DNA of 64,000 nt from an uncultured Candidatus Saccharibacteria bacterium. Its GTDB lineage: Bacteria; Patescibacteriota; Minisyncoccia; Phycocordibacterales; PALSA-1337. Numbering within the stretch: the first letter of the stretch is position 1; each line of letters opens with the position of its first letter. Where the stretch lies: assembly GCA_964467225.1 (NCBI GenBank), contig CAYXPQ010000002.1:7901-71900 (forward strand), given 5' to 3'. Of the stretch, positions 1-64,000 are shown piece by piece. The notes under the pieces are model-generated. The model saw nothing but the letters and a program-made list of their open reading frames with translations. It was not told the DNA's origin and searched no databases. The position numbers and the translations under genes are program-made.

Positions 1-263
1 GAGAATAATGCGCCAACCAAGAATCCTAATGATGTCTCAAGTCCTAGTGTTCCCCATATAACAAAGAACAGAATTGCTGCAATTATCGCAATAGTCTTAT
101 ATTGTCTGTTTAGATATGCCTTTGCACCTTCCTGAATAGCATGTGCTATTTCTCTCATCCTATCGTTACCTGTTGGCTTTTTGATTATATTTAATATTAA
201 AATAAAGCCGTATATCAAAGCTATAACTGAACTTACAATTGCAAATATAACTGAAGAATTCAT
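1..263 (-). CDS. hppA: H+-translocating pyrophosphatase (V-PPase), N-terminal fragment running off the window start
   Basis: The reverse strand from ATG at 261-263 translates to MNSSVIFAIVSSVIALIYGFILI...REIAHAIQEGAKAYLNRQYKTIAII, a typical membrane PPase N-terminus. It is absent from the ORF track because no stop lies inside the window. Confidence 0.6.
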   Translation of the reverse strand, partial: MNSSVIFAIVSSVIALIYGFILILNIIKKPTGNDRMREIAHAIQEGAKAYLNRQYKTIAIIAAILFFVIWGTLGLETSLGFLVGALF

Positions 264-357
264 AATAAATATTGTTAATTGAAAACACTATTAATAATAG
301 CCAGAATATTAGCATATTTATTGAATTATGCCAGTATTTGCTGGGTTTATAATAAAT

Positions 358-924
358 CTAATACTTTCGTATTACACCCTTCACCACCGCAACAACATTT
401 AACTCGTTCTCTGGGTAAATAGGCTTATAGTTTTTATTGGCTGGCTCTAGATATACTTTATTACCCTTTCTTTTGAAATATTTCATTGTCCAACCACCAT
501 CAACCTCAGCAATGACAATATCATTCTCTTTAGGATTATTTGTTCTCTCTACTATTACATAATCCCCTTCCTTTATGCCCTCTTCGATCATAGAATCACC
601 CTTAACCTCAAGTATATATGTAGAACTTCTATCCTCAATCAAATATGAATCAAGGTTGAGTGTATCAAGTATTGATTCATCAGCAACAGTAGGTATTCCT
701 GCTTCTACTAATCCAAGTAAATTTACTTCAGGAGATATGCTATTGGGAATTAATTTGCCTGTACTATCCTTGCTTAGAATATTTGCTTCAATGAGTTTAT
801 TTACCAATTTATAAACTGCATTTTTGGACTTAAATCCAACTAACTCCATAATCTCACTGTAGCTCGGCATTCTTTTTTTCCTGTCATAGAAATTTAGAAT
901 GCTATTTTTATATTTCTCCATCAC
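358..924 (-). CDS. lexA: LexA repressor (N-terminal wHTH plus S24 peptidase domain)
   Basis: 188 aa. The S24 catalytic region VKGDSMIEEGI...VIAEV...KYFKRKG carries the Ser/Lys dyad context, and the N-terminal DNA-binding domain is present. Confidence 0.9.
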   Translation of the reverse strand: MMEKYKNSILNFYDRKKRMPSYSEIMELVGFKSKNAVYKLVNKLIEANILSKDSTGKLIPNSISPEVNLLGLVEAGIPTVADESILDTLNLDSYLIEDRSSTYILEVKGDSMIEEGIKEGDYVIVERTNNPKENDIVIAEVDGGWTMKYFKRKGNKVYLEPANKNYKPIYPENELNVVAVVKGVIRKY

Positions 925-1130
925 AGTAGTATACTTGTTAATAATCCCAATGTTCTCCTAAATATACTGAAATTAGACTGTCTCTCAAAACTATTGAACT
1001 GAGTCATTAGGAATTTGTGTCTTCTAGCTTCAGCTTTATATGGCAGACCTTTAATAATTTTTAAATCAATAGTGTTATTTAACTTTTTAATTTCCTTTTG
1101 AACATTGTATACAATTTTAAATTTACTCAT
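921..1130 (-). CDS. Small basic hypothetical protein, translationally coupled to lexA (ATGA overlap)
   Basis: 69-aa ORF whose stop overlaps the lexA start codon by 4 nt. The SOS box lies 47 bp upstream of its start. Confidence 0.4.
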   Translation of the reverse strand: MSKFKIVYNVQKEIKKLNNTIDLKIIKGLPYKAEARRHKFLMTQFNSFERQSNFSIFRRTLGLLTSILL

Positions 1131-1176
1131 ATATTTTGAAATTAAATATCTTGCTTATATGAGTATATTATATAGT

Positions 1177-1188
1177 GAACATTCGTTC
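1177..1188 (-). promoter_or_regulatory. Putative LexA/SOS (Cheo-type) box GAAC-N4-GTTC
   Basis: The sequence tGAACATTCGTTCa matches the Gram-positive-type GAAC-N4-GTTC LexA operator and lies in the promoter region of the small-ORF/lexA operon. Confidence 0.55.
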
Positions 1189-1215
1189 ACTGCAATGTGT
1201 AATTGTGGATAAGTA

Positions 1216-1788
1216 TTATTTAAATTGCATTTTCTCAATATAAACAGAAACAAAAGAGCCAATAAAAATTATTAATAGATACAAAGATATGATGCTGTAA
1301 TAATCTAAATTCAAATTATTTATTATCCCCAGAATGCATACAACAATCCACGATATTACTGATATAGCACCAGCGATAAATGCTAGACGCCTAACATTTC
1401 TTCTTTTATTTGAAATGAAGAAATCTTTTTTCAATAAATTATCCCAAATATAATTATTAAGTATATAACCATTTACAAGAAGAACTGCCATAATGGTCAT
1501 TTTAGCTAGAAATTTTGCTGATGATAAATATTTATCAATATCAGAAAGGAAAATTGCTATCCCTGATAAAATAATGAAGAATAAGCTGATCAAAACTACC
1601 TTTGACAATATTGATAGAGTGCTTATTTCCGTTTTATTTAATTTCTTATCTTTACTGAAGAAAGTAAAGAGTATATCAGAGATCAAAGCTGATCCCATGC
1701 CAAATATTACACTTATTACATGCAGAATAATTGCAGGTACTTTTGTACTTTCAAAAAATTCAACAAACTCCATTTTATTTTTTTGCAA
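1216..1788 (-). CDS. Hypothetical polytopic membrane protein
   Basis: 190 aa with multiple hydrophobic helices and no recognisable motif. Confidence 0.45.
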   Translation of the reverse strand: MQKNKMEFVEFFESTKVPAIILHVISVIFGMGSALISDILFTFFSKDKKLNKTEISTLSILSKVVLISLFFIILSGIAIFLSDIDKYLSSAKFLAKMTIMAVLLVNGYILNNYIWDNLLKKDFFISNKRRNVRRLAFIAGAISVISWIVVCILGIINNLNLDYYSIISLYLLIIFIGSFVSVYIEKMQFK

Positions 1789-2515
1789 ACCCTTCTAGAG
1801 CCTTTATTGCTTCAACTGGGACCATATAGACTACTGTATTACTTTGATCTGATGACATATCATTAATAGATTGTAGTGTTCTTAAATGTAACGCTCCTGG
1901 AGTCTTGGCTAGCATTTCTGCAGCTTTAGCGATATTTTCTGATGCAGCAAGCTCGCCTTCTGAGTTTATTATTACCGCCCTCTTCTCCCTCTCTGCTTCT
2001 GCCTGCTTACCTATTGTCCTTTCCATTTCTGCAGGTAGACTCACATCCTTTAACTCTACATTTTGAACCTTTAACCCCCAAGCATCTGTTTCTCGATCTA
2101 CTATCTCTCTAATTCTATCTGCTATCTTATCTCTACTTGAAAGTAATTCATCCAACGTTACCTCACCAACTATATTTCTCATTGTTGTCTGAGCATATTG
2201 AGATATAGCATATCTAAAATCTTCAACTTCGTTGATAGCCTTATCAGCATCACTGACTTTATAATAAATAACTGCATTAACCTTAACAGACACATTGTCT
2301 CTAGTAATTGCATTCTGATCTGGTACATCTACAGCTTTTGTTCTTATATCTACCTTTTGATAGCTTTGAATAATTGGCCAAACAATTCTCCACCCAGGTT
2401 CCATCACAGAACTGAATTTACCAAAAGTAAATTTGACTCCTCTCTGATATTGATTTATCTGGCGCACACTCGCAATAATTAGAAATATTGCAATATAGAT
2501 AATTATGTAGGACAT
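1775..2515 (-). CDS. SPFH/band-7 (stomatin/prohibitin/HflC-like) membrane protein
   Basis: 246 aa with an N-terminal TM, an SPFH core (RGVKFTFGKF..., VDVPDQNAITRDNVSVKVNAVIYYKV) and a C-terminal Ala/Glu-rich coiled coil. Confidence 0.85.
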   Translation of the reverse strand: MSYIIIYIAIFLIIASVRQINQYQRGVKFTFGKFSSVMEPGWRIVWPIIQSYQKVDIRTKAVDVPDQNAITRDNVSVKVNAVIYYKVSDADKAINEVEDFRYAISQYAQTTMRNIVGEVTLDELLSSRDKIADRIREIVDRETDAWGLKVQNVELKDVSLPAEMERTIGKQAEAEREKRAVIINSEGELAASENIAKAAEMLAKTPGALHLRTLQSINDMSSDQSNTVVYMVPVEAIKALEGFAKK

Positions 2516-2560
2516 ATTATTAAAATAATTTAGCTTATATACTTATATTTATACCATATT

Positions 2561-2590
2561 TATAAAAGAAAAGAACCGCCCGAAGGCGAT
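2561..2590 (-). terminator. Rho-independent terminator after the 75-aa GC-rich ORF
   Basis: On the minus strand, hairpin CGCC-TTCG-GGCG is followed by GTTCTTTTCTTTT. Confidence 0.4.
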
Positions 2591-2607
2591 TCGTGAAGGT
2601 TTGCTGA

Positions 2608-2835
2608 TCAAGTTTCGATAAGCTCTGCGTGACTGTTATTTAATTCACGCAAGTAGCTTAATGCTGCACCCACAGCGTTACGGCCACCTACATAAAACCA
2701 CGCATTAGACCTATCATGATTTTGAGGTGGTGGTCCAATCTGTCCTGGATACTCACCAGGCTCCAACTCATGAATCTTAGCTTTTCCTCCAGAGTGATCC
2801 ATGACTTGAAGCTTGCTTCTAACAATCAACTTCAT
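2608..2835 (-). CDS. Small hypothetical protein; gene is compositionally GC-rich relative to its surroundings
   Basis: 75-aa ORF (MKLIVRSKLQVMDHSGGKAKIHELEPGEYPGQIGPPP...). It has clearly higher GC than flanking DNA, its own terminator, and no family recognised. Confidence 0.4.
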   Translation of the reverse strand: MKLIVRSKLQVMDHSGGKAKIHELEPGEYPGQIGPPPQNHDRSNAWFYVGGRNAVGAALSYLRELNNSHAELIET

Positions 2836-2907
2836 ACTTATTATCCTCCGTATATATTTATATCACTAATTAAATTTGGGTCAATTGTTTGTTAATTTCA
2901 ATTTTAG

Positions 2908-2937
2908 AAAACAAAAAACCGCATAAAGCGGAATTTT
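2908..2937 (-). terminator. Rho-independent terminator downstream of the tRNA-like gene
   Basis: On the minus strand, CCGCTTTATGCGG is followed by TTTTTTGTTTT. Confidence 0.4.
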
Positions 2938-3042
2938 GCGAATTTAATATACGGTGTATATTTCCCTCTCGTCAATATACATATATTATTTCATTCTTAA
3001 TGATAAGTCAAGACTAATTTTGTAAATAATTACTTTTTCCTG

Positions 3043-3112
3043 TGGAGGTGAGGGGACTCGAACCCCCAAACTCCATTTGACGAGAAGGAATTGTGTACCG
3101 CACACCACCCCC
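3043..3112 (-). tRNA. Atypical tRNA-like gene, 70 nt; anticodon ambiguous (UCA or CGU depending on fold); possible degenerate tRNA or pseudogene
   Basis: Canonical acceptor stem (GGGGGTG/CACCTCC), a T-arm GGGGG-TTCGAGT-CCCCT and discriminator A are present, with no encoded CCA. The D-arm is only 3-4 bp with a 5-nt loop. The anticodon arm cannot be folded canonically: one fold gives G33 with anticodon UCA, the other a C.U mismatch with anticodon CGU and C37. Confidence 0.45.
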
Positions 3113-3251
3113 ATAGGAAAAAATAATCATTCTTGAATGAATGTTATCAAAGTGGGTATTAAGAAAAGCTTAAGAAGTTATTAAGATTTAATGAAGATTG
3201 GGGATAGGTTATTATAACTGTTTTGTTTTTCCGTAATGACTATTTGGATTA

Positions 3252-3773
3252 CTATTTTATACCTTGCTGATTACTATTTTTAATTTCCTCAATAATGTCA
3301 TACAGGAATATTGAAATTTCTGCTGAAATATCAATTAGAATATCTCTCAATAGGCCTTCTTTAGAATCAAAATTATATTTATTAATGATATAATTCTTAC
3401 CTCCAAACATTCCTAATTCATCAATGTCTGATTCTGAAAGATTATATTCTAATTCATGTCCAACTTTATTTCTAAGTTTATTCAATCTAAGCAATCTATC
3501 AGCTACTTTTTTACCATCTTGAAATGATTTCAAATTACTTTTAAAATCCTTTAATTTAGAAATCTTATGATGAAATCCACTTCTTTTAATTTCATCCATT
3601 GTAAATGCATCAACCAAAATAAGTACTTGATTTAAATAATACTCACAAATTAAATTAGCTTTGATTATTAGAACATCTGATGGTTTATCGGGCGATAAAA
3701 AATTTTTAACCTTATTCCTAAAAGAATCCAGATGATTTTTTATTGAATCTTGATTATTGTTATCATTTTGCAT
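3252..3773 (-). CDS. HEPN-domain protein (DUF4145/Abi-like; Rx4H motif RNKVGH)
   Basis: The track ORF 3252..3887 reads through tRNA-Glu. The first Met after the tRNA (MQNDNNNQ..., ATG at 3771-3773) gives 173 aa. It is alpha-helical and has the HEPN signature R-x4-H in LRNKVGHE. Confidence 0.55.
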   Translation of the reverse strand: MQNDNNNQDSIKNHLDSFRNKVKNFLSPDKPSDVLIIKANLICEYYLNQVLILVDAFTMDEIKRSGFHHKISKLKDFKSNLKSFQDGKKVADRLLRLNKLRNKVGHELEYNLSESDIDELGMFGGKNYIINKYNFDSKEGLLRDILIDISAEISIFLYDIIEEIKNSNQQGIK

Positions 3774-3788
3774 GATTTTATTTTCATG

Positions 3789-3860
3789 TGACCCTACAGG
3801 GAATCGAACCCTGCTTTGAGCCTTGAGAAGGCTCCGTCCTAGCCGATAGACGATAGGGCC
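3789..3860 (-). tRNA. tRNA-Glu (anticodon CTC)
   Basis: Full cloverleaf: acceptor GGCCCTA/TAGGGTC, D-stem GTCT/GGAC, anticodon stem GAGCC/GGCTC with loop TTCTCAA, T-arm CAGGG-TTCGATT-CCCTG. No encoded CCA. Confidence 0.85.
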
Positions 3861-3890
3861 ATAGGCACAACTAAAACAATAGAACAAAAT

Positions 3891-5141
3891 CTACTTCTTA
3901 GCAAGCCACTCTGGTTCTTGTCTAACCAATAAATCAGAAGCTCTGTCTGGATCAGACAACAAAATCTTTGTAGCTCTTTCTAATCTAATAGATTGAGAAC
4001 CCTTTAGTAAGACTATATCACCCTCCCCAATTATTCCTTTTACATATTCACCAGCATTTATTGATGAATCAAAATGTACTGAATCTTTACTCATTAGTTT
4101 AGCTCTTGGTCCAACTGTTACTAGAATATTGCAGACTTTCATTGCTTTCTCGCCAATTTTCCTATGTTCATCAGTAGAATATTTACCCAATTCCATCATA
4201 TCTCCTAATACTGCTATTTTTTTGCCTGTAGTCTCAATTTTAGATAAAGCATTCAACGCTTCGCTAACAGCATCTGGTGATGAATTGTATGTATCATCTA
4301 TAAGAGTACTACCATTTATTCCAGACAAAATATTCATTCTGCCCTTTGATGGAATATGATTTGGTATGGATTCAACTATTTTATTAATGGAAATATTTCT
4401 AGCAATTCCCACTACAGATGCAGCAAGAACTGGATAAATAAATTGATTACCAATAGCTCCCTTGATATTTACAGGAATACTGTTACCTTCATAATTTAAT
4501 TTAAATAATACTCCAGATTTTATATTCATAGATATATCTGATGCAGATATTGTTGCAGAGTTGTCTATACCAAATGTCATTACTTTCTGTTTATAATTTT
4601 TACTTGCCTCTACAAGACGCTTGTCATCAGCGGAAACAATCAGTGTTCCACTATTTTTCAAGGATTCTGCCAAGTATAATTTCTCTTTCAATACATCCTC
4701 AGGTGTAGGGAAAAATTCAGCATGAGCAGGAATTTCACTGACCTTTGTAATAACAGCAATATCCGTTTTCAACCATTTTGATACTTTTTTTATATCATTA
4801 GGATGATCTGCACCAACTTCCAGAACAAGACATTCTGGATATTTGGATTTAAATAAAATCAGCTCAAGACCATAGAAAATATTTTTTAACCAAATAGCAA
4901 AATCGCTCCAGCCATTTTGACAGCCAAGAATTGTTAGTGGTATACCAATATCACTGTTGAAACTCTTTTCGCTTTTCCTTACATATGAGTTATTGGTCAG
5001 AACAGTATAAATAGCATCTTTTGTTGATGTTTTTCCTACACTTCCAGTTACCGCTACTATAAATGGCTTATATTTCCTTATAATTAATTTTGACTCAAGT
5101 ATAAGTATAAATACAATTATTTTCTTTATTATAAATTTCAT
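3891..5141 (-). CDS. murF: UDP-MurNAc-tripeptide--D-Ala-D-Ala ligase
   Basis: 416 aa. The Mur ligase P-loop VAVTGSVGKTSTK and a C-terminal MurF-type domain are present. It lies in the dcw cluster. Confidence 0.85.
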   Translation of the reverse strand: MKFIIKKIIVFILILESKLIIRKYKPFIVAVTGSVGKTSTKDAIYTVLTNNSYVRKSEKSFNSDIGIPLTILGCQNGWSDFAIWLKNIFYGLELILFKSKYPECLVLEVGADHPNDIKKVSKWLKTDIAVITKVSEIPAHAEFFPTPEDVLKEKLYLAESLKNSGTLIVSADDKRLVEASKNYKQKVMTFGIDNSATISASDISMNIKSGVLFKLNYEGNSIPVNIKGAIGNQFIYPVLAASVVGIARNISINKIVESIPNHIPSKGRMNILSGINGSTLIDDTYNSSPDAVSEALNALSKIETTGKKIAVLGDMMELGKYSTDEHRKIGEKAMKVCNILVTVGPRAKLMSKDSVHFDSSINAGEYVKGIIGEGDIVLLKGSQSIRLERATKILLSDPDRASDLLVRQEPEWLAKK

Positions 5142-5142
5142 A

Positions 5143-6852
5143 TTATCTATCTGGTGGTAACTCGTAATAATTTATAAGGAATTTAGTAATCTGTATAAAT
5201 GGATCTGCCAAGGTTTCTGAAGCGAAATCAGCATTTTTAGGATAGACATGATATAAGAACACAATAAATCTAGGGTTATATGCTGGGAAATATCCAAAAA
5301 ATGAGTGCAGATATCTGTCTCTATAATAACCCCTGTTTATCCTATCTGCAATCTGAGCTGTTCCAGTCTTAGCAGCAATACTATAATGATCCATCTTGTA
5401 GGCTCCCTTTTTCAACGACTCATCTACAACCCTAACAAGCATTTTTGTAACATCATCTGCTGTCTCTTTACTGAGAACCTGAACCACAGGTGGTTCCAAT
5501 GTCTCAATAGTTCCATCAATATACTCAAATCTTGTTGTAAGATGAGGAGTGACTAATTTACCACCATTTGCTAATACAGACAATGCTCTAATGGTTGCAA
5601 TGGGAGTGAGAGCGATACCTTGCCCATAAGATGCTGTTGCTATTTCTACATCTCTTTTACTTTCAATATTTTTAATTATACTCAATTGTTCGTTCGGCTG
5701 ATCGATGCCAGATAGTTCAGAAAGTCCAAATTTTTTAAAATAATCTACAAAGGTAGTGTGCCCCATCTTCAATGCCACGTTTGCCGCTCCAATATTCAAT
5801 GACTGACTTAATATCTCTTGAACATTTGTCCTACCTCTTGCTCTACCATCAAAATTAGCAATCCTCTTTCCATTTAACTCCATTGTGCCAGTGTCTTCAT
5901 AAGTGTAATTTTTGTCTATTGTTTGAGAATCAATTCCAGCAGCAATTGTCAGTGGTTTTATAATGGAACCCATTTCAAAAACATTTTCAACTATTGCATT
6001 TGAGAAAATCTTAGGATCAGTAATTTCCTTTAAATTATTAGAATTAAAACTGGGTGATGATGATATGGCATATATTCTTCCATCATTAGGATCCATAATT
6101 ATAGCACCCATAGAATCTGAATTCCATTTAGATCTAACACTTGCAACAGTCTTATCTAAATAGTTCTGAACAGATGGTTCGATAGCTGTAACGATATCTC
6201 CAGAACGTTGCTCTGAATTAAACACGGAACTAGTAATAGTATTAAATATCTCAGCAAAAACATTTATAGAAGTATTTAAAGAAGTTCGTGAGAGAATTTC
6301 TTCATAATATCTTTCAAGTCCGTATCTACCAGCTATTTTATTGTTACTATCTGATCCAACAAGTCCTACAGAATGTGACGCCAGAGAATCTCCTGGATAT
6401 ACTCGCCAGGATTCTCTAGAGAGAATAACGCCCTTAATTCTTAAATCCAGAATTGAATTTCCAATACTCTTTTCAACTCTTTTTTGGATTTCCTCATATG
6501 GATCATTTCTCTTCATTGCCTTTACCAAAAAATTTTCTCTATCAAGATTAATATAAGTAGACAAAGTAAGATATACTGCTTCTGGATTCTCAATATTTTT
6601 TGGATTTATGGCCAAGGTATATCCTTCTTTAACTGTAGCAGCAGCGATTTTTGTACTATCTTTTAATTCAAAAAAAATAGAACCTCTATCGAAATTTGAA
6701 GACGTTGGCTTTTCATATTGCGCATTTGCCTTTTGAATATAAGTTTCCTTATTTATAATCTGTAAACTATATAATTTTGATACAATCAAAAGACCAAATA
6801 CACAAAATACAGCGAGAATGATTCTAATTCGTAAAACTGAATTTACATTCAT
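5143..6852 (-). CDS. ftsI: Penicillin-binding protein (FtsI/PBP3-type transpeptidase)
   Basis: 569 aa with an N-terminal TM, the motifs SxxK (GSIIKP) and KTGTA, and a dcw-cluster position. Confidence 0.85.
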   Translation of the reverse strand: MNVNSVLRIRIILAVFCVFGLLIVSKLYSLQIINKETYIQKANAQYEKPTSSNFDRGSIFFELKDSTKIAAATVKEGYTLAINPKNIENPEAVYLTLSTYINLDRENFLVKAMKRNDPYEEIQKRVEKSIGNSILDLRIKGVILSRESWRVYPGDSLASHSVGLVGSDSNNKIAGRYGLERYYEEILSRTSLNTSINVFAEIFNTITSSVFNSEQRSGDIVTAIEPSVQNYLDKTVASVRSKWNSDSMGAIIMDPNDGRIYAISSSPSFNSNNLKEITDPKIFSNAIVENVFEMGSIIKPLTIAAGIDSQTIDKNYTYEDTGTMELNGKRIANFDGRARGRTNVQEILSQSLNIGAANVALKMGHTTFVDYFKKFGLSELSGIDQPNEQLSIIKNIESKRDVEIATASYGQGIALTPIATIRALSVLANGGKLVTPHLTTRFEYIDGTIETLEPPVVQVLSKETADDVTKMLVRVVDESLKKGAYKMDHYSIAAKTGTAQIADRINRGYYRDRYLHSFFGYFPAYNPRFIVFLYHVYPKNADFASETLADPFIQITKFLINYYELPPDR

Positions 6853-7172
6853 TATTTTGTAACAAAGGCTGTTAGAGACTTCTTAGAAATAAAGTTACTA
6901 ACTTCACTATCCCTAAATCCCCTAGCATGAGCTAATTCAATATTTATCTCATTTTTTGTTTTAAAATATACACTCTCTAATTCACTAACCTTAGTAGATC
7001 TTTCTCTAATTTCCTTAACAATCTTCTCTTTTGCCACAACGTTTACTATAGTTGAGTGTATAATATAAACATAATATATACTAAAGATAGATATCAAAAC
7101 CACAAGTAAGCCGAATATTCTTTCCCTATACCTTAGAACTGTCTGCAAATTATCTACTATTACTTGTGTCAT
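6852..7172 (-). CDS. ftsL: FtsL-like cell-division membrane protein
   Basis: 106 aa with a single TM plus coiled coil, sitting between rsmH and ftsI as expected in dcw clusters. Confidence 0.5.
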   Translation of the reverse strand: MTQVIVDNLQTVLRYRERIFGLLVVLISIFSIYYVYIIHSTIVNVVAKEKIVKEIRERSTKVSELESVYFKTKNEINIELAHARGFRDSEVSNFISKKSLTAFVTK

Positions 7173-7173
7173 G

Positions 7174-8067
7174 TTATTTTATTTTTTCTATTATTCTTAA
7201 TTTTGCACTTCTTGATCTAGGATTCTCAATAATTTCATTTGCAGAAGGTACTATTGGTTTTTTGGTATGAATCAAGGCCCAACCTAACTCTTCCTTTTCC
7301 TTATTAAAATTTTTTACAATTCTATCTTCTAAACTATGAAATGATATTACAGAAATCCTTCCTCCTACTGCCAATCTACTAAAACCATCTTCTAATCCCT
7401 TTTTTAAAGTATTCAATTCATCATTTACTGCAATTCTTAAAGCTTGAAAGGTTCTTGTAGCTGGATGAATTCTTCCTCTTCTATAAAATATTGGTACAGA
7501 TTGAGAAATTATTTCTACCAATTCACTTGTCGATTCAATTGATTTTTTCTTTCTATAATTTACTATTGCTCTAGCGATTCTTCTTGCGTATTTCTCTTCT
7601 CCATATCCATAAATAATGTCAGCTATGCTTTCTTCTTGCCAAGTATTAACAATTTGATTTGCAGTTATGTCACTTTCAGAAGGACTCTGTTTAAATGTCA
7701 TTAACAAAGGTTCATCATTCTTAAATGTAAATCCTCTGCCAGACGTTTCAAATTGGTCTGATGATAGCCCCAAATCAAGCATTATTCTGTTTACTTTGTC
7801 TATCTTTAATTCATTGAGAACCTTAGAAATGTCTCCATAGCTTGCCTCTTTCAAAATTATATTATTTGAATCACCTAATCTTTCTCTTGATCTTTCTAAT
7901 GCACCAATATCTCTATCAAGTCCTATTATTGTGATTTTTCCATCTGCTTGTTTTAAAGCATATTCTGCATGTCCTGCACTACCAAGAGTTCCATCGAGAT
8001 AGATGTCTCCTGATTTTATAGCAAGTCCATCAATTGATTCATGTAAAAGAACTGTCTTATGTATCAT
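7174..8067 (-). CDS. rsmH: 16S rRNA m4C1402 methyltransferase RsmH (MraW)
   Basis: 297 aa with the motif DGTLGSAGHAE and conserved position after mraZ. Confidence 0.9.
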   Translation of the reverse strand: MIHKTVLLHESIDGLAIKSGDIYLDGTLGSAGHAEYALKQADGKITIIGLDRDIGALERSRERLGDSNNIILKEASYGDISKVLNELKIDKVNRIMLDLGLSSDQFETSGRGFTFKNDEPLLMTFKQSPSESDITANQIVNTWQEESIADIIYGYGEEKYARRIARAIVNYRKKKSIESTSELVEIISQSVPIFYRRGRIHPATRTFQALRIAVNDELNTLKKGLEDGFSRLAVGGRISVISFHSLEDRIVKNFNKEKEELGWALIHTKKPIVPSANEIIENPRSRSAKLRIIEKIK

Positions 8068-8069
8068 AG

Positions 8070-8528
8070 CTATAGTATTCCGACTGATCCTAATTTCTCT
8101 GCCAAGGCATCAGTCTTTTTCTCTACTGTCGTACGATACGATGACCAAACCTTCTCATCCCATATCTCAACCCTATTGAGCACACCAATAATTGCTACTT
8201 TTGACTTAATATTGGCATGCTCACAGAGATGAACCGGAATAAGTATTCGACCAATCGAATCAACTTCAACTTCGGTCGCTCGACCAAATATTATTCGGTT
8301 GAAATTACGATTGTCAGCCTGCAAAACCGATGAAGAATCTGGCCTCGATAGTCGCTCGGCGAATTCCTTCCATCCCTTCAATGTAAAAACGAAGAGACAG
8401 CTATCTATCCCTGGAGCTATAACAACTGTATTTCCCATTTCCTTTCTGAATTTTGACGGAAGTGAGACTCTACTTTTGTCGTCTATCGTGTGCAGATGTT
8501 CTCCGATTAGCATAGGCTGAGTGTTCAA
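8070..8528 (-). CDS. mraZ: Transcriptional regulator MraZ
   Basis: 152 aa with the duplicated MraZ fold, and it is the first gene of the dcw cluster. Confidence 0.9.
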   Translation of the reverse strand: MNTQPMLIGEHLHTIDDKSRVSLPSKFRKEMGNTVVIAPGIDSCLFVFTLKGWKEFAERLSRPDSSSVLQADNRNFNRIIFGRATEVEVDSIGRILIPVHLCEHANIKSKVAIIGVLNRVEIWDEKVWSSYRTTVEKKTDALAEKLGSVGIL

Positions 8529-8570
8529 GTTTCAGAGCTAATTTTAAAGTGTCGATAATTTAAAATTATT

Positions 8571-8667
8571 TCCTACTTCTTCCCACTTGCATACCATTTT
8601 ATCCCACTTCATTTAACTTTGCAAACAAAGTTATCCACTTTTTTACATAAAAAAATAAAATCCCACT
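8571..8667 (-). promoter_or_regulatory. Putative MraZ operator: direct repeats AGTGGGA x4-5 upstream of mraZ
   Basis: The plus strand carries TCCCACT at 8581, 8602 and 8661, plus TCCACT at 8634 and TCCTACT at 8571, spaced roughly by helical-turn multiples and lying 43-140 bp upstream of the mraZ start. This resembles known MraZ GTGGG-type repeat operators. Confidence 0.45.
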
Positions 8668-8708
8668 ATCTTATTTAGTGGAATTCTATTTCTTAGGATT
8701 TTGGAGAT

Positions 8709-9062
8709 TTAAGCGAAGGCTTCTTTCTCTAATTTAGTAATTCTAAACTTATGATCTTGAAGAATTGGTAGAATTTCTTGTTTTGTTACCATATTGTTAT
8801 TTATTTCAGCAACATTCAAGTTGATTTGAGTAATACTTAACTTAACTCCTGCCAAATCAAGCTTAATCTCAGAAATTTCCTCTCTTACATTACCAAATTC
8901 TTCATATACCTTCTTGAAGCTATTTGCTGTCATCACTGCTAAACCCTCAATCTCTTTTTCAATGTGAACTTCTAATGAATTAAATCTATTATCTACATGA
9001 TCCTTGAAATCTTTAAGATCATTTCTTAGGCTCATAATGTACTTTGGTTCCGTTTCATCCAT
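8709..9062 (-). CDS. Coiled-coil hypothetical protein; paralog of the 41108..41617 protein (shared C-terminus DHKxRIxxLEKxxFA)
   Basis: 117 aa and helical. Its C-terminal LQDHKFRITKLEKEAFA matches LNDHKARIVELEKVVFAI of the 41108..41617 product. Confidence 0.4.
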   Translation of the reverse strand: MDETEPKYIMSLRNDLKDFKDHVDNRFNSLEVHIEKEIEGLAVMTANSFKKVYEEFGNVREEISEIKLDLAGVKLSITQINLNVAEINNNMVTKQEILPILQDHKFRITKLEKEAFA

Positions 9063-9198
9063 ATTTTTTGTTTTTTAAAAATAATAATTTTCACGTAACA
9101 TTTGGGTACGAATGTTAATGTAATTATAAATTATATTATCTCGAATACAAGATAAAATAGCATCAAGAAATGAATTTGATTTGACGTAAATAGATAGA

Positions 9199-10653
9199 TT
9201 ATTTCTTCGGTCTCATTAGCGGAAACATCTGTAATTCTCTTAGAGGCTTGTCTGCAAGAAAGGCAAATAAGCGCTCACCAAAACCAAAACCACAAGTAGG
9301 AGGCATGCCATGCTCTAGCATCTCTACGAACTCTTCATCTGCCATCATAGCTTCTGTATCTCCAGAATCTATTAGTTTTTGTTGATTATCGAATCTTTGT
9401 TTCTGATCTATGGGATCATTTAACTCAGAATATCCTCTACCTTGTTCACTACCAGCGATTATTGGTTGAAACATTTGAACTATACCTTTGTTCTCAACGC
9501 TTTTAGCCAAAGGTGCAACTAAAACAGGATGATTGATGAGGAAAGCTGGGCCAGATATATTCTTTCTACAATATTTCCAAAGCGAATCTGTAAGTCTTTC
9601 TTTATTCTGACCTTCATAATTTACCTTTAAATCTTGCAACTTATTCATCATATCTTCCTCAGTAGCAGTCAAAATATCTATACCTGTTTGTTTTTTTATT
9701 TCTTCAGCATAATCTATCTTTGTCCATTCATCAGCCAAATCAAAAGTGTGACCTCTAGTAGTAAATTTTGTAGTGCCGAATACTTCTTTTGCAATTTTGA
9801 TATACATTTCTCTCACAAGCTCCATACCATCATTGTAATCAGCAAAAGACCAATAGAATTCCATATTTGTAAATTCTTGTGCATGTTCGGGACTTGAACC
9901 TTCATTTCGATATATTCTTCCTATTTCAAATGTCTTAGGGAATCCCGCAGACATAAGTCTCTTCTGCCATAATTCTCCAACTGAAATTCTTAGATAAACA
10001 TCTAGATCATAATCATTATGATGAGTCTTGAATGGAGTTGCCTCGGCTCCCCCTGTAGTAACTTCAAGAGTAGGTGTTTCAACTTCTAGGAATCCATTAT
10101 CCTTTAGGAAATTTCTAGTAACATCCCAGAATTTAGCTTTTTTGATAAATAAATCTCTAAGCTCATCATTCATCAAAATATCCAAATATCTCTTTCGATA
10201 CCTCTCATCATCATCTTTAATACCATGCCATTTCTCTGGTAATGGAAGTATAGATTTTGTAGCTATTGTCCAAGATTTCACCAATAAGCTTTGCTCTCCC
10301 CTCTGTGTATTAAAGAAGGTTCCCGTTACAGAAATAAAATCCCCAATATCAACAGCATCATTAAAAAGATTAAATAACTTCTCTTCTATTTCATCCTTTT
10401 TAAAAACAGCTTGGAATTTAGCTTTGCCATCATATAAAACAATAAATTGAATTGCACCTTGACCTCTTATGGCCATTATTCTTCCAGCAAGTGAGACTTC
10501 TTTATTTTCATTCTCATACTCAGAAAAATTAGCTTTAGCATCAGCCAAACAGAAAGTACGAGGAACCTTGCTTGGATAAGGATTCATTCCATACTTTTTT
10601 AATATTTCTAATTTAGCTAATCTAGTTGATCTTAGCTCTTCTATTGAAGCCAT
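9199..10653 (-). CDS. lysS: Lysyl-tRNA synthetase (class II)
   Basis: 484 aa with an OB anticodon-binding domain and class II motifs (FEIGRIYRNEG). Confidence 0.9.
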   Translation of the reverse strand: MASIEELRSTRLAKLEILKKYGMNPYPSKVPRTFCLADAKANFSEYENENKEVSLAGRIMAIRGQGAIQFIVLYDGKAKFQAVFKKDEIEEKLFNLFNDAVDIGDFISVTGTFFNTQRGEQSLLVKSWTIATKSILPLPEKWHGIKDDDERYRKRYLDILMNDELRDLFIKKAKFWDVTRNFLKDNGFLEVETPTLEVTTGGAEATPFKTHHNDYDLDVYLRISVGELWQKRLMSAGFPKTFEIGRIYRNEGSSPEHAQEFTNMEFYWSFADYNDGMELVREMYIKIAKEVFGTTKFTTRGHTFDLADEWTKIDYAEEIKKQTGIDILTATEEDMMNKLQDLKVNYEGQNKERLTDSLWKYCRKNISGPAFLINHPVLVAPLAKSVENKGIVQMFQPIIAGSEQGRGYSELNDPIDQKQRFDNQQKLIDSGDTEAMMADEEFVEMLEHGMPPTCGFGFGERLFAFLADKPLRELQMFPLMRPKK

Positions 10654-10673
10654 ATACTAATATGATAGCACAA

Positions 10674-11138
10674 TTACTCTACGGATATAAGTTTGTAATT
10701 AATCTTACCTTTTGGAGTATTAACTGCGATAGTATCACCTTTTTTTCTACCAATAAGAGATGAGCCAAGGGGTGAAATATTTGATATCTTGCCTGTAGTC
10801 ATATCTGACTCTTCTGAACCAACAATTGTATAAATTCTTGTATCTTTCTCTCCTTCCTTTTGTATTCCAACTTTTGAACCAATATTTACCAATTCACCAC
10901 CTTGTCCTGCAACTATTACTGCGCTCTTTATTAAGTTCTCTAAATGATTTATTCTATCTTCAACTTCAGCCTGGGCTTGTCTAGCCTCATGGTATTCTGC
11001 ATTCTCAGAAAGGTCTCCTAACTTCTTGGCATATTCTAGACTTTCAGCGACTTGTTTTCTCTTTTCGGTTTTTAAAAAATCTAATTCTTCTTTAAATTCA
11101 GACATCTTCTCGCTTGTTAGATATTTTACATCACTCAT
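10674..11138 (-). CDS. greA: Transcription elongation factor GreA
   Basis: 154 aa with the GreA N-terminal coiled coil and C-terminal FKBP-like domain. Confidence 0.9.
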   Translation of the reverse strand: MSDVKYLTSEKMSEFKEELDFLKTEKRKQVAESLEYAKKLGDLSENAEYHEARQAQAEVEDRINHLENLIKSAVIVAGQGGELVNIGSKVGIQKEGEKDTRIYTIVGSEESDMTTGKISNISPLGSSLIGRKKGDTIAVNTPKGKINYKLISVE

Positions 11139-11233
11139 GCTTTTATGTTGATTGATTTAATTATAAGGATTATATAATACCTTAAATAACATCAATAGTA
11201 AAGAAATATTGAAAGATCGAATTTAGTAAACTA

Positions 11234-12916
11234 CTATCTAAAATATTCAGGAGTGTTTACATTCATCCAATCCAATAACTCCCGCATTGCAGATCCAGCT
11301 CCAATGAGATTATGGACTGAACCTTTTTCTAAAAGAATAGCAAAGACATACTTGGGATTATCATATGGGAAATAGCCAGTCATCCATGAATTCACTTTTT
11401 CTTTTGTTATACCTAGTTCTGCAGTACCAGATTTTGTGGCAATTTTGACATATGGTAGATTTAATGATTGTCCCGTACCTTCTGTTACACCCATTCTCAT
11501 TCCCTCCTTTACAATTGCAAAATGCTCACTTGAAATATCAGCATAGCCATATATTGGACCAGGTACTCCTTTCACAATACTTGGATCTCTAATTAAACCA
11601 TTATTCACCACACCAGATAATGCCCTGACAACCTGTATTGGTGAAACTTGAAAACCATATTGACCTATTGAAGTATGGTATGTATTACCTAGAGTCCATG
11701 CTTCTCCCTTAAACTGGATCTTTTTCCATTCTGGAGACGGAATAACACCAGATAATCCAGTAAAGAAAGAATTTTCAATCTTACTTCCAAAACCAAACAT
11801 TTGCATATATTTATCAATTCTTGAGATTCCTAACCCCTTTTGGTCTTTATAGCCTCCACCAATTGCGTAGAAATAAACATCGGAGGAAACAGCTAATGCT
11901 TTTCTCATATCAGTATATCCATGTGCTTTCCAATCTCTAAAGATTGTTTTAAGATCTGGATAATATTGATTTTGAATTGAAATGGAACCTGTACTCAGTA
12001 TCTGTTTTTTAGGATCAATTATCTTTTCATTTAAAGCTGCCAAAGCCATAAAGGGTTTGGTAATAGATCCAGGAGTATATAAGCCATCCACAGCCCTATC
12101 TAGAAATGGCTTATCTTTACTGGTAAGATATTCTCTAACTTTTTTTACATCAGTTTTAGATGACATAATCTCTGAATCATACTCTGGATAACTTGTCATG
12201 GATATCACTTCACCAGTCCTAATATCCATCATTACACCAGCACCTCCTTCAAATCCTACTTTCTCTGAAATATCTTTCAGAGCCTTATACATTTCGGTTT
12301 GAATTCTCGAATCAATGGATAAATAAATATTCTGTCCTTCAACCGGTGGTAGTATAGTATTTTCTGATTGAACTTTACCTCTTGCATCAACCTCTATTAG
12401 TCTAGTTCCATTTTTGCCTTGCAATTCTTTGTTGAAATATTTCTCAACACCATCTACTCCCTCAAAGTCTTCTCTATAATAAAATCCAGCACTATCTTTA
12501 GATGGATATTGCACATAACCAACAACATGTGCTAATCCTAAATCTCCTTTATATCTTCTATTGGCAATTTCTGAATCCTCACTTGGTGAATTCCACGCCA
12601 GTTCTACTCCATTCCTATCATATATAACTCCTCTAGCAGCAAAGATTGGTATATGTCTTAATCTATTGTTTTCACTTCTATTTTTGTAAAGTTGACCGTT
12701 AGCTATTTGAAGATTCCAAATTTTAGTACCATAAACAATAAGAATAGCGACAAAAAAAGAGAATAGGATAACTAATGATAGTTTTGATATTGGCTTATCG
12801 AGCCGGCCCTCAAATTGTTGAATATCAAATTGTGGTAGATTCTGAGAGTCCAAAAATATTTCATCTGGATCAATTTCGTTATTAACTTTTTTTCTGGATT
12901 TAAGATTCATATACAA
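11234..12916 (-). CDS. mrdA: Penicillin-binding protein 2 (elongasome transpeptidase)
   Basis: 560 aa with an N-terminal TM, the motifs SITKPF and KSGTA, and a position directly downstream of mreBCD. Confidence 0.85.
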   Translation of the reverse strand: MYMNLKSRKKVNNEIDPDEIFLDSQNLPQFDIQQFEGRLDKPISKLSLVILFSFFVAILIVYGTKIWNLQIANGQLYKNRSENNRLRHIPIFAARGVIYDRNGVELAWNSPSEDSEIANRRYKGDLGLAHVVGYVQYPSKDSAGFYYREDFEGVDGVEKYFNKELQGKNGTRLIEVDARGKVQSENTILPPVEGQNIYLSIDSRIQTEMYKALKDISEKVGFEGGAGVMMDIRTGEVISMTSYPEYDSEIMSSKTDVKKVREYLTSKDKPFLDRAVDGLYTPGSITKPFMALAALNEKIIDPKKQILSTGSISIQNQYYPDLKTIFRDWKAHGYTDMRKALAVSSDVYFYAIGGGYKDQKGLGISRIDKYMQMFGFGSKIENSFFTGLSGVIPSPEWKKIQFKGEAWTLGNTYHTSIGQYGFQVSPIQVVRALSGVVNNGLIRDPSIVKGVPGPIYGYADISSEHFAIVKEGMRMGVTEGTGQSLNLPYVKIATKSGTAELGITKEKVNSWMTGYFPYDNPKYVFAILLEKGSVHNLIGAGSAMRELLDWMNVNTPEYFR

Positions 12917-13163
12917 TTAAAAGCCTTTTTATAAATAAAGAAAAAATAAATATCAAAATAGAGAATATAGTAAAAATATATTTTATATTCCAAAATTCTG
13001 GTATCTGTAAACCATATAAAGAATCATATATTATACCCCAAACTATTATTTCATAATATACAGGGAAATAAAAAAGAAATAAAATTGCCATAATCCAAGT
13101 TAGCCACCAATAGCCAAATAGTATTGAGATGAATATTAGCAAGCCAAGTATAATTCTAATCAT
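12900..13163 (-). CDS. mreD: MreD-like small membrane protein
   Basis: 87 aa and very hydrophobic, located between mreC and mrdA. Confidence 0.45.
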   Translation of the reverse strand: MIRIILGLLIFISILFGYWWLTWIMAILFLFYFPVYYEIIVWGIIYDSLYGLQIPEFWNIKYIFTIFSILIFIFSLFIKRLLIVYES

Positions 13164-13172
13164 ATTGTATTT

Positions 13173-13910
13173 CTATTTCTCTAATGATACTAAAACCCAC
13201 TTCTGTTCATATATATTTATCGGCTGATAAAACATAACAGTTGAGAAAGCTCTAGCGGGGTCAATTATAATCTTCTCAACTCTACCAAAAACTGAATTAG
13301 TAATATCAGGAACAAGTATAGAGTCACCTTCGGTAACCCTTACATCGCGTGGCACTATCGATATATAAGTTCCTCCACCATTTCCTGTAGCAACTGCTTC
13401 TACATTATTCTCACCGATCAAGATATCGAATTTATTTCCATATGAAGAATACAAACTAACTTTAGAAGAAGTATTGTTCACCTCAGCAACTGTACCAATT
13501 AGTATATTACCAGAAGCATAAACTTTATCACCTATTTTCACCCCATTTTTATATCCAACATCAATAATATATGAATCATAGGCAGTGAATGGAGGTTTTT
13601 TTAGGACATATGCAAGTAGTACATCTGTATTTTCTTTTCTATTCAAAATATTCTTTAATTCTATATTTTCCTTCTTTAATTCTGCAATAATAGCATTTTG
13701 AGTCTCTGGCAGAAGAGTCGAAATACTCACTGAATTGTCCTTATTTACAGACCATAGAGGCTGCGCAATTATCATTAATATATTAGAAACTAAATTCGGA
13801 GATATAAAATACAATATAATTGAAATAACAATTACAATAATAACTACTCTGGATGGCATATTTATTCTATTTCTTTTTATACTACTTTTGAGTTCGTAAT
13901 TCATCCTCAT
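13173..13910 (-). CDS. mreC: Rod shape-determining protein MreC
   Basis: 245 aa with an N-terminal TM, a coiled coil and a beta-rich C-terminal domain, positioned after mreB. Confidence 0.7.
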   Translation of the reverse strand: MRMNYELKSSIKRNRINMPSRVVIIVIVISIILYFISPNLVSNILMIIAQPLWSVNKDNSVSISTLLPETQNAIIAELKKENIELKNILNRKENTDVLLAYVLKKPPFTAYDSYIIDVGYKNGVKIGDKVYASGNILIGTVAEVNNTSSKVSLYSSYGNKFDILIGENNVEAVATGNGGGTYISIVPRDVRVTEGDSILVPDITNSVFGRVEKIIIDPARAFSTVMFYQPINIYEQKWVLVSLEK

Positions 13911-14940
13911 TTTGAATTAATACATCATTAAATTTCTCTAAGTCCTCAAGGATCATTCCTGTACCACGTGCAATAGCAGTTAACGGATCCTCTGCTATAT
14001 ATACCGGCATCTTAAGAGTTTCTGACAGGAGAATATCAAGTCCTTTAATCAAAGCCCCTCCACCAACAAGATGTATACCTCTATTCATCACATCAGCTAA
14101 TATCTCTGGTGGAGTTGTTTCAAGCACTTCTTTTGCAGAACTTAATAGACTATCAATCGATGATGACATTGCTTCTCTAATATCAGAATCAGTAATAACA
14201 ACCTCTCTAGGTAATCCCGTAATAAGATCCCTACCTCGTATAGTTGTTTCTAATGACTCACCCTGTATTACTGCACCTACTGACATTTTAATATATTCTG
14301 CTGTCTTTTCACCAATAAGAATTTTAAATTCACTTCTTATATATGAAATAATATCATTGTTAAATTTATCACCTGCTATTTTTAGATTTTTAGACCTTAC
14401 AATACCACCTAGAGAAATAATTGCTATATCAGTTGTACCGCCACCAATATCAATAATCATACTTCCAACAGGTTCATGGATCGGAAGTCTTATACCAATA
14501 GCTCCTGCCATTGGTTCTTCTACGATATAAACCTCTCTGGCACCAGCATTTCTTGTAGCATCTCTAACTGCTCTTATTTCTACATTTGTAACGCCAGAAG
14601 GCACACCCACGACAACTCTAGGTCCAAGTAATTTCTTGGAATACATCTCTGCCTTTTTAACCAAATATGCAATCATCTCTTCTGTAACCTCAAAATCAGA
14701 AATAACACCATCAACAAGTGGTCTAAGAGCAACAATATGAGTTGGGGTTCTACCTAACATATTTTTAGCTTCAGTGCCTACCGCCACCACTCTTCCGGTC
14801 TTTTGGTTTACTGCTACTACAGATGGTTCGTTTACAACAATGCCATGACCACGAAGATACACCAAGGTATTCGCTGTACCGAGATCGATTCCAATATCAT
14901 TGGATAAGTATTTATAGATTTTTTCTTTGAATTCTTTCAT
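13882..14940 (-). CDS. mreB: Rod shape-determining actin homolog MreB
   Basis: 352 aa with actin-fold phosphate motifs (DLGTANT, GGGTTD). Confidence 0.9.
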   Translation of the reverse strand: MKEFKEKIYKYLSNDIGIDLGTANTLVYLRGHGIVVNEPSVVAVNQKTGRVVAVGTEAKNMLGRTPTHIVALRPLVDGVISDFEVTEEMIAYLVKKAEMYSKKLLGPRVVVGVPSGVTNVEIRAVRDATRNAGAREVYIVEEPMAGAIGIRLPIHEPVGSMIIDIGGGTTDIAIISLGGIVRSKNLKIAGDKFNNDIISYIRSEFKILIGEKTAEYIKMSVGAVIQGESLETTIRGRDLITGLPREVVITDSDIREAMSSSIDSLLSSAKEVLETTPPEILADVMNRGIHLVGGGALIKGLDILLSETLKMPVYIAEDPLTAIARGTGMILEDLEKFNDVLIQNEDELRTQK

Positions 14941-16162
14941 ATAGTTTCGGTATTTCTATCATTTCAATTTTGCCAGTAGATCTCTCCTTCAGTTCAACTG
15001 AATTTGATTTTAGAGTCTTATCACTAATAACTATTCTAAATGGAATTCCAATCAAATCACTATCAGCAAATTTCTCTCCCGCCCTTACATCTCTATCATC
15101 ATACAAAACTTCAATTCCATTATCCTTGAGGTCATTGTAAATTTTTTCTGCTTTATCTGCAATGTCTCCTATTGAAATCAAATGACAATCAAATGGAGCA
15201 ATGCTTCTTGGCCATACCAAACCATCTTTATCGGATAATACTTCTGCCACAGTTCCCATAACTCTTCCTGGACCGATACCATAACTACCCATTATCACCG
15301 TCTTCTTATTACCGTCCTTATCAATATAATTAAGTTCAAAAGGATCAGAGTACTTAGTTCCCAAATTAAATATATTTCCAACCTCAACTGCTTTCTTTTC
15401 AATTAATTTATTTCTATCCACTCCTAATTCTTTAAGAATATCATCTTGCATTACCTCTTTGTTAATAGCTATTTTTTTGTCTTCATCGATAAAAATTATG
15501 TCTTCACCTGCATCAGTTATAGTTTGAAACTCGTGAGAGAATTTAGAAAAAGTACCTCCATTTGAAAAAGTCATGTATGTCTTATTTCCTAGTCCAACTC
15601 TTTCAAATATATTCATATATGCTTTTTGAGATTTCTTGTAGAATTCATCATGAGAAGCTTGATCAAGTGAGAATGAGTATAAATCTTTCATTATAAATTC
15701 TCTACATCTCATTATTCCACTTTTTGCTCTTGTTTCATTTCTAAATTTAGTTTGGAATTGATAGACATATCTTGGTAGATCTCTGTATGAAGCTATATAG
15801 TCTTTCATCAATGGACTGACCTGTTCTTCATGCGTAGATCCAAGTCCTAGTTCAGTGCCATTTTTTAATTGAGTCTTAAACCAAACATCTAGAATATTAT
15901 CATCCCAACGATTAGTCTTCTCCCAATTACTCTTATCTTGTAATGTGGTCATACTAATCTCTTGTCCTCCTATAGCATTCATCTCCTCCCGAATAATATT
16001 TATAATATTATTTATTACTCTTAGTCCCAAAGGCAAATATGAATACACACCAGACATCTCTTTGTGAATAAATCCAGCACGAATTAGTAATTGTGCATTC
16101 TTTGATACTTCATCCTTTGGTGCATCCTTGCGAGTCTTTGTAAAAAGTAATGATTGCTTCAT
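14912..16162 (-). CDS. proS: Prolyl-tRNA synthetase (short form)
   Basis: 416 aa with a class II core and a C-terminal anticodon-binding domain. The N-terminus QLLIRAGFIHK...GVYSYLPLG is typical of ProRS. Confidence 0.85.
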   Translation of the reverse strand: MKQSLLFTKTRKDAPKDEVSKNAQLLIRAGFIHKEMSGVYSYLPLGLRVINNIINIIREEMNAIGGQEISMTTLQDKSNWEKTNRWDDNILDVWFKTQLKNGTELGLGSTHEEQVSPLMKDYIASYRDLPRYVYQFQTKFRNETRAKSGIMRCREFIMKDLYSFSLDQASHDEFYKKSQKAYMNIFERVGLGNKTYMTFSNGGTFSKFSHEFQTITDAGEDIIFIDEDKKIAINKEVMQDDILKELGVDRNKLIEKKAVEVGNIFNLGTKYSDPFELNYIDKDGNKKTVIMGSYGIGPGRVMGTVAEVLSDKDGLVWPRSIAPFDCHLISIGDIADKAEKIYNDLKDNGIEVLYDDRDVRAGEKFADSDLIGIPFRIVISDKTLKSNSVELKERSTGKIEMIEIPKLYERIQRKNL

Positions 16163-16239
16163 ATAATCCTAATAATACTAGAAAATAAAGAAAAAGCCAC
16201 TCTTTACGAATGACTTTTCCTTTGACCTATCTATATTAT

Positions 16240-16440
16240 TTATACTTTTGAAACACCTGTAGCTGCCGGACCCTTTGGTCCATCAACTATCTCAAAGCTA
16301 ACAGTATCCCCTTCCTTCAATTCGTCAAAAGTTACTCCCTTTAACTCCTTTGAATGGAAAAAAAGATCCTTTGCCTCACCTTCTCGAGAAATGAAACCGA
16401 ATCCCTTTTCTCGCAATATTGTCTTTATTGTTCCTGTCAT
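16240..16440 (-). CDS. cspA: Cold-shock protein (CspA family)
   Basis: 66 aa carrying the RNP motifs KGFGFI and FFH. Confidence 0.9.
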   Translation of the reverse strand: MTGTIKTILREKGFGFISREGEAKDLFFHSKELKGVTFDELKEGDTVSFEIVDGPKGPAATGVSKV

Positions 16441-16631
16441 GTGATTTTTTATTTAATTAATATGTTCACGCCTAGAAACTCGACTCGGTTTCTTGTTCAA
16501 AACCTCATTAATTATATCCAATTAAGAAAAATACGCAATAACTCCAATATTATTTTAAATATACCCCTCAATTTGTCTAGTAAATATTTTAATGATATAA
16601 ATAAATGCAGAAATTTTGAAATTGAGATGTT

Positions 16632-17003
16632 ATGAAAATCATAATTAATACTCGGGAATTGGAGACTGCATGTGGTGTTCTGACAGAACAAGGAAGAATT
16701 CTGTCTAGCTTCATTGATGAGATCGCATGCATACTAAGTAATTGTTTTGCCAGTGAGGATTATATTGATCTACCTGATGGATTAAGATTCCAAAATCAAC
16801 CACCAAACAATTACAAATTAACATGTGATGCTGATAATATATGCATCACTAAGAACAGAAAGACTCTTAGAGAATTAAGGTACTTCTGTAGACTACTTCA
16901 TGATCGCTGGCTGGATAGACTTGTTGGACAAATAGATTCATCAGCGAGCGAGCTTAAGATTCCAATGAATTTGGATAAAATCCCAGAAAGCTTTGCCGAC
17001 TAG
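16632..17003 (+). CDS. Hypothetical Cys-containing protein
   Basis: 123-aa ORF followed by a strong bidirectional terminator. No family recognised. Confidence 0.4.
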   Translation: MKIIINTRELETACGVLTEQGRILSSFIDEIACILSNCFASEDYIDLPDGLRFQNQPPNNYKLTCDADNICITKNRKTLRELRYFCRLLHDRWLDRLVGQIDSSASELKIPMNLDKIPESFAD

Positions 17004-17022
17004 ATCATGATTTCACTCATGA

Positions 17023-17050
17023 ATCACACATAAGACCCCAAAAGGGTCTT
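17023..17050. terminator. Bidirectional rho-independent terminator between convergent genes
   Basis: Hairpin AGACCC-CAAAA-GGGTCT followed by TTGTTTTATTT, with an A-run on the other side. Confidence 0.5.
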
Positions 17051-17054
17051 TGTT

Positions 17055-17927
17055 TTATTTCACAAACACCTCCCCTTTGAAATTATCTGACTTTCTAAAT
17101 GCACCATCTCTATACAAAATCAGATACTCAAAATCATAATCACCTTTTAATTTTTCTGGCTCAACAAAGAATAGACAAGTAGCCATCATATCGGAAACAA
17201 TAGTTTTCTTACTCATTACCCATGTTGCAATTATATTTGTTGGTGATGATAAAGTTCTGGGATTAATAATATGAGTGAAATTCTGCCATGCTCTTCTATT
17301 CCCTGCAGAACCACAAATACTGGATGATGAGTATAATTCACAGACACCTATCACTTCTTCTAAATTATTAGGACTTTCTAAACCTATTCTTATAAAATTC
17401 CCACCATTATAATAAATATCACCTCCAGCATCTATACAATAACTTGTATACCCCTTTTCTTCCAATAATTTAGAAATTATATCTACTAAATATCCCTTGC
17501 CTGCTGCTCCAAAATCAAGTAATACTGGCTTTTTGATTTTTAGTTTGGGTAATTTAAATTCAACAGTATCTTCCCAAGTAGGAGGCATAACTAATTCTCT
17601 CTTTCGTTGCAAGGTATATTGCGCATCATAACCTGCATCAGAGATTAGATTCCCGATAAGAGGGGTGACAAGTCCATTTGTCTTCAAATATATATCATAA
17701 TAAATTTCAAACAGATCCTTTGAATCTTCTGGCATATCATACTCACCTTCTTTTTGAGACATTAAAGTCACAAGTGAATCTGACCTGAATCTAGAATAGT
17801 GTTTATCAAATATATCGATGCGCTCTTTAATATTAGAAAAAAGCAAATCCTCATCAGATTTACTTAATTCTATATATATATCTATTTGCCAACCAGTACC
17901 AATAGCATCAAAGTTAAATTGTGCCAT
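17055..17927 (-). CDS. apbE: FAD:protein FMN transferase (ApbE family flavin transferase)
   Basis: 290 aa. The ApbE fold is indicated by LDFGAAGKGYLVD and a C-terminal Mg-site region. Confidence 0.75.
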   Translation of the reverse strand: MAQFNFDAIGTGWQIDIYIELSKSDEDLLFSNIKERIDIFDKHYSRFRSDSLVTLMSQKEGEYDMPEDSKDLFEIYYDIYLKTNGLVTPLIGNLISDAGYDAQYTLQRKRELVMPPTWEDTVEFKLPKLKIKKPVLLDFGAAGKGYLVDIISKLLEEKGYTSYCIDAGGDIYYNGGNFIRIGLESPNNLEEVIGVCELYSSSSICGSAGNRRAWQNFTHIINPRTLSSPTNIIATWVMSKKTIVSDMMATCLFFVEPEKLKGDYDFEYLILYRDGAFRKSDNFKGEVFVK

Positions 17928-17939
17928 TGAAGTAGTTAA

Positions 17940-18395
17940 TTATATTTTTGCTTGTTGTTTAATCTTAGAGATTGCATCATTAAATCCTATTGAAGTTAAT
18001 GATGAACCAGAAACTTTATCCAACCTTACTGAAGTGATAGATTTGCCAACTACCAGAGACTTATAATTATCTGTAAATTCTTTCATAAACTTCTTTGACA
18101 CGTCATCACCTGGCTTAGCGATAGCAGTTGTATCTGTAATAATATTATCCTTAAGCGTAACTGTCACATCGATATCATCCTTACCTCCTGGAGACATATA
18201 TGATCCTGTAGCACTATATATACCATCTTTGTAATTAGTATTAATACTGGTATCTTCTAGAGTTATTGTAGGTTGTTGTTGAGCAACAATATCATCATCA
18301 TCTTTACCAGCGAACACCGCCACAACTACAACTAAAACAACTATTAACAAACCGAAGATTAAACCTGTCTTTTTTGAATTATTTTGTGGTTCCAT
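17940..18395 (-). CDS. Membrane-anchored FMN-binding domain protein (likely ApbE flavinylation substrate)
   Basis: 151 aa with an N-terminal TM and an Asp-rich linker, followed by an FMN_bind-type domain (YKDGIYSATGSY...VSGSSLTS). Confidence 0.7.
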   Translation of the reverse strand: MEPQNNSKKTGLIFGLLIVVLVVVVAVFAGKDDDDIVAQQQPTITLEDTSINTNYKDGIYSATGSYMSPGGKDDIDVTVTLKDNIITDTTAIAKPGDDVSKKFMKEFTDNYKSLVVGKSITSVRLDKVSGSSLTSIGFNDAISKIKQQAKI

Positions 18396-18396
18396 T

Positions 18397-18807
18397 TTAA
18401 ATTATTTTTTTATTTTCAAAAGAAAGTATATCAGAACCATTCATAAATACAACAAACAATGCTACAGCTAATCCAACATCTCTGATAGCAGTCTCGCTAT
18501 AGCCAAGACTAATTGCAATTTCTATTAAATGTAGTGATAGAAGTAATGCCGATAATCTAACCTTCCAACCAATTATCAACATCAATGTAAAGATTAACTC
18601 AAAAGTAGCATTCAAATACACCAAAGTAGTTGCACTTAGGCCGGTCATTTGTACAGCAAAATTAGGTACATAGGCAGTCCAAAATCCAGTATTTCTGAAT
18701 TGTTCAATACTAAACCAAAGAACAATCGCGCCCATACCTAGTCTTAATACACTTGATCCATATTTCTCAAGATTTAATATAATATTTTGCATATATACAT
18801 TATACAC
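18397..18807 (-). CDS. DoxX-like small membrane protein
   Basis: 136 aa with four hydrophobic helices; DoxX-like topology. Confidence 0.4.
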   Translation of the reverse strand: MYNVYMQNIILNLEKYGSSVLRLGMGAIVLWFSIEQFRNTGFWTAYVPNFAVQMTGLSATTLVYLNATFELIFTLMLIIGWKVRLSALLLSLHLIEIAISLGYSETAIRDVGLAVALFVVFMNGSDILSFENKKII

Positions 18808-18826
18808 TATTAGTTTTATAATATTA

Positions 18827-19345
18827 ATGATGAAGTTTCTAAAATTACTATTAGTATTATTGATTTCTTCATACTTTATTTATTATATTAACAGCTATAC
18901 AGAATGGCATTTTCTAGATTATGTTAATTTAATATTTCACGAATCTGGACATACTATATTCTTTTTCTTTGGCGACTTCTTTAGAATATTAGCTGGAAGC
19001 TGGTTCCAAATGTTATTACCCTTAATAATTACTTTATATTTTTTCTGGAACCAACAGTTCGTATCTGGATCAATATGTCTTATGTGGTTCGGGCAAAACA
19101 TTATAAATGTTTCAATCTATATTAAAGATGCAATAGTAATGCAATTACCATTATTAGGTGGAGATTCTGTAATTCATGATTGGAACTACATATTAAATAA
19201 ATTGGGTCTATTACATTTATCACCAAATATCGCCTCAATTTTCTATTATTGTGGAATAATATTTATTATGATTGGTATTCTTTCTGCTGTATATTTTACA
19301 ATGAAAAATTATGAGAAAGAATCAAGCATGCAAACCTATCTGTAA
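18827..19345 (+). CDS. Hypothetical membrane protein with an HExxH motif (possible intramembrane metalloprotease-like)
   Basis: 172 aa and polytopic. The motif HESGH sits at the edge of a TM helix. Confidence 0.4.
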   Translation: MMKFLKLLLVLLISSYFIYYINSYTEWHFLDYVNLIFHESGHTIFFFFGDFFRILAGSWFQMLLPLIITLYFFWNQQFVSGSICLMWFGQNIINVSIYIKDAIVMQLPLLGGDSVIHDWNYILNKLGLLHLSPNIASIFYYCGIIFIMIGILSAVYFTMKNYEKESSMQTYL

Positions 19346-21115
19346 TTCATAAAGTCTCTTATATTCCCCTCCTTCTATCTTCAATAGTTCATCATGTGTA
19401 CCTGATTCTATAATCTTTCCATCCTTAAATACCAAAATTATGTCTGCCTTTCTAACTGTACTTAGTCTGTGAGCAACTATAAATGTTGTTTTACCTTTCA
19501 TTAATTCATCTAGAGACTCCGTAATTATTTTTTCTGATCCTGCATCCAGAGCAGAAGTTGGCTCATCTAGTATAAGTATTTTTGGATTTCGGAGCATTGC
19601 ACGAGCGATAGCGATTCTTTGTTTCTGACCAACAGAAAGCTTGACCCCTCTTTCTCCGACAATCTGCTCCCATTTATTAGGAAATTTCTCAATAAAATCT
19701 AGTGCATGAGCTTTCTTTGCCACATCTTTCACTTGTTCATCTGTAACATTGAAATTACCATATTTAATATTCATTAATATTGTATCGTTGAATAGAACTA
19801 CTTCTTGAGGGACGACAGCGATCTGTTGTCTTAATGACTTAAGATTTACATCATGTATACTGTAATTATCAATCAATAATTCACCTTTATTTGGGAAATG
19901 ATATCCAGAGATCAAATCTATCAAAGTACTTTTACCTACGCCTGATTCACCAACTAAAGCTATAACATTTCCCGCTTTTGCTTTAAAAGAAATATTCTCA
20001 AGAACTTGCTTGCCTGATTCGTATTGGAAATTTACATTTTTTAATTCAATATCGCCCTTTATATCTAATTTAACTGAGCCCTTTTTATCATATGGTTCTG
20101 TATCCAATTCTAGAATTTTCTCTGTTTCTTGAATGTTAACTATACCATTTTGAATTGTCTGCCAATTTCGAGCGATAACAATGAACGGTCCGAAAACCAT
20201 AGCAGCATATGTATTGAAAGCTATCAATTCACCTATTGTCATACTACCTTGTTGAATATAGTAGACAGATAAAATAAAAATAAGGATTTGAGTTACTAGA
20301 ATAGTCATTCTCTGGTATAAAGTTAGACTTCCCCACAAATTTGTTAATTTCATCCAGAGCGGCACGGCACTTTTCATTTTTGTTGAAAGTCTTTCTCTTT
20401 CATAATCTTCTGCACTTGCTTGCTTTATTGCCAAGGCATTCTCTACAACTCCATAAGATTCGCCAAATACAAAACTCAAAACATCCCAGTATTCTTTCTG
20501 ATATGCAGCAGTATGCTTGATCTTAGAAGAGAAAATAAAGATATATACAATAATTCCAATCAAAAGAAATAAAGCTAGAACTGGCTTTAAATAAAATGCT
20601 ATAGCAAATGCAATCAGAATACTTAGAATTTGTGGACTTAGATCAATCACAATTCTTCCCGCTATTGTTTCAAGTGCACTTGCAGCTACATTGATTTTGC
20701 TACTTATTTCCCCTATTTTATTAGTTTTATGAAATGAAGCAGGCAAAAGCAATAAATATCCAAAACCCTTACTAAGATAATCAAGCCAAATTACATTTGA
20801 AAATTTTTCACTTAGAATATTTATTTTCCAATCTAATACATATGTAATTAACTGAATAATTGCCCATAATATCAATAAAGCCAGATAAACTGGTATGAAA
20901 TAGTCAAAAATATTTACTTTCTCTGTGCTACTTATAACATCAAAAAATCTACCAACAATATATGGCACGAATCCATTGCCAATGGCAGAGAGAATTCCCA
21001 TTACACTAAGAGTGATTATCTCCTTTTTGTATTGGCTTATATACTTGAGGAGGACTTTGATTCCTGTATATAGATTTTCTTTATTTATTTTTTCAACTGT
21101 TTGTTGTTGTTCCAC
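19322..21115 (-). CDS. ABC transporter, fused permease/ATPase (type I exporter, MsbA-like)
   Basis: 597 aa with a 6-TM domain followed by Walker A GESGVGKST, signature LSVGQKQR and Walker B ILILDEPTSALD. Confidence 0.85.
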   Translation of the reverse strand: MEQQQTVEKINKENLYTGIKVLLKYISQYKKEIITLSVMGILSAIGNGFVPYIVGRFFDVISSTEKVNIFDYFIPVYLALLILWAIIQLITYVLDWKINILSEKFSNVIWLDYLSKGFGYLLLLPASFHKTNKIGEISSKINVAASALETIAGRIVIDLSPQILSILIAFAIAFYLKPVLALFLLIGIIVYIFIFSSKIKHTAAYQKEYWDVLSFVFGESYGVVENALAIKQASAEDYERERLSTKMKSAVPLWMKLTNLWGSLTLYQRMTILVTQILIFILSVYYIQQGSMTIGELIAFNTYAAMVFGPFIVIARNWQTIQNGIVNIQETEKILELDTEPYDKKGSVKLDIKGDIELKNVNFQYESGKQVLENISFKAKAGNVIALVGESGVGKSTLIDLISGYHFPNKGELLIDNYSIHDVNLKSLRQQIAVVPQEVVLFNDTILMNIKYGNFNVTDEQVKDVAKKAHALDFIEKFPNKWEQIVGERGVKLSVGQKQRIAIARAMLRNPKILILDEPTSALDAGSEKIITESLDELMKGKTTFIVAHRLSTVRKADIILVFKDGKIIESGTHDELLKIEGGEYKRLYELQIGLHA

Positions 21116-21273
21116 CCAGACACGATAACACGAAATTTTATCTATTCAAATAGCTATCATTGCCCAAACTAGTATAAAGAAAACAAGTAATATATCAATA
21201 GTAACGAGAAAATTACTTCTCAAACCAAACTGAATAGGAGTAAAGATTAAATTAAAAATTATATTTAAAATAG

Positions 21274-21303
21274 AAAACCCGCAACACATTTGTCGCGGGT
21301 TTT
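21274..21303 (-). terminator. Rho-independent terminator of the GC-rich secreted-protein gene
   Basis: The palindrome AAAACCCGC...GCGGGTTTT is followed by a T-run on the minus strand. Confidence 0.5.
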
Positions 21304-21332
21304 GAAAACAAACGGCAGTCACCCAGATTACT

Positions 21333-21938
21333 CTACTGTGTCCGAGTCACCGAGTACGATCCATCAAAGTGGACCACAACACGATACTTCACAACAGCTG
21401 TACCGTTCGTGATGTAAATGGGAAAATTGATCTTCCCAATACTTTTTTCCTCAAGCTGAAGTGCCAAGGAGAAAACCGGCAAGTTATTTGGTCCTGTCGA
21501 GGTATTATAATATCCCGAAGGAAAAGTCAGAGTAACGATCACATCTCGGACGGTTCTATACGAAATTCCGTCCATGTAATCGGTCCCAAAGTACTTGAAA
21601 TAACAGAGGGTTTCCTTGACCTTTATCCAACTGATAGTCGGAAAATAGTAGTTGGGTACCTCGTACGAATATGATTCATACGGCAAGGTTTTTTTGACAT
21701 TTTCATGCTCAAGACCCCAAGAATTCAGGGTAATGTTTTTTCCATTTTCGGTGTACTGGATAATCGGTTCTGCCGTCTTTGCGGTGTAGAAAAGGGGTAA
21801 ATCATCCCCAGTGTACACCACCCCAGCAGTATCGAAATACCGAATCGTCAGATTCAGTCCGTAGGCGTAGCCAGAGACTGAACCAAACATGGCTATCATT
21901 GCCACCAATATCAAAACCAGCATCTTGATACTTTTCAT
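21333..21938 (-). CDS. Secreted hypothetical protein; GC-rich gene, probable horizontal acquisition
   Basis: 201 aa with a signal peptide (MKSIKMLVLILVAMIAMFGSVSGYA). The gene is visibly GC-richer than its neighbours and has a dedicated terminator. Confidence 0.45.
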   Translation of the reverse strand: MKSIKMLVLILVAMIAMFGSVSGYAYGLNLTIRYFDTAGVVYTGDDLPLFYTAKTAEPIIQYTENGKNITLNSWGLEHENVKKTLPYESYSYEVPNYYFPTISWIKVKETLCYFKYFGTDYMDGISYRTVRDVIVTLTFPSGYYNTSTGPNNLPVFSLALQLEEKSIGKINFPIYITNGTAVVKYRVVVHFDGSYSVTRTQ

Positions 21939-22219
21939 GCGTTGCTATCCTCTTAGCTTCTGTTGTTTTTGGTTGTCAAATGCACTCAAATGAAGATCCT
22001 CGTTCTTCTTAAGTGCAAAAAAGAACCTAACACACTCTATATAAAAAGTCAATATATACCCCTATTTCCTTTCTTGACTCATATAATTACTCCACAAAGC
22101 CTTAATACCCTCTCTATTTCTCTCCTCTTCTGACACATCTGTGTTTATATCTACATTCTGGATACAATTCCAGAATCTATCTCGGTTATCATAAAAAAAT
22201 TATAACACAAAGGCCGCCA

Positions 22220-22594
22220 CTAAATGACGGCCTTGAGTTCGAAGACCACGACTCCAAGATCTTCGTAGCACCTGGAGTAAAGTTGTCTCAACCCACTAAG
22301 CACTTGCTCTGCAGTCCATCCAGGCATTATTCTTCCAGGATTTTCTACTTTAAGCATTGAATCGAAATTTTCATATTTTCTAACACCCACCACCCTACAC
22401 TTCACAGTATCAGAAAATATGATGTTATCCCCAACAGCCACCTCACTAAAAAATCTTTGAGAGGTTCTAACTTCTAAATCCTTTTGACCAGATACTATGA
22501 GAGGGATTACTCTCTCAAACATACGGAAATGGTGAGTTTTCAATTTGTTCTCCTTTCTATAATAGAGAATATTACTTACGATATCTAAAGTCAA
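22220..22594 (-). CDS. ASCH (PUA-like) domain protein
   Basis: 124 aa. A beta-barrel ASCH-like pattern is present (LIVSGQKDLEVR...), and the gene is tightly linked to the MGMT-like gene. Confidence 0.55.
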   Translation of the reverse strand: MTLDIVSNILYYRKENKLKTHHFRMFERVIPLIVSGQKDLEVRTSQRFFSEVAVGDNIIFSDTVKCRVVGVRKYENFDSMLKVENPGRIMPGWTAEQVLSGLRQLYSRCYEDLGVVVFELKAVI

Positions 22595-22876
22595 TTAAAA
22601 TACCACACCCTCACTCAGTAATAATTTCCTTTTTTCTCCAGTACCTCCCTTACCAGAATAACCACCTAATTTACCATCATTCCTTATTACCCTATGACAT
22701 GGTATCTCCACAATCAACGGATTTGCACCTACCGCGTTTGCTACTGCTCTATATGCATTTGGCTTGCCTATTTTAATTGCTAATTCTTTATATGTAATAA
22801 TTTTACCTTTTGGAACTTTAGATATTTCTTTCCAAACCCTCTTTTGAAATTCTGTGCCTTTTAAGTTTTTGATCAT
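22595..22876 (-). CDS. ogt: Methylated-DNA--protein-cysteine methyltransferase (MGMT/Ogt) C-terminal domain protein
   Basis: 93 aa with the active-site motif IPCHRVI and a wHTH. Confidence 0.75.
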   Translation of the reverse strand: MIKNLKGTEFQKRVWKEISKVPKGKIITYKELAIKIGKPNAYRAVANAVGANPLIVEIPCHRVIRNDGKLGGYSGKGGTGEKRKLLLSEGVVF

Positions 22877-22956
22877 ACAAAATTTGTTGCCTATGCGGTG
22901 CGATGTTTGATATATTATACAATATAATTTATCTAGATACGAAGGTTGGGTATGAT

Positions 22957-23544
22957 TTAAGAAAACAAATCATTCACAAGAATTTCTTTTATATCAGGGA
23001 ATACTTCTTTAATAACACTAACTAATTTATCATATTTTCTATAGGAAACTGGATTTTTATAAAATCGAAGTTCATTGTATCTTTCGTTATGAAAAATATA
23101 CAAAGAGCATTCTGAGCTATCTCTTGAGATATTTACATTTTTGTTCTTAATTCTACTACCATCTTGTCTAATACGAACAAGTCCCCCTAAAAGATAAAGA
23201 ATACTTTGGAAGGTGAAATCATTAAAACGTATTATAACTGCAGACTCATACCCTTGGTAGTTTTTAAATTTATTATGAGCATCACTTATATCACTCTTAT
23301 AACGGTTAGACAAAGTCTCTAGATTTCTAGTGCGTATAAAAAGAGGATTTGAAAGATTTAATTCTGGTGGACTTTCTGAAAAATCATCTTTCACTTCAAT
23401 TACCAATTTCTCTGTGTGATTTACTAGATCTGCAGATTTAATGTTTTTATAATCTTCTTCCTTATCTCCCATTAACCAGCCATTATTAACCTTAATAAGA
23501 TTTTTTAATAAATTCTGTATGTATTCAATTTCTCCTATATTCAT
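22957..23544 (-). CDS. Hypothetical protein
   Basis: 195-aa ORF ending 3 bp from tRNA-Gln. No motif recognised. Confidence 0.4.
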   Translation of the reverse strand: MNIGEIEYIQNLLKNLIKVNNGWLMGDKEEDYKNIKSADLVNHTEKLVIEVKDDFSESPPELNLSNPLFIRTRNLETLSNRYKSDISDAHNKFKNYQGYESAVIIRFNDFTFQSILYLLGGLVRIRQDGSRIKNKNVNISRDSSECSLYIFHNERYNELRFYKNPVSYRKYDKLVSVIKEVFPDIKEILVNDLFS

Positions 23545-23547
23545 TCG

Positions 23548-23618
23548 GCTGCCGGACTTGGAATCGAACCAAAATTCTCGCTTTCAGAGAGCGATGTCCT
23601 ACCTTTAGACGATCCGGC
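23548..23618 (-). tRNA. tRNA-Gln (anticodon CTG)
   Basis: Cloverleaf with the bacterial Gln hallmark U1-A72, anticodon stem TCGCT/AGCGA, loop CTCTGAA and T-arm TTTGG-TTCGATT-CCAAG. Confidence 0.85.
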
Positions 23619-23712
23619 AATACCTCTATAAAATACATTAAAAATATAGATTGTTCAAGGAGGTAAAATGAGAAAGCACCCTATCATTTCTATATGATGC
23701 AGTCTTTAAATT

Positions 23713-24228
23713 TTAACAATTTACACAGTATCCTGGATATGACGCAGCTTCATCTACATGCGATCTACAGTAACCGGAAACACAGTAGTATAAAGCGCTG
23801 TTAACATTGAAGCCACTTGCCCATGACTCATTCGGAAATTTACAGGTAGAAATATTTCCACCAGCTGGACAAAACCTTACACTAATTTGATAGATTTTTT
23901 GTCCTACATGGTCTGGGTCATCCCAATTTTCCCAGTCATAATAACTACCAGGCCAAGATGGGCGTGGCCATGAACTGGTCGTAAGATATGATGTAAAAGC
24001 AGCGGGGAGGTCTCTTGCTGTATCTGGTGGATATACATAATTGTTGTCCATGAGGTATAAAGTCAAGGCTCTTTCTAAAGATCTAAATTCAAGCTTTGTT
24101 CTTGAGAGATTAGCTTTATTTTTTGCTGAACTCATTGAAGCCAATACAACTGTTGATAATAAGCCTATTATAGAGATGACAATTAAAAGTTCTATAAGAG
24201 TAAATCCGCCCTTTATGTTATACATCAT
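23713..24228 (-). CDS. Type IV pilin / pseudopilin (prepilin N-methylation motif)
   Basis: 171 aa. It has the class III signal GFTLIELLIVISIIGLL and a Cys-rich C-terminus, and its GC is above the local average. Confidence 0.75.
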   Translation of the reverse strand: MMYNIKGGFTLIELLIVISIIGLLSTVVLASMSSAKNKANLSRTKLEFRSLERALTLYLMDNNYVYPPDTARDLPAAFTSYLTTSSWPRPSWPGSYYDWENWDDPDHVGQKIYQISVRFCPAGGNISTCKFPNESWASGFNVNSALYYCVSGYCRSHVDEAASYPGYCVNC

Positions 24229-24238
24229 AAGTATATAT

Positions 24239-25918
24239 CTATTTTTTATTCCTCTTCAACCCCGCTTTTATAAATGCTGTAAACAAAGGATGAGGATTAA
24301 GTGGTCTAGCTAGAAATTCTGGGTGAAATTGGGTACCAAGAAAAAATGGATGCACTGATGATGGCAATTCAGCTATTTCACATAATTTGTGATCAGGAGA
24401 AACACCAGAGAAAACAAGCCCAGCATCTTCTAGACTCTTTACATATGCGGGATTTACTTCATAACGATGTCTGTGTCTCTCAAAAATAATATCTTTGCCA
24501 TATGCTTCACGAGCTATAGTTCCCTTTTTCAATCTAGCTTCATAACAACCCAATCTCATACTTCCACCGTAATCTTTCTCTAATAATTTCTTCTTTTGAT
24601 CTGGCATAATATCGATAATAATATGCTGTGACTTTGGATTGATCTCTGTAGTATGTGCTCCTACTAGACCGAGAACATTGCGCGCATATTCAATAGTCAT
24701 AAGTTGCATGCCATAACATAATCCAAAGTATGGAATTTTGTTCTCTCTAGCATATTTAATAACATTCAACTTTCCTTCAATTCCAGTCTCTCCGAACCCT
24801 CCTGGAACAAGTATTCCATCATATTTATCTAGAACAGAATAATCAGGCTTTCCTTTCTCAAAGTCTAAAGCATTAATAGTACTAATCTTTGCTTTTGCTC
24901 CTTGCGAACAAGCAGAGTATTTAATAGCTTCCAAAACCGAAAGATACGCATCCGTAAGTACAAAATCACCAGTATTAAAATACTTACCAACAATAGCTAT
25001 ATTTACTTCTTTTTTGCCATTTTTGATAGCACTTGCAAACTTTGACCATTCGAGCAGGCCTGTGCTCTTTTTCTTTTTTAGATTTAAAGATTTTAAAAGA
25101 GTATCGCCTAATTTATCCTTTTCAAAATTAATTGGTACATCATAAATACTTTCTATATCGGGTGCCGCAATAACATTCTCTTTCAAGATATTGCAAGTAA
25201 AAGCTAATTTTTCTTTCCTCTTTTCATCAATAGGCAATTCACTTCTTGCTATGATGAAATCCGCTTGAACTCCGCAAGAATTAAGCTGTTTAATAGCATT
25301 CTGAGTTGGTTTTGATTTCATTTCCCCAATTTTACTTGGAATTGGAAGAAATGAAACCATAATAAAAATCACATCCTTAGGATGGCGCAACTTAAGTACA
25401 CGTGCTGCTTCAATAAACATAATATTCTGATAGTCGCCAATAGTTCCACCGATCTCAACTATAGAAATATCACTATTATTTAATTTGGCAGAATGCTCTA
25501 TTCTTCTTACTATTTCTTCACGGACATTATCAGAATCTACACATTTACCTTTGTATTCAAGAGCTCTCTCTTTATCAATTACACTTTTATAAATCATTCC
25601 ACTGGTCATATAGTCATCATTGGTAAGATCATGATTTAGAAATCTTTCATAATTTCCCATATCTTGATCAGTTTCGAGACCAGAATTCAAAACAAAAACC
25701 TCACCATGTTCGGTGGGGTTCATCGTTCCTGCGTCGACGTTTAAATATGGATCAACTTTGACCAAATTTACCTTATATCCCTTCCCTTCTAAAATCGTAC
25801 CAATCGATGAAGTAGCTATTCCTTTACCGACTCCTGACATTACGCCTCCTACTACAAAAATATATTTATGATTTCCTTTCTGGTTTTTATCTTTCATAAA
25901 AACCATTGTATCAAACAC
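24239..25918 (-). CDS. pyrG: CTP synthase
   Basis: 559 aa with an N-terminal synthetase domain and a C-terminal GATase (GLCYGMQL, HPEF). Confidence 0.95.
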   Translation of the reverse strand: MFDTMVFMKDKNQKGNHKYIFVVGGVMSGVGKGIATSSIGTILEGKGYKVNLVKVDPYLNVDAGTMNPTEHGEVFVLNSGLETDQDMGNYERFLNHDLTNDDYMTSGMIYKSVIDKERALEYKGKCVDSDNVREEIVRRIEHSAKLNNSDISIVEIGGTIGDYQNIMFIEAARVLKLRHPKDVIFIMVSFLPIPSKIGEMKSKPTQNAIKQLNSCGVQADFIIARSELPIDEKRKEKLAFTCNILKENVIAAPDIESIYDVPINFEKDKLGDTLLKSLNLKKKKSTGLLEWSKFASAIKNGKKEVNIAIVGKYFNTGDFVLTDAYLSVLEAIKYSACSQGAKAKISTINALDFEKGKPDYSVLDKYDGILVPGGFGETGIEGKLNVIKYARENKIPYFGLCYGMQLMTIEYARNVLGLVGAHTTEINPKSQHIIIDIMPDQKKKLLEKDYGGSMRLGCYEARLKKGTIAREAYGKDIIFERHRHRYEVNPAYVKSLEDAGLVFSGVSPDHKLCEIAELPSSVHPFFLGTQFHPEFLARPLNPHPLFTAFIKAGLKRNKK

Positions 25919-25920
25919 AA

Positions 25921-26877
25921 TTAAAATCTCAAATATCTCTTTACGGCGATATAGCTAGATATTGCACCCAATACTACTCCAGAACCAACTATTAAGATAA
26001 AGATCTGCGTGAAATTATTAATAAAATATGATGAGAAAATATTCACTAATAGTTCAAAATCTTTTGCTCCTTGTACGCCTGCTAATTTTAGAATTAATAA
26101 ATCACTATAATAAGCAAAGACTCCAAGAATAACTAGAGTAAGAACAGAAGAGAATAGTCCGTACATAATACCTGAAACAACAAATGGGCCTCTTATATAG
26201 AAATTTGATGCACCGACAAGTCTCATAACAGATATTTCATCTTTTGCTGTGAAGATAATGAGCCTAATAGTATTCAAAGTGATTATCATCGCAACTATTA
26301 TCAAAATAAGAGCAATCATTGAACCAATCTTTTCAATCGCAGGAATTATTCTTCCTAATCTCTCAATTATTAATTTATTCTGATTATAATTTACTTTCTC
26401 TAATATACTTATTCCATCTTTTGTAGAGGAGTTCTTACTGTCCAAAAAATGTGCAATACCTGCATATTGAGAAGGCTCTTTTGCTTTGATATTAAGTACT
26501 GCAGGGAAAGGATTATCGCCGATTTCTTCTAAACCCTGTAATATAAGAGTATTGTCCTTCCATTTATTCTTAAAATCAGTAAGAGCTTGTGCTCGTGAAA
26601 TATATTCTACTCTATCCACCTCTGGCAAATTCTCAATAGTCTTTTTTAAAGAAAGTATATCAGTTTCAGGAGCATCCAGAGTGAAATATACATTTATATC
26701 CACCTTACTCTTTACTTCTGATATTAAAGCCCTTCCAAATGCTGAACCAAATATTAATGCTCCAAATACCACCAATGACAGAGTAATCACAACAATAGCT
26801 GAAAAAGATAGAAATCCATTTCTCCAAAAATTAATAAAGCCTGATTTAGTTATTCTCTTAAAATGTGTGAATATCAT
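25921..26877 (-). CDS. ftsX: Cell-division ABC permease FtsX
   Basis: 318 aa with 4 TM and a large extracellular loop, directly following ftsE. Confidence 0.8.
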   Translation of the reverse strand: MIFTHFKRITKSGFINFWRNGFLSFSAIVVITLSLVVFGALIFGSAFGRALISEVKSKVDINVYFTLDAPETDILSLKKTIENLPEVDRVEYISRAQALTDFKNKWKDNTLILQGLEEIGDNPFPAVLNIKAKEPSQYAGIAHFLDSKNSSTKDGISILEKVNYNQNKLIIERLGRIIPAIEKIGSMIALILIIVAMIITLNTIRLIIFTAKDEISVMRLVGASNFYIRGPFVVSGIMYGLFSSVLTLVILGVFAYYSDLLILKLAGVQGAKDFELLVNIFSSYFINNFTQIFILIVGSGVVLGAISSYIAVKRYLRF

Positions 26878-27554
26878 AATATATATTTACCATCTATATC
26901 ATCACGAATAATTTTACCCTTTTCCATTGTAATTACTCTGCCACTTACTTCATCAACCACTCCTTTATTATGAGTAGTTAATAGAACAGTTGTACCAAGA
27001 TTGTGGATTTTTTGTAGTATTTTAATTATTTCAAAAGTATTAATAGGATCAAGATTACCAGTTGGTTCATCAGCAATTATTATATCAGGCTGAGTGACAA
27101 TAGCACGAGCTATTGCTACTCTTTGTTTCTCTCCACCAGAGAGTTCATGTGGGAAATTCCAAATCTTATTACCCAGATCCACGAGTTCCAATACATGTGG
27201 CACATCAGAAGCTATTTCTGCATCTGTTCTACCTGAAGCCTCCATTGCAAAAGCAATATTTTCATATGCAGTTTTATTGGGTATAAGTCTAAAATCCTGA
27301 AAAACAGTACCAATTCTTCTTCTAAGCTTGTTCATTTCACCTTTTTTGAGTCGATGAATATTTGCAGATTCAAAGAATACAGTCCCATCACTAGGCCTAT
27401 CTTCTGCAATGAGCATCTTGATAAGAGTAGTCTTACCTGCCCCTGAGTGTCCGACAATAGTAATAAATTCATTAGGCTGAACACCGAAACTTACTTGATC
27501 GAGCGCAACAGAATCATCTGGATATACTTTTGAGACTTTATCAAAATAAATCAT
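26874..27554 (-). CDS. ftsE: Cell-division ABC ATPase FtsE
   Basis: 226 aa with Walker A GHSGAGKTT, signature LSGGEKQR and Walker B. Confidence 0.9.
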   Translation of the reverse strand: MIYFDKVSKVYPDDSVALDQVSFGVQPNEFITIVGHSGAGKTTLIKMLIAEDRPSDGTVFFESANIHRLKKGEMNKLRRRIGTVFQDFRLIPNKTAYENIAFAMEASGRTDAEIASDVPHVLELVDLGNKIWNFPHELSGGEKQRVAIARAIVTQPDIIIADEPTGNLDPINTFEIIKILQKIHNLGTTVLLTTHNKGVVDEVSGRVITMEKGKIIRDDIDGKYIL

Positions 27555-27561
27555 GAAATAA

Positions 27562-28449
27562 TTATATCATATTTTTCTCTGCTACAATAAATTCTTCAAT
27601 TTCACCATCCAAAACTTTCTCAACTTGGGAAGTTTCTACATTTGTTCTGTGGTCCTTCACCATTTTGTATGGATGAAAAACATATGAGCGAATTTGATTT
27701 CCCCATTCTATTGCAGTTGTCTTGCTAATATACATACCCTTTTCTTTAGCAATTCTTTCTTCCTCTATCTTTTTAAATAATTTACCCTTTAGAATATCCA
27801 TAGCTTTCTCCTTGTTCTGAACTTGAGATCTTTCTGATGTTACATGTACAGAAAGACCTGTAGGTTTGTGAACTATTCTTACTGCTGTCTCTCTTTTGTT
27901 CACATTTTGTCCTCCAGGGCCTCCTGACTTCGCAATTGAAATCTCCAAATCCTTCTCAGATAAATCTAGATCCGTGCTATTTGTCTTCTCAAACTTAGGA
28001 ATTACCTCAACCATGGAGAAGGAAGTATGGCGAAGTTGCTTGGCATTAAAGGGGGAAATTCTTACTAGACGATGAACTCCACTTTCATTCTTTAATATTC
28101 CATATACGCCCTTACCGACAAATTCTACTGTTATATTTCTGTAACCTCCATGATCATTATCATTACTGTGAATCAATTCCATTCCCCATCCATTCCTTTC
28201 TGCAAATTTTCTATACATTCTATATAGAATAGCTGAGAAATCTTCTGCATCATCCCCGCCTGCACCAGAGAAAATTGTCATGATCGCATTGCCTTTATCA
28301 AATTTACCTATACCTTCCAATGTGTCTTTGAGATCTTGAAGTTCCTTAATCATTGACTGAGCTTTATTGGGATTATTCCAAAAGTCAGGTGCCTGCATCG
28401 CTGATTCTATTTCTTCTATTCTTTTTTGGGTGTTTTGTTTTGAATCCAT
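27562..28449 (-). CDS. prfB: Peptide chain release factor 2 (short N-terminus, no +1 frameshift site)
   Basis: The SPF tripeptide (RISPFNAKQ) and GGQ motif (GGPGGQNVNK) are present. The track ORF starts at a TTG that overlaps tRNA-Thr, and the first ATG (MDSKQ...) gives 295 aa. Confidence 0.85.
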   Translation of the reverse strand: MDSKQNTQKRIEEIESAMQAPDFWNNPNKAQSMIKELQDLKDTLEGIGKFDKGNAIMTIFSGAGGDDAEDFSAILYRMYRKFAERNGWGMELIHSNDNDHGGYRNITVEFVGKGVYGILKNESGVHRLVRISPFNAKQLRHTSFSMVEVIPKFEKTNSTDLDLSEKDLEISIAKSGGPGGQNVNKRETAVRIVHKPTGLSVHVTSERSQVQNKEKAMDILKGKLFKKIEEERIAKEKGMYISKTTAIEWGNQIRSYVFHPYKMVKDHRTNVETSQVEKVLDGEIEEFIVAEKNMI

Positions 28450-28464
28450 GTTAATTATTCTGTG

Positions 28465-28535
28465 AGCCAAATGTGAGAATCGGACTCACGTTCCTACTTT
28501 ACGAAAGTAGTGTTCTGCCACTGAACTAATTTGGC
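28465..28535 (-). tRNA. tRNA-Thr (anticodon CGT)
   Basis: Cloverleaf with acceptor GCCAAAT/ATTTGGC, D-stem GTTC/GAAC, anticodon stem CTACT/AGTAG and loop TTCGTAA. No CCA. Confidence 0.85.
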
Positions 28536-28638
28536 AAATATATGCCTATATTATTTTATATTAACACATTTAATGACATTTACGTGACCCTAGTCAATTT
28601 GCATTTTTTCTGATACAGTATATTTTACCCTTAATACT

Positions 28639-30156
28639 ATGAACTCAAAAATAATTAAGCGTCCACCAATAGTAGTTATCATGGGTCACATCGACCATGG
28701 TAAATCTACCCTTCTAGACTATATAAGAAAGACAAATATAGTTGCTAGAGAAGCTGGGGGTATTACGCAACACTTAGGAGCATATGAAGTTATGCACATG
28801 ACAAATGAAGGCAAGCAGGGCAAAATAACTTTTTTAGATACCCCAGGTCATGAAGCTTTCTGTAGTATAAGAGAGAGAGGAGCACATTCAGCAGATGTTG
28901 CTGTATTAGTAGTGTCAGCAGAAGATGGAGTTAAACCACAGACTATAGAAGCATTAAAATGCATTATCACTGAGAAGATTCCTTATATTGTTGCAATAAA
29001 TAAAATTGATAGACCTAGCGCAAATATTGAACTTACAAAGCAGAGTTTAGCTGAGAATGAAATATATGTAGAAGGATATGGCGGTGACATACCTGTCGTC
29101 CATATTTCTGCTCTTAATGGAGAAGGGGTTCCTGAGCTATTGGATATGATTCTCTTGGTTACAGATCTACAAGATCTAAAGGCTAATACAGAAGTTAATG
29201 CAGAAGGATCAATTATAGAAGCAAAAAGAGATAGTAAGAAAGGCATCTCCGCAACACTCTTAATCAAAAATGGCACAATCAAAAGTGGAATGTATGTAGT
29301 AGTGGAGAATGCTATATCACCAGTAAGAATTTTGGAGGATTATCAAGGTAAATCTATCAAATCCGCAACTTTCTCAAGTCCAGTTAGAGTAATTGGTTTT
29401 GACAAAATACCTAGAGTTGGTGCGAATTTTATTACCTGTAATAATAAAAAAGACGCTGAAGAGATAGCTAATCAATTCAAAAACAATACAAAAGCAAAAG
29501 TAACTCAGTCAATCAAAAAGGATGACAATGACACAACAGTAATAATACCTATCATTATAAAAGCAGATGTAATAGGAAGTCTTGAAGGAATAAAATATGA
29601 ATTAGCTAAAATTAAAAACGATAAAGTTAAAATCAAAATAGTTTCAGAAAGTATTGGAGATATAAATGAGAATGATGTAAAAACAGCACAAAGTGATCCT
29701 AATATCATTATTCTCAGCTTCAATACAAAAGCCGATTCAAAAGCTAGTGGCATCATAGAAAGAAATAATATTCAGGTAAAAACATTTGATATTATCTACA
29801 ATCTAATAACTTATCTTAAAGATATTGTTACTTCAAAAATTCCAAAAGAATACATTGATGAAGTATCTGGTCTAGCAAAAATACTTGCAGTATTTAGTAA
29901 AAATAAAGACAAACAAATATTAGGAGGTAAAGTTCAATCTGGAAGCTTGGTAGTAGGATCAGAAGTTAAAATCTTAAGAAGAGATAGTGAAATCGGCCGA
30001 GGCAAAATAAAAGAGCTTCAACAACAAAAAGTCAAAACTGATGAGGTTAGAGAAGGTTATGAATTTGGCTGTATGATAGAGTCAAAAACCGAAATAGCTG
30101 AAGGTGATAAAGTCCAAGGTTTCATCACAATCGAAAAGATAAATTCAATTAAATAA
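28639..30156 (+). CDS. infB: Translation initiation factor IF-2 (short form, G-domain at N-terminus)
   Basis: 505 aa with G1 GHIDHGKST, DTPGHEAF and NKID, followed by beta-barrel domains. Confidence 0.9.
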   Translation: MNSKIIKRPPIVVIMGHIDHGKSTLLDYIRKTNIVAREAGGITQHLGAYEVMHMTNEGKQGKITFLDTPGHEAFCSIRERGAHSADVAVLVVSAEDGVKPQTIEALKCIITEKIPYIVAINKIDRPSANIELTKQSLAENEIYVEGYGGDIPVVHISALNGEGVPELLDMILLVTDLQDLKANTEVNAEGSIIEAKRDSKKGISATLLIKNGTIKSGMYVVVENAISPVRILEDYQGKSIKSATFSSPVRVIGFDKIPRVGANFITCNNKKDAEEIANQFKNNTKAKVTQSIKKDDNDTTVIIPIIIKADVIGSLEGIKYELAKIKNDKVKIKIVSESIGDINENDVKTAQSDPNIIILSFNTKADSKASGIIERNNIQVKTFDIIYNLITYLKDIVTSKIPKEYIDEVSGLAKILAVFSKNKDKQILGGKVQSGSLVVGSEVKILRRDSEIGRGKIKELQQQKVKTDEVREGYEFGCMIESKTEIAEGDKVQGFITIEKINSIK

Positions 30157-30157
30157 A

Positions 30158-30490
30158 ATGAGTAGTTCAAGAGATCAAAAATTAAAGGATGTAATAAAAG
30201 AAGCTGCTGCCCTTTTCCTCCAAAAAGAATCAAATTACACATCAATTCTTACCGTTACAGATGTGGCTTTGTCTGAGAAGAGCAATAATGCGACAATTTA
30301 TTTTACTGTTCTTCCTGATAATAAGGAGAAAGCTGCACTAGACTTTGTAAAAAGAAAAAGAGCAGAATTCAGGGAATATTTCAAAAGTCGTGCTAGAATG
30401 AGAGTTCTTCCATTTTTTGATTTTGAAATAGACAAGGGAGAAAAAAATCGTCAAAGAATAGACGAAATAGCTAGAAATGTTATAGAATAA
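30158..30490 (+). CDS. rbfA: Ribosome-binding factor A
   Basis: 110 aa of KH-like fold, in the conserved position immediately after infB. Confidence 0.8.
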   Translation: MSSSRDQKLKDVIKEAAALFLQKESNYTSILTVTDVALSEKSNNATIYFTVLPDNKEKAALDFVKRKRAEFREYFKSRARMRVLPFFDFEIDKGEKNRQRIDEIARNVIE

Positions 30491-30504
30491 TCAAAGTTAA
30501 CCAT

Positions 30505-30578
30505 GGCGTAGTGGCGAAGTTGGTCAACGCGACAGTCTGCAAAACTGTTATGCACCGGTTCGATCCCGGTCTACGCCT
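30505..30578 (+). tRNA. tRNA-Cys (anticodon GCA)
   Basis: Cloverleaf with acceptor GGCGTAG/CTACGCC, anticodon stem ACAGT/ACTGT, loop CTGCAAA and T-arm ACCGG-TTCGATC-CCGGT. Confidence 0.85.
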
Positions 30579-30587
30579 CAATATTAT

Positions 30588-30896
30588 TTATTCCCTGTGC
30601 AAACTCTTGAATACTGAACCAATAATAAAGAACACTAGTGACAATCCAATAATTACAATAGCTGCACCTTGTTGATAATCAGTGACTTTTAAATTGTCTG
30701 TAAAATAACCAACCACAGTAACAAAAACAGTTAGTAAAATAAATACAGAAAAAGTAGATTTAAAGGGGTACCTACTAACTTTAGTAGAATCATCTAATTT
30801 AAACATTGGATCAGGTTTTATAGCTCCTTCCTTTTCTAAGACAGTTATTTTCTCTTTAACTGATTTTGCTAATAAGTCCTCGCGTATATTTTGCAT
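30588..30896 (-). CDS. Hypothetical small membrane protein
   Basis: 102 aa with two TM helices, embedded in the tRNA cluster. Confidence 0.4.
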   Translation of the reverse strand: MQNIREDLLAKSVKEKITVLEKEGAIKPDPMFKLDDSTKVSRYPFKSTFSVFILLTVFVTVVGYFTDNLKVTDYQQGAAIVIIGLSLVFFIIGSVFKSLHRE

Positions 30897-30963
30897 ACTA
30901 TAATTCTAACATATAATATATTTTGATTATCAACAGCAAAAATGTTAGACTACATTTAGAAAT

Positions 30964-31045
30964 GCCCGAGTGGTGGAACTGGTATACACGCACGACTTAA
31001 AATCGTGTCCTTTACAGGATGTGGGTTCGATTCCCACCTCGGGCA
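30964..31045 (+). tRNA. tRNA-Leu (anticodon TAA)
   Basis: Class II tRNA with a long variable arm, anticodon stem CACGA/TCGTG, loop CTTAAAA and acceptor GCCCGAG/CTCGGGC. Confidence 0.85.
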
Positions 31046-31117
31046 CAGACATCATACAATTGCTAAATAACTATATTTCTGTTATATTTTTTATACAAAA
31101 TATAATAAATACAGTAT

Positions 31118-31190
31118 GCGTCCATAGCTCAGCTGGTAGAGCAGATCCCTCTTAAGGATAAGGTCGTAGGTTCGATCCCTACTGGACGCA
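31118..31190 (+). tRNA. tRNA-Lys (anticodon CTT)
   Basis: Cloverleaf with acceptor GCGTCCA/TGGACGC, D-stem GCTC/GAGC, anticodon loop CTCTTAA and T-arm GTAGG-TTCGATC-CCTAC. Confidence 0.8.
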
Positions 31191-31209
31191 CCCGTTATAT
31201 AACGGAAAT

Positions 31210-31291
31210 GCCGGGGTGGCGAAATTGGCAGACGCACTTGCCTTAGGAGCAAGCGGGGTAACCCATGGAGGTTCAAGTCCTCTCTCCGGCA
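31210..31291 (+). tRNA. tRNA-Leu (anticodon TAG)
   Basis: Class II tRNA with acceptor GCCGGGG/CTCCGGC, anticodon stem CTTGC/GCAAG, loop CTTAGGA and a long variable arm. Confidence 0.85.
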
Positions 31292-31453
31292 CTAGATTAT
31301 TACTATAATAAATATAGCAGCAATATGTGCCTTATTAACCATTGACTTTCATGGTCATTTATGATACATATCTAATGTAGATTTCCTTTACCAGATGTGA
31401 TGAACATTGGTTGAAAGGAAACGAAACTTTGACAACTAGTAGAAAGACATGTT

Positions 31454-32266
31454 ATGGCAAACCCAACAAATCCGCCTGGACCGACACCGAATCCGACACC
31501 AACTCCAGCGCCTGCTCCACAGCCTGCGCCGAATCCGACACCTGCTCCACAACCCCCAAGGAGAATCTCGAGAACTCTGCCTAGTTTGACTCAATTCTGG
31601 AACAAACATTACATGAAATTTTGGGGGGTGTTAGGGGTTTTCCTTGTACTGGTTTTTTTTGTTTCTGTATTTCTTATCATCGACCCTGTGGGAAGATATC
31701 AGAACTATAAGAAACAGCATACCGAAGAGGATTCGAAATCCCAAACTTCACCCAACACAAGCGATTTGGTAACAGTTCCGATAACCAACACCTCTCCCGA
31801 TTCGATCGTACTAGACAGCAACAGCAGAGAAGGTGTGTCTGTTAGTCACTCGACTAACGGCAATGCCATAAAAGTTGTGGGCAACAAAGATTCCCGAGTA
31901 ATAATCAGCATCGGGAGTGACAACCCCACGATTGCTCAATCTCGAAACCCCCTACTCAACCCGGACAGGGTGATCAAGCTCGATGCCTTGAGAGACGGGA
32001 AAATTGAAGCCATTACTGGCTTTTACTACATCACGAATACGGTAAATGCCCTGGAAAACGTTTTGTTCCAGATACCGACGGGATGGGCTATGCAAGCCTC
32101 TACTCTTCCATATCCACCAGGGATGGTGAAGGCGTTAGATGAGCGAGGAAATCCGCTTAATGGTAAGTTGGTAAGTGGAGGTTGCATGTTGGTTCAGAAT
32201 TGCAGTTCCACAATCGATGTAGAACTAAGATGGGAGTGTATGATAATTGCCACAAGTGGCAAGTAA
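31454..32266 (+). CDS. Membrane-anchored protein with Pro-rich N-terminal low-complexity tail (GC-rich island gene 1)
   Basis: 270 aa with a PTPNPTPTPAPAPQPAPNPTPAPQPP tract, one TM, and an extracytoplasmic domain ending in a Cys cluster. The gene is GC-rich. Confidence 0.5.
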   Translation: MANPTNPPGPTPNPTPTPAPAPQPAPNPTPAPQPPRRISRTLPSLTQFWNKHYMKFWGVLGVFLVLVFFVSVFLIIDPVGRYQNYKKQHTEEDSKSQTSPNTSDLVTVPITNTSPDSIVLDSNSREGVSVSHSTNGNAIKVVGNKDSRVIISIGSDNPTIAQSRNPLLNPDRVIKLDALRDGKIEAITGFYYITNTVNALENVLFQIPTGWAMQASTLPYPPGMVKALDERGNPLNGKLVSGGCMLVQNCSSTIDVELRWECMIIATSGK

Positions 32267-32425
32267 CTTCCATCACTCAAAGGGGCGTCACGCAAGTGGC
32301 GCCCTTACTTTTTATATTTAATCATTTATCAATTTATAATGATTTTTCATCATTGACTTACATCAAAAATCATGCTATTATACTAAGTAGACTTTAGTGA
32401 CTTATCCAAGTCTCCTCTACACTTT

Positions 32426-33418
32426 GTGTATTGGGAAATGAGGAAAAGTTTTGACAATCACTGGAAAGAGAGAATGAAAAATAATGACATTTCATACCTA
32501 GGAGCATTCCTTAGGTTCATCCTACTTGGAGGTATTGTGTCGGTAGTCATCTGGTTGATTCTCGGAACAAACACCAAGAATACCCTGTTCATAGGGTTCT
32601 TGGTATGGGGATCACTGTACTTCTTTGTTTTGTTTGATCGCTTTTGGATTAACCCAGACGCAAACACCCAGGTCATACTACAAAATTATTTCCAAAAACC
32701 CAGTAACGGTGGTTATGGAAATATGGTAGACGATCTTGAAATACCAAAAGGACAAAGAGTGGTGGGTACCGGCTGGTCACCAAAGAGGTTCTTTGAGTAT
32801 CCAGTTGGAAATCCAATAGCTACCAAGAATGAGGAAGTTAGAAAACCGATTGAAATCAGGGATAAAAATAACATACCGTTTTCTATTACTCTTCGATTCT
32901 TCTTGAGACCAATCAAAGGTCACTATCTGGCTCGATATCCTTTAATACCAGATGATGTAGCGAAAGACTACTTTACTGGGAGATTCACACAATACATGGA
33001 AGGTGTATTGGCTGACAAAGACGGGGACAAAGATGTCATCAACAAACTTGAAGATGCCAAGAGTGACTTTGCATTAGGTCTTGAGGCAATCTTCGGTGGT
33101 TCAAATACCATTAGTGATGATGAAAAAAGGTATGCAAGAACCGTTCATGACATTGCAATTGTTGAGATTGCAAAAGGAAAAACCGCTCAAGCTGCAGCAC
33201 AAGTCGAGGTGATGGCTCAACAACTGGCCACCGCAACGGAAACTCTTATTAGGAAGGGGGTAGATCCGAGCATAGCAGCTTCCATATCAGCAGCATTAGC
33301 TGAAACTAATGCTGATATAAGGATATTTGGCATCAGTGGTGCAGAACATCTCACACACCTTGGACTCGGTGCTGACACTGATAAATCCAAAGGTCAGAAG
33401 GGAGGCAAATCAAAATGA
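32426..33418 (+). CDS. Membrane protein with SPFH/band-7-like domain and Ala/Gln-rich coiled coil (GC-rich island gene 2)
   Basis: 330 aa with two N-terminal TM helices, a mixed alpha/beta domain, and a C-terminal AKGKTAQAAAQVEVMAQQLATATE coiled coil with a Lys-rich tail. Confidence 0.45.
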   Translation: MYWEMRKSFDNHWKERMKNNDISYLGAFLRFILLGGIVSVVIWLILGTNTKNTLFIGFLVWGSLYFFVLFDRFWINPDANTQVILQNYFQKPSNGGYGNMVDDLEIPKGQRVVGTGWSPKRFFEYPVGNPIATKNEEVRKPIEIRDKNNIPFSITLRFFLRPIKGHYLARYPLIPDDVAKDYFTGRFTQYMEGVLADKDGDKDVINKLEDAKSDFALGLEAIFGGSNTISDDEKRYARTVHDIAIVEIAKGKTAQAAAQVEVMAQQLATATETLIRKGVDPSIAASISAALAETNADIRIFGISGAEHLTHLGLGADTDKSKGQKGGKSK

Positions 33419-33786
33419 ATACTAAGAAATTAGGAAAATGGCTTGGTGCCGCATTCCTACTACTGATGTGGATGCTTTACAGATCTAGCACGTGGTCAAA
33501 TACTGAGAAATCAGATCAAGCCACCACCTTCACCACCCCCATCACCCCCAGCGAATGGACCTGCATACCCACCAAAGGTAAAGACCTCCATTTCTCAATC
33601 ACCCCAACCAATGGGGTGAAACTCAAATACACCGTTGTACTCGACGGCAATATGAGCAACAAGTTTGTCTTTCCAGGGACAAACATACCGCCACACTTGT
33701 ACTATGGTGTGACAAATCTCTGGGTCAAGCTTAATAGTGGACAGATCCATAATGTTGGATACTTGTCCTACTATTGGACTGACTAG
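33415..33786 (+). CDS. Small secreted protein (GC-rich island gene 3)
   Basis: 123 aa with a signal peptide (MNTKKLGKWLGAAFLLLMWMLYRSSTWS). It overlaps the previous gene by 4 nt. Confidence 0.45.
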   Translation: MNTKKLGKWLGAAFLLLMWMLYRSSTWSNTEKSDQATTFTTPITPSEWTCIPTKGKDLHFSITPTNGVKLKYTVVLDGNMSNKFVFPGTNIPPHLYYGVTNLWVKLNSGQIHNVGYLSYYWTD

Positions 33787-33793
33787 AGACCAA

Positions 33794-33830
33794 GAGACCT
33801 GCACGCGAGCGTGCAGGTCTCCTTTCTTTT
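33794..33830. terminator. Strong GC-rich bidirectional terminator at the island/pilin-array boundary
   Basis: Perfect 12-bp stem GAGACCTGCACG-CGAG-CGTGCAGGTCTC followed by CTTTCTTTT. Confidence 0.6.
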
Positions 33831-33852
33831 AAATTTTTTAGTAATTCAGTAA

Positions 33853-34152
33853 CTAGAATGGTAATACTTCGGGCTGTCCAACTGTATTAGCGACAAATCT
33901 TATTATTCCATATACAGACACCATAATGAATATTCCCACTACTCCCCATAATATATGATTCTTGGATTGATTCCTTCTATCTTCATCTCCCCTGAAGAAT
34001 CCATACAATCCCCATATAAATACTAGAATTGTGACCCCAAATAAAACTTGAATTACAGGCATAACAATATTATCTACAATTTTTGGTACTATAGCATTAA
34101 GAGCCGCATCTGCATTTGAGGCACCATAAACAATTGTAAATAATGGAAACAT
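33853..34152 (-). CDS. Small two-TM pilin-like protein, paralog 1 (VirB2/TrbC-like architecture)
   Basis: 99 aa with two hydrophobic helices separated by the charged loop RGDEDRRNQSK. It is similar to the four upstream paralogs. Confidence 0.5.
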   Translation of the reverse strand: MFPLFTIVYGASNADAALNAIVPKIVDNIVMPVIQVLFGVTILVFIWGLYGFFRGDEDRRNQSKNHILWGVVGIFIMVSVYGIIRFVANTVGQPEVLPF

Positions 34153-34158
34153 ATAAAC

Positions 34159-34530
34159 TTATCTACTTACATTAGTATTTGGATCTATTGTCTTTGGGAA
34201 AAATTGAGTTGGAACTGTATCATCTGTTCTAAATGATCTCTTAAGTATATTTACAAGACCCCAAATAGATAGAATAACAAATAATCCAATAACACCATAT
34301 AATATAGCACGTCCACCTTCTTTTCTTTGATCTTCACCACCTGCGATCAAATACCTTACAACATTCACAACAATCCAAATAACAGAGAATGAAATAAGGA
34401 GAATTATTATTGTATCGCCGATCGTTGTTGCCTTTCGAGTTACATCATCAAGATTATTTATTTGACCAGTAACTTGAGCAAAAACTGATACAGGCACGAG
34501 AGAAATCAAAAACGCAATGAATTTTTTCAT
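34159..34530 (-). CDS. Small secreted two-TM pilin-like protein, paralog 2
   Basis: 123 aa: signal peptide, TM1, loop IAGGEDQRKEGGR, then TM2 ending WGLVNIL. Confidence 0.5.
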   Translation of the reverse strand: MKKFIAFLISLVPVSVFAQVTGQINNLDDVTRKATTIGDTIIILLISFSVIWIVVNVVRYLIAGGEDQRKEGGRAILYGVIGLFVILSIWGLVNILKRSFRTDDTVPTQFFPKTIDPNTNVSR

Positions 34531-34626
34531 AATTAATTATTTAATAATAAACTTCTAATACAGTCCATATTGTAACATTTAGATACCCATTTACAAACTT
34601 ATCTGTGGAAAGAAAGAATAGTGATA

Positions 34627-35181
34627 TTACATATCTCTATTACTATCATAATCAGTATTTGATCCAGAACCAGGATTTGAAACACCACCAAGATTTGTCG
34701 AGCCACCAGTATTAGATACTCCACCCAAATTTGTGGATCCACCTGTATTTGAAACACCACCAAGATTTGTTCTAGAACCTCCTCCTGAATTAAAGATAGG
34801 ATTTGAACTACTATTGTTACTAGATCTAAAACTTCCAAATATAGTATTAGGTGGCAAGTTATTATCTAACTTGAAGCTATTCATCAATATATTTACCAAA
34901 CCCCAAAAAGAAAGCATAACAAAGAAACCTATCACACTCCACATTACATATAGTCCAGCCTCTTTCTTTGCAGTTACATCATCACTACCAGAAATAAAAT
35001 ATTTGTAAACATTGTATACAAACATGAGTACAGCTAATGAAAGTATAAGATATATTGCAATTTGTATATAATCAGTTATTACTCCTGCCAAACCCCTTAA
35101 ATCTTTAGTTTGTTGAGCATAAGATAGGAATGGTATAAAAAATAATGAAGTTATAATTGTTTTTAATTTAAAATTTTTCAT
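34627..35181 (-). CDS. Small secreted two-TM pilin-like protein, paralog 3, with a C-terminal Gly/Ser/Asn repeat tail
   Basis: 184 aa: signal peptide, TM1, loop ISGSDDVTAKKEAG, TM2 ending WGLVNIL, then 3x GGVSNTGGSTNL. Confidence 0.5.
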   Translation of the reverse strand: MKNFKLKTIITSLFFIPFLSYAQQTKDLRGLAGVITDYIQIAIYLILSLAVLMFVYNVYKYFISGSDDVTAKKEAGLYVMWSVIGFFVMLSFWGLVNILMNSFKLDNNLPPNTIFGSFRSSNNSSSNPIFNSGGGSRTNLGGVSNTGGSTNLGGVSNTGGSTNLGGVSNPGSGSNTDYDSNRDM

Positions 35182-35186
35182 ATTTA

Positions 35187-35645
35187 TTATTTTATTGGAC
35201 TATTAAGAATACCCTCTTTCACCACTCCAGCTTGCTTCAAAGTATTTTGTACTATAGTAACGATTACCTTGGAACTTATCAGTACTGCTAATCCTATTAT
35301 TATATATGTAAATTTCTTTTTTGCATCTTCTATCTCTTTTGGATTTCCTTGAGCCAAGACGAATTTGAAACCTGTGAATATAATTGCAAATACTGCATAT
35401 AGTATTCCTATATAAATTAGTATGTCTATGCCTAAATAAATAACTTCTTCAACGCTATCAACCTTTAGAGGGTTCTGAAGCTTCACTAACTGCTGAACTG
35501 GTGTTGTTTTATTTGGATCAGGTTTACCACTAACCGAACCATCAGACACCTTTCCACTGACACTTCCATCGGACTGTGCTAGAACAATATTGGATGCAGA
35601 TAATAATAATATTGTTATTAAAAAAATTTTAATTAATTTATTCAT
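35187..35645 (-). CDS. Small secreted two-TM pilin-like protein, paralog 4, with an N-terminal SDGSVSGK repeat
   Basis: 152 aa: signal peptide, 2x SDGSVSGK, TM1, loop AQGNPKEIEDAKKK, TM2. Confidence 0.5.
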   Translation of the reverse strand: MNKLIKIFLITILLLSASNIVLAQSDGSVSGKVSDGSVSGKPDPNKTTPVQQLVKLQNPLKVDSVEEVIYLGIDILIYIGILYAVFAIIFTGFKFVLAQGNPKEIEDAKKKFTYIIIGLAVLISSKVIVTIVQNTLKQAGVVKEGILNSPIK

Positions 35646-35646
35646 A

Positions 35647-36072
35647 TTATTTTAAATTAGACAGTGTATCTATTCCAGTAAAATTAGGATTCTTTATCCA
35701 ATCTACCAATGTTGTAACAATAAACCATGCTGTCAATGCAATTATAAAACCTATAATTGCATTTTTCATTATCTCTCGAGACCTCTTCAGATCTGTCTCG
35801 GAACCACTAATATGCAGATAACCTGCGTATGCGAACATTCCGGCTACTACTGGAAGTGAAAGTGTAAATGCCCAATTTATCAGTTGATTTATTATTACTA
35901 TAAGATTATAGAAATTACATGATATATTCCTATCTGGTTCAACTAGTTCATTAACCACTCCATCGCATTTTACTAATCCACTATAATCAAGTGAGGCTCC
36001 AACACCCTGAGCCGAAGAGTCATTTGGTATTAGAACTAGTGATAATAGAAATATTAATAATAACTTTTTCAT
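35647..36072 (-). CDS. Small secreted two-TM pilin-like protein, paralog 5
   Basis: 141 aa: signal peptide, mature region with 2 Cys, TM1 (VVAGMFAYAGYL), loop ISGSETDLKRSRE, TM2. Confidence 0.5.
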   Translation of the reverse strand: MKKLLLIFLLSLVLIPNDSSAQGVGASLDYSGLVKCDGVVNELVEPDRNISCNFYNLIVIINQLINWAFTLSLPVVAGMFAYAGYLHISGSETDLKRSREIMKNAIIGFIIALTAWFIVTTLVDWIKNPNFTGIDTLSNLK

Positions 36073-37379
36073 ATATTATTTAAAACAATATCATATTCAT
36101 CACTACCATCCTGCAACGCTTGCAATGAATTCTTCCTTCCACTTGTTACTGATTCAACAATATTCTTAAATAATTTTGTCGATTCATTCTTATTAGTGTC
36201 TAACCATCCCTTGGAGATAACTGCTGAATCGTAGAATATAGATAAATATGGATCTGTAGTTCCAGAAATAATCAGGTCAATTTTGACTGGTGGTAAATAT
36301 GCTAAATCTATCATCTCTTGAAGTGCATCACTGGATATCAGTGAAGAAAGTACAGTAAATGCAGATGCAGGATCTGCTGAACTCCTAACAATAGAAAATC
36401 CATACATAGCTCCATATGTAGCACGGTTCTGTGCACCTCGAGCTTGAGGGATAGGTGCAATATCGAAGTTTAAATTTGGATTTTTATTTCTCAAATCAGA
36501 AATCTCGGAAGCAAAACCAAAATATGTTGCAAGATTACCAGACAAAAAGGAACTCTTAGAATTTGCTATAGAACGATTCCAAGAATAATTAGGATCAGTT
36601 GGATTTGAGAATTGAGTAAAGAAATCCAATGCAGGTTTTGAAGTCTTAGTACCATCAAATCCTCTACTACCTAGTGAGCTGGCTAATGAAATTGGAGCAT
36701 TAGTATCAAAATTTGTCTTATATGTTATAGGATTACCTGCTTGAAGAAATAGTGTACCTAGTATTTCTCTAGCATGAGAAATATTTGTAAATTCACCCAT
36801 AGCTATGGCACTCTTTCTTACATTTGAATTTACATCTTTGATTGTTAACTTATTATTTAGATTTGTAAATTCATCCCAATATTTAGGGTAAGTTGGTATA
36901 CCTGCATTAATAAATGTATCCCTATTCCAATACATTACCATAGGGTCAATTACGAAAGGCAAAGCCAGTGTACCTCCTGACACAAGATACAATTCTGCTT
37001 GCGATATAAAACTACTTTTAAAATCTCTTTCTGTAAGAGCTGTTGGTGGAATCAGAGTAATCTTGTCTACATATCTAGATATTAAATCTTGAGACACCAA
37101 TATCGCATCTGGTCCTTGTCCTCGTGCCAAAGCCTCTATAAATGTTTTGTCAAAATTTAATTCTGATATTTCTGTATAATTTATTTTTAATTGTATTGCT
37201 CTTGTTGAATTAATTCTGCCAACATAATCATTAAAAACCCTAGCTGGAAATGTCCCCCATACAGCTATTGTGGGCAATTCAGTCTTCTGGCTTGCCCCTT
37301 TATAGGTGGCAAATAATGCCACACCAATGATTGCAAAAACTACAAATATTGCTGTTAAAATTGCTTGAAATTTACTCAT
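36069..37379 (-). CDS. Membrane-anchored extracellular solute-binding protein (SBP family 1, MalE-like); orphan, no permease adjacent
   Basis: 436 aa with an N-terminal TM anchor and SBP_bac_1-like motifs (GQGPDAILV, MYWNRDTF). Confidence 0.65.
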   Translation of the reverse strand: MSKFQAILTAIFVVFAIIGVALFATYKGASQKTELPTIAVWGTFPARVFNDYVGRINSTRAIQLKINYTEISELNFDKTFIEALARGQGPDAILVSQDLISRYVDKITLIPPTALTERDFKSSFISQAELYLVSGGTLALPFVIDPMVMYWNRDTFINAGIPTYPKYWDEFTNLNNKLTIKDVNSNVRKSAIAMGEFTNISHAREILGTLFLQAGNPITYKTNFDTNAPISLASSLGSRGFDGTKTSKPALDFFTQFSNPTDPNYSWNRSIANSKSSFLSGNLATYFGFASEISDLRNKNPNLNFDIAPIPQARGAQNRATYGAMYGFSIVRSSADPASAFTVLSSLISSDALQEMIDLAYLPPVKIDLIISGTTDPYLSIFYDSAVISKGWLDTNKNESTKLFKNIVESVTSGRKNSLQALQDGSDEYDIVLNNI

Positions 37380-37927
37380 GGTTTTTTAAATATAATTCCA
37401 TAATGATGGTCGCCTGCATCAAAACTTTTTTCTAATTCCATTCCAACCTTTTGGAAAATACCTTCAGCCAACAAGCGCGGAACTAAAGTCTTAGGACTTA
37501 GTGTGGTACCTTGAGCCCAATCGATCACCATTAATTTGCCACCGGATTTTAAAAGTCTTTTGATCTCAAGAGCTAAATTTTCCCTATCAGCAGATTCAAC
37601 TTGAAACAATGTATTGGAAAGTATTACTCGATCAGCAATAGATTCTCTTAATTTTGTCCCACCAATTTTTTCTATATTTCCCCAAACAACTTCCACATTA
37701 TGCAGACCCATGAGGCCCGCAGATGTCTTGATTTTAGATAGTAAATCTTGCTGAACATCTACTGCATATACCATTCCACGAGGTCCGACTTTCTTGGCAG
37801 ATTCAATAACATAAAAACCTGACCCTGCACCAAGATCAACAACCCTCATGCCATCTGTAATACCACATTCAGCAATATTTTTTTGCGGATCAGAAAACAT
37901 AGGTATATTATACCCTTTTATAGACAA
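37376..37927 (-). CDS. Class I SAM-dependent methyltransferase
   Basis: 183 aa with motif [12 protein letters not shown] and an acidic post-I residue in AVDV. Confidence 0.7.
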
Positions 37928-40392
37928 ATAAGTGAAGCCAAGGAATCCCCATCTCTTAATTTCATTACTCTAACACCTTGAGTTGATCTTCCTAATGTTG
38001 GAATCTCTTTTAGATTAACTCTAATTACTTGACTTTTTTTGGACATTGCAACTATTTCCTCTATATCATCAGTCACAACTTTTGCAGCCATAAGTGCACC
38101 CGTCTTGTCAGTTACATTCATTGTAAGTATTCCGGATCCGCCTCTATTCTGGACTTTATATTCATCAAGTGTTGTTTTCTTTCCATAGCCATGTTCACCC
38201 ATCACAAATAGTGCTGGATTCTTAGCATCTTTTGAGACAACATCTGCACTAATTACTGCATCATCTTTACCAAGTTTTATTATTCTAACTCCTGTTGCAT
38301 TTCTACCCATTTCTCTTACATCACTTTCATCAAATCTGATTGACTGACCATCCCGAGTTGCTATAACTACAGAATCACTCTTTGAAACAAATGATGCAGA
38401 GATTAGTTCATCTCCACTTTCAAGAGTAATAGCAATAAGTCCCGATCTCCTTACATCATGGAAATGCTTGGCTGAGCTCTTCTTGCCTGTACCATTTCTT
38501 GTAACCATCATAAGAGACAGTCCATCTGCTTCCTTTTTATTCTTTGGCATAGGAAGTATTGAGGTGATTTTCTCACCATCTGAAAGAGAAAGAAAATTCA
38601 TTACAGACTTGCCTCTTGTGGCTCTTTTGCCTTCTGGAATATCATACATTTTGATCTGATAAGCCTTACCCTTGTCCGTAAAGAACAAGATATCATTATG
38701 GGAGCTTGCATATACAAGATGAGTAATGAAATCTTCTTCTTTTGTATCAAGGTCTACAACCCCAACGCCCCCACGCTTCTGTTGGCGATATTCATCCGGA
38801 TTTGTTCTTTTTATATATCCACCCTTTGTTAGAACAAGAACACTTTCTTCATCTGCTATCAAATCCTCTGGATTGAAGTCCTTTAGTGCATGCTTTACTA
38901 ATCTCGTTCTTCTTTCATCACCGTATTTAGATTTAATCTCTGTTAATTCATCTTTGATAATACCCCTAACCTTCTTCTCACTACCGAGAATTTCTTTTAA
39001 TTTAATAATCAATTCTTGTATTTCTTTTAATTCATCTAGAACTTTCTTTCTCTCAAGACCAGCTAACTTCTGTAGTCTCATTTCAAGAATTGCTGTTGCC
39101 TGCTTATCTGAGAATTTGAATTTCTTCATCAAATTTGCATGTGCTTCTATAGCATCCTTTGATTCTCGTATCAAAGTAATTATTTCATCAATATGATCAA
39201 GAGCCTTTTTCAAGCCTAACAAGATATGCTCTCGGTCTTCTGCTTTTGTAAGATCAAACTGTGTTCTTCTTCTTACAACCTCTATTCTATGAGTCACAAA
39301 TTCTTCCAAAAGAGATTTTAGAGAAAGAGTTTGAGGAACTCCATTTACAAGTGCAACAATATTTACATGAAAAGTATCTTCTAATTGAGTATGCTTATAT
39401 ATAAAATTAAGAACTTTCTCAGGATATGCACCAGATTTGAGATCAATAACGATTCTCATTTCCTTATCTGATTCATCTCTAAGGCCCTTTATACCATCAA
39501 TAACCTTATCTCTTACAAGATCGGCAATTTTGATAATTAAATCAGACTTTGTAACTCTGAATGGTATTGACTTGATAATTATTTGGAATTGACCCTTTTT
39601 GTCTTCTACAACCTCAGCTTCACCTCTTACAACGATACCTCCTCTACCTGTGGTATATGCATGGTGAATGTCTTTCTCTCCATACATTATTCCTCCAGTT
39701 GGAAAATCAGGACCTTTTATAAACTGTAATAAATCTTCATTTGTTGCACTCTTGTTATCAATAAGATGTGTTGTAGCATCAATAACCTCACCAAGATTAT
39801 GAGGGGCAATATTTGTTGCCATACCAACTGCAATACCTAGAGTTCCATTTAGTAGAAGATTCGGTACAGCTGTAGGCAAGACTGTAGGTTCCTTTCTTGT
39901 ACCATCATAATTTGGATTAAAATTTACTGTATTCTTCTCAATATCCTTTAATAATTCGGATGCAAGCTTTGACATTCTTGCTTCTGTATAACGCATAGCA
40001 GCTTGTGGATCTCCATCAATATTACCGAAGTTACCTTGACCCTGAATAAGTGGGTATCTCATCTTGAAGTCCTGTGCCATACCTACCATAGAATCATAGA
40101 CAGCCACATCTCCATGTGGGTGATAATTTCCCAGGACATCTCCTACTACCACGGCTGATTTACGGAATTTAGCTGAGGAAGTCAAACCTTTCTCATGCAT
40201 TGAATATAGTATTCTTCTATGTACTGGTTTTAATCCATCTCTTACATCTGGTAATGCACGATCTGTAATAACTGACATAGCATAGTCAAGAAATGACTCT
40301 CTCATCTCTGTAGTGATATTTCTTCCAATTATACCCTTTGCTGGATCTCTTGGGATCTGATTTTCAGTATTATCAGTTTGTTTTTTAGCCAT
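37918..40392 (-). CDS. gyrA: DNA gyrase subunit A
   Basis: 824 aa containing [14 protein letters not shown], the active-site Tyr region, and C-terminal beta-pinwheel repeats. Confidence 0.95.
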
Positions 40393-40503
40393 ATTTGTCA
40401 GACTATTATAGCAAAATCATTAATAATTGTCATATTAAATTAGTATTGACTTATACATATTTTTGTGATAGGTTTTGATTGGCGTTCAGTAGTTCTAGAC
40501 ACA

Positions 40504-40535
40504 AACCAAACAGGCGCAGTGAGCCTTAATCACTG
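40504..40535. repeat. Outer inverted repeat, left copy (32 bp; shared 5' leader of the 40550 gene)
   Basis: AACCAAACAGGCGCAGTGAGCCTTAATCACTG is the exact reverse complement of 44554..44585 and contains the palindrome CAGTGA-N7-TCACTG. Confidence 0.85.
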
Positions 40536-40549
40536 GGAAAGGTAGAATT

Positions 40550-41053
40550 ATGCTTTGGGTAATTATTACAGCCATATTCACTTCCTTCTTTGCTGGAATT
40601 CTGTCGGTTTTTTCCTGCAGGACTTTTGAGAAGCGAGCTGCGGGCTTAAGGATTTTCTTTGTATCAGGATTCACTCTGGTAGCAGTTCTTCTTACATGTA
40701 AAGTCTGTTACGATAGAAGTTTTGAGGAAGGCGCTATAACGCGTGAAGGAATTTCAATTCCGGCCGCGCTTCGCCCTGAGCTTGAAGGTAAGGTTATCAC
40801 ACCGTTGGGTGTAGTCTGTCACGGTGAAGTGATATTTGTAATCGCAAATGACAAGTTATACACATTGCTTGGCACCGTCCTAGAGAAAGATCTCACCCCC
40901 ACCAACATGGTCGGTAGAAAATTAATCTTCTACCAGAAAGGTAAAGTCACTCACATCGGTGTCGTGCAACCTGAAGCACAGGCAGTCCCCACCCAAATCG
41001 GCTATACGAACACGAATGAGCATTATCAAAATGCTCTACCGAAGGTGAAATAA
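40550..41053 (+). CDS. GC-rich small membrane protein A (2 N-terminal TM helices plus soluble C-terminal domain)
   Basis: 167 aa. The gene is GC-rich, preceded by the outer repeat and an RBS, and followed by the inner-repeat terminator. Confidence 0.45.
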   Translation: MLWVIITAIFTSFFAGILSVFSCRTFEKRAAGLRIFFVSGFTLVAVLLTCKVCYDRSFEEGAITREGISIPAALRPELEGKVITPLGVVCHGEVIFVIANDKLYTLLGTVLEKDLTPTNMVGRKLIFYQKGKVTHIGVVQPEAQAVPTQIGYTNTNEHYQNALPKVK

Positions 41054-41064
41054 CACCCTCATAC

Positions 41065-41110
41065 ACCCCGTCAGCAAATCTGAAAAGAAATGCTCACGGG
41101 GTGGTTTTTA
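41065..41110. repeat. Inner inverted repeat, left copy (46 bp; hairpin terminator)
   Basis: ACCCCGTCAGCAAATCTGAAAAGAAATGCTCACGGGGTGGTTTTTA is the exact reverse complement of 44155..44200. It forms a long hairpin plus T-run, giving a terminator in both orientations. Confidence 0.85.
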
Positions 41111-41617
41111 TATTGCAAAAACAACTTTCTCTAATTCTACAATTCTAGCCTTATGATCATTTAATAAAGTTTGCTCTAAATTTGTTGATCTGACCTCATA
41201 TCTACCAATATGAGCTTCTATCTTAGTCATTTCCTCTTTTATTTCCTGAGTAGTAGATTCTAATCTGTCTAATCTATTATCAATAATTTCAAATTCAACA
41301 GAATGTTCATCTAATTTTTCATTTACTCTTCTAAATTCATTTTCATTTATAAGTGCCAAATCGTTAATTTCTTTGCTAATTTCGTTGAATCTAGAATCAA
41401 TTGTGGAGAATTTAGAATCTATTGAAGAAAATTTTGAGTCAATTTTATCAAACTTTTCATCTATTTTAGAGAATTTCTCATCGATCTTATCAAATTTTTC
41501 GTCTATAATATCAAATTTCTTATCCATCTTATCGAATTTCTCATCTATCTTATCGAATTTTATATCTAACTTCTTATTTAAATCTATAATGTAATTTGGT
41601 ACTGTTTCTATCATCAT
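41108..41617 (-). CDS. Coiled-coil protein with tandem heptad (21-nt) repeats KFDKIDE; paralog of 8709..9062
   Basis: 169 aa containing about 9 tandem repeats (KFDKIDE/KFSKIDE/KFSSIDS) and a C-terminus shared with the 8709 protein. Confidence 0.5.
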   Translation of the reverse strand: MMIETVPNYIIDLNKKLDIKFDKIDEKFDKMDKKFDIIDEKFDKIDEKFSKIDEKFDKIDSKFSSIDSKFSTIDSRFNEISKEINDLALINENEFRRVNEKLDEHSVEFEIIDNRLDRLESTTQEIKEEMTKIEAHIGRYEVRSTNLEQTLLNDHKARIVELEKVVFAI

Positions 41618-41750
41618 TATTTTTAATTAGTAATTAATAATCGCACGTAACATTGGGTACTTATGTTGAGTGAATTATAAACTACTTAAATATGACAATG
41701 CAAATAAAATTACAGATAAGACACAGAAAAATTAATTAGTGAAATTATGA

Positions 41751-42056
41751 TTATCTATTACCTGGTAAAATCTCTATTGAATCATTTGTAAATTCAACTT
41801 TATTAGAACCAAAAAATACACTCTTGATATCACTCCAAGCATCTAATGCGGTAGCAGTGAGACTAGAAACAGGTGCATCAACTTTAACAGCAGTATTTTT
41901 TAAATCTTTTGCAATTTTTGTATTTGAGACAAAACCAAATGAGGCGATCCATCCAGCAAATACGACAAATGTAAATGCAGATGCAAACATAAATGCTACA
42001 CGTCTTCGAATGTGTTCTGGTTTAGATTTTAAATTATTTACATAATCTATCATCAA
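41751..42056 (-). CDS. Hypothetical small membrane protein
   Basis: 101 aa with one TM helix. Confidence 0.4.
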   Translation of the reverse strand: MMIDYVNNLKSKPEHIRRRVAFMFASAFTFVVFAGWIASFGFVSNTKIAKDLKNTAVKVDAPVSSLTATALDAWSDIKSVFFGSNKVEFTNDSIEILPGNR

Positions 42057-42066
42057 TATAATTATA

Positions 42067-42717
42067 CTATTCTTTTGATGAATCTAGAAGCATCACATCA
42101 CCCTCTTTACCCTCCAAATCTTTCTTCTTCAATGTTAGCTTTGATTCTGGACTTGGATTCTCACCAGCCTCCTTCAAAAACTGTTTTAATGAGTCTTTCT
42201 CTCCAATATCTCCATAATGCATCGGTATAATTATCTTTGGCTGTAATGATACAGCGAGCTTATATGCTTTTGCAGGATCTAGAACTCCTTCACCACCGAT
42301 AGGTACAAATAATATATCTATCTCATCAAGAGCTTCAATAGTTTCTGCTTTTAATTCTGAATTATTGATAGCACCTAGAAAGCAAATATTCATATTTTCA
42401 AGAGAAACAGTATATATAGTATTTATTAAATCCTTACCACCGTATTTAGACTCCGAAGGAAGACCCTTAATAAATACATCATTAACCTCATATTCGCCAG
42501 GACCAGAAATAATAAAAGGCTTCTTGTCACCATGAGCTACTTGATCGAATCCAATAAAATCTTCATGGTATGTAGTATTGAGAACTATATCAGTACCAAA
42601 TCTACTAGATTTCAACTTTGAATCTTTGGATATTGGATTAAATGCAATTGTTGTATTACCAAACTGAACCTTGAAAAATTCCGCTCCGAAATATGTAATA
42701 ATCATAAGTAATGGCAT
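42067..42717 (-). CDS. MBL-fold metal-dependent hydrolase (Lactamase_B_3-like)
   Basis: 216 aa with an HxHxDH-like region around TYHEDF/H and a C-terminal IIIPMHYG typical of UlaG-like MBL-fold proteins. Confidence 0.6.
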   Translation of the reverse strand: MPLLMIITYFGAEFFKVQFGNTTIAFNPISKDSKLKSSRFGTDIVLNTTYHEDFIGFDQVAHGDKKPFIISGPGEYEVNDVFIKGLPSESKYGGKDLINTIYTVSLENMNICFLGAINNSELKAETIEALDEIDILFVPIGGEGVLDPAKAYKLAVSLQPKIIIPMHYGDIGEKDSLKQFLKEAGENPSPESKLTLKKKDLEGKEGDVMLLDSSKE

Positions 42718-42747
42718 TATAACAGAAATCTATGATATCGTTAAGAT

Positions 42748-43431
42748 ATGCAAGATAATACATGGGAAAAGGAATACAGAGACCCAAAACTCATATCACT
42801 CAGTGATGAGCCGATAAAATGCTTGAAGGATTTTGTAAGATATTTAAGAAAAGAAGAAAAAATTGAATTAAATAATTTAAATATCCTAGATCTTGGCTGT
42901 GGTAATGCAAAAAATAGCATTTATATTGCTAATCAGGGAGACAATAACAAAGTCTTTGGAATAGATATATCTCCCACCGCTATCAACTTAGCTAGAAATG
43001 CATATACTGCTGGTAATTTCCAAGTTGGTAATATCGGACAATCATTTACTTTTCCTGATAGAAATTTTGACATTATTCTAGACATAACTTCATCAAATTC
43101 TCTTACAGAAAGTGAAAGAGGTATCTATCTTTCAGAAATTAATAGAACAATTAAGAATAAAGGTTATTTATTCGTACGAGCTTTATGTAAAGACGGCGAT
43201 TCTAATGCCAAGAATTTATTAAAATCAAATCCAGGTAAAGAAAAAGATACCTATATAATGCCCGAGCTTGGACTGACTGAAAGAGTTTTTTCAAAAGACG
43301 ATTTAATTTCCTTTTATTCTGACTCATTTGAATTATTGTATTTAGATAAAGAGACACATTATACTAAGTTTAATAATAGATCCTACAAAAGGAATTTCTG
43401 GGTGAGTGCGTGGACGCATACACTAAATTGA
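42748..43431 (+). CDS. Class I SAM-dependent methyltransferase
   Basis: 227 aa with motif I ILDLGCGNAKNS and a post-I GIDIS. Confidence 0.7.
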   Translation: MQDNTWEKEYRDPKLISLSDEPIKCLKDFVRYLRKEEKIELNNLNILDLGCGNAKNSIYIANQGDNNKVFGIDISPTAINLARNAYTAGNFQVGNIGQSFTFPDRNFDIILDITSSNSLTESERGIYLSEINRTIKNKGYLFVRALCKDGDSNAKNLLKSNPGKEKDTYIMPELGLTERVFSKDDLISFYSDSFELLYLDKETHYTKFNNRSYKRNFWVSAWTHTLN

Positions 43432-43559
43432 CATAGGAATAAAATTTGATATGATAGTAGTAGCACTTGGATGGGCTTGCCCTCTCACGGTCAATGTTTA
43501 TCCAAACCGTAGCCAAGTGCCGACAAAACGTATCACTTTAATTAGTGGTATTTTTTGTT

Positions 43560-44042
43560 TTAATCTATTTCCGAATCACCATCATACAATTTCCTATTGT
43601 TTAAAATTTTATTTTGCTTCCAAAATGGAATTATGCTCCAGAAATATGGTTGTGAATCATTAATCTGCTTTACAATAATTTTGATTCTTATCTTTCTATC
43701 AATTACAGCAATAAACTCATAGTATGTAACATCAACAAGAATCCTCTCATTTCTCTGATTACTTCTATTTAGTTCAAACATTCTTGTTTCATTAATTCCT
43801 TGTAAAGTTTTCGAATCTTGGATTACTAAGGGAGCATATTTAAAGAGTCTTAGTCTGGTATATTGATCTAATATAGATCTTGCTTTGTGTCTATCTTTAA
43901 ATTTTAAGTGCTCCTTGCCCTTTGAGTTAAAAGTGATTTTACTTCTCAGATACGGACACCATACTTCGCCAATATTTGAGTATAAATATTCTGCCTTGTC
44001 TTTAATCTCATCAAAATCCATTGGTGTTTTACTATTCTCCAT
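43560..44042 (-). CDS. Hypothetical protein (beta-rich, basic)
   Basis: 160-aa ORF with no family recognised. Confidence 0.4.
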   Translation of the reverse strand: MENSKTPMDFDEIKDKAEYLYSNIGEVWCPYLRSKITFNSKGKEHLKFKDRHKARSILDQYTRLRLFKYAPLVIQDSKTLQGINETRMFELNRSNQRNERILVDVTYYEFIAVIDRKIRIKIIVKQINDSQPYFWSIIPFWKQNKILNNRKLYDGDSEID

Positions 44043-44154
44043 GTATTTGTAATCATTAATTACTAATCCTATAACCCTACCAAATCAGTTATTAAGAAAA
44101 GCTTAAGAAAAGTGTTGTTTTCACCATTCAGCAACAATTTTTAAAATATGTAAA

Positions 44155-44200
44155 TAAAAACCACCCCGTGAGCATTTCTTTTCAGATTTGCTGACGGGGT
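44155..44200. repeat. Inner inverted repeat, right copy (46 bp; hairpin terminator)
   Basis: Exact reverse complement of 41065..41110. Confidence 0.85.
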
Positions 44201-44229
44201 GGGTGTTAAGAGGATAATCCAAAACAACT

Positions 44230-44538
44230 TCACCCTCTGTTCACTTCATCGACTGGAGAAGGTTTGGTAGTACAATAATGCTTTTCAGCAAGCTCATATC
44301 CTTCTATCTTTCCATCCTGCTTCCCTCTTGCGTATCCACCATTAAATCCCAAAATCCTCGCCTTCATGTGAATACACTCTGCATAAACATACAAAAGCAG
44401 TAATAAGACTGGGGATTTAACATTGGCACTCAGTGTGCAAAAATAACTTGAAATACAAAACAAAATAATTACCAGCCACATTGTTAATGCACACTTACCC
44501 CAAAAATTCGCAGAGCGAGATTGCAGAAACTTTGTCAT
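44230..44538 (-). CDS. GC-rich small membrane protein B (distant paralog of protein A)
   Basis: 102 aa. The internal MWLVIILFCISSYF resembles MLWVIITAIFTSFF of protein A. It is flanked by the same leader and terminator repeats as gene A. Confidence 0.45.
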   Translation of the reverse strand: MTKFLQSRSANFWGKCALTMWLVIILFCISSYFCTLSANVKSPVLLLLLYVYAECIHMKARILGFNGGYARGKQDGKIEGYELAEKHYCTTKPSPVDEVNRG

Positions 44539-44553
44539 AACTCTTTTCCTCCT

Positions 44554-44585
44554 CAGTGATTAAGGCTCACTGCGCCTGTTTGGTT
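44554..44585. repeat. Outer inverted repeat, right copy (32 bp; shared 5' leader of the 44538 gene)
   Basis: Exact reverse complement of 40504..40535, followed on the minus strand by AGGAGG and ATG. Confidence 0.85.
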
Positions 44586-44780
44586 GTTGTTTGAACGAAC
44601 TAAATACAAAATTAACTTATCATAAATATATGAGGTAGTCAATAGCAATTTTATGCATTTTATATTATAGTATGTCAACGGTTAGATTAACTTAAATTAA
44701 CCGATTATTAACAAATCCTATACGCTAAAACCGCACCTTTTATCATTAATAATTAAAAAGCGGATCGTATAGATATAAAT

Positions 44781-45932
44781 ATGCCTAGAAAAACAAAAGA
44801 AGAATCAGTAGTAGAAGCAACAGAAACAAAGAAAGTTAAAAAAGAGAAGGTTGCTGTGGAGCCAAAATTAGACACAGTAATGGACAGAATTATTTTTAAT
44901 TCTGCTAATCCCCCATTAACTGGAGATCTAGTTGAAGGTCCAGTTATAAATATAGAGAAATCAGCAGTATATATTGACCTAGCACCATTTGGTACAGGTA
45001 TTATATTTGGTCGTGAATATTTAACAGCAAGAGATATTATCAAGAAGATAAATATTGGTGATGTTGTTGCTGCAAAGGTAGTAGATACAAATAACAAAGA
45101 AGGTTATATTGAGCTTTCTCTAAAAGAAGCAAGACAAGCCCTTATCTGGAGTGAAGCAGAAGCTGCAATTAATAATAAAGCAATACTAGAATTACCAATT
45201 GTTGAAGCTAACAAAGGAGGTTTGATAATACAATGGCAAGGTATTTCAGGATTCCTTCCTGCATCACAACTAAAAACAGAACATTATCCAAGAGTAGCTG
45301 ATGGAGACAAGGATAAGATTCTTGAAGAATTAAAGAAATTAATCGGAACAAAGATTTCTGTTTCAATAATTTCTGCTGTACCAAAGGAAGGTAAGCTTAT
45401 CTTCTCAGAGAAGAGTCCAGAGCAGAAAGACAAGGAACATATAATTGGCAAATACAAAGTTAACGATACAGTTGAAGGAACAGTTACAGGAATTGTAGAC
45501 TTCGGAGTATTTGTTAAATTAGAAGATGGCTTAGAAGGACTTGTACATATTTCAGAAATAGACTGGTCTCTTGTAGAAGATCCTAGATCTCTATTTAAAG
45601 TAGGTCAGAAGATCAAGGTTAAGGTAATTGAAATTAAGGAAGGCAAGGTTTCTCTATCAATCAAAGCATTGAAGGAGAATCCATGGATGGAAGCTTCAAA
45701 GAAATACAAGAAAGATATGCTAGTTGAAGGAGTTGTAATCAAATTCAATAAGCATGGAGCTCTTGCATCTATAGAAGAAGGAATCGCTGGACTTGTTCAT
45801 GTTAGTGAATTCGGTTCAGAAGAGAAATTAAGAAAGAATCTTGAACTTGGCAAGTCATACAATTTCAAGATCACTCTATTCGATGTGAAGGAACAAAAGA
45901 TGGCATTATCTTTCACTGGGGAGAAGAAATAA
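44781..45932 (+). CDS. rpsA: 30S ribosomal protein S1 (short, 4 S1 domains)
   Basis: 383 aa with repeated S1 OB-fold motifs (GxVxGxVxxIxDFGxFVxL). Confidence 0.85.
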   Translation: MPRKTKEESVVEATETKKVKKEKVAVEPKLDTVMDRIIFNSANPPLTGDLVEGPVINIEKSAVYIDLAPFGTGIIFGREYLTARDIIKKINIGDVVAAKVVDTNNKEGYIELSLKEARQALIWSEAEAAINNKAILELPIVEANKGGLIIQWQGISGFLPASQLKTEHYPRVADGDKDKILEELKKLIGTKISVSIISAVPKEGKLIFSEKSPEQKDKEHIIGKYKVNDTVEGTVTGIVDFGVFVKLEDGLEGLVHISEIDWSLVEDPRSLFKVGQKIKVKVIEIKEGKVSLSIKALKENPWMEASKKYKKDMLVEGVVIKFNKHGALASIEEGIAGLVHVSEFGSEEKLRKNLELGKSYNFKITLFDVKEQKMALSFTGEKK

Positions 45933-46643
45933 TCTCTTTATAGAGTAAGCCAAAGCAGGTACATTATGATCAATACCTATATTATGAGCTAAAGTTCTCA
46001 TATAGGTACCACTGGAACATCTCACTTTAAGCTTAAGAATAGTGAAATAAGAATCAGAAATTTCTTGAGAAATACTGCTCCAACGAGCAGTTATTTCTTT
46101 TTGACGGAAATCTCCCTTCACCAAATTTACCTTAGCTAGGATTTCATTTATTAAATCACTTCCCTTAATTTTCCTTTTACCTAAAATCTCAATAAAATAA
46201 ATCTCAACTTCTCTACTGGGCATTTCTTCTGGAATCTCTTTCATTGCAATAACCTTGGATGAATAACGAGGATATTCTTGTTTAAATCGCTTAATATATA
46301 CCGAGAAATCCGTGCCGGAGAGACTTTTTGATACGCGGAGCGAAGCAAAAAGTTCTACGGCAGCAAGAGATTTCTCGGGCAATAAACCTAGAACATCATA
46401 ACTATCAGTTGAGAAACCAAAAAGAATTTCTACTTCATATTCTTTATCATAATCAAGATACTTCTCCTTATTCCTACACTCATCACCAACAAGAATAATC
46501 ATTTGACCCTCTGCAAGCGGATCAAGACGTCCTGCGTATGTCATAGGAATATCATTTGAAATTCCCTCTTGAATTCTCACTCTTTCAAGACATTCAAGTG
46601 GCGTTTCTCCTATATTTTTGTTTGTAATAATGACATTTTTCAT
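45906..46643 (-). CDS. truB: tRNA pseudouridine-55 synthase TruB
   Basis: 245 aa. The catalytic Asp motif AGRLDPLAEG and a PUA-like C-terminus are present. Confidence 0.8.
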   Translation of the reverse strand: MKNVIITNKNIGETPLECLERVRIQEGISNDIPMTYAGRLDPLAEGQMIILVGDECRNKEKYLDYDKEYEVEILFGFSTDSYDVLGLLPEKSLAAVELFASLRVSKSLSGTDFSVYIKRFKQEYPRYSSKVIAMKEIPEEMPSREVEIYFIEILGKRKIKGSDLINEILAKVNLVKGDFRQKEITARWSSISQEISDSYFTILKLKVRCSSGTYMRTLAHNIGIDHNVPALAYSIKRLFLLPSER

Positions 46644-46663
46644 AATTTTGTTACAATACTACC

Positions 46664-47935
46664 ATGAAATTATCAACAGACTCATACAAGGGTGTTCGTG
46701 ACTTTTATCCAGATGATATGGCAATTCAAAACCAAATATTTACTATTTGGAAAGGGGTTGTAGAGAAATACGGCTATCAGGAATACAGTGCATCAGTCCT
46801 TGAGCCAGCAGATCTATATAGAGCAAAGTCTGGTGAAGAAATAGTAAATGAGCAGACATATACTTTCAAGGATCGAGGAGATAGAGAGGTTACATTGAGA
46901 CCGGAAATGACACCTACAGTTGCTCGTATGGTAGCAGGCAAAAAACGAGAATTAGCTTTCCCTCTTAGATGGTTCTCAATTCCCAATCTATTCCGATACG
47001 AGCAACCTCAAAGAGGAAGATTGCGAGAACACTGGCAATTAAATGTTGATATATTTGGTGTAGAAAGTCTTCAAGCAGAAGTTGAAATAATTCAAATGGC
47101 ATATGACATAACTCTTGCCTATGGACTTAAGCCTGCAGATTTTGAAATTAGAATAAATAATCGTAAATTAATGAATTACATCACTAAAGATATATTCGCG
47201 CTTGATGAGGACAAAGCCAAGAAACTTTCGAAGTTGATAGACAAAAGAGAGAAGCTACCAAAGGATACATTTGAATTATTGGCTCAAGAAATATTGGATA
47301 ATAAAAGTCAGCAATTTTTAACATTAATTAATTCTAATAATTTTGAAGAATTTACAACCCACCTACAGCAGACCAAGGAAGAGCATGAAGGAATTAAGGA
47401 AATAAAATCAGTAATAGAATCACTTGAAAAATTAGGTATAACAAACGCTCGTTTTGATCAGACACTTATGAGAGGTTTTGATTATTACACTGGAATAGTT
47501 TTTGAAGTTTTTGACAAGAATCCACTTAACAGAAGATCAGTATTCGGTGGCGGTAGATATGATGATTTACTTTCCCTATTTGGTGGAGAGAAAGTACCAG
47601 CGTTTGGATTTGGTGCGGGAGATGTGGTTGCTAGAGATTTGATGGAAACATATGGCAAGATAAATAAGGAGAATAGACCTTCACCGGCAGACATATATCT
47701 ATGTCTGTTGAACAAGGATGTTGTAGGATTTGCGCAAGACTTAGCTCAAGACATTAGAAGTAAGGGCAAGAAAGTAGCAATTGATTTCTCATTCAGGAAG
47801 ATTGGCGATCAGATCAAGAATGCAGACAAAATGAATATACCAAATGTGATCTGTATTGGAGAGGAAGAAGTCAAATCAGGTAAATTAAAAATAAAGAATC
47901 TAAAAACAAGTCAGGAGAATGAATTTGTAAATTAA
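46664..47935 (+). CDS. hisS: Histidyl-tRNA synthetase
   Basis: 423 aa with class II motifs and a C-terminal anticodon-binding domain. Confidence 0.9.
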   Translation: MKLSTDSYKGVRDFYPDDMAIQNQIFTIWKGVVEKYGYQEYSASVLEPADLYRAKSGEEIVNEQTYTFKDRGDREVTLRPEMTPTVARMVAGKKRELAFPLRWFSIPNLFRYEQPQRGRLREHWQLNVDIFGVESLQAEVEIIQMAYDITLAYGLKPADFEIRINNRKLMNYITKDIFALDEDKAKKLSKLIDKREKLPKDTFELLAQEILDNKSQQFLTLINSNNFEEFTTHLQQTKEEHEGIKEIKSVIESLEKLGITNARFDQTLMRGFDYYTGIVFEVFDKNPLNRRSVFGGGRYDDLLSLFGGEKVPAFGFGAGDVVARDLMETYGKINKENRPSPADIYLCLLNKDVVGFAQDLAQDIRSKGKKVAIDFSFRKIGDQIKNADKMNIPNVICIGEEEVKSGKLKIKNLKTSQENEFVN

Positions 47936-48520
47936 ATGCGCAAGATCACATTTGATGTTGAAACAAGAAATATATTCCAAGATGTAGGTTCAACAGAATC
48001 TACAGCTTTGGATATTTCAGTTGTATGCATACATGACTCACTGACTAATGAGTATTCTAGTTATTTGCAGGAGGATTTCCCTAAGCTTTGGCCTATTATT
48101 GAACAAGCTGATATGTTGATTACATTCAATGGAGATCATTTTGATATTCCCCTTTTAAATAAATATTACTCGGGTGATTTAACTAAAATTAAAAGTCTAG
48201 ATTTACTAGTTGAAATTAAAAAATCACTAGGAAGAAGAATTAAATTGGACACAATAGCTGAAGCAACTCTTGGAATCAAAAAGAGTGGTCACGGACTTGA
48301 AGCAGTAACTTGGTGGAAAGAAGGACAAATAGATAAAATAATTAAATATTGTATTGATGATGTAAAAATCACCAAGGATATTTATGATTATGCTATCAAG
48401 AATGGTAAATTAAAATACAAAGATCTTGGACTAAATGGAGAAATTAAAGATATAAAATTAGATACAAAAAACTGGGAAAAAGCAGAAGAGAATGTGATGA
48501 ATTTCACTTTACCCTTCTAG
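47936..48520 (+). CDS. DEDD-type 3'-5' exonuclease (PolB-exo-like, RNase H-fold)
   Basis: 194 aa. The acidic motifs FDVET, FNGDHFD and CIDDV are consistent with DEDDh exonucleases. Confidence 0.55.
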   Translation: MRKITFDVETRNIFQDVGSTESTALDISVVCIHDSLTNEYSSYLQEDFPKLWPIIEQADMLITFNGDHFDIPLLNKYYSGDLTKIKSLDLLVEIKKSLGRRIKLDTIAEATLGIKKSGHGLEAVTWWKEGQIDKIIKYCIDDVKITKDIYDYAIKNGKLKYKDLGLNGEIKDIKLDTKNWEKAEENVMNFTLPF

Positions 48521-48522
48521 AT

Positions 48523-49245
48523 TTAAACTCCAGCCAATGTTATAGCTGTATAAAGCACAGCTATTCCAAGAATAGTCATAAATGTAGTCCAGAATGTTGG
48601 ATGCTGATGATGACTCTCTGGTAATAAATCACTCGCACCAAGATACAAGAAGAAACCACAAAACAAAGATAATATTATTCCCAACACTGATCCTGGTAAG
48701 ACAATAAATGTTGAGACAATAATACCTACAACTGGAGCCAGAGCATCAACAACAAGCCATCTTAATGCCTTTTTGATTGAACCCCCATTTTTGATTATTA
48801 GACCTACAGTATTTATACCATCAGAGAAGCCATGTGTAAGCACTGCTATAGCCACAATTATTCCAACCGCTGTAGACACTTGAAACGCTAAACCAATTGC
48901 AATACCATCCAAAAGGCTATGTATGGAAATGCTACCTGCGCCAATACGACCCCTATGACTTTCATTCTCGCAATGATCATCACCATGATGATGAGGCGCA
49001 ACAAATCTATCAATAATCATAAAGATAACAAAACCAAGAGCTACACATGCAGTTATTGTTGAAATATCATATACAGATTCTGCAAGCTCTATTGCTTCAG
49101 GTAATAAGTCAAAAAAAGCAACTCCAATAATAGCACCGGCGCTAAATCCTAAGACCAAGTGTAATTTATCTCTAAATCTTAAAGCCAATAAACCACCAGT
49201 AAAAGTTGAAATGAATGCTCCAATAGCTATGAATGTTAGTACCAT
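48523..49245 (-). CDS. ZIP-family metal (zinc) transporter
   Basis: 240 aa with 8 TM, a His-rich loop HHHGDDHCENESH, and ZIP signature helices (HSLLDGIAIG). Confidence 0.8.
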   Translation of the reverse strand: MVLTFIAIGAFISTFTGGLLALRFRDKLHLVLGFSAGAIIGVAFFDLLPEAIELAESVYDISTITACVALGFVIFMIIDRFVAPHHHGDDHCENESHRGRIGAGSISIHSLLDGIAIGLAFQVSTAVGIIVAIAVLTHGFSDGINTVGLIIKNGGSIKKALRWLVVDALAPVVGIIVSTFIVLPGSVLGIILSLFCGFFLYLGASDLLPESHHQHPTFWTTFMTILGIAVLYTAITLAGV

Positions 49246-49288
49246 ATGTTATAATTGTTTATATTAACAAGAATAAGCATAACATAGT

Positions 49289-50125
49289 ATGGAATCAACA
49301 CAAGAAACAAGAACAAACCCACTAAACATACCAACAGCAATTGTCATTGCAGGTGCGATTATAGCAATAGCAATAATCTGGACAAAATCTCCATCAATAC
49401 CTAAACAAACAGCTTCAGTAGCTGATTCTTTTGAAACTCAGGTAAAGCCACTTTCAGACACTGATTATATAATCGGCAATCCAAGTGCTCGCGTAAAAAT
49501 AATTGAATATTCTGACCCTTCATGTCCTTTCTGCAAAGTATTCCACAATACAATGAGGAAAATTATGAGTGAATATGGAGCAACTGGCAATGTAGCTTGG
49601 GCATATAGACATTACACATTAGACAAACCAGATGCTACAGGTTTCGTCTTACACCCAAATGCAGGTCGTGAAGCACAAGCCATGGAATGTGCAGGATCTC
49701 TAGGTGGCAATGATAAATTCTGGAAATTCACTAATAGACTTTATGAAATAACACCATCAGTTACAGGTCAGAATCCTAAAGGTCTAGACCCTAAGGAATT
49801 ACCTAAAATAGCAGAATACTCAGGTATTAATGTTACAGATTTCAATAATTGTCTAGCTACAGAGAAATTCAAGGAGAAGGTTGAATCAGACTTTACTGAC
49901 GGAATCAACATTGGTATTCAAGGTACTCCTTCAAGCATAATAGTATTGGACAAGGCCTTCCCTGCATCAATCAAAGAGAAATTAATGCAAATTTATGAAC
50001 CATACAAAAATTCTCAAGGTGAGTATCCAATTAGATTAAGTTCAGATTCAAAAATGATACTTATGGGAGGTGCATTACCTATAGAGACTGTTAAAGCAAC
50101 CATAGACTTACTCTTTACCTACTAA
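49289..50125 (+). CDS. DsbA-like thiol:disulfide oxidoreductase (membrane-anchored)
   Basis: 278 aa with an N-terminal TM and the thioredoxin CxxC motif CPFC. Confidence 0.7.
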   Translation: MESTQETRTNPLNIPTAIVIAGAIIAIAIIWTKSPSIPKQTASVADSFETQVKPLSDTDYIIGNPSARVKIIEYSDPSCPFCKVFHNTMRKIMSEYGATGNVAWAYRHYTLDKPDATGFVLHPNAGREAQAMECAGSLGGNDKFWKFTNRLYEITPSVTGQNPKGLDPKELPKIAEYSGINVTDFNNCLATEKFKEKVESDFTDGINIGIQGTPSSIIVLDKAFPASIKEKLMQIYEPYKNSQGEYPIRLSSDSKMILMGGALPIETVKATIDLLFTY

Positions 50126-53002
50126 GCTAGTACTGAGTTTACAGAATTCACATTCTTTATCATCACAATTTTTATCCCAGAAGGCTAATGAATAGATTTC
50201 ATTAGCTTTTTCTGATATTAATTTCTTTAATTGTTCTATATCATTATCTGTAACCTCAACAACTTCTTTTTTTTGTGATTCAATAAAATCCAATTCACCA
50301 GATCTCATTATGTATTTCTTCTTATCATCTAACTCTAGTAATAATTTATAGAAAATAACTTGCCTCCTATAATTGTCTTTGTTTTCGGATTTCTTTTTGC
50401 CAGTCTTATAATCAATAACATTCACCTCTCTATCATTATAGAACTCGAGCTTATCTATATTTCCTTTTAGAATTAGATCGAATACTCCAGTGTTTAAATG
50501 AACGCCTCTAATACTATATTCTGTGATTAAATTCCTATTCCATATACCCTTATACTTACTATAATATTTAGATAATGTATCTTTACCCTTTGCTAGACTT
50601 TCTTTTATATCAGCAACTGACATAGGAGTCTTTTTTAAATTAAATTCAAAAAGATCTATTAATTCAGCTTCACTAAGATCCTGCTCTTCTCTGTATTTGT
50701 TGAAGAAAATTTGCAATGTATTGTGTATAGCTGTTCCATACATTTGATACTTGGTCTGTGACATTGGTAGTCTTATCAAATTCTTGAAAAAATATTCCCA
50801 AGGACATTTAAGATAATTATTTAATGCTGTAACTGCTAGACCTTGCTCAAGGAATAGCTCTTGCAGGTACTTCTTATTTTTAATTTCATGATTTAAATGT
50901 GTAATAGATTCTGAATGAATATTGATTTTGTGCTTTATCTCATGTTTAGCATTTATTTTATACTCATCTGATATTTCTGAAATGAATTGACAAGGTAACA
51001 TATCCCTGCCACTACTACTAACCTTAGAATAACTTATATTTACAAGCTTTCTAGCTCTCGTTAATGCAACATAGAACAGTCTTCTCTCATCATCAATACT
51101 ATTGTCTTCCACCGAAGCCACAGTAGAGAAATATCTTCTCCTTGTTTTATTGCTCCAATGTCCATCGTTAGCACCAACTATATAGACAATATCAAATTCT
51201 AAACCTTTTGATCTGTGAGCTGTCATAAGCTTCACACTATCATTATTATTTGAATCCTTATTTACTCTAGTTGAGATTCCATGCTCTCTCACTCTATCTA
51301 TATGAACAATAAAGTCTGATAAGAAATATTCCCTCTTGGATCCAGTTAAATTCTTTATCTCAGTAAAAAATGATTCAAGAATAGACATTCTATCTAAAGA
51401 ATCTGATTCAGATAGAATGTAATCAATATATCCAGACTCCCTAACTATCAGACTAAATAATTCAATAAATGAAATATTCTTAGACTTGCTAGACCAAGAA
51501 GATAATCTGTGAGCTAAATCAGGGAACTTCTGAAGTATTATATCTATTAATATTATTTTATTGCGTCTTGATTCTTCTATTGCCTTATATATTTCTATAA
51601 TATTAAGATCAAAAAAATCAATAAATAATATCTTTGCTAATTTCTCCTCATTTGATAAATCATCAATACTATCAAAAATCAGTAGTAATTTTCTAATGTC
51701 ATTATTTTTTAAAATATCATTGTCTGACTCAATAACATAAGGAATATCGGTTTTGCTTAGCAACTCTGCAATAGGAAACGCATCTACATTATCTCTAAAT
51801 AATATTGCAATTTCATTTGCCTTAATACCTTGATTTATTTTTGATTTTATATCCTGGATTAGAAAATTATATTCATCATCACTAGTATTAAATTCATAAA
51901 TATTGACTGGTTCAAGATTATTTTGTGATTTTGACTTTAATTTTACTCTTTCTAAATTATCAATTTTTCTATTATTATCAATCACAGAATGTGAGGCGTC
52001 CAATATGGTTTGAGTTGATCTGTAATTCTCTTCTAGATTTATTATTTTTGCATCTTTATATAATTTTTTGAAATAAAGGAAATTATCCAGTGAAGCACCT
52101 TGAAATTTGTATATTGCTTGCTTCTCATCACCGACAATAAACAAATTTGGATTTGAATGAAAATTAGATAATAATTCTAAAATTGCATTCTGAATATTAT
52201 TGGCATCTTGATGTTCATCTGCGAGTATGTATTGATAACTCTCTTGAAGAATTAATAATAGATCAGAATCACTTCTCAATGTCCTCACAACCTCAACAAT
52301 CATATCCTCAAAATCATAGAATTTATTGATAACTAATGCCTTCTCATATTCAGAATATAATTTATATAATTCTTTATTTTTATTTATTCTATCTCTCAAC
52401 TTTATAAATTCCCCTTTCATCTTGCCCTTATGAACACCCTTGGCATGCACCTTGTCAGGAATATTATCAAAATCAAATTGTTGCTTGCTTATTATTTCTT
52501 CGAATTTTTCTGGGCTAATATCATCTTTTTTTAAATTTTTGATCTCACTTAATGCGGGTTTTATATAGTAATAAATATCTCCAAACGGTTTAATGATTGA
52601 AAAATCATTATTATCAATTATCTTCTCCATTATTGAAATCTGATCAATCTCGGTGATAGATGTAGAACCGATTATTCTTGGGAATTTCTCAGGGAATTGC
52701 TTTATTATTTCATTACAAAATCCATGAAATGTATTTATATTTACCTTATATGCAGAAGTACCTATAAGTTCCAACAACTTCTTCCTCATAGCAAATACTC
52801 CTGATTCAGTAAAAGTTAAAGCCAAAATATTCTCAGGTGATGTATCTGTTTTATCTAAAATATTTGCAATTCTTAATGTTAGGATTGAGGTTTTACCTGT
52901 TCCTGGACCTGCAATAACCATCACTGGACCCTCTATAGTGTCCACTGCGTCCTTCTGGGCCTTATTAAGGCGTTTGTATTGTTCTGTGAAAATTTGTTGC
53001 AT
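50108..53002 (-). CDS. UvrD/PcrA-family helicase fused to a C-terminal PD-(D/E)xK nuclease with a Cys4 (AddB/Cas4-type Fe-S) cluster
   Basis: 964 aa. Helicase motif I is AGPGTGKTS. The C-terminus carries the RecB-nuclease motif VIDYKTGK, and Cys residues at CPWEYF and CDDKECEFC frame the nuclease domain. Confidence 0.8.
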   Translation of the reverse strand: MQQIFTEQYKRLNKAQKDAVDTIEGPVMVIAGPGTGKTSILTLRIANILDKTDTSPENILALTFTESGVFAMRKKLLELIGTSAYKVNINTFHGFCNEIIKQFPEKFPRIIGSTSITEIDQISIMEKIIDNNDFSIIKPFGDIYYYIKPALSEIKNLKKDDISPEKFEEIISKQQFDFDNIPDKVHAKGVHKGKMKGEFIKLRDRINKNKELYKLYSEYEKALVINKFYDFEDMIVEVVRTLRSDSDLLLILQESYQYILADEHQDANNIQNAILELLSNFHSNPNLFIVGDEKQAIYKFQGASLDNFLYFKKLYKDAKIINLEENYRSTQTILDASHSVIDNNRKIDNLERVKLKSKSQNNLEPVNIYEFNTSDDEYNFLIQDIKSKINQGIKANEIAILFRDNVDAFPIAELLSKTDIPYVIESDNDILKNNDIRKLLLIFDSIDDLSNEEKLAKILFIDFFDLNIIEIYKAIEESRRNKIILIDIILQKFPDLAHRLSSWSSKSKNISFIELFSLIVRESGYIDYILSESDSLDRMSILESFFTEIKNLTGSKREYFLSDFIVHIDRVREHGISTRVNKDSNNNDSVKLMTAHRSKGLEFDIVYIVGANDGHWSNKTRRRYFSTVASVEDNSIDDERRLFYVALTRARKLVNISYSKVSSSGRDMLPCQFISEISDEYKINAKHEIKHKINIHSESITHLNHEIKNKKYLQELFLEQGLAVTALNNYLKCPWEYFFKNLIRLPMSQTKYQMYGTAIHNTLQIFFNKYREEQDLSEAELIDLFEFNLKKTPMSVADIKESLAKGKDTLSKYYSKYKGIWNRNLITEYSIRGVHLNTGVFDLILKGNIDKLEFYNDREVNVIDYKTGKKKSENKDNYRRQVIFYKLLLELDDKKKYIMRSGELDFIESQKKEVVEVTDNDIEQLKKLISEKANEIYSLAFWDKNCDDKECEFCKLSTSLVGKE

Positions 53003-53076
53003 ATGGATTGGATTAATGATATATTAACATTACAAACGGCTTTTAGCCCTCCCCGCAAGGGGTAAAAAGGGAAATC

Positions 53077-53466
53077 TCATACAAGTAATTGTGTGAGATT
53101 TTTCTTTATTTCAATAAAATCGCCTTTTGATAAAATACCCATTTTATACTGAAGCCTCTTTCCGTCAATTAAGCGAATTTGTGAAAGTATTGCTGTACTA
53201 ATTAAATTATCCATATTGAATGAAAAATAATATGGTCCCTTTTTGTTATTTTTTGTCAGTGGAACACCCCATAAGATCTCATTATTGAATTTTTTAACTA
53301 CCACAATTGGTCTCAAGAACTGAGGTCCTCTACCATCCTGTTCAAAACCAACATTTAATCCCATAGAACATGACCATATCTCTGCTTCACGGAAATGTGG
53401 CCTTGCCTTATCATTTTGTAGTATTGTTTTATTATTGTGCCAATTGAGATATTCTTTAGACTCCAT
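53077..53466 (-). CDS. MazF/PemK-like endoribonuclease toxin homolog (orphan, no adjacent antitoxin ORF)
   Basis: 129 aa carrying a PemK-like pattern (GFEQDGRGPQFLRPIVVV...GVPLT). No small upstream ORF lies in the 120-bp gap before rpoD. Confidence 0.45.
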   Translation of the reverse strand: MESKEYLNWHNNKTILQNDKARPHFREAEIWSCSMGLNVGFEQDGRGPQFLRPIVVVKKFNNEILWGVPLTKNNKKGPYYFSFNMDNLISTAILSQIRLIDGKRLQYKMGILSKGDFIEIKKNLTQLLV

Positions 53467-53585
53467 GAATTAATATTTAGATAAATAATATATCAATTAT
53501 ACCCCCTCAATTTTGCTTGTGAAGTTACATTAACAAAGTATTTGTGTTGGAAGTATTAAACCCTATACCACCCCACCCTATAGCC

Positions 53586-54785
53586 TTAGTAATTCCTCAA
53601 TCTATTTATCTTCTCATGCTGTCTTATCTTCTCATGCGCCTTTGCCTCAATCTGTCTTATTCTTTCTCGAGTTACACCAAATTCTTTACCCACTTCTTCT
53701 AGTGTATGTGTTATACCATCATTTAGTCCATGTCTCATCTCAAGTATTCTCTTCTCCTTCTCTGATAGATCATCTAGAATTTCATTTACTTGATCACGCA
53801 ATATTCTATGTGAAGATTCTTGATCGGGAGATAGAATCTTATCATCAGAAATAAAGTCTCCAAGTGTAGACTTACCATCATCACTATCATCTCCTACTGG
53901 ACTTTCTAGTGATACAACATCCTGATCTATCTTCTCAATATTGTAAATCTTATCTACATCTAGACCCATTTCTGTAGCTATCTCCTCTGGTAATGGATCA
54001 CGTCCAAGATCTTGAGTCAGTCTTCTTACTACTTGCTTATATTTAGCTATTGTCTCAACCATGTGAACTGGAACACGGATTGTTCTGCTCTGATCTGCAA
54101 GAGCACGAGTAATAGCTTGTCTAATCCACCAAGTAGCATAAGTTGAGAATTTATAACCCTTTGTCCAATCAAACTTGTCTACTGCCTTGAATAGACCAAG
54201 ATTACCTTCTTGAATAAGATCAAGAAGTGTTAGATCTGGACTTCTACCTACATATTTCTTTGCAATTGATACTACAAGTCTAAGATTCGCTCTAGCTAAA
54301 AGATTTTTTGCTTCATTATCGCCTTGTTGTATTCTTCTTGCTAATTCCTTCTCATTTGAAGCAGAAATAAGAGAGTACTGACCTATCTCCTTCAAATACA
54401 TTTGTATTGAATCATAAGATGAATCACTAACACTTCTTGATCCATATGAGTACTTCTTAGAACTTGGGGCCACCTCTGGCTCAACCTCAAGCAGACCTCC
54501 ACCTTCCAATATATCAATTCCGGCCACTGAAAATTTACTATATAGATCATCCAAGAAAGTTATATCTTGTTCTACATTTGGGAACTCCTTAAGAATCTCA
54601 TCGTATGTTACGAATCCTCTTTCTCTACCCTTTGTAATTAATTTTTGAGATTTTGTTTCGAATTCTTTATTTTTGTTTTGCTTTGGTGATGATTTTTGAG
54701 ATTTTGCTTTTGTTACTGATTTTTTATTTACCTTTTTGCTTGATGACTTCTTAATTATTTTCTTATTTTTTTTAATTTTTTTCAT
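53586..54785 (-). CDS. rpoD: RNA polymerase sigma-70 factor RpoD
   Basis: 399 aa with regions 1.2-4.2 and a basic Lys-rich N-terminus. Confidence 0.9.
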
Positions 54786-54787
54786 AA

Positions 54788-56521
54788 TTATTTTTTAAAT
54801 AAATTTTGTTTTCTTTTTTCTAAATCTGATCTTCTTTTTATCAAATCATTTAATTTATTTGCATCAATATCATTTACATCACCTCTTATCTCAGAGAATT
54901 CTTCTCTAATGATATTGTCCTCAAAATTGAGCATAAGCTCAGATAACTCAGCACGATAATCAGATTTTAAACCATATGTGATCTCTGCTTCTAATATCAT
55001 TTCATCTTTATATGGTTCTATGCTTAATATTAAATTGTTGTATTTATCCTTGGTAATATTCTTGATGGTAGTTTTGTAACTATCAACATCAATACCAAGA
55101 TCTGGATTTTTGTCCAAAAAATAAAGTAAGCCAAGTAATTTCCTTGTTATAGAATCAAGTTGTGAAGAAATATTATTTTGCCTTTCAACAATCTTATATT
55201 CTTTAACTTCACTGTTAATTGCTGATTCTGTTGATTTCAGATCTGCAATTATTGATTCCTCAGAAAGTCCTGTTCTTTCCTTTATTAACTTTATATAGTG
55301 TGCCTTTTCCATTGCTCCTGTAAGAGGCGCTATAAATGGAAATACATTGTCCCTTAATGCCTTTGGCAATTTCCTTGGGTCCAATTTTTGTGAAAGCACA
55401 GTATCAAGTTGAAATTCTACCACAGGTTTAGAATTACGCAAGACATTTTTCCACGATTCAGGATCATTCAATACAAGATCGGCAGGGTCTTTACCATCAG
55501 GTAAATCTGCAATTTTTACATCCATACCGAGTCCAAGGGCAATACTGGCTGATCTCATTGCAGCTTTCCTACCAGCATTATCAGAATCAAAAGCTAAAAT
55601 TATATTATTTGATAGTCTTTTTACAATACCAAGATTATTTACAATATTCTCCTTTGAGACAAGAGTATCTGCAAGTGCAGTACCAGAGACTGCTACAGTA
55701 TTTCTTATACCCGATTGATGTGAGAGTACTAAATCCATTTGACCTTCTACTAAAATAGAATAATTCTTGATTCTTATGTCTTGTTTTGCCTTATCAATTC
55801 CATACAATACTGTTGATTTGTTAAATAGAACAGTATCAGGACTATTCAAATACTTTGCAGATTTTCCATCATCAACAAGAATTCTTCCAGAGAAAGCTAT
55901 TACTCTTCCACTTGAATCAGATATTGGAAACATAACTCTTCCTCGAAATCTATCATAGTACCCCTTGCTAGGATCATCGGGCTTTTTTGTTAGACCAGCC
56001 TTCTCGATATCAGAATCAGAATATTTTTTGTTTTTTAAATATGTATATAACAATCTCCAATCCAATGGAATATATCCAATTCTAAATTTCTTAATTGTAT
56101 CCTGTGTTAAACCTCTATTCTTTAGATAATTCTGAGCCTCATTTGATTTAGATAAATTGGATTCAAAAAATTCAGTAGCGTGCTCCATTATCGCAAGTAA
56201 TCTTTCTTTCTCACTTTTGCTTTCTTGATTATTTCTATCAAATTCAAGTGGTATTCCAGCTCTCTCTGCCAGCAACTTAAGTGCACCCATAAAATCTAAA
56301 CCTTCGAACTGTTCAACAAAACTGAATATATCTCCTTTAGCACCGCATCCGAAGCAATAGTAACTTCCCCTCTCCGGAGTCACGAAGAAAGAAGGAGTCT
56401 TCTCATTGTGAAATGGGCATTTGCCTTTTAGATTTTTGCCAGCTGTTTCTAGCTTAATATATGAGCTAATAACCTCCTCAATCCCAAGCTTTTCCTTGAT
56501 TTTATCTATATTAGTCGACAT
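54788..56521 (-). CDS. dnaG: DNA primase
   Basis: 577 aa with a zinc ribbon ([11 protein letters not shown]...CFGC) and TOPRIM (EGQMD, DSDNAG). Confidence 0.9.
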
Positions 56522-56537
56522 ATAAATGCCATTATAA

Positions 56538-59500
56538 CTAAATTATCTGCTTAACTCCACTAAGTATGCGCACTGGGATCTGTTTGATGAATTCAGCAAT
56601 TTTATTTAATATTCCTTTGATATATTGAACAAACACATCATTATATGATAAGGGATCAAAATTAAAGTATTCGGAATCATCATTGAATATATAGTCAGTC
56701 ATTTTATCTGGAGTAGGATTAGTAGATTTTATGTTTTTAGTTGAAACACCAGTCGGATTATTTGTCGAAGTATTCTTTACTGGAGTTACTTTTATATTTA
56801 CTTGTTTGACTGTTGGTACAATAGTACCGAGACCAGCCTTTATTGGTGTATAAACAATATTTGGTGCAATATTTGGAACATAATTTGCCCCTCCTTCTAT
56901 TACTTCGTACACAGAGAATCCATCGACGTTAAATACTAATGTTTTATTTATGAATGAAATAATACTACAAGTTGTACATGGAGTTCCGTCCTTCAAGATC
57001 TTAGGTTTTATTACATTTACATTGTACATAGTAATAATGGCTCTCTTATTTAATTGTGGTAGATTTTTAGAATTTAGTGAGACCTTATTTTGTGAGAATA
57101 CAAGATTAGAATCAATATCTAATTGATTAATAATTGATGAATCATCGTTATATAATTTTGTTGGTTGTCTAAAATTAATTTTTCCAAGTGTGCTTTTGCC
57201 AATTATGAAGTCCGGATAATATGATAGATCTTGATCGAAATTTGGCTTTATATCAAAATTATCGACTTTTGGCTTTGGACATCCATATTTATTAACTACC
57301 GATCTTAATGATGCAGAAGTATTCTGACACATATCAGAAGAATCCATAACTCCATCTAAATCTGTGTCGACAGTAATTAATATTCTTGTAGTAAATGTAT
57401 TATCTGTTGAAACAGAAACATTGCCAGATGCATCCTTAGTTATTACTCTATAGTGGTACAAAGTATTTGGATTCAATCCTGAAATTGATATTGAATGAGA
57501 ATTTACAAGAGTTTGACTAAATGAAGTACTATTGCCATAAGAATCAGTCAAACCATATTCTATCTGAGCATATGTTGGCTCATTAGTCTGGAATGTAATT
57601 GTTGTTTCTCCAGCAGTTACAGAAGGTGCAGCAACATTATTTATTATTGGAGGAATACTATCTATTTCGACAATTACATTAGCAATTGTAACGTTTACTG
57701 GATTAGATATTGCGGTATTACCATTTATATCTGTAGCTTGAGCAGTTAATATATGATTACCATTTGTAACTCCTACAGTATTCCATGCACCAGAATATGG
57801 AGGTTGAGTAAATAAACCTCCAAAATTCACACCGTCCAATTTAAATTGAACACTTTGTACTGCTATATTATCAGTAGCAATAGCCAGAATTGGAACAGAA
57901 TCTTTTATAATAGAATCATTTGTTGGTGAAGAAATAGAAATAGTGGGAGGAGTTGTATCAGCCGCGATAATATTGAAAGAACATGAAGCATTTGTACCAC
58001 CATTTGACTCAACACAAGACCAAAGATTTTGAGTTGCAGAATCTGGCAAATCAGAGAATGCTCCAGAGACACATTGGTTAAGAATCGCTGAGCATTGTCC
58101 AGTAACAACAATAGGGGTTGGAGGCGGATCTTCAGGTAGTGTTGGTGCTGAATAATTTACAGCACTATTCTTTATTGCTGTTCTAGTAGTTGTATTACCT
58201 ATGAATTCTGTAAACCAATAATAAGTTTTACCAGAATTTAATTTATACCGATTATATATTTCACTATATGTTAAAGCTTTTTTGTACATCACAAACTCAT
58301 CAATAAAACCGTTAAATGAAGCCCCGGAGCCAGAATATCCCAGTACAAATAGATTGTTGTTGTCAGACTTTGTAAATGCAGGAATTTGGCATGCAGGAGC
58401 TGGAGTAAGTCTTGGTGTAGGACAATTTGTGTCTTTCGTACCTCCAAGATTTCCATTTACATTCTTACCATCTAGATATATGTCCATTTTTCTTAATTCT
58501 TGCTGAAAACCAGAACCATCAAATACAAAGACTAGGTGATGATAGGTGTTATCTGCTGGGAATTTAATATTGCTATATCTTTCTCTAGTAATTGTTCCAT
58601 CAGAGACTTGAAATATTATCTCCCTACCTGTCTCACGTATTCTAGCTGCATAAGGTGAGAAATCTAATGAGAAACTACTAACATCGCCCTTTGAAAATAG
58701 TCGAGAAGAACCATTCAAAGATGGGGATTTGAGCCACATCTCAATAGTGAATTGATTTAAGTTATTTAAACTTAAATCATTTGGAATTCTAATGCTCTTT
58801 GAATTAGTTGTACCATCAGATTTTAATCCGCCAGCAAATTTTCCATATGAATCTCCATACTCAAGTGTTCCAGCAACTGTGTTTACCAAAGTGGCATTTC
58901 TAGCATAAGAGCTGAAATCCTTTACACTAGTTGTAGTCTCAGCCATCTCTGCTCTTTTGTCAAAATGATACAACATTAAGGTATTTGAATCAGAAGTACG
59001 AATAGGAGCATCCCACGGATAAGTTATTGTACTTCCATTTGCCACATCTTGAGCAAACAATAGATCATTAATTCCAGGTGATGGATTTTCACTTCCAAAA
59101 ACTCTTACTCTCATAGGGTTTTTGTCACCATTTACTGCTTCACTAATTAGTATACTGTCATTACTTGCAACAGTGCCAAATTGGAAGAAAGTTTTATTAA
59201 CTAAATTGGGATCATATGTATTTACTGTAATATAAACTGGGTTATTATTGAGAGTATAGCTAAATCTTTGTCCTGAAGAATAATTACCCAATACCTTACC
59301 AAACATATCATAAATTGTAATTGCTGCAGGTAATGAGTTATTCTCTATTACAACTGTCTTGCCGGGTACATCTGTCCACGCAACCATCACACTATTATTT
59401 GTATCCTTAATGAACTGCATCATTACAATACTCTCGTCATCCACAAAATCGCCTTTAGCAACATAACCTTTAAATTTAATATTCGCACCATCAAGAAAAT

Positions 59501-62500
59501 ACGCTGAGTTCGCAATTGCAACTGCAGTTGCCTTTAGACTTGTATCATATTCATTTAATGTCCATGTATATGAATATCCAGGCGAATGATCACCAGTTGA
59601 AGGGAAATTCAACCAGTAATAGTATAATGGAGAGTCAGCAGCTTTATGATTAGCTAAATACCTTACTGAGTCTGCCGCATGGCCATTTCTATCATCATTT
59701 GGATCAAAATCTGCTTTTGTTTTATAGAAAGTTCCCCCACCTAAAGCACCTCCCTCAGTATTCCACACCCTCATACTACCTCCACTTATTACTTGAGTGT
59801 GATTTTTTAGCGTGTCATAGAAATTAGTACCCATTAATGTTGCATGAGTAGCATAATAATGAGCTGATAGAATATCCAGTTGGGAAATTAATTGATCCTT
59901 AACATCTTTATATGAATAATTCTGTCCAGGAATTAAAGAAACGGTACCTGACCAGCCCACTAATTTTGCTGAAGGATCAGCTCTGCTTGCACCTCTCTTT
60001 GCGGCTTGTACCAGTGATAAATATTCAGGACCAGTCATATGCTGGATACCATTTGATGGATCAACAGAAAAAGTCTCATTATAAATTTCCCACTCTTTAA
60101 TATCGTTTTTATAACGATCGACAATTCTATATACATAATTTTCCCAATCAGAAAGGGAATTCGGCATTGACTTACTTGTAGCACCCGCCCAAGAAGGTGT
60201 CACGCTCAAGAATCCATATGGCTGTAGTCCCATTGCTATGGTTCTATTTATTCTAAAATCTGGGAAATCAAAGACTCCCTTTGTCTTCTCAACTACCCCC
60301 CATGCCAAATCTCCATGAGGTCTAATTCTAGTTAAGCCCAATTTTTTGACCAACTTTACACTTCCAGCATTTAAATTTGAATCAATACCATAAATAGAAT
60401 CACTTGGATTGATATTTTTTTGTACAGGTATTGTTGAGAATACCTTCTCTGATTTAATTACACCATTTACCTTAGCTATTATCCTATAGTGACCTCTCAA
60501 ATTTGTACCAAAAGAGGTATTTTGTCTTACTCTTTGTTTTGATGGAACATTAAATGAAATTGATTTTTGAGAAACAATACTTCCAAAAAAGTCTTCTAGG
60601 GTCAGATCAACTGTGTCTGAAAATGTCTGATCAGAATTATTAGCTAAATATACACCAACTAAGGTGTCTGCACCCCATTGAAATGCATTAAATTCACTTT
60701 CTGGATACATACCAACTTCAATTGGATTAGTTGTATAGTTTGTTAAATTACCCTTCTCAAATTTTATAGCATCTATCAAACCAGCAAACCTTGGGTTTGT
60801 AGGGTATGGATTTTGCCATGGTGGATCACCTGGGAAGACTATCCTAATGACATATTTACCACTAGCTGATGAAGGTAGAGTAAATGTCCAGTCATACCTA
60901 TTCCATGTATTTGTAAGAGTAAATTTTGGACTTTTTGCAAGAAGAGAACCAAAGCCACCTCTACCTCTTGTAGAGTCGTATATTTGATACTCAACTTGAC
61001 CACCACCGACAATATATTTAATACTTGCACTGAGAGTATAAACAGATCCAGCATCGGCAATAACGGGCTGATATGATAATGTATTTTGATATTCACCTGT
61101 ATAAGGAGAATTGAATGGTAAATCATTTGCATTATTCACATATGGCCATTTCAAACTATACATACCATGAACAGAATCAGCAGATAATTCACTTTCAGAT
61201 ATTTTACTGCCTCCAAAACCCCAAAAATTATCTCCAGGTGTTTCAAAACTACTATTATCTAACAAATTATTATTATTTAATAATTGTAACGTTGCTCTAG
61301 TCTTTTCTGTTACAATAGTAGATTTTGCAGAAATATTATTTGAAGTGTCGTAGGCATATACAGTGTAGGAATATGATGTATCAGGACTTAAGGAAATATT
61401 TGAAAAAGTGAGATTTGTAGTGGTAGCAATATCAACACCATCTCTAGAGATCACATATCCAGCAATAGCCACATTGTCAGTACAAGCACCCCAATCCAGC
61501 TTTATTTCAGAGCTTGAAATAGCAGTAGCAATTAACCCTGTTGGAACTGTTGGTGGAGTATTATCAGTCACTGCTACAGGATTTACAGTTATTACAATAT
61601 CTGAATTTGTTGTTGCAATTGAATCCGTAGCCGTCAATCTTAAGGTATAGGTTCCAGAAGTTGAGAATGTAGCTGATGTATTCAAACTATTTGAATTAGC
61701 AAATGTAACAGTGCCAGGGCCCTGAACCATACTCCATGTAGTTGTTAGGATTGAACCACTTGGCTGACCATCATCATTTGCTGTACCACTCAAGGCAGCA
61801 TTGGCAGGCAAGGTAATTGTCTGATTACTACCAGCAGATACAGTTGGAGCTTGATTTGTTGGTGAAGAAGGTGGAGGGGATGAGGATTCTGTATAACTAT
61901 ATACTTCAGAAATTTCTGAAGATGATAATGCTCTATCATAAATCCTCACATCATCTATTAATCCATTAAATGATAGTCCCGCTGCTGTATTATGCTCCCA
62001 TCCCACAACCAAATTGAAAGAAGTATCAGGCAAAAAAGCTGGAAAATTTCCAGTATAATTTGCAGTTCTTTCAGAACCATTTATATATATTTTTGCCTTT
62101 AAAGAATTGGTTGATTGAGTTCCATCAAATACTATAGCAACATGGGTCCATGCATTAGCACTCAAAAATGAACCAGTTGTATATGCATCGACTACTGCAC
62201 CTGAAATATCTCTAGTTTGGAATCTAATATCATTAGTATCATCGGTAGCATGCACAGCCCATCCGAATGCTGCTGCTGCAGCATTCGCTTTTGTGACATG
62301 GTATGCTCTCAATTTCAAGGTAGCAGGATTGATCCAATAGGTTACAGTCATTTGCTGTAATCCATCAACAGCACCCACATCACCTACTCTTACATAATCA
62401 TTTGTACCATCAAATTGAATAGCTCCTGACCCAACTTTACCCGATGTCCAAGTAGGACCATTTATCAAACTGCCTGTATTACTCATTGCACTATCATTGG

Positions 62501-62690
62501 CTATAGTCCCTATACTTTCATCAAATTTATAATAAGCGACTAGTCCATTGCCTATAGACGACGATACCTGTGCAACTTGATAATGCACAGGTATGTCGAA
62601 ATTTGAATAGGAATAAATCAGCGTTAAAGATAATAACAAAGTAGAAAAAATCAATGCTATTCCGTATGATGTATGTATCCTCGTTTTCAA
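56538..62690 (-). CDS. Giant secreted/membrane-anchored multidomain surface protein: 2x LamG (concanavalin-like) domains, a clan GH-A glycoside hydrolase TIM barrel, multiple Ig/FN3-like beta domains
   Basis: 2050 aa with an N-terminal signal/anchor. LamG_3-like motifs (LVAYYKFDE...DDVRIYDRALS) occur twice. A GH-A catalytic acid motif EIYNE sits in a TIM-barrel-like region, and the tail is long, beta-rich and Thr/Ser/Asn-rich. Confidence 0.7.
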   Translation of the reverse strand: MKTRIHTSYGIALIFSTLLLSLTLIYSYSNFDIPVHYQVAQVSSSIGNGLVAYYKFDESIGTIANDSAMSNTGSLINGPTWTSGKVGSGAIQFDGTNDYVRVGDVGAVDGLQQMTVTYWINPATLKLRAYHVTKANAAAAAFGWAVHATDDTNDIRFQTRDISGAVVDAYTTGSFLSANAWTHVAIVFDGTQSTNSLKAKIYINGSERTANYTGNFPAFLPDTSFNLVVGWEHNTAAGLSFNGLIDDVRIYDRALSSSEISEVYSYTESSSPPPSSPTNQAPTVSAGSNQTITLPANAALSGTANDDGQPSGSILTTTWSMVQGPGTVTFANSNSLNTSATFSTSGTYTLRLTATDSIATTNSDIVITVNPVAVTDNTPPTVPTGLIATAISSSEIKLDWGACTDNVAIAGYVISRDGVDIATTTNLTFSNISLSPDTSYSYTVYAYDTSNNISAKSTIVTEKTRATLQLLNNNNLLDNSSFETPGDNFWGFGGSKISESELSADSVHGMYSLKWPYVNNANDLPFNSPYTGEYQNTLSYQPVIADAGSVYTLSASIKYIVGGGQVEYQIYDSTRGRGGFGSLLAKSPKFTLTNTWNRYDWTFTLPSSASGKYVIRIVFPGDPPWQNPYPTNPRFAGLIDAIKFEKGNLTNYTTNPIEVGMYPESEFNAFQWGADTLVGVYLANNSDQTFSDTVDLTLEDFFGSIVSQKSISFNVPSKQRVRQNTSFGTNLRGHYRIIAKVNGVIKSEKVFSTIPVQKNINPSDSIYGIDSNLNAGSVKLVKKLGLTRIRPHGDLAWGVVEKTKGVFDFPDFRINRTIAMGLQPYGFLSVTPSWAGATSKSMPNSLSDWENYVYRIVDRYKNDIKEWEIYNETFSVDPSNGIQHMTGPEYLSLVQAAKRGASRADPSAKLVGWSGTVSLIPGQNYSYKDVKDQLISQLDILSAHYYATHATLMGTNFYDTLKNHTQVISGGSMRVWNTEGGALGGGTFYKTKADFDPNDDRNGHAADSVRYLANHKAADSPLYYYWLNFPSTGDHSPGYSYTWTLNEYDTSLKATAVAIANSAYFLDGANIKFKGYVAKGDFVDDESIVMMQFIKDTNNSVMVAWTDVPGKTVVIENNSLPAAITIYDMFGKVLGNYSSGQRFSYTLNNNPVYITVNTYDPNLVNKTFFQFGTVASNDSILISEAVNGDKNPMRVRVFGSENPSPGINDLLFAQDVANGSTITYPWDAPIRTSDSNTLMLYHFDKRAEMAETTTSVKDFSSYARNATLVNTVAGTLEYGDSYGKFAGGLKSDGTTNSKSIRIPNDLSLNNLNQFTIEMWLKSPSLNGSSRLFSKGDVSSFSLDFSPYAARIRETGREIIFQVSDGTITRERYSNIKFPADNTYHHLVFVFDGSGFQQELRKMDIYLDGKNVNGNLGGTKDTNCPTPRLTPAPACQIPAFTKSDNNNLFVLGYSGSGASFNGFIDEFVMYKKALTYSEIYNRYKLNSGKTYYWFTEFIGNTTTRTAIKNSAVNYSAPTLPEDPPPTPIVVTGQCSAILNQCVSGAFSDLPDSATQNLWSCVESNGGTNASCSFNIIAADTTPPTISISSPTNDSIIKDSVPILAIATDNIAVQSVQFKLDGVNFGGLFTQPPYSGAWNTVGVTNGNHILTAQATDINGNTAISNPVNVTIANVIVEIDSIPPIINNVAAPSVTAGETTITFQTNEPTYAQIEYGLTDSYGNSTSFSQTLVNSHSISISGLNPNTLYHYRVITKDASGNVSVSTDNTFTTRILITVDTDLDGVMDSSDMCQNTSASLRSVVNKYGCPKPKVDNFDIKPNFDQDLSYYPDFIIGKSTLGKINFRQPTKLYNDDSSIINQLDIDSNLVFSQNKVSLNSKNLPQLNKRAIITMYNVNVIKPKILKDGTPCTTCSIISFINKTLVFNVDGFSVYEVIEGGANYVPNIAPNIVYTPIKAGLGTIVPTVKQVNIKVTPVKNTSTNNPTGVSTKNIKSTNPTPDKMTDYIFNDDSEYFNFDPLSYNDVFVQYIKGILNKIAEFIKQIPVRILSGVKQII

Positions 62691-62772
62691 GATAATTTAT
62701 TAAAATTGTTTAATAAATTATAACATTGAATCAACAATAATTTTAGATTGATATGTTGATAAAAAATTAAAA

Positions 62773-64000
62773 TTAATAGCTTTCTTCTTCCTTTGGCCTT
62801 ACATCTTCAATCATTCTGTTCTTAACACTTCCAATAAAGCCAGAACCTGCTGGAATTAACCTACCTATAATGACATTTTCCATTAGTCCAATCAGATTAT
62901 CTTCTCCACCTCTTACAGCACTATTTATTAGTACTTTTGTTGTATCTTGGAATGAAGCAGCTGACAAGAAGCTCTTTCTTGATAGAGAAACTTTTGTTAT
63001 ACCCATTACTACTGGTATAGCCTTAGCAACTTCTCCATCATTCTTCTTTACTCTTTCATTCTCTTCTCTTAATTGTAATTCATCTACAATCATACCTTCT
63101 GCAAGATTTGTATCGCCTGCATTCTCCACTCTTCTTCTTGAGAACATTTGTTTAACAATAATTTCAATATGCTTTCGTGCTACGGTTTCTCCTTGAAGTT
63201 CATAGATCTTTGCAATTTCACCGATAACATAATCCTTTGCTCTTTCAGCACCTCCAAAATCGAATACTTCATCTATATCTGCTGATCCATCTGTTAATAG
63301 ATCTCCTTTATGAACTGTATCTCCAACTCTTACTAGAGCTGTTCTCTTAACATGGAATAGATACTCAACCTCGCTTGCCTTTTTACCCTTTGCTCTATCT
63401 TCTAATTCTGGCATCACTCTTATAACCTTCTCTTTACCAAGATCCTTTACTTCTGTGACTGCACCATCAACTGTAGCAACTACAGCAGGATTCTTTGGTC
63501 TTCTCTTCTCAAATATTTCTTCAACTCTTGGAAGACCTTGAGTAATATCTCCACCCACAGAAGCTGTACCTCCGGCATGGAATGTTCTCATCGTTAGCTG
63601 TGTTCCTGGTTCACCGATAGCTTGTCCAGCTACTGTACCTACTGCCTCGCCGATTTCTACTAGTTTATTCTTTCCTAGATCAGCTCCATAACATTGAGCA
63701 CATACACCTTGTATACTCTTACATGAAAGAGGAGATCGGACTTTAACTATAGTTATTCCACTCTCTTCGATTTGCATCGCTTCAAGCTTAGTTAGTAAAT
63801 GATTTTTCTTAAATAGGACCTTTCCTTTATCATCAACAAGATCTTCAGCCAATACTCTTCCTCTAATATTCTTAGATAATGGGATATTAATTCCCGAAGC
63901 TGTTTGTTTCTTTATTACAATAAAATCTTTTGTACCACAATCATCTTCATTAATCATCACATCTTGAGCCACAACGAAAAGCTTTCTTGTAAGATAACCA
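62773..64000 (-). CDS. rpoC: RNA polymerase beta' subunit, C-terminal part (gene continues beyond the window end)
   Basis: Matches beta' C-terminal conserved blocks (CAQCYG, GEAVGTVAGQAIGEPGTQLTMRTFH, NVIIGRLIPAGSG). There is no start codon inside the window. Confidence 0.85.
   Translation of the reverse strand, partial: GYLTRKLFVVAQDVMINEDDCGTKDFIVIKKQTASGINIPLSKNIRGRVLAEDLVDDKGKVLFKKNHLLTKLEAMQIEESGITIVKVRSPLSCKSIQGVCAQCYGADLGKNKLVEIGEAVGTVAGQAIGEPGTQLTMRTFHAGGTASVGGDITQGLPRVEEIFEKRRPKNPAVVATVDGAVTEVKDLGKEKVIRVMPELEDRAKGKKASEVEYLFHVKRTALVRVGDTVHKGDLLTDGSADIDEVFDFGGAERAKDYVIGEIAKIYELQGETVARKHIEIIVKQMFSRRRVENAGDTNLAEGMIVDELQLREENERVKKNDGEVAKAIPVVMGITKVSLSRKSFLSAASFQDTTKVLINSAVRGGEDNLIGLMENVIIGRLIPAGSGFIGSVKNRMIEDVRPKEEESY

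Follow-up and report, generated by a model that had tools for sequence, protein, structure and literature searches.

The window, i.e. the whole 64-kb stretch of Saccharibacteria DNA that was analysed, contains two genes, A and B, that face inward from either side of a five-gene segment. The flanking genes are gyrA, an rpsA-like gene (S1-domain protein), truB and methyltransferases; the units carrying A and B, here called cassettes, adjoin gyrA (A side) and rpsA (B side) at the borders of a housekeeping block. Viral contig scans returned 0 matches. The gene layout given in the first-pass annotation of this DNA was confirmed by the ORF list and domain searches, and the features of the segment are as follows (L006 and L012 are related loci described below):

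40446–40474, + strand: putative promoter of cassette A (sequence inspection and alignment)
40512–40535, + strand: leader core, outer repeat copy 1 (10-cassette alignment)
40550–41053, + strand: gene A, 167 aa (ORF list)
41064–41111, + strand: intrinsic terminator of A, inner repeat copy 1 (repeat search and 10-terminator alignment)
41108–41617, − strand: coiled-coil repeat protein, 169 aa (coiled-coil-type matches only)
41751–42056, − strand: small TM protein, smallTM (ancestral backbone)
42067–42717, − strand: MBL-fold hydrolase (Pfam; ancestral backbone)
42748–43431, + strand: SAM methyltransferase, MTase (Pfam; ancestral backbone)
43560–44042, − strand: 160-aa protein, unk, a fast-evolving backbone gene (alignments to L006 and L012)
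44154–44201, − strand: terminator of B, inner repeat copy 2 (repeat search)
44230–44538, − strand: gene B, 102 aa (ORF list)
44554–44577, − strand: leader core, outer repeat copy 2 (repeat search and alignment)
44614–44642, − strand: putative promoter of cassette B (sequence inspection and alignment)

The gene A protein has two N-terminal TM helices and a small beta-rich C-terminal domain; in an AF2 model (pLDDT 70) the helices span residues 2–20 and 26–59, and strands occupy 85–138. A search of Pfam, PHROG, PADLOC and NCBIfam gave no match to A. Its family is lineage-restricted: at 50% identity, 1.84 billion representatives yielded only 14 clusters. Two TM helices are also predicted for the gene B protein, of which 2 examples were found in 5.8 billion proteins searched; neither terminal unit had a family-library match (Pfam, PHROG, others). 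B and its only known relative, in L006, are 85% identical over the first 66 aa and 19% over the remainder, and neither A nor the L006 sequence accounted for the origin of the C-terminal tail of B and its 3′UTR (44202–44339). A and B had been described as distant paralogs sharing a C-terminal E(K)HY, but no such relationship was detectable (BLASTP E = 0.47; hhalign probability 1%), and the likeness of the E(K)HY and of the B tail was no better than chance. Both genes are GC-richer than their neighbours: A has a GC3 of 0.44 and B of 0.36, versus 0.15–0.27 for the surrounding genes.

A repeat search identified an inner inverted repeat of 48 nt that is 100% complementary (41064–41111 versus 44154–44201) and an outer inverted repeat of 37 nt with 95% identity (40499–40535 versus 44554–44590), the exact core of which is 32 nt (40504–40535 versus 44554–44585). 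The perfect nested inverted repeats claimed in the first-pass annotation are therefore real, with the inner repeat 48 nt long where 46 had been given. An additional match reported just outside the inner repeat, TAACACCC, was present at both copies (41051–41058, and as the reverse complement at 44201–44208). No such repeats were found in 100 shuffles. Each of the outer and inner repeats occurred twice in the 64-kb window, even with 3 mismatches tolerated, and the terminator core GGGGTGGTTTT occurred only at the two inner-repeat copies; within the window this argues against the possibility, raised earlier, that the repeats are a common genome-wide motif.

We conclude that a single expression module is present in two copies that face inward, and that the nested inverted repeats are made up of its 5′ and 3′ non-coding portions. 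Each module consists of a putative sigma70-like promoter, a 5′UTR of ~65 nt with a hairpin beside the Shine–Dalgarno sequence, an ORF encoding a small membrane protein and an intrinsic terminator, an architecture that is directly visible apart from the assignment of the promoter. In cassette A the predicted −35 element TTGACT (40446–40451) is separated by 17 nt from the −10 element TAGGTT (40469–40474), with a TG one base 5′ of the latter. The corresponding elements of cassette B are TTGACT (44642–44637) and TAAGTT (44619–44614), also with a 17 nt spacer. ATTGACT is nearly invariant in 10 aligned cassettes, and the A and B promoters align as diverged copies of one another. The spacer of the B promoter is closest to that of the A167 cassette of L006 (window 44552–44643 versus L006 2798–2708, 92.4%). 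A simple consensus promoter scan did not call TTGACT-17-TAGGTT at cassette A because the −10 element matches at only 3/6 positions, and at cassette B it listed an overlapping alternative, TTGCTA-18-TATGAT. TTGACT-17-TAGGTT/TAAGTT are best described as putative sigma70-like promoters with a weak −10 hexamer.

The leader core AGGCGCAGTGAGCCTTAATCACTG contains the hairpin CAGTGA-GCCTTAA-TCACTG (40517–40535), the 24-nt core folding as a 6-bp hairpin against the Shine–Dalgarno sequence. In copy 1 the hairpin lies directly 5′ of GGAAAGG (40536–40542), and copy 2 is followed by AGGAGG and then the ATG of B. Mean pairwise identity of the 24-nt core was 96.8% in 10 cassettes, compared with 52–70% for the adjacent UTR and promoter, and variation was confined to loop positions (UUAA, UUGA, UGAA, UCAA and UUGAA). 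The leader is near-invariant even though the cassette ORFs have diverged to <40% identity and gyrA by ~20% at the nucleotide level. Stability of the hairpin was ordinary (z = −1.2 to +1.3). Rfam searches gave nothing at the gathering threshold over the whole 64-kb window, nothing at E ≤ 10 over 40380–41130, and a single chance-level snoRNA match over 43380–44700. A known Rfam cis-regulatory RNA was rejected as an identity for the leader, as no curated covariance model matched. The leader may be a post-transcriptional operator that co-regulates the cassette family. A more specific proposal, which we consider unlikely, is that the invariant leader, AGGCGCAGUGAGCCU(U/G/C)(A/G)AUCACUG, is a new cis-regulatory RNA that binds a ligand or protein and that forms, together with the terminator, a ‘socket’ for exchangeable genes; one possible fold of this RNA would be a compact H-type pseudoknot, pairing GGC/GCC and CAGUGA/UCACUG, in which all the variation seen falls in the connecting loop.

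In the terminator of A, an extended imperfect hairpin (CACCCCG...CGGGGTG) precedes GTTTTTAT, and the coiled-coil gene, which is convergent with A, has its stop codon inside the T-run. An alignment of ten cassette terminators yields a common hairpin and T-run; of its 13 consensus pairs, 3 show compensatory changes. Orthologous cassette terminators vary between genomes in both stem and loop, whereas the B and A terminators of the window are identical at 48/48 positions, loop included. Because terminator stems vary elsewhere with compensatory changes, this identity marks a recent intragenomic copy. TAACACCC lies beside both window terminators and is absent from L006. The outer flank of the B terminator (44067–44153) has its orthologue beside the A167 terminator of L006; in a blastn comparison, window 44067–44201 matched L006 3461–3326 at 91%.

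The related Saccharibacteria loci available for comparison are a handful and mostly metagenome-derived. They hold 0 to 3 cassettes at the same two sites, one on the gyrA side and one on the rpsA side. Three cassettes are present in L006 and L007, in the order rpsA, B, A167, unk, MTase, MBL, smallTM, coiled-coil, A′157, gyrA. The window-type A cassette of L006 thus occupies the rpsA site in tandem with B: window 40504–41108 matched this rpsA-side cassette (L006 2766–3370) at 93.4%, in the opposite orientation relative to the backbone, for which the identity was 88.6–91%. At the protein level window A is 92% identical to L006 A167 and only 38% identical to the gyrA-side allele of L006, and the breakpoints of similarity between window A and A167 lie within the leader and terminator.

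Loci L012–L018 lack both the cassettes and the coiled-coil gene, and their smallTM–gyrA spacer is ~139 nt. As these cassette-less loci retain unk–MTase–MBL–smallTM between rpsA and gyrA in unchanged order and orientation, the inner genes other than the coiled-coil gene are ancestral backbone and not cargo, and the insertions are the cassettes plus the coiled-coil gene. The 160-aa backbone protein is 29% identical to a 133-aa protein of L006 (E = 2e-13) and 22% identical to a 123-aa protein at the same position in L012 (E = 3e-5). The smallTM/gyrA site is empty in L012, L015 and L017; in the window, L001–L004, L006 and L019 it holds A alleles of at least 5 types together with the coiled-coil gene, which accompanies the gyrA-side cassette and lies beside A, and a further variant carries a PemK toxin and a 129-aa gene. 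At the rpsA/unk site we found B in the window, B plus A167 in L006, and no cassette in L012. Two A alleles were mosaic: the N-terminal half of P0003 was 90.5% identical to window A and its C-terminal half 87.7% to the L004 allele, with corresponding values for P0004 of 75% to window A and 98.6% to the L003 allele. GC3 of the A family was 0.40–0.51 irrespective of the GC3 of the host gyrA (0.23–0.69).

The probable explanation for these results is homologous recombination or gene conversion in which the shared flanks serve as homology arms. Loci differ in the number of cassettes they hold (0 to 3), one and the same cassette is found at different sites, A alleles are mosaic and the leader is conserved; the recombination pathway and the direction of events are proposed from comparison of the loci. 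Being conserved in every copy, the leader and terminator could act as portable homology arms, and ordinary homologous recombination would copy, swap, duplicate or delete the ORF between them, either by intragenomic gene conversion between inverted copies or by replacement of alleles following DNA uptake. The gyrA site of the window would now hold an A cassette of the kind that a close relative, L006, has at the rpsA site, and B would have become attached directly to the terminator that in this relative comes after A; together these two events would account for the identity of both flank pairs. Recombination or gene conversion acting on the flanks had been proposed in the first-pass annotation, and it is favoured by the position and orientation of the A cassette in L006/L007, by the mosaic A alleles and by the identical window terminators where orthologues differ. 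A point against this explanation is that 32–48 bp is close to the minimum arm length for RecA-dependent exchange.

Selection alone, with a common operator or leader and a common terminator kept identical by purifying selection, would require no recombination. The near-invariance of the leader beside diverged ORFs and gyrA is a signature of functional constraint, and as leader invariance could stem from function alone, identity of the outer repeat does not by itself demonstrate conversion. However, such selection by itself explains neither terminators that match in the window, loop included, while their orthologues vary, nor the TAACACCC found at both window copies and absent from L006, nor the different sites of the A cassette in the window and L006, nor the existence of mosaic alleles. 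We therefore consider selection alone unlikely. An assembly artefact, in which ORFs were placed at the wrong sites or a tandem copy was collapsed, was also considered because identical repeats flank A and B and could lead an assembler to misplace the ORFs. Three k=31 Logan assemblies, apparently of the same strain (L009–L011), do break exactly within the 48-bp repeat, and in the GTDB MAG locus L004 a gap of 100 Ns occupies the position expected for B. The repeats (32–48 bp) are nevertheless shorter than ordinary reads, the independent contig L001 also joins an A167-type ORF to the coiled-coil gene, B adjoins rpsA in L006–L008, and diverged repeats are present in all relatives, which leaves this explanation highly improbable.

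Two further readings take the inverted repeats as the ends of an element. In programmed site-specific inversion, a recombinase encoded elsewhere would flip the segment and switch expression between A and B, acting at the leader palindrome CAGTGA-N7-TCACTG or at the terminator repeat. Two perfect inverted-repeat pairs bracketing the segment, a leader core reminiscent of recombinase core sites (two inverted 6-bp halves separated by 7 nt), and the similarity breakpoints of window A and A167 in the leader and terminator are all consistent with such a switch. Yet none of the 7 ORFs in 40.5–44.6 kb is a recombinase by Pfam and PHROG scans, and the coiled-coil/A-terminator junction is identical, in the window orientation, in 8/8 related loci that show it (L001–L004, L006, L007, L019 and L022); the whole block has the window orientation in L004, L006 and L007. 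Furthermore, A and B each have their own putative promoter outside the repeat and their own terminator, so that an inversion at the leader would do no more than trade one promoter for a similar one, and in the single-cassette relatives L002, L003, L019 and L022 the leader is present as one copy, so no inversion is possible there. Shufflon- or invertible-cassette-type switching, suggested in the first-pass annotation, is therefore very unlikely. A composite mobile element with the A and B cassettes as ends and the five inner genes as cargo, the other mechanism suggested there, would agree with inverted terminal repeats around a multi-gene segment and with the atypical GC of the A and B ORFs. 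This reading is extremely improbable, as the cassette-less relatives also have unk, MTase, MBL and smallTM between rpsA and gyrA, no transposase is present among the 7 ORFs (as had been noted for recombinases and transposases alike), the products of the terminal units are small membrane proteins, and the sequences outside the repeats are diverged promoter copies rather than target-site duplications.

By analogy, the cassettes resemble phage morons and the minimal mobile elements of Neisseria. A moron is an independent promoter–ORF–terminator unit added between conserved genes (PMC3594210). Like morons, the cassettes are present or absent between conserved neighbours, and A and B differ from those neighbours in base composition (GC3); with a putative promoter and a terminator recognized by hairpin covariation and a T-run, they may also be autonomous transcription units. 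Unlike morons, they lie between the chromosomal housekeeping genes gyrA and rpsA and not in a phage or prophage, they have one homologous promoter–leader–terminator set where morons generally have unrelated control elements, and ORFs are exchanged within this common set. Minimal mobile elements, by the definition quoted in PMC3082526, are differing whole-gene cassettes found, according to strain, between two conserved genes, and that account takes homologous recombination to be their probable route of incorporation, as they have no mobility genes of their own. Both sites described here likewise lie between two conserved genes and hold different whole-gene cassettes in different strains, and the mosaic alleles and breakpoints in conserved flanks suggest that incorporation may similarly occur by homologous recombination following DNA uptake. 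The differences are that the homology arms here apparently include short non-coding elements inside the cassette besides the flanking genes, and that exchange would take place between two inversely oriented sites.

Other known systems are less similar. Integron cassettes and CALIN share variable ORFs, each with a conserved imperfect inverted-repeat 3′ element, variable copy number and possible tandem arrangement (L006). However, the cassettes described here have their own putative promoters and occur as inverted copies at two separate sites, their 3′ element CACCCCG...CGGGGTGGTTTTT is a GC-rich hairpin plus T-run terminator in which no attC cores (RYYYAAC...GTTRRRY) were found, and no intI or integrase was present among the ORFs of the segment. 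In shufflons and invertase switches (Rci, Hin, hsdS invertons) inverted repeats also flank a stretch of DNA that carries alternative genes at either end, but A and B are complete and presumably independently transcribed, a single orientation was seen, and the repeats here are UTR and terminator rather than lying within coding regions or around a promoter. A composite transposon was rejected as a counterpart: the terminal units carry no transposase or IS, and the inner genes other than the coiled-coil gene are not cargo, being kept in cassette-less relatives.

For genome scanning, the locus indicates that duplicated control regions combined with gene conversion can mimic the repeats of an invertible switch or a transposon. 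The leader is an unusually conserved 5′UTR element without an Rfam entry and is a candidate regulator. If the socket proposal is true, the leader and the family-specific terminator would form a standard socket with which Saccharibacteria plug in and co-regulate small membrane-protein genes and exchange them between sites and strains, and this would be a chromosomal cassette system that operates without a dedicated recombinase. Envelope protein variation in these reduced-genome episymbionts is poorly understood. The locus would represent a simple, machinery-free shuffling of small membrane-protein genes within a fixed promoter–leader–terminator frame, the conserved ends of which may double as recombination arms.

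A repeat search showed that the inner inverted repeat spans 48 nt (41064-41111 and 44154-44201) with 100% complementarity, and that the outer repeat spans 37 nt (40499-40535 and 44554-44590) at 95%, with an exact core of 32 nt. With up to three mismatches allowed, each repeat was present at two sites only in the 64-kb window, and at none in 100 shuffles. Both inverted repeats reported in the first-pass annotation are therefore real and far beyond chance, and the additional TAACACCC match that it described was confirmed. The open reading frames and Pfam assignments of the locus also matched that annotation. In the window, which has a GC content of 34%, the locus and its neighbours are arranged as follows:

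37918-40392, minus strand, gyrA (neighbour)
40550-41053, plus strand, gene A, 167 aa
41108-41617, minus strand, coiled-coil protein
41751-42056, minus strand, small transmembrane (TM) protein
42067-42717, minus strand, MBL-fold hydrolase (PF13483)
42748-43431, plus strand, SAM methyltransferase
43560-44042, minus strand, unknown 160-aa protein
44230-44538, minus strand, gene B, 102 aa
44781-45932, plus strand, S1-domain rpsA-like gene (neighbour)

When each is read in the direction of its own gene, the A and B units have identical anatomy. Both contain TTGACT, a 17-nt spacer and then TAGGTT or TAAGTT, and most cassette copies carry TG ahead of the -10 element. An A/C-rich stretch of about 35 nt separates the -10 element from the leader core, AGGCGCAGTGAGCCTTAATCACTG, which includes the hairpin CAGTGA-GCCTTAA-TCACTG. 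A Shine-Dalgarno sequence (GGAAAGG for A and AGGAGG for B) lies directly 3' of the core and is followed by ATG, while CACCCCGTCAGC...GCTCACGGGGTG and then GTTTTTAT are found 3' of the stop codon. From this shared anatomy we conclude that the outer repeat represents a 5'UTR core and the inner one an intrinsic terminator. The cassette promoter is putative; its -10 element is weak and it was absent from the list produced by a simple consensus scan.

Alignment of ten cassette 5' regions (alignment A2) yielded a mean pairwise identity of 96.8% for the leader core, compared to 70% for the promoter region, 55% for the stretch between the -10 element and the core, and 52% for the stretch from the Shine-Dalgarno sequence to ATG. 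Variation in the leader was confined to one or two loop positions (UUAA, UUGA, UGAA, UCAA and UUGAA). The most distant family member, L023, which resides in a host of higher GC content, is without the leader. Ten terminators formed one alignable architecture in which three base pairs showed compensatory changes and the loops differed (alignment A3), indicating that the terminator is a homologous part of the module that is nevertheless diverging between genomes.

Genes A and B had been described as distant paralogs; however, no homology was detectable between them (BLASTP E = 0.47; profile-sequence hhalign probability of 1%). Neither protein matched Pfam, PHROG, PADLOC or NCBIfam. Derivation of the divergent B tail from A or from sequence of the related locus L006 scored no better than shuffles. 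The A family is very small, with 5 proteins in 5.8 billion clusters, and a profile search recovered 14 clusters (50% identity) among 1.84 billion representatives. A-family open reading frames diverge to less than 40% identity, and members adjoin gyrA in six related loci (L001-L004, L019 and L022).

Exact-match scans identified relatives of the window as 'Candidatus Saccharibacteria' MAGs. Hits to a 23-mer of the leader were limited to two GTDB genomes and a single metagenome contig, the exact terminator had no match in GTDB genomes, and neither element was found in scans of viral contigs. As there are only two copies of each repeat in the window and the leader 23-mer is rare in GTDB, a common genome-wide motif was excluded. 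The idea that the terminator is a genome-wide motif, whether uptake-sequence-like or a general terminator, was likewise rejected within the window. To check whether the GC-rich cassette was a contaminant or came from a synthetic construct, E. coli genomes were searched with it by blastn; no match was returned.

The closely related loci L006 and L007, with backbones 88.6-91% identical to the window at the nucleotide level, contain three cassettes, all equipped with a promoter, leader and terminator of their own, in the order truB - rpsA, B, A167, unk133 - MTase - MBL - smallTM - coiled-coil, A'157, gyrA, where A167 and A'157 are A-family alleles. Positions 40504-41108 of the window correspond to 2766-3370 of L006 at 93.4%, i.e. 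to the A167 cassette on the rpsA side, which is oppositely oriented relative to the backbone. The window A cassette did not align with the gyrA-side cassette of L006, and the identity of the A protein is 92% with L006 A167 and 38% with L006 A'157. At the other end of the locus, the sequence flanking the B terminator on its outer side (44067-44201) is orthologous to that outside the L006 A167 terminator (91%), and the B promoter spacer is similar to the L006 A167 promoter (92.4% over 92 nt).

In more distant relatives (L012-L014, L015-L016 and L017-L018), both the cassettes and the coiled-coil gene are missing, yet these loci retain the order rpsA - unk - MTase - MBL - smallTM - gyrA, with a gap of about 139 nt between smallTM and gyrA. 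The 160-aa protein of the window is a diverged homologue of unk at the same position. As the backbone is kept in cassette-less relatives, we conclude that the inner block is ancestral chromosome, and that the cassettes, together with the coiled-coil gene accompanying the gyrA-side cassette, are accessory insertions. In a more distant relative, that of P0020, a PemK-family toxin gene and a 129-aa gene replace the A cassette and coiled-coil gene at the smallTM-gyrA site, so this variable site seems to act as a hotspot for accessory genes in general. One metagenome contig (L005, 190-1300) has a transposase-like gene between the promoter and leader of a gyrA-side-type cassette, directly 5' of the leader, and in another (L008, about 1125-1202) unrelated sequence interrupts the A167 open reading frame after about 33 codons.

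The first-pass annotation had offered an invertible switch, gene conversion or a composite mobile unit as explanations of this arrangement. Programmed inversion would make use of the inverted repeats as recombination sites; however, none of the seven open reading frames of the locus encodes a recombinase, all informative relatives have the window orientation, one-cassette genomes have the leader as a single copy, and the only effect of inversion would be to exchange two similar promoters. We therefore consider it very unlikely. Three k=31 assemblies, apparently of the same strain, break within the 48-bp repeat, which is normal at repeats and uninformative on orientation. The GTDB MAG L004 contains two 100-N scaffold gaps (2009-2108 and 4348-4447), one of which lies exactly at the expected position of the B cassette, suggesting that repeated cassette flanks break short-read assemblies. 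A composite transposon with the two cassettes as its ends is likewise very unlikely, as the inner genes belong to the backbone and none of the seven open reading frames encodes a transposase. An integron was rejected because the cassettes own their promoters and the 3' element is without attC cores.

The best-supported explanation is that the leader and terminator provide portable arms of homology, through which open reading frames are moved between sites and strains by ordinary homologous recombination. Two related proteins are mosaics. In P0003, residues 1-84 have 90.5% identity with window A, but the C-terminal half has 87.7% identity with the L004 allele; in P0004, the N-terminal half has 75% identity with window A and the C-terminal half 98.6% with the L003 allele. 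In L001, an A167-type open reading frame is followed by an L003-type terminator. The two window terminators are identical at 48 of 48 positions, including the loop, and have TAACACCC in common just outside the hairpin, whereas in the orthologous terminator of L006 the loop and T-run are different and TAACACCC is missing. Such a pattern would be expected after a recent intragenomic copying event, or from a conversion tract that extended from leader to terminator. Exchange would proceed by gene conversion between inverted copies or by allelic replacement after DNA uptake. In a plausible history, for which we infer both order and direction, an ancestor would have had tandem B-A167 at the rpsA site, like present-day L006; A167 and its terminator would then have been copied into the gyrA-side socket, and B would have become fused to the A167 terminator through a deletion at the rpsA site.

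The leader has a small hairpin, and the extended UTR shows no unusual stability; with z-scores near zero, a stable extended structure was rejected. Rfam searches at gathering and permissive thresholds gave no match, which excluded the known RNA families. GGC 5' of the hairpin and GCC of the loop could form a compact H-type pseudoknot with the variable UUAA as connecting loop. Read as a short upstream ORF (GTG AGC CTT AAT CAC TG.), the sequence would have two of its loop variants synonymous, although the variants are too few to carry weight. An operator acting at the DNA level and recognised by a dimeric protein is just as possible.

Several other features of the window were observed. The plus-strand interval 43428-43562, between the MTase and 160-aa genes, comprises a near-consensus promoter (TTGACA-16-TATGAT with TG) and, 3' of it, about 105 nt with a very stable predicted fold (-33.5 kcal/mol, z = -4.6, 0/200 shuffles as good) made up of a three-way junction, a terminator hairpin and a U-run. 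It matched nothing in Rfam and, at the nucleotide level, neither L006 nor L004, and we regard it as a candidate small RNA; pairing of 43458-43562 with the A and B leaders was no better than in shuffles. At 8709-9062 (minus strand) lies a paralog of the coiled-coil gene that encodes 117 aa. The motif CACGTAACATT(T)GGGTAC precedes the coiled-coil gene (41643-41660) and its paralog (9091-9109), also occurs 5' of the L019 coiled-coil homologue, and is possibly a common promoter or operator. Within 31400-36100, a block of 42-48% GC (31.4-33.8 kb) adjoins a tRNA cluster and encodes membrane proteins, among them one whose N-terminus is rich in proline; next comes a series of small proteins resembling T4SS-pilin-like genes annotated in relatives.

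The closest analogues of these cassettes are phage morons, which are independent promoter-ORF-terminator units of atypical GC (PMC3594210), and Neisseria minimal mobile elements, in which different whole-gene cassettes between conserved genes are exchanged by homologous recombination (PMC3082526). In contrast to both, the cassettes described here are chromosomal and reside in a Saccharibacteria (candidate phyla radiation) bacterium, all copies use one homologous set of control elements, two inverted sites would exchange with each other, and the leader, which is extremely conserved, represents a previously undescribed element. The GC3 of A-family genes is 0.40-0.51 while that of host gyrA spans 0.23-0.69, which is consistent with a pool of cassettes moving among lineages.
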